DNA of 64,000 bases from Waddliaceae bacterium (lineage in GTDB: Bacteria; Chlamydiota; Chlamydiia; Chlamydiales; SLOH01), in contig JBBDJA010000025.1 of the NCBI GenBank assembly GCA_040880105.1, forward strand, positions 2,882 to 66,881, written 5' to 3'. Positions 1 to 64,000 of this stretch are shown piece after piece. Under the pieces are notes generated by a model. The model was not told the origin of the DNA. It did not search any database and saw nothing but the letters and a program-made list of their open reading frames with translations. Both the position numbers and the translations under genes were made by a program. Within the stretch, counting starts at the first letter, position 1; every line of letters begins with the position of its first letter.

Positions 1-9
1 AACTTTTTT

Positions 10-101
10 GCTGAACCAATAAGTGGTTAAGCGAGTGTGTTTTTCTCGAATTTGAGGAAAAAGGCGCTAAATTCAACTACCTGACTTAATCAGAGGTTCC
101 T
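10..101. repeat. Possible palindromic (REP/MITE-like) element, probably cut by the window edge
   Basis: Intergenic stacked hairpins: gctgaacca-ataag-tggttaagc (10-32) and an imperfect ttttctc-gaattt-gaggaaaa. Ends in agaggttcct (92-101), a 10-mer also present at 42453-42462. Confidence 0.3.
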
Positions 102-133
102 AGGTTGATGGGGTTTGTGAAAAACTCAACGTA

Positions 134-1165
134 TCAAACAGCTACGGCTTCAATAACGCAAAGTTGACATTTTGTAGTCATAATGCGCTTTAATGAAAAA
201 CCGGACGTTTCAAGCAGAGTAGAAAATTCCTGTTCGGTTCGCTCTCTTCCGGGAAAAAGAGCCATCATCGCGACATCAATTGTCTTTTCTTGCTGTCCTG
301 CCTTACCTTCCCGGATAATGAATTCGAAAATGAAAAGCTTTTTTCCAACCTGGATAGCTTTACGAATATTACTAAGAATACGTATGCATGCGTGATCGTC
401 CCAATCATGCAGCACGCGCTTAAGTAAGTAGACATCTCCACCTTCGGGAGCCGTTTCGAAAAAAGTGCCCGATGATGTCTGGAAACGATCGGCAAAGGGT
501 CCTAAATGAAGGGTTGTAGATGAAAAAACGACCTGTGGCAATTCAAAAAGAATTCCTTTTAACGTTTCATTGTTTGAAAGAATTTGCGCAAGGAAATGGC
601 CAGTTCCGCCGCCCACGTCGACAATCGTTTTTGACTCGCCAAAATTGATGGCTTTGGCAATGATACGATCCTCTTCTTCGGTAATATTTGCCATTCCGGC
701 GTCAAACTTCTCACTCATCAACGGATGGGAAGAGAGGTACTCAAAGTAGTTTTTTCCGTAGATCAGGTCAAAGGCAGGCTTTCCGGTTACGACTGAAGAC
801 TTTAAGTTTCCAAGTGCGCGCCATCGGATTTCATCTTCTTGAAGAATCATATTGCGAAGGGAATCCGGTTGTCCGGAACAGAGACAATGCCCAAGAGGTG
901 TCACTGAGTACTTGCCCTCTTCATCTTCATCAAAAAAATCATAGGAGACAAGCATCCTCATCAATCGATAGAGTGACGCTTCATGAACGTCGATTTTCTC
1001 TGCCAATTGTCTAGAATCAAGTGGTGTATGCAAAAGGATATCCGGTATACCTAAATCTGCAACAACATAGATCGCGCGGTCAACCACGCGGTGTCTCATG
1101 AGTTCCCAGATTTTTTGCTTACCTTTTTTACTGATTGAGGCGGACTCTATTTCTTTAGTTGGCAT
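134..1165 (-). CDS. SAM-dependent O-methyltransferase, family 2 (dimerisation domain plus methyltransferase domain)
   Basis: VDVGGGTG SAM motif, LKRVLHDWDD catalytic motif, GRERTEQEF, and an N-terminal winged-helix dimerisation region. Confidence 0.9.
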   Translation of the reverse strand: MPTKEIESASISKKGKQKIWELMRHRVVDRAIYVVADLGIPDILLHTPLDSRQLAEKIDVHEASLYRLMRMLVSYDFFDEDEEGKYSVTPLGHCLCSGQPDSLRNMILQEDEIRWRALGNLKSSVVTGKPAFDLIYGKNYFEYLSSHPLMSEKFDAGMANITEEEDRIIAKAINFGESKTIVDVGGGTGHFLAQILSNNETLKGILFELPQVVFSSTTLHLGPFADRFQTSSGTFFETAPEGGDVYLLKRVLHDWDDHACIRILSNIRKAIQVGKKLFIFEFIIREGKAGQQEKTIDVAMMALFPGRERTEQEFSTLLETSGFSLKRIMTTKCQLCVIEAVAV

Positions 1166-1211
1166 TTTGCCTCACATTCTCTTAGAAAAAAGTATACTAT
1201 AGCGGAAAGCA

Positions 1212-1288
1212 GATTTTTAGAGCAAATGTAACCGACTTACTAAAGGATCTTATCGAGACGTGAATTTGGGATACATTTGCTAAAAATC
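1212..1288. repeat. Imperfect intergenic inverted repeat (possible terminator/attenuator)
   Basis: gatttttagagcaaatgta (1212-1230) versus tacatttgctaaaaatc (1272-1288): 17 paired bases with a 2-nt bulge. Confidence 0.5.
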
Positions 1289-1350
1289 AAAAAATTAGAG
1301 AGGTGTTAGCCATCTGATTTTTAACCTAATGCGATATGTTTTATTTGATA

Positions 1351-1926
1351 TTAGCGATTTGGCTTCTTAGAATCAAAATCCAGAAGGCTTGTCACAACAC
1401 TTTCAAGCTTTTTTCTTTTACTTTCATCAATCAGTTGCTCTTTGTCGTTAAATGCCTCATTTGCATTGGGAAGGTTTAGATAATCAGGAGTCACAAGAAC
1501 TCCAACATTTTGAAGAAGAGAACGGAGATGGGTTAAGCTACGGTATCCCCCAAAATATCCGGGAGAGGCGCTCATTAGCGCAGCCAACTTACCTTTAAAA
1601 GCGATAAGATTGGGCTCCTTGCTATCTTCCGGACGCGAGACCCAGTCCATCGAATTTTTCAAGGCAGCGGTGATCGAGCTATTATATTCCGGAGATGCGA
1701 TTAAAAAGCCGTCGCTTTCGACCATCATTTGCTTCATTTTTTTTGCATTGTCCGGAAGGCCGCTGCTTTCTTCTATGTCGGCATTATAAATCGGCATCTG
1801 ATAATCTATCAGGTCAATATACTGAACTTCAGCCCCTTTCGCTTTTGCAATTTGAGCTGCAATTTTCACTAATTTCTTATTATACGAGCCTTTACGTAGA
1901 CTGCCGGAAAATGCGAGAATTTTCAT
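1351..1926 (-). CDS. NADPH-dependent FMN reductase (ChrR/SsuE-like flavodoxin fold)
   Basis: GSLRKGSYN, ASPEYNSS, LKNSMDWVSR and ASPGYFGG motifs. Confidence 0.92.
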   Translation of the reverse strand: MKILAFSGSLRKGSYNKKLVKIAAQIAKAKGAEVQYIDLIDYQMPIYNADIEESSGLPDNAKKMKQMMVESDGFLIASPEYNSSITAALKNSMDWVSRPEDSKEPNLIAFKGKLAALMSASPGYFGGYRSLTHLRSLLQNVGVLVTPDYLNLPNANEAFNDKEQLIDESKRKKLESVVTSLLDFDSKKPNR

Positions 1927-2360
1927 AAGCCTATTGGGAAGTAACCGCGAATTTCATTCGGATCTAAATGCGTAATATCTTTTGAGACTTCTGCTTCCAG
2001 AATCTTCAACGTTGAGTCTGACAAAAAATGGCGGAGCATTCCGAGTATGGTAGGCGATGCCGCGATGAAGAGGCGTTCTACCTCTCCTTTTCCACGCGCT
2101 TTATCAATGAATTCGGCAACCATGCGAGCAAATGCTTGTGCCTGCGCCTTCTTAATTGTTGTATGTGGTTCCATTGACGATCGAGCGGTAGACATCGACT
2201 CAAAACTCGTTCCTTGTTTATCACTCACCAAATCGCGCGGGTGCATTTTCCCCTCGGGATGGATAAGCGAATGAATTTCAAGAAGGGCAAGCGCTTTTTC
2301 CAAGCGGAAAATGCGGGCACTTGTGCCGTTTGCTGCTATAATCCAAGTCTCTTTTGTCAT
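1923..2360 (-). CDS. Host attachment family protein (Host_attach / bacterial aeRF1-like)
   Basis: TWIIAANGTSARIF N-terminus, RLFIAASPTILGMLR, EVSKDITHL. Overlaps the start of the FMN reductase by 4 bp. Confidence 0.8.
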   Translation of the reverse strand: MTKETWIIAANGTSARIFRLEKALALLEIHSLIHPEGKMHPRDLVSDKQGTSFESMSTARSSMEPHTTIKKAQAQAFARMVAEFIDKARGKGEVERLFIAASPTILGMLRHFLSDSTLKILEAEVSKDITHLDPNEIRGYFPIGL

Positions 2361-2377
2361 AATAACCTCTTATTTTT

Positions 2378-2407
2378 AGTATACAGGAGTATAAAAAAAA
2401 TTGTAAA
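2378..2407 (-). promoter_or_regulatory. Sigma66/sigma70-type promoter for the 2360/1926 operon
   Basis: On the minus strand TTTACA-N18-TATACT, followed by a GAGG RBS before the ATG at 2360. Confidence 0.5.
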
Positions 2408-2479
2408 CACCTTAATATTTCATTCAATTTTTTGGAGGTTTTTATGGACATTTATCAGGAGACTCTCTAAGAAAAAAGT

Positions 2480-3940
2480 ATGGAAAAGTTTATTCGAGAG
2501 CTACAAATCGGAGAGATTCACGCCCGAGACGTCTGGCAATTTGAGTTGAAATCGGAGTTTTTCCCTCCTTCTGAGACCAGCGTAAACTCATACTCCCAGG
2601 AATTTTACATTTTCATCCCTAACTCATTGTATATCAATGAAGAAGTATACACGAGCAAACAATTTTATGAGGATCAGACGAACTTTATTCGATATAAGAC
2701 ACCGGAACAAAATCTAAAACAAATTGTCGATCCCGAGTTTAAAGCCTCTCCGCTTAGCCGTCTCAAAACTTATTTAAAACAGCCTCACTCAAAAAAAAAC
2801 CTCAAGCTCATTGAGGATGAGGTTAAACTCCTCGGGAATATTGTTCGAAGCGCAATCAGGCGCCGAGTAAAAAAAATTATCGATGGAAAATCAGATATCA
2901 TCGACTTTTGCAATTCTATAGAAAAATTTCAAAAGGAGTATATCGAACTCAAAGAACATTTTCATCAAGAGTGGGGTAAAAAGACATCTCCTCCTTTTAT
3001 TTATACTCAAGAATTTATGAGTAAGTCGATCCAGTACTATTTAACAGGGCTGCTCAAAAGAAAGGAACATACGTTGTCAACTGAAGAGCGCGAAGTTCTT
3101 ACCGATACAATCATTAAGGAAATTGAATGGCAAAAGAAGTCAGTACGGAGAAATTCTCATGAGAAAGAGACCGTCCTCTATCGACTTGGTCTTTTAAATA
3201 AGTATGTTTTAGATGCTCTACTACTTCAAACATCTAAAGAGTCGCTCTACAATCGGTTTCGCAATGTCATTGGAAGTGTCTCTGCCGGAATCGCGATGCT
3301 TTTTTTCTTTGTTCTCTTTGTGTGGGGTGGACAGGTGCTCATTATCAATTCAACACCATTTATATTACTAACTGTGATTTTGTATATTCTGAAAGACCGT
3401 CTAAAAGAGGGGTTGAGAGAGCTCTCTTATCGTAACTTTCACAAGTGGTTCTCAGACTTTCAAACGGACATTCTCACGCCTGAGGGAACGAAAAAAATTG
3501 GTCACATGACCGAGTCATTTTCATTCGTGAACTTAAAAAAGCTCCCTCATGACATTACTTACATGAGAAATCGTGAGTTTCATGAAGTACTCGACCGCGT
3601 CAAGAGACCCGAAAAGGTGATTTATTATAAGAAAAAAATCCAAATCCAACTGAGAAAAAGAAAAGAGGAGCGCAGGTATGGGCTCAATATTATCTCTCGA
3701 TTCAATATCTCCTCTTTTACCAAGTACGCATCAAACTCCAGACACAATCTTTTTACAATCGATGAATCCACGCGTGAAGTAAAAAAAATTAAACTTCCAA
3801 AAGTGTATCATCTGAATGTGATATTAAAAAACACTACAACAGATGAAAAAGGCAGAGCCCAAATCGAATATAAAAAATTCCGTATTGTCCTCAATAAAGA
3901 AGGAATTGTTAGAGTCGAGCACCTTCCTAGTAAAATTTAA
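2480..3940 (+). CDS. Hypothetical membrane protein (two central TM helices, large soluble domains on both sides)
   Basis: 486-aa ORF with the hydrophobic pair IGSVSAGIAMLFFFVLFVWGG / FILLTVILYIL. No family recognised. Confidence 0.75.
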   Translation: MEKFIRELQIGEIHARDVWQFELKSEFFPPSETSVNSYSQEFYIFIPNSLYINEEVYTSKQFYEDQTNFIRYKTPEQNLKQIVDPEFKASPLSRLKTYLKQPHSKKNLKLIEDEVKLLGNIVRSAIRRRVKKIIDGKSDIIDFCNSIEKFQKEYIELKEHFHQEWGKKTSPPFIYTQEFMSKSIQYYLTGLLKRKEHTLSTEEREVLTDTIIKEIEWQKKSVRRNSHEKETVLYRLGLLNKYVLDALLLQTSKESLYNRFRNVIGSVSAGIAMLFFFVLFVWGGQVLIINSTPFILLTVILYILKDRLKEGLRELSYRNFHKWFSDFQTDILTPEGTKKIGHMTESFSFVNLKKLPHDITYMRNREFHEVLDRVKRPEKVIYYKKKIQIQLRKRKEERRYGLNIISRFNISSFTKYASNSRHNLFTIDESTREVKKIKLPKVYHLNVILKNTTTDEKGRAQIEYKKFRIVLNKEGIVRVEHLPSKI

Positions 3941-4442
3941 TACTTTTGACTATGCGGTTAAAAACGGGTAAGTATTTATCATAACTGTCCGGGGCTGCAG
4001 TAAATGTAAAAATAAATGCTGCATTTCCTCTCATCACTAAATACTGCTCAACAATTGCTTTCACATCACCCACCTGATGACTGAAGACGATTTGGAGCGC
4101 GGGCACACCTCCAATCGTAAGGTCTTTGCTTTCTTGAAGCGAGAAGTTCGTCAATGCTTGATTAAGTCCCTTTACACTCGTTTCATAAAATTCCTTTCTT
4201 GTAATAGCAACATCAAGTGGGACAATCATGACGTTCATATTTTCTCTGAACGCATCATTTGGGGAGTCAGAAGGGGCAAGAAGGATCACATCCGTTCCAA
4301 AAATTCCCTCATCAACCTCCCAACTTTCAGGCGCTTCTATTATATATCCATTCACACTTTTATATTGGGTCATCGATTCTGCTGTCTCTTGTCCCATTAA
4401 ATTCAATGATACTATGAGCATTAAAAACACAACTTTATACAT
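3927..4442 (-). CDS. Exported DcrB/PsbP-like protein
   Basis: Start moved to MYKVV (4442) because of a GGGAG RBS and a signal peptide. IEAPESWEV...FRENMNVMI...AFIFTFTA...FNRIVKSIKF pattern. Confidence 0.7.
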   Translation of the reverse strand: MYKVVFLMLIVSLNLMGQETAESMTQYKSVNGYIIEAPESWEVDEGIFGTDVILLAPSDSPNDAFRENMNVMIVPLDVAITRKEFYETSVKGLNQALTNFSLQESKDLTIGGVPALQIVFSHQVGDVKAIVEQYLVMRGNAAFIFTFTAAPDSYDKYLPVFNRIVKSIKFY

Positions 4443-4519
4443 CAAAAATCTCCCATTTAGCTTTTTCTTTGTAATAACAGAAACTTGCATTAAATATTTA
4501 TATATTTCATTAGTAATTT

Positions 4520-5149
4520 ATGTTTCAAAACCGAGAAGAGGCAGGTAAAGAGCTTGCCCATGCGCTCATAAATTACAGAGATCATCAAGATGCTCTTGTC
4601 ATTGGCTTGCCAAGGGGTGGGGTTCCGGTTGCGTATCAAATCGCCTCATTTCTTAATCTCCCACTAGATGTTATCTGTCCTAGAAAGATCGGAGCCCCTG
4701 GGAATCCGGAATATGCGATCGGCGCGGTAACAGAAACAGGCGAAAAGATCATAAGCCAAAGTGTCGTTGATTCTTTGGGAGTTTCTGAAAAGGATGTAAA
4801 AAGAATGATCCAAGTAGAGTCTGAAGAGGCCTTGCGCCGCTTAAAGAGATATAGAGAGGGTCTGCCAAAAAGAGATCTTAAAGACAAGGTGGTTATACTT
4901 GTGGATGATGGAATTGCAACAGGCTCAACGATCAAGGCAGCTATTTATTCCATACAGGCAGAGAGTGCTAAAAAAATCATTGTCGCTGTTCCCGTCTCCC
5001 CTATAAACACGTATCAAGAAATTCAAGAGATGGTAGATGAAATCTACTCTCTTGATCTCCCCCTCGATTTTTACGCTGTCGGGCAGTTCTACCAAGACTT
5101 TGGCTCGACAAGCGACCAAGAGGTGTACGATCTTTTGCACAAAATATGA
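4520..5149 (+). CDS. Phosphoribosyltransferase family protein
   Basis: MFQNREEAG, GLPRGGVPVA, and the PRPP loop VILVDDGIATGST. Confidence 0.9.
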   Translation: MFQNREEAGKELAHALINYRDHQDALVIGLPRGGVPVAYQIASFLNLPLDVICPRKIGAPGNPEYAIGAVTETGEKIISQSVVDSLGVSEKDVKRMIQVESEEALRRLKRYREGLPKRDLKDKVVILVDDGIATGSTIKAAIYSIQAESAKKIIVAVPVSPINTYQEIQEMVDEIYSLDLPLDFYAVGQFYQDFGSTSDQEVYDLLHKI

Positions 5150-5198
5150 AATTATCTTTTCTTTTAAATGTGCATAAATCCACTCGCAAGTCGCTCTG

Positions 5199-5269
5199 GG
5201 TGCCTCTGAATCACTTGGGTAGATTAAATTTTGAATGAATGTTTTCTACCTGAGTGATTCAGAGGCACC
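5199..5269. repeat. 25-bp inverted repeat (stem-loop with 21-nt loop)
   Basis: ggtgcctctgaatcacttgggtaga / tctacctgagtgattcagaggcacc. As RNA all 25 positions pair, including two G:U wobbles. Followed by attttcacttt. Confidence 0.85.
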
Positions 5270-5352
5270 ATTTTCACTTTGAAATTCAAATTGCAAAAAA
5301 AGAAGAAGGAGCTGTCTAATCTTAAAAATCGAGACTTTTTGGGGTTAAGAAA

Positions 5353-6126
5353 ATGTCAGAAACAAAGCGTCTATTTTTGGGAATGGAAGCGTGCGCTCCT
5401 TGGCCAAACGTATTTCCAAGTGGACGGCTGATCAAGACAAAGGACTCCCACATGACTCTTGTCTTCTTGGGAAATGTGGAGTATGACAAGATTGAGAAGA
5501 AACTGAAAGAGATTCCAAAGCCGCCTTTTCCCTTGGGGCTTGTGGGGAAGTTTTCTCGTCACCTTCTGTTGGGTAAAGTGATTGCTTGGGAAGTTGACTG
5601 CTTTCGTAGACAAAATGCGCTTTTGGATTATCAAATGGAACTTGCCGATTTTTTTCAAATAAAGGAACGTTACCCCTTCCTTCCGCATGTTACAGTAGCA
5701 AGAGGCAAATTCAATCAAAATGAGTGGGAACAATTTTTCACTCCCCTGCCGGTAACATTCAATCACATTCATCTCTATGAAAGTCTTGGAAATTCCAACT
5801 ACAAAAAGATTTTCACGCTTCCGCTAACCCCTCCCTTTGAGGAGTTGGACCATACAGCAGATGTGGGCTATACTGTTAATGGTTTATCACTCAATGAGTT
5901 GTATTTGCACGCGCAAATTGCCCTTTCCTTTCAATGGCCTCCCATGCTGAACTTCATTGAAGTAGAGAGATCCTTGCACAGTTTAAATGAGGTCATTATG
6001 GCGTTAAATGAAAGAGTGACTGTGGCAGATAGCGAAATAGGATGCGATCTTAAAGCGGTGAGCTTTCATGGTTTAATACAAGAGAACAGCGGAATTCTTT
6101 CCTGGGAGATGTTAGTCGATGTCTGA
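5353..6126 (+). CDS. Fusion of 2H phosphoesterase (ThpR/LigT-like RNA 2',3'-cyclic phosphodiesterase) and archease
   Basis: Residues 1-160 carry two HxT motifs (H33-M-T, H112-V-T) and the HLYES motif. Residues 161-257 carry archease motifs FEELDHTADVG, DLKAVSFH and a C-terminal LVDV. Confidence 0.85.
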   Translation: MSETKRLFLGMEACAPWPNVFPSGRLIKTKDSHMTLVFLGNVEYDKIEKKLKEIPKPPFPLGLVGKFSRHLLLGKVIAWEVDCFRRQNALLDYQMELADFFQIKERYPFLPHVTVARGKFNQNEWEQFFTPLPVTFNHIHLYESLGNSNYKKIFTLPLTPPFEELDHTADVGYTVNGLSLNELYLHAQIALSFQWPPMLNFIEVERSLHSLNEVIMALNERVTVADSEIGCDLKAVSFHGLIQENSGILSWEMLVDV

Positions 6127-7534
6127 ACTGAAAAAAATCGCAGATGCGACCTACTTAATGGAGAAGGTGGGTTCAATGCGCGTTCCAGGTCTTATCATAG
6201 CAACCGAAGAGCTTTTAAATCAGTGCGATATAGAGCAGCCTTTAGAACAGGTACGTAATGTTGCCACACTTCCCGGGATTGTGGGCCATAGCATTGCAAT
6301 GCCCGATATTCATTGGGGTTACGGCTTTCCCATTGGCGGGGTTGCAGCAACAGATGCCAGAAGTGGGGTGATCAGTCCCGGAGGTGTGGGTTACGATATC
6401 AATTGCGGCGTTCGACTAGCGGTTGTCCCAAGAGCCTTTAAAGAGATTGATAGCAAAAAGAGAGCCGCTCTTATCCAATCCATTTATCGCAATGTTCCCT
6501 CCGGTGTCGGCAACAGTCGCAAAGAAGGCAAGTCTTTAACAGATGCGGACTACCGCGCGCTTTTTGAAAACGGGGCGAGATGGTCAATTGAACAGGGATT
6601 TGGATTTGAGAATGATCTTGAGCATATGGAGAGCCATGGTGTGATTGAAGGAGCAAGCTACGATGCGATCTCAAATCAAGCCAAAGAGCGAGGTGCTAAA
6701 CAGCTTGGGTCGATCGGTTCCGGCAACCACTTTGTTGAAGTTGGCGAGGTGCAGCAACTGTTTCTTCCCGATACTGCAAAACAGTGGGGAATTGAAAAAG
6801 GGCACATGTATATTCTGATTCACTCGGGTTCTCGGGGGTTTGGTCACCAAGTCTGTCAAGATGCTCTCAATGTATTTATAAAAAAAGGATTTGATCAAGG
6901 GCTTCCCGATCGCCAACTCGTTGCAGCGCCGATTAATAGCCCTGAGGGTCAAGAGTATTTCGCAGCGATGGCAGCTGCTGCAAATTTTGCTTTTAACAAT
7001 CGCCAGCAGATTCTCCACTATGTGCGAGTCAGTCTAAATGAATCGCTTGGTATCCCGGGGAGTGAAGTGCATCTTGTTTACGATGTGTGCCACAATATTG
7101 CTAAATTTGAAGAGTACGACAATCAAAAGGTCTGCGTACATAGAAAAGGCGCCACAAGAGCCTTTGGACCGGGTCACAAAGAACTTGCCCCCATTTTCCA
7201 GTCTACCGGACAGCCGGTAATCGTTCCCGGAGATATGGGTCGAGCCAGTTACTTACTTGCCGGTCTTGGCAACGCACTTACATTCTCCAGCTGCTGCCAT
7301 GGTGCCGGACGCGCTAGAAGCCGGGTTAAGTCTAGAAAAGAGTGGCATGGCCGTGATCCGATTGCCTATATGAAGTCGCAAGGAGTGAAGGTGATGGCCA
7401 CATCCAACCGCACGATTGTAGAGGAAATGCCCGATGCTTATAAAGATGTAGATCTTGTCGTTGAGGCAGTTGAGGAGGCAAAACTTGCCACTCGCGTGGC
7501 AAAGCTTAAGCCTCACATGGTTCTTAAAGGATGA
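6119..7534 (+). CDS. rtcB: RtcB RNA ligase (3'-phosphate/5'-OH), long archaeal-like type
   Basis: MPDIHWGYGFPIGG, VGYDINCGVR, GSGNHFVEV, IHSGSRG, HNIAK, HRKGATRA and CHGAGR all intact. Overlaps the upstream stop by 8 bp. Confidence 0.97.
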   Translation: MSELKKIADATYLMEKVGSMRVPGLIIATEELLNQCDIEQPLEQVRNVATLPGIVGHSIAMPDIHWGYGFPIGGVAATDARSGVISPGGVGYDINCGVRLAVVPRAFKEIDSKKRAALIQSIYRNVPSGVGNSRKEGKSLTDADYRALFENGARWSIEQGFGFENDLEHMESHGVIEGASYDAISNQAKERGAKQLGSIGSGNHFVEVGEVQQLFLPDTAKQWGIEKGHMYILIHSGSRGFGHQVCQDALNVFIKKGFDQGLPDRQLVAAPINSPEGQEYFAAMAAAANFAFNNRQQILHYVRVSLNESLGIPGSEVHLVYDVCHNIAKFEEYDNQKVCVHRKGATRAFGPGHKELAPIFQSTGQPVIVPGDMGRASYLLAGLGNALTFSSCCHGAGRARSRVKSRKEWHGRDPIAYMKSQGVKVMATSNRTIVEEMPDAYKDVDLVVEAVEEAKLATRVAKLKPHMVLKG

Positions 7535-7597
7535 GCCTTTAGTAACACCTGAAAAGCCAACTTATGACTTTTCTCTTAATGACTTTAAAATTTTCTT

Positions 7598-7625
7598 TTC
7601 AATTTTATGAGGTAGCTGTTATACG
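7598..7625 (+). promoter_or_regulatory. Candidate sigma66 promoter of the histone gene
   Basis: TTCAAT-N16-TATACG; GAGGT RBS at 7653-7657. Confidence 0.35.
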
Positions 7626-7663
7626 TTGGCCTTTGTAAAATAACAAACCCACGAGGTAAAAAA

Positions 7664-7849
7664 ATGGCTGAGAATTTAGTTGTGATTAGCAAAGTAAAAT
7701 CTAGAATCAAACAAGCTGGAATGAACACTTCTACAACAGCGATCGACGCACTTTCTAAAATCGTTGATCAACAGATTAACAAAGCGATTGAAGAAGCGAA
7801 AAAAAATAAGCGCAAAACTGTAATGGACCGCGACTTTAGCGAAAGTTAA
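7664..7849 (+). CDS. Bacterial histone-fold protein (Bd0055/HBb-like singlet histone)
   Basis: 61 aa: LVVISKVKSRIK (alpha1), MNTS (L1), AIDALSKIVDQQINKAIEEAK (alpha2), RKTVMDRD (L2 with R-D clamp). Good RBS. Confidence 0.88.
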   Translation: MAENLVVISKVKSRIKQAGMNTSTTAIDALSKIVDQQINKAIEEAKKNKRKTVMDRDFSES

Positions 7850-7864
7850 GATTCCTTAAATGTT

Positions 7865-7888
7865 ATGGGGTCACTCTCGTGGCCCCAT
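7865..7888. terminator. Hairpin between convergent histone and acyl-CoA dehydrogenase genes
   Basis: atggggtcac-tctc-gtggccccat, overlapping the stop codon at 7871. Confidence 0.55.
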
Positions 7889-18378: not shown

Positions 18379-19260
18379 TTAAGATAAGGGTATCCAAGAG
18401 AGGGACGTGAGCTCCTCATCGAACCCAAATCCATACCCCTCCTGTGGAGGAATCAACCTTGGGCCGTTACGGGAGAGTTTTTCGCTGAAGCTGCTTTTTT
18501 GATACACTTCATGGGATACAAGACCGCAAATAGAGACGCGCCCTGTTTTTTCAGAAAGCAGAGCAGCTGTATATGCTGCTGCAAGTTGGCCGATTGGATG
18601 ATCTAAATATGAGGTGACCACAAGCTGATGATCTCCTTTAAGAAACGGATCGACCTCTTGAACTGCCGGCTTTATCACAAGAAAGGGGGCATTAGCACCT
18701 TTTTCCGAACCAAAATCACGAGCAAAATTCACTTTGTATTGTTGTTGGATTTGACTCCACTTTGATGAGTATGGAGTGGGATCTTCCAAAAATTCTATAT
18801 CTGTTAAATCATTGGCAGACAAGAACTCCTCACATTCTTTTGGAGATAGGCGAGACCCAAAGTCTAGACGAAGGCGCACTCCCTTTGGCAGTTTTACATC
18901 TTTTTTTACCTTGATTTTCAAATGAGTAAAACCATCGAGATCCACAGGATGACTTGGATCCATAGAAAGCGCATGACTCTTTGGAATGACTATATCTTGG
19001 AAAAGATTCACCCGCTCGGCTCTTGCATTTCGATCAAGAGTTGCAAAATAGAGTGAACGCTTTAAAAGGGGGGTTAATTTCCCCTGTCTAAGCGAAGATA
19101 GCTGCGCGGATAAAGGAAGATCTCCAAGCTCTACCCAGGGGTGACAATCAGCGTAGCCGATGTTTCCATTGTCATCGACTACGCGAAGCAAAGCTCCCTC
19201 CCGCGCTTGCAATGAGTGCTTAAATATTAAGCGATAAGGAGAGTAGAAAAATTGATCCAT
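18379..19260 (-). CDS. menC: O-succinylbenzoate synthase
   Basis: GYADCHPWVELGD, HLKIKV, RLRLDF, IEFLEDP, FARD, VIKP, VVTSYLDHP. Start moved to MDQFFYSPY (19260). Confidence 0.85.
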   Translation of the reverse strand: MDQFFYSPYRLIFKHSLQAREGALLRVVDDNGNIGYADCHPWVELGDLPLSAQLSSLRQGKLTPLLKRSLYFATLDRNARAERVNLFQDIVIPKSHALSMDPSHPVDLDGFTHLKIKVKKDVKLPKGVRLRLDFGSRLSPKECEEFLSANDLTDIEFLEDPTPYSSKWSQIQQQYKVNFARDFGSEKGANAPFLVIKPAVQEVDPFLKGDHQLVVTSYLDHPIGQLAAAYTAALLSEKTGRVSICGLVSHEVYQKSSFSEKLSRNGPRLIPPQEGYGFGFDEELTSLSWIPLS

Positions 19261-20132
19261 AATCCAATTGAAAGAAGTATTCCAAAGCCAAGGTGTAAAA
19301 AACTCGCGCGGCAAAGAAGGCGATTATACTCCTTTGAGGGCTTTGTTTTTGCCACTTGATTTGCAAGTTTCAAAGCAAATGGCAAAAGGACAAGTGGAAG
19401 GATTCCCGCAAGCATCTCCCCCATTGCAAGCCAGATCAATCCAAGAGAAAATGGAGCGATTGTGCAAAAGGCGATCTGATACGAAGCCGCGTATCGCCCA
19501 AGGCGAACAGCCAAGGTTCGCTTCCCAACAAATCCGTCGGAATCTATATCTCTTAAGTTATTGATCGCAATCATTGAGACCGCAAGCAATCCGATTTGAG
19601 TTCCCGCTAAAAAAGCGGATGGACTTAGCCACTGCGTCTGTAAATAGAAAACAGCAAGCGTTGCAACCCAACCGAAAAAGATCAAAACAAAGAGATCTCC
19701 AAGCCCAACGTAGGCAAGCGGGTAGGGTCCTCCTGTGTAAAGATAGGCGCAAACAAGAGATAAAAGCGCAACCCATCCCATCAGAGCGCCCCCGATTGAA
19801 AGAAGCGGGAGGGAAAAAGTTGCAGCTAAAAGAAGGAAAATAGAGGCGCCAATCATGACTTGGTTCGGTGTGAGCCAGCCCGCTTGAGTCACCCTTGGGG
19901 GACCTAGACGGTCGGCATTATCCGCTCCTTTTTTAAAGTCGAGCACATCGTTGATAAGGTTAGTTGCGATTTGAATACAAAAGGCAAACATCAACGCATA
20001 GAGACTCACAAGCCACTGCACGGAATAGCCAGATGCCTTGACAAGTGCAGTCGCCACCAAAATGGGGATAAATGCAGCTGTCAGCGTTCTTGGACGTATG
20101 GCTGTCCACCAAGTTTTAATTGTCTGTTCCAT
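19227..20132 (-). CDS. menA: 1,4-dihydroxy-2-naphthoate octaprenyltransferase
   Basis: AIRPRTL, NLINDVLDFKKGAD, YTGGPYPLAY, INNLRDIDSD, GKRTLAVRLG. Confidence 0.95.
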   Translation of the reverse strand: MEQTIKTWWTAIRPRTLTAAFIPILVATALVKASGYSVQWLVSLYALMFAFCIQIATNLINDVLDFKKGADNADRLGPPRVTQAGWLTPNQVMIGASIFLLLAATFSLPLLSIGGALMGWVALLSLVCAYLYTGGPYPLAYVGLGDLFVLIFFGWVATLAVFYLQTQWLSPSAFLAGTQIGLLAVSMIAINNLRDIDSDGFVGKRTLAVRLGRYAASYQIAFCTIAPFSLGLIWLAMGEMLAGILPLVLLPFALKLANQVAKTKPSKEYNRLLCRASFLHLGFGILLSIGLWINFSTLLIA

Positions 20133-20162
20133 TTTTTACCTCTGTTCGTATTGCCGCATATG

Positions 20163-20981
20163 CTACGGCAGTCTTGAAAATTGTGAAAAATTAGGCGCGC
20201 GTTTTTCTAAAAATGCCTCTTTTCCCTCTTTTGCTTCTTGACTCATGTAGTAAAGAAGTGTTGCGTTTCCGGCAAGATCAAGTAAGCCGACCTGGCCGTC
20301 GCAATCTGCATTCAAAGCGGATTTCAAACATCTTAAAGCAAGCGGTGAATGGGCTAGCATCTCACGACAAACCTTTAATGTTTCATCTTCTAATTGATCG
20401 AGTGGCACAACTGTATTGACAAGTCCCATCTCAAGCGCCTCTTTTGCAGAGTACTGACGACAAAGGAACCAAATCTCTCGCGCCTTTTTTTGTCCGACAA
20501 TACGTGCAAGATAGCTACTTCCAAGACCGCCATCAAAAGAGCCGACCTTAGGGCCCGTTTGCCCAAAAATTGCATTATCAGCGGCAATTGTCAAATCACA
20601 AATCACATGAAGCACATGTCCTCCACCAATTGCATATCCTGCCACTTGCGCGACAACAGGTTTTGGTAGCGAGCGAATTTGTTTCTGGAGGTCTAAGACA
20701 TTTAAGCGAGGAATTCCATCGCCTCCGACATATCCGCCTGTCCCTCGGACTTTTTGATCACCGCCTGAACAAAAGGCGTCTTTACCCTCTCCGGTCAAAA
20801 TGACAACTCCGATTTCCTGGTCGTCGCGCGCCATTTCAAATGCTTTTTGCATTTCTGTCACAGTCTGAGGACGAAATGCATTTCTGACTTCAGGTCTATT
20901 AATGGTGATCTTTCCGATACCATCTGCTGTCTTTTGAAAACGAATATCTTCAAATGTTTCAACTGTTTTCCAGTTTGTCAT
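20163..20981 (-). CDS. menB: 1,4-dihydroxy-2-naphthoyl-CoA synthase
   Basis: [53 protein letters not shown]. Confidence 0.98.
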
Positions 20982-21621
20982 ATATCTCTCCTATAATTTC
21001 CGGTTGATCAAGGTGGACACGATGACCGGCGTCCGGGATAATTTTTACGTTTGATTGAGGGAGTTGTTTTGATCGTTCAACTGCAGCGAGGTCTCTTGCG
21101 CCGACAACATAAAACCAAGGAATGTCAAGAGAATGCAACTCTTTTAAAAATGACCGCTGCATCCCAAGCGACCAATAACGCATAGCCTCAGCCCAAAGCG
21201 CTCGTCTTTTTACCTCGTCATTTTGACAAGTAACCCTCGATCCGCTAAATACAGCTTGCGCATTCCAAGCAGATAAAAAATGACTCCACTCCCCTCTCTC
21301 GATAATCTGCGACCAAAATAGATCCGCTGCATGTCGACCGCACCTCTCCTCTTCTGTTTCTAAACCATAATGTGTGGAGAGAAAAAGAGCCGACTTCCAG
21401 TTCGAGGGTTGCTCCATAAGCGCGTGCAAAGCAAGGCGCCCGCCAAGGGAGTAACCGATCAACATCTTGTCTTTGACTTCGCTTGTTTTCCGATTAAATT
21501 CCTTAGCCCAAGTGTCAAATCCAGAGGAGGGACGCGCATACGCAAAAAGATCCACCCCATGAGATAAGTCAGAGGCGCTCCCTAAGAAGCCATGCAGTGC
21601 ATATTTTTGTATTGATCCCAA
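20959..21621 (-). CDS. menH: SHCHC synthase (alpha/beta hydrolase)
   Basis: [22 protein letters not shown]; TTG start; position in the men operon. Confidence 0.8.
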
Positions 21622-23033
21622 AACGCCTCTGTTTGTTGTAAGTCGGGCAAAAGCTCAATCAGCTGCTTGCCGGATTCCAGTTGATGACTATGCGAGAGTC
21701 CCCAAAATTCAGCGATTGAACTATACCGAAGCCGATGACAATTTTGAAGCTCTTTTTCAGCAAATACGCGCGAGAAGATCCCACCGCCCCCATTATTGAT
21801 AACAACTACTGTAATATCTCTATTCTCCATCTGAGGCATCGCCCAGAAAGCTGCCAGATCATAAAGCGCTGTTAAATCGCCGATGATTGCAATATTTGGA
21901 GTGTTCGATCGGCACATTCCGAGGAATGTCGAAATTTGTCCATCTATTCCATTTAGCCCACGGCTTGCAGCAACATCTGGATGTGAGATTTCATATGTAG
22001 CTGCCAGGTCCCAGTGGCGAATGGGCTGGCTATTGCCAAGATAAATAAAACTATTCGACGGAATGAATTGTGATAAGGCGCGGATAAAAGCCGGTTCTGA
22101 TTGCGGATATTTATCCAGAAGTTCGTTTAAATGGGACCTGGCTTTATCCTCTGCTTTCAACCACTTCTCAGGTGAAATAGTAAGTGATAATGAAGGAAGC
22201 TCAGATAGCATTTCCCCGTGTTCAAGTCCCTTGAAAGGAAGCTCTGAGTAGGATCGAACAGGAAGGGAAAGTTCGCGCCAAAATGAAAGTGTCGGCACAC
22301 CGCCAATCCTCAAGATTCCATCGATGGGATAGTCGTTTTCAGAGGAATTCTCTAATATTTTTTCTTCTTGATACACTCTCAGGTGCGCAAGAGAGGGCTC
22401 TTCACGAAGCCCAGATGTTGCCTCTAAATAGCAAGGAGCTCCTAGCGCGCGCAAATAATTGATAACAGGCTCTCTTTGCTTTAAACTCAGGCGGCTGACA
22501 ATCACAAGCGGGCTTGAAAATAGACTCTTCGAATGAACCCCTTTCGACTCATTTCTTAAAGGATCTTCAAAACATACATTTTGATGAGCGGGAAAAGTTT
22601 GGCTCCAACTATTCAGACTACAGCTTTCACCGGCAGAAATATCTAACTCAAACTCGACATACTTTTGAAAAAGACCTACCTGTTCGGCACTCTGCGGCGC
22701 ACCGCTGCCACGGTATCGGCGCGGACGATCAGAAGTAACAAGAAGAAGAGGATCTCCTGAATAATACGCTTCCATACAAGCCGGAAGAAGTTCTCCGGCA
22801 GCTGTTCCCGAAGTTGTGATTATGCAAACCGGCTCTTTTTTTAATCGAGAGCGCCCGAGAGCAAAAAAGGCAGCAGATCGCTCCTCTGGAAAGGTAAAAA
22901 GCTGTATATGATTGCGTTTTTTAAGCTCCACAAGCAACGGGTAAGATCTTGCACCCGAACAAAAGACGCACTCTTTAACGCCAATCTGCTCCCAAGCGTC
23001 CACAAGCTCTTTCGCAAGCAATGAATTATTCAA
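21582..23033 (-). CDS. menD: SEPHCHC synthase (ThDP-dependent), compact form
   Basis: CSGARSYPL, EERSAAFFALG, TTSGTAA, TSDRP, SRGLNGIDG, GDLTALYD, NNGGGGIF. Confidence 0.93.
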   Translation of the reverse strand: MNNSLLAKELVDAWEQIGVKECVFCSGARSYPLLVELKKRNHIQLFTFPEERSAAFFALGRSRLKKEPVCIITTSGTAAGELLPACMEAYYSGDPLLLVTSDRPRRYRGSGAPQSAEQVGLFQKYVEFELDISAGESCSLNSWSQTFPAHQNVCFEDPLRNESKGVHSKSLFSSPLVIVSRLSLKQREPVINYLRALGAPCYLEATSGLREEPSLAHLRVYQEEKILENSSENDYPIDGILRIGGVPTLSFWRELSLPVRSYSELPFKGLEHGEMLSELPSLSLTISPEKWLKAEDKARSHLNELLDKYPQSEPAFIRALSQFIPSNSFIYLGNSQPIRHWDLAATYEISHPDVAASRGLNGIDGQISTFLGMCRSNTPNIAIIGDLTALYDLAAFWAMPQMENRDITVVVINNGGGGIFSRVFAEKELQNCHRLRYSSIAEFWGLSHSHQLESGKQLIELLPDLQQTEAFWDQYKNMHCMAS

Positions 23034-24046
23034 ATAAGCCCCAACATTTTTTTTGTGGAATGAAGTTTTAGTTTAACCTCTTTCAGTTCATTGTCAAGCA
23101 CACTTTCATGCACGACACCGCACCCAGCGCCAATTTTAATCTTATCTTTTTTCCATTGAATATTTCGTATCGCAACAAGGCAATGCGCGCTATTATCGCG
23201 TACAAGACCAAAAGGTGCCCCAAAGCGATGGCGAGGAAGGTATTGGTCGTAATCTCTAAGCCAAGGCGCACCCTCATCTTTTGGAAAAGCGCCAAGAGCC
23301 GGCGTTGGGTGAAGCGCCCTGACATATGTCTCCAGCGGATACGACCGAGAGTACCTCACGTCGATTGGAGTCACTAAATGGGAAAGGCTGGAAAAAGGAA
23401 CCACTTGACGTTTATGAATATTGACCTGAGCCTCATTTTCAATTGCATTTAAAGACTTGGTGATTCCTTCGACAACAAGTGAATGCTCATACATATCTTT
23501 TGGCTGATTTAAAAGATCACACTCTTTTGAGGAGTCGGAAGTGCCGGCAACCGCCATGGTTTTTAAATAACAACTCTCCTTTTGAAAAAGCACTTCAGGG
23601 GTAGCCCCTAAAATTCCCCCAGTCTCATCCCAAGCGCCATACACAAAATACTCACTCCCTTTGATTTGATCCAAAAGAGATTGAATTAAGCCCGAAACAT
23701 TAAGTTTTGAGGTTGATACTAAAAATAAGTATGGAACGATTTTCTTTAATCGCGTTTGTCCCTTGAAAGATGCGATAGTCGATTCAAATAGCTCTAACCC
23801 CTCGAGAGAAAAGTTGGGGTGATAGTTCTTTTCGGGATCAGTAAGTTGTGAGGATAGAGAGCCAAGATCCATCTCTTTATACCCCTTATATCGGTGCCAG
23901 TCATTAGTTCCTTTGAGAAAGAAATCCGGTGAATAGATAGCGGGACCCTCTTGACTTTCCTCGCCCCAACCGACCCAAATCTTATCATTTGAAAGGGAAA
24001 AAATCGCGCCTCGTTTTAAGAACTGCTCTTCTTGAAACAAGTGCAT
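23030..24046 (-). CDS. menF: Isochorismate synthase
   Basis: GATPEVL, MAVAGT, KDMYEHSLVV, LHPTPALG, LVAIRN, AGCGVV. Confidence 0.9.
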   Translation of the reverse strand: MHLFQEEQFLKRGAIFSLSNDKIWVGWGEESQEGPAIYSPDFFLKGTNDWHRYKGYKEMDLGSLSSQLTDPEKNYHPNFSLEGLELFESTIASFKGQTRLKKIVPYLFLVSTSKLNVSGLIQSLLDQIKGSEYFVYGAWDETGGILGATPEVLFQKESCYLKTMAVAGTSDSSKECDLLNQPKDMYEHSLVVEGITKSLNAIENEAQVNIHKRQVVPFSSLSHLVTPIDVRYSRSYPLETYVRALHPTPALGAFPKDEGAPWLRDYDQYLPRHRFGAPFGLVRDNSAHCLVAIRNIQWKKDKIKIGAGCGVVHESVLDNELKEVKLKLHSTKKMLGLI

Positions 24047-24048
24047 CT

Positions 24049-24960
24049 TTAATTCAATGCTTGAATTTTAAGAAAAAGGTTTTGCAGAGCGCTTCCTAAG
24101 GGAGTTGCGCGCTCGATATGCAACTTTGCATCGTCAATATGTGAGATAATAGATTCTAATGGGGGAATGCTCCCCTTCTCCAGTCGCTTTTCAATGAGTG
24201 AGGCGTCATGAGTTAAAGAGAGTGATTCACCGATTTGAGACGCATGAAGATCTCGAAACCAAAGCAAGATGAGTTCGAAAAGCAAAAAAACCTCTTCGAA
24301 GTATCGAGAAGCAATCACGCCTTGCACCTCTTTAAGGTGCGCCTGTTTCTGCAATGCTGTTGAGTCTGATGGCGCTGTCTCCATCAATTTAGTTTCCCAT
24401 TGCTTTTTCTTCTCTTCAATTTGATCACTATAAGTAGAAATTGCTGATTTAAGGTCTGTAAAATGAAATTTGGCTTCAGAAAGAAGGTTTAAAATGGAAC
24501 GATACTGCTCAAGATCCGGTTGCGTAAGTGTAAAGGGGAAGTATAGAGTTTGGCATCTAGAGACAATTGTCGGCAGCAAAAGCTCGGGGCGGGTGGAAAT
24601 GAGAATAATTGTGCTATGAGCCGCCGGTTCCTCGAAAGTTTTAAGAAGCGCATTACTGCTAGCTGGCATCATGCGGTGCGCCTCTTTGACTATAAACACC
24701 TTTCTTTTTCCCGCATAAGGCGCTAAGTACACCTCATTAGTTAAGCTGCGCATCGCATCGATGGAGTGCATCCCGCTTTTTCCTTCAGGGCTATAGTAAA
24801 AAAGGTCGGGGTGTGAATCGGAGGTGAAAGTTAAAAGGGACTTGGCAAATGAGAGCGCTGCCGCTTCCATCTCGGCTGAATTTGAGCCGGAAAATAATAG
24901 CGAGCCTGGAATCCGATTTTTCTCGGACATTTTAGTGAGAATTTTTTCAATATGTGTCAT
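24049..24960 (-). CDS. holB: DNA polymerase III delta' subunit
   Basis: HPD, KVFIVKEAHRM, SNALLKTFEEP, LLPTIVSRC; follows tmk. Confidence 0.9.
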   Translation of the reverse strand: MTHIEKILTKMSEKNRIPGSLLFSGSNSAEMEAAALSFAKSLLTFTSDSHPDLFYYSPEGKSGMHSIDAMRSLTNEVYLAPYAGKRKVFIVKEAHRMMPASSNALLKTFEEPAAHSTIILISTRPELLLPTIVSRCQTLYFPFTLTQPDLEQYRSILNLLSEAKFHFTDLKSAISTYSDQIEEKKKQWETKLMETAPSDSTALQKQAHLKEVQGVIASRYFEEVFLLFELILLWFRDLHASQIGESLSLTHDASLIEKRLEKGSIPPLESIISHIDDAKLHIERATPLGSALQNLFLKIQALN

Positions 24961-24968
24961 TCAAGTGG

Positions 24969-25607
24969 TTATAAAACAGAAAGGCGTTCATCGATTTCCT
25001 TCATTGCATCCTTCAATACAATATCGATCGGACTGCTTGCGTCTATAATACGAAACCGCTCAAGATCTTGACGCGCAATTTCATGAAACCCTTGACGTAC
25101 CTTTTTATGAAATGAGAGCTTCTCTGACTCAATACGGTCGACATCATCGGGCATGGCAAAGGAGTCAGAGGGCTTTGTGCGGGAGAGGCCAATTTCAGGA
25201 TCCAAATCTAAATACAACGTAAGGTCCGGAACGAGACCGTCGCAAACCAAGTCGCAGATTTCTTGTGTATCGTCAACACCGATTGTCCGCGCAGCTCCTT
25301 GATAGGCAACTGTAGAGTCGTTGAATCGGTCGCAAAGTACAATTTTACCGACGCGGAGAGCCGGTAAAATCACCTCTTCAATATGTTGGGCGCGAGCGGC
25401 TAAAAAGAGAAGGAGTTCTGCACGTTTGCCAACCTTTGCAAGAGAGCCCGGATCCAAAAGGATATTTCGAATTATATCTCCAAGAGCAGTTCCGCCCGGT
25501 TCGCGTGTCGCCAGCACATCTATTCCTCGAGATTTAAGATCTTCTGCAATTTTTTGGGTGAGAGTGGATTTTCCGACCCCCTCACCACCTTCTATTGTAA
25601 TAAACAT
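24969..25607 (-). CDS. tmk: Thymidylate kinase
   Basis: FITIEGGEGVGKST, TREPGGT, LCDRFNDS, PDLTLYLD. Confidence 0.97.
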   Translation of the reverse strand: MFITIEGGEGVGKSTLTQKIAEDLKSRGIDVLATREPGGTALGDIIRNILLDPGSLAKVGKRAELLLFLAARAQHIEEVILPALRVGKIVLCDRFNDSTVAYQGAARTIGVDDTQEICDLVCDGLVPDLTLYLDLDPEIGLSRTKPSDSFAMPDDVDRIESEKLSFHKKVRQGFHEIARQDLERFRIIDASSPIDIVLKDAMKEIDERLSVL

Positions 25608-28244
25608 CTACTCGTCCAAATCATCTTCGGTATTTGAGTTAAGTTCGTCTTCATCAGAAAGAGAGGGTTCCTCCTCGTCAAAATCGGTAAGTTCTCCTTC
25701 ATCAGACAAAGAGAGCTCTCCCTCGTCAAAATCAGCCGGTTCCCCTTCATTAGCCACTGCCGGCTTCACTGCATTAGACTCCGGATTTTCACTTGATTCT
25801 AACTCTTCCGCCTCAATTTTTTGAATTGCAACGATATGATCATTGTCCCGCATATTCGCAAGCTTTACTCCTTGTGTGCTACGACCCATCACCCTGACAT
25901 CTTCCATCCGAATTCGGATGGCTTGACCCTTTTCAGAGATCATTAAGACGCCGTCTGTATCCGTTACACAAATAGAGGCAACAACTTTGCCATTTCTATC
26001 ACTTGTGACAATTGATCTAACACCGACACCGCCGCGCTTGGTCTTGCGGAATTCATCCACATTGGACCGTTTGCCAAATCCATTTTCGCAAACGATCAAC
26101 ACAGTCTCATCTCCGTTAACAACCTCGCAGCTTATGACCGCATCGTCATCGCCGCGAAGAGAGATCCCGCGCACCCCTCTTGCCATTCGACCCATCGCTC
26201 GAACATCTTTTTGATCAAAGCGAACTGCCATCCCATCTTGAGTAAACAGCATCACCTGTTGGTCCGGATCCACAAGGCGGGCGGCAACAAGCTCATCTCC
26301 ATCGACGATTTCTATTGCCCATATTCCGTTACGCCTTGGTTTGCTAAACTCTTTTAGCATGGTCTTTTTCACGGTTCCCTTTCGCGTTGACATCACGATG
26401 GAAGACTCCCCTTCAAAATTAGGAGTGCAGAGCACAGTTGCAATTTTTTCTCCCTCTCTTAGATCTCCAAGTAAATTCACCATCGGGCGGCCCTTAGATT
26501 TCCTTCCGGCTTCGGGGATCTGCCACGCTTTAATCCAATAGCACCTTCCGAAGGTTGTAAAGATGAGAAGATAGTCATGAGCATTTGCAATGAATAATCC
26601 TTTTGGAAGGTCATCTTTCTTCTTCAGATTGATGCCGGCTACACCCTGTCCCCCGCGCCGTTGTTCGCGGAAAGTATCAACAGGCATACGCTTTACATAA
26701 TCATCAGATGAGATTGTGATAATCGTTTTATCATTGGCAATAAGATCTTCCATATCCATGTCGCCTTCCGCTGCGATAATTTGCGTACGGCGCGGGATGG
26801 CGTGATGTTTTGCGATCTGACTGAGCTCTTCTCTGATGATATCTTTAACTCTTCCTTCACTAGCTAAGATCTCTTTCAGATTCGCGATATGTTCAAGCAA
26901 ACTCTTATGTTCCGCATCAATCTTTTCTTTTTCAAGTCCGGTGAGTTGATAAAGTCGTAGGTCAAGGACTGCATTGGCCTGTTTTTCAGTAAAATCAAAT
27001 TGCTCTATTAATCCTTTTTTTGCCTCATCGCGAGATTGGCTCGCGCGGATCATCGCCACAATCCGATCCAGAACGTCTAGTGCCTTTAGGTAACCTTCCA
27101 CAATGTGTATTCTAGCCTCGGCTTTATCAAGCTCGAAACGCGTTCTTCTGCGAATCACATCGATACGGTGTTTAACCCAAGAGTGAATCATCTCCTTCAC
27201 ATTCATAACGCGAGGCATACCATGATCCAAAGCGAGCATATTGCAGCCAAAAGTAATCTGGAGATCAGTGTATTTATACAGCTGATTGATGGTGACTTCT
27301 GGAATTTCGCCTCTTTTCAGCTCAATAACAATCCGCATACCGTCTTTATCCGATTCATCTCTTAAATCAGAGATTCCGGTCATCGACTTGCTATTGATCA
27401 AATCGGCGATGTGTTCGATCAATCTCGACTTATTCACGTTATAGGGAATTTCATCGACAATAATGCGTTCGCGATCCGGATAATTTGGGTTATCATCTAC
27501 ACGTAATTTTCCGCGTAGAATAACCTTTCCCCTTCCGGTATGAAACGCTTCTTTAATGCCTCTATAGCCGCAAATAATACCACCGGAAGGAAAATCAGGT
27601 CCCGGCATGACTTGAAGAATTTCATCGACTGTTGTTTCAGGGTCGTCCAGAATCAAAAGAGTGGCATCTAGTACTTCTTTAAAGTTATGCGGCGGAATAT
27701 TTGTCGCCATCCCAACAGCGATCCCTGATGAACCGTTGCAGAGTAAGTTTGGAAATTTAGCCGGAAAAACAGTTGGCTCCAGTTTGGTCTCATCGTAGTT
27801 GGGAACCATATCAACTGTTTGCTTATCTAAATCCTCCATCAACTGAACTGAGGCGTACGTCATTCTCGCTTCTGTATAACGCATAGCAGCTGGTGGGTCA
27901 CCATCGACAGATCCGAAGTTTCCCTGCCCATTGACAAGCGGATACCCCATCACCCAACCTTGCGCCATACGGACAAGAGTCGGATAAATGACCTGCTCCC
28001 CGTGTGGGTGGTAATCCCCTGAAGTGTCACCGGAGATCTTAGCGCATTTACGATGCTTGCCACCGGGACTTAAGTTCAACTGTTTCATCGCGTAAAGGAT
28101 GCGTCGTTGTGAAGGCTTCAGTCCATCGCGCACATCCGGCAAGGCCCTAGAGATAATCACAGACATCGAATAGCGCAAATAGCTATCCTTCATCTCATCT
28201 TCAACGTTACGGGTAATTATATTTTGTTCAATAGCATCTGACAT
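25608..28244 (-). CDS. gyrA: DNA gyrase subunit A
   Basis: RALPDVRDGLKP, YHPHG, AAMRYTEAR, GyrA box QRRGGQG, CTD repeats and a long acidic tail. Confidence 0.99.
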   Translation of the reverse strand: MSDAIEQNIITRNVEDEMKDSYLRYSMSVIISRALPDVRDGLKPSQRRILYAMKQLNLSPGGKHRKCAKISGDTSGDYHPHGEQVIYPTLVRMAQGWVMGYPLVNGQGNFGSVDGDPPAAMRYTEARMTYASVQLMEDLDKQTVDMVPNYDETKLEPTVFPAKFPNLLCNGSSGIAVGMATNIPPHNFKEVLDATLLILDDPETTVDEILQVMPGPDFPSGGIICGYRGIKEAFHTGRGKVILRGKLRVDDNPNYPDRERIIVDEIPYNVNKSRLIEHIADLINSKSMTGISDLRDESDKDGMRIVIELKRGEIPEVTINQLYKYTDLQITFGCNMLALDHGMPRVMNVKEMIHSWVKHRIDVIRRRTRFELDKAEARIHIVEGYLKALDVLDRIVAMIRASQSRDEAKKGLIEQFDFTEKQANAVLDLRLYQLTGLEKEKIDAEHKSLLEHIANLKEILASEGRVKDIIREELSQIAKHHAIPRRTQIIAAEGDMDMEDLIANDKTIITISSDDYVKRMPVDTFREQRRGGQGVAGINLKKKDDLPKGLFIANAHDYLLIFTTFGRCYWIKAWQIPEAGRKSKGRPMVNLLGDLREGEKIATVLCTPNFEGESSIVMSTRKGTVKKTMLKEFSKPRRNGIWAIEIVDGDELVAARLVDPDQQVMLFTQDGMAVRFDQKDVRAMGRMARGVRGISLRGDDDAVISCEVVNGDETVLIVCENGFGKRSNVDEFRKTKRGGVGVRSIVTSDRNGKVVASICVTDTDGVLMISEKGQAIRIRMEDVRVMGRSTQGVKLANMRDNDHIVAIQKIEAEELESSENPESNAVKPAVANEGEPADFDEGELSLSDEGELTDFDEEEPSLSDEDELNSNTEDDLDE
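25639..25734 (-). repeat. 48-bp (16-aa) tandem duplication in the GyrA acidic tail
   Basis: DFDEGELSLSDEGELT / DFDEEEPSLSDEDELN; cctcgtcaaaatc occurs at 25673 and 25721. Confidence 0.75.
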
Positions 28245-28253
28245 TGTTTACCT

Positions 28254-31093
<2,840 letters not shown>

Positions 31094-31338
31094 CTCAGAA
31101 CTCTCATATAGAGAGATTCATTTTAACAGATTTTGATGAAAGAAAAAAGCATAATTTCGAATAAATTTTAGATAAAAATTCTTTCACTGTTTCGAACATT
31201 CTAACCATCGGAATGTGAGTTGAATATTATGTTTAGACAGTTGTTTGAGACACAAAAAATAAAAGAAGGCTAAAGGAGTCATTCGTAACGAATAGAAACC
31301 CAAAAGGAAACCAACGGTTAAAATCTAAAAGCCCCTAT

Positions 31339-64000: not shown

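Follow-up and report, generated by a model that had tools for sequence, protein, structure and literature searches.

To our knowledge, bacterial histones have been recognised as real chromatin proteins only since 2023, and HBb and HLp are the only two that have been characterised. The chlamydial developmental cycle involves a dramatic condensation of the nucleoid, so far ascribed to the H1-like proteins Hc1 (HctA) and Hc2 (HctB) only. Like the protein described here, these are small, basic nucleoid proteins of chlamydiae, but they are unrelated to it in fold and belong to other families (PF07432 and PF07382).

The closest described system is HBb (Bd0055) of Bdellovibrio bacteriovorus HD100 (structures 8FVX, 8FW7, 8CMP, 9EZZ and 9F0E), whose binding mode is disputed between straight nucleohistone filaments (Hocher 2023) and DNA bending (Hu 2024). 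Its main DNA contacts are N22, R57, S9, T53, T8, S24, K10, K12, K52 and K16, with a clamp formed by R51 and D58 (Hu 2024). HBb represents the ‘bacterial dimer’ histones, a subfamily delimited by sequence clustering, with face-to-face (FtF), nucleosomal and DUF1931 histones as the alternatives, and distinguished by an alpha3 of 3–4 residues and by an alpha2 that lacks roughly one turn relative to HMf-type histones (Schwab 2024; Hu 2024). The FtF histones HLp (Leptospira perolatii, 9QT0) and HTkC (Thermococcus kodakarensis, 9F2C) have the same truncated-alpha3 fold and RKT/D motif, but form tetramers that wrap DNA. The archaeal nucleosomal histones HMfA and HMfB have the histone fold, RKT motif and R-D clamp in common with these proteins and differ in their longer alpha2, full alpha3, tetramers and hypernucleosomes.

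Schwab 2024 and Hu 2024 both count Chlamydiota as a phylum that has ‘bacterial dimer’ histones. Waddlia chondrophila ADI38622.1, Simkania negevensis CCB88880.1 and CCB88888.1 and several proteins from Chlamydiae metagenome-assembled genomes (MAGs) were catalogued in Supplementary Table 1 of Hocher 2023, which also gave a cladogram of histone-fold presence across chlamydiae (its Fig. S12) and reported high expression of the Waddlia histone-fold protein (its Fig. 6a); the Waddlia and Simkania histones were later aligned in Fig. 1b of Hu 2025. Histone-fold proteins of environmental chlamydiae have thus been known since 2023, and the gene described here is a further member, from a sparsely sampled family that is represented by two genomes in our collection and does not appear in the published lists. 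A literature search found no functional study of any chlamydial HBb-type histone, and the three Waddlia proteins that de Barsy 2019 examined by heparin binding and ChIP are, according to its main text, SWIB and DUF proteins, the histone not among them. An earlier note made from the DNA alone had anticipated both points, namely that chlamydial homologues might already be listed in surveys and that no functional work on them was known.

A histone-fold gene in chlamydial housekeeping DNA

The gene lies in what we call the window, the whole 64,000-nucleotide stretch analysed here, which is part of a Waddliaceae bacterium assembly of 1.67 Mb in 32 contigs (90% complete). The window is chromosomal housekeeping DNA, carrying gyrB-gyrA, yidC, sucA and a beta-oxidation cluster, and the GyrB of the contig is 61–76% identical to chlamydial GyrBs (61% for Chlamydia crocodili) and at most 51% identical to any other. 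The histone gene is single-copy in the assembly. The same genome encodes Hc1 on another contig (PF07432, 64.7 bits; contig C12) and one protein of the HU/IHF family. No match to Hc2 (PF07382) was found in the assembly, an absence that carries no conclusion given 90% completeness and the low complexity of that family. The window host is a chlamydia of the obligate-intracellular type in which the histone coexists with an H1-like protein, whereas the host of HBb is a predator. Elsewhere in the window (32745–34580, −) lies a gene for a 610-aa protein with a Ser/Thr kinase domain at its N-terminus and an FGE-sulfatase domain at its C-terminus, an architecture resembling that of chlamydial Pkn1.

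The 61-codon open reading frame (ORF) occupies 7664–7849 (+), stop included, and its product is MAENLVVISKVKSRIKQAGMNTSTTAIDALSKIVDQQINKAIEEAKKNKRKTVMDRDFSES. The protein has a mass of 6.8 kDa and a pI of 9.7, with 12 Lys and Arg against 8 Asp and Glu and with no His, Cys or Trp. A Shine-Dalgarno-like GAGG (7653–7656, +) stands 7 nt 5′ of the ATG. The 61-aa basic ORF and the ribosome-binding site proposed in the earlier note were both recovered, the former with exact coordinates, and the two flanking signals that it had listed survive in part. A consensus scan returned one weak sigma-70-like promoter candidate with a 9/12 match (ATGACT-16-TAAAAT, 7564–7591, +), but the three upstream matches counted are within the 1.5 ± 1.2 expected by chance from shuffled sequence. 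The downstream hairpin (7865–7888, unstranded; 10-bp GC-rich stem, 4-nt loop) is stable by RNA folding (ΔG −19.3 kcal/mol, z = −4.8; none of 200 shuffles equally stable). It sits between the histone gene and the convergent acyl-CoA dehydrogenase gene (7871–9754, −), spans the final codons and stop of the latter and has no T-run 3′ of it on the + strand, features that set it apart from a canonical intrinsic terminator.

On the other side, rtcB (6119–7534, +) precedes the histone gene on the same strand across an AT-rich spacer of 129 nt in which no terminator is predicted. Transcription of the histone gene on its own, as a monocistronic unit, is plausible, and the convergent orientation of the dehydrogenase gene precludes co-transcription with that neighbour. 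Pfam matches in the upstream stretch 5353–7534 (+) identify a 257-aa protein in which a LigT-type 2H phosphoesterase is fused to a short archease. The fusion overlaps the start of rtcB and recurs near the histone gene in three other loci (L014, L016 and L022). The dehydrogenase gene belongs to the beta-oxidation cluster (7871–14784, −), which also comprises a FadB-like multifunctional enzyme, a thiolase-sized ORF and an AMP-binding acyl-CoA ligase.

Sequence, fold and subfamily

Against the sequences of the Protein Data Bank (PDB), phmmer placed Bd0055/HBb on top (8FVX/8CMP; E = 1.2e-11, residues 1–58), ahead of HLp (E = 1.5e-6), HTkC (0.058) and archaeal histone A (~0.2). BLASTP aligned the protein with HBb over its full length at 34 of 59 identical residues (58%), in line with the estimate by eye in the earlier note that over half of the positions agree. 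The scores against general histone profiles fell below threshold, at 15.3 bits for Pfam PF00808 (CBFD_NFYB_HMF; cut-off 21.4) and 22.2 bits for NCBIfam NF043032 (archaea_histone; cut-off 50). These profiles were built mainly from longer eukaryotic and archaeal histones, so genes of this kind are usually annotated ‘hypothetical’, and the sub-threshold scores do not argue against a histone fold. The ORF had no Pfam match to Hc1 or Hc2 (PF07432, PF07382).

An AlphaFold2 model based on an alignment of 73 homologous sequences (pLDDT 92, pTM 0.70) predicts alpha1 at residues 8–17, L1 at 18–23, a 24-residue alpha2 at 24–47, L2 at 48–54 and a one-turn alpha3 at 55–57, reproducing the alpha1-L1-alpha2-L2 layout previously read from the sequence and adding the short alpha3. 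A single-sequence model, which fused alpha2, L2 and alpha3 into one helix (pLDDT 78), was dropped in favour of the alignment-based one. In Foldseek searches of the PDB with this monomer, HBb again came first (TM 0.91 for 9EZZ_B, 0.89 for 8FVX, 0.88 for 9F0E and 0.85 for 8CMP), followed by HLp (0.84) and HTkC (0.81), with HMfA/B, NF-Y and eukaryotic core histones near 0.6; every significant match was a histone. Superposition gave an rmsd of 0.8–1.5 Å on HBb versus 2.8 Å on HMfA/B.

With its histone fold, truncated alpha3, RKTxxxD motif, S9-K10 and alpha1 lysines and its clustering with HBb, the predicted protein belongs to the ‘bacterial dimer’ (HBb/Bd0055) subfamily, with which it also shares its size and short alpha2. 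HLp and HTkC (41% and 35% identity) are clearly more distant than HBb by both sequence and structure, which places the protein with dimeric HBb and outside the FtF class; identity to HMfA/HMfB is ~29%. The same motifs are present in the Waddlia (ADI38622.1/D6YWW1) and Simkania negevensis (CCB88880.1/F8L7X8) proteins. Sequence matches and the predicted model together support the reading that the gene, on a contig of a chlamydial chromosome, encodes a true histone-fold protein of HBb/Bd0055 type.

DNA-contact residues

HBb and the window protein agree in S9-K10, the alpha1 lysines, the MNTS of L1, the RKTV of L2 and the R-D clamp. Nine of the ten main DNA contacts of HBb are identical in the window protein, the sole change being T8 to I8, and the clamp is kept as R50-D57 within R50-K51-T52-V53-M54-D55-R56-D57. 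Contact, clamp and RKTV-motif columns are 86–100% conserved across 73 homologues, with no variation at R50, T52 and D57 or at S9 and K10; the window protein also has K12 and K16. Both proteins lack the tetramerisation histidine, the window protein having no histidine at all, and natural two-domain doublets occur in the family.

The window protein departs from HBb in two further places. N48 takes the place of D49, a residue that contributes an additional salt bridge to the clamp of HBb, and a one-residue deletion shortens the alpha1/L1 junction (7709–7717, codons 16–18), where IKQ-AGMNTS stands against IKxKxGMNTS in most homologues. The gap is shared by one of 72 homologues, and the model is still confident there. 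Together, the deletion and N48 suggest that details of DNA binding may differ from those of HBb.

Distribution across chlamydiae and beyond

The HBb-type family is large. Exhaustive HMMER searches of a metagenome library of 1.8 billion proteins yielded 340 clusters at 50% identity, doublets included, and a pattern-based locus search of named genomes yielded at least 548 histone loci. Both of these methods were required, as a word-indexed protein search recovered merely three relatives. The nearest loci in named genomes are in chlamydial MAGs (Simkaniaceae, Waddlia/Waddliaceae, Parachlamydiales and ‘Ca. Sacchlamyda’), followed by Bdellovibrionota, Oligoflexales, Spirochaetia, Planctomycetota and Myxococcota, and the protein is conserved at 54–71% identity across many families.

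Within the order of the window organism, 70 of the 300 genomes sampled carry the gene. Presence is stable within families (6/6 in f26, 4/4 in f27, 2/2 in each of f25 and f19), with high frequencies in Simkaniaceae (f43, 22/24) and Waddlia (f37, 6/8). These two families were identified through histone coordinates that coincide with those in named records, namely NZ_OZ244056 for G161 of f43 and JBGSQP01 for G037 of f37, to which G071 also belongs. The gene was not found in three other families (f3, 0/23; f29, 0/24; f31, 0/17), absence from a MAG meaning here that it was not found in the genome searched. Nor was it found in the 26 genomes of f35, inferred to be Chlamydia, or in the complete genome of C. 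crocodili, which fits the earlier statement that Chlamydiaceae use Hc1 and Hc2 without histone folds. Hc1 occurs almost throughout the order (261/300 genomes) and is present in 63 of the 70 histone-bearing genomes; the histone fold therefore accompanies Hc1 and does not replace it.

Several variants of the gene were seen along the way. In many Simkaniaceae genomes a second histone-fold gene, a divergent paralogue (~50 bits), lies within ~8 kb of the main copy (for example, G161:C1:1542779-1542955 and G183:C1:1042176-1042352); in S. negevensis the paralogue is CCB88888.1, which has an N-terminal tail rich in lysine and alanine. HBb-type two-domain doublets of ~125–150 aa are common in Bacteriovoracaceae and in ‘Proteobacteria’ bins (loci L067, L080, L084, L087 and L091; proteins P0004–P0014) and gave the strongest scores to the query. 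The histone of an ‘uncultured archaeon’ record (L071, CAZHUN010000023.1) is sister to a chlamydial one with support 99/91, and three records named ‘Verrucomicrobia bacterium SZAS-’ (L031, L098 and L102) encode GyrBs 65–66% identical to that of the window; all four are probably mislabelled or mis-binned chlamydial DNA.

Synteny and phylogeny

The Waddlia protein ADI38622.1 (D6YWW1) is 64% identical to the window histone, and the histone encoded at 6000–6188 of locus L175 (genome G071), the Waddlia orthologue, is identical to ADI38622.1. In W. chondrophila a gene for a Sel1-repeat protein (−) is followed by those for the histone (+), acyl-CoA dehydrogenase (−) and OmpA7 (−), matching WCW_RS06130, 06135, 06140 and 06145, and by this order the orthologue is WCW_RS06135. 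The acyl-CoA dehydrogenase and beta-oxidation cluster accompany the histone in Waddlia as in the window, where the order of the cluster corresponds to WCW_RS06140–06165. Compared with the catalogued chlamydial histones, the window differs in having rtcB upstream on the same strand, besides the one-residue deletion.

Convergence of the histone and acyl-CoA dehydrogenase genes is common to the window, Waddlia and Waddliaceae loci, and in L016 phosphoribosyltransferase (PRTase) and LigT-archease genes also lie upstream of the histone. Conserved local synteny of this kind indicates vertical descent, at least between the window lineage and Waddliaceae, and the gene appears to be vertically inherited within several chlamydial families. 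A maximum-likelihood tree of 92 domains and 60 columns clustered the chlamydial sequences strongly (0/500 shuffles), although not as a monophyletic group, and required seven label changes, at least three of them forced by well-supported branches. Its backbone is without resolution, so the tree does not settle vertical versus horizontal origin at the depth of the phylum.

Proposed role and alternative explanations

Taking together the observed sequence and fold membership, the conservation of contact residues, the chlamydial context, the phyletic pattern and the co-occurrence with Hc1, we consider it quite probable that the gene encodes an abundant, sequence-non-specific, DNA-bending dimeric nucleoid protein of the HBb type that acts beside Hc1. 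Dimer state, bending, abundance and nucleoid role are carried over from work on HBb. By that analogy, the protein would form a handshake homodimer whose contacts with the DNA backbone lie in the minor groove and are not sequence-specific. They would be made by the paired L1-L2 loops (N21, T22 and S23; K51 and T52; R56) together with the beginning of alpha1 (S9, K10, K12 and K16). Individual dimers would bend, and hence compact, DNA with no nucleosome-like wrapping. The histone would then share the nucleoid with other nucleoid-associated proteins, the H1-like Hc1 and one protein of the HU/IHF type, and nucleoid organisation is its likely role.

A stage-specific version of the same protein, as a late-cycle factor loaded into elementary bodies (EBs) to help Hc1 condense the nucleoid and not as a constitutive component, refines this explanation and agrees with it, and we give it a real chance that nonetheless falls well short of even. 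The lead comes from Waddlia. In Table S4 of Beder and Saluz (2018), whose header confirms the order of the RB and EB columns, WCW_RS06135 has normalised counts of 274.5 in RB and 1147.7 in EB (for a 189-nt ORF, not length-normalised), that is, 4.2-fold more mRNA in EB than in RB (log2FC −2.06, padj 3e-36). This enrichment almost equals that of hctA (log2FC −2.01), and among the rows of the table examined only 2 of ~139 genes have a log2FC of −2 or below. The presence of Hc1 in nearly all histone-bearing genomes points the same way. Against this, the evidence is one dataset from one species other than the window organism, with the gene assigned by position, and EB mRNA may be carry-over that says little about protein timing. 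The signal may also be regional, as the genes flanking WCW_RS06135 are EB-enriched too in the same table (log2FC −1.87 and −1.65). Four beta-oxidation genes within WCW_RS06140–06165 are likewise listed there as up-regulated in EB (log2FC −1.0 to −1.65). Bdellovibrio HBb, for its part, is high in both growth and attack phase.

The general reading, a bending nucleoid protein, has a competitor in the binding mode of Hocher 2023, in which close-packed dimers bind DNA end-on without bending it and form a straight nucleohistone filament. A co-crystal (8FW7) and a filament model exist for Bd0055, 58% identical to the window protein, which keeps the same contact residues, and sequence alone cannot tell a filament from bending. 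Later co-crystals, solution data and molecular dynamics nevertheless favour bending by individual dimers (Hu 2024), which makes the filament improbable for the window protein.

It is very unlikely that the protein, instead of serving as general chromatin protein, is tied to the RNA-repair genes upstream (the 2H-phosphoesterase/archease fusion and RtcB), for instance by regulating them. In favour of such a tie, rtcB lies close by in the same orientation, no terminator being predicted in the gap, and the LigT-archease gene is upstream of the histone in L022 as well as L016. Yet rtcB adjoins the histone gene in the window only, lying 3.6 kb off on the opposite strand in L014 and being absent from the other loci; the upstream gene in W. 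chondrophila encodes the divergent Sel1-repeat protein, the neighbour that is conserved is the convergent dehydrogenase gene, and homologues in other phyla have unrelated gene contexts. Operon linkage with rtcB was rejected, as it is not conserved across loci.

We regard as extremely unlikely a secreted effector acting on host chromatin, even though the protein is small and basic and chlamydiae do send chromatin-directed proteins to the host nucleus (NUE, and Wcw_0377 with a SWIB domain). Type III signals reside at the N-terminus, which in this protein is the conserved DNA-contact segment of alpha1, nearly identical in free-living and predatory bacteria, and the protein has no signal peptide or extra domain. 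The Waddlia orthologue, annotated ‘hypothetical protein’, is not flagged among the ‘predicted T3SS effectors’ in Table S4 of Beder and Saluz, and the gene was not found in the animal-pathogen genomes searched. Finally, there is a negligible probability that the ORF arose by chance or that the contig is a Bdellovibrionota contaminant placed in the wrong bin: short ORFs are often spurious and the assembly is in 32 contigs at 90% completeness, but linkage to a clearly chlamydial gyrB/gyrA and local synteny with Waddlia exclude both, and the nearest homologues are chlamydial and conserved across many families.

Implications for chlamydial nucleoids

An HBb-type histone is present in roughly one in four of the sampled environmental chlamydial genomes, and Hc1 occurs in nearly all of these as well. 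The immediate practical value of the finding is a correct annotation for a gene that profile libraries miss. Given the co-presence of histone and Hc1 and, in the Waddlia expression table, mRNA of the histone-fold protein as EB-enriched as that of hctA, the culturable Waddlia and Simkania are suited to the study of the role of a histone fold in a bacterial nucleoid. We tentatively suggest, as a conjecture with the odds against it, that in the chlamydial families that keep the gene a late-cycle histone loaded into EBs may condense the EB nucleoid jointly with Hc1. If true, a histone-fold protein would here be paired, in a bacterium, with one resembling a linker histone, and the loss of the former from Chlamydiaceae and from families like Parachlamydiaceae would signal that the construction of EB chromatin had changed.
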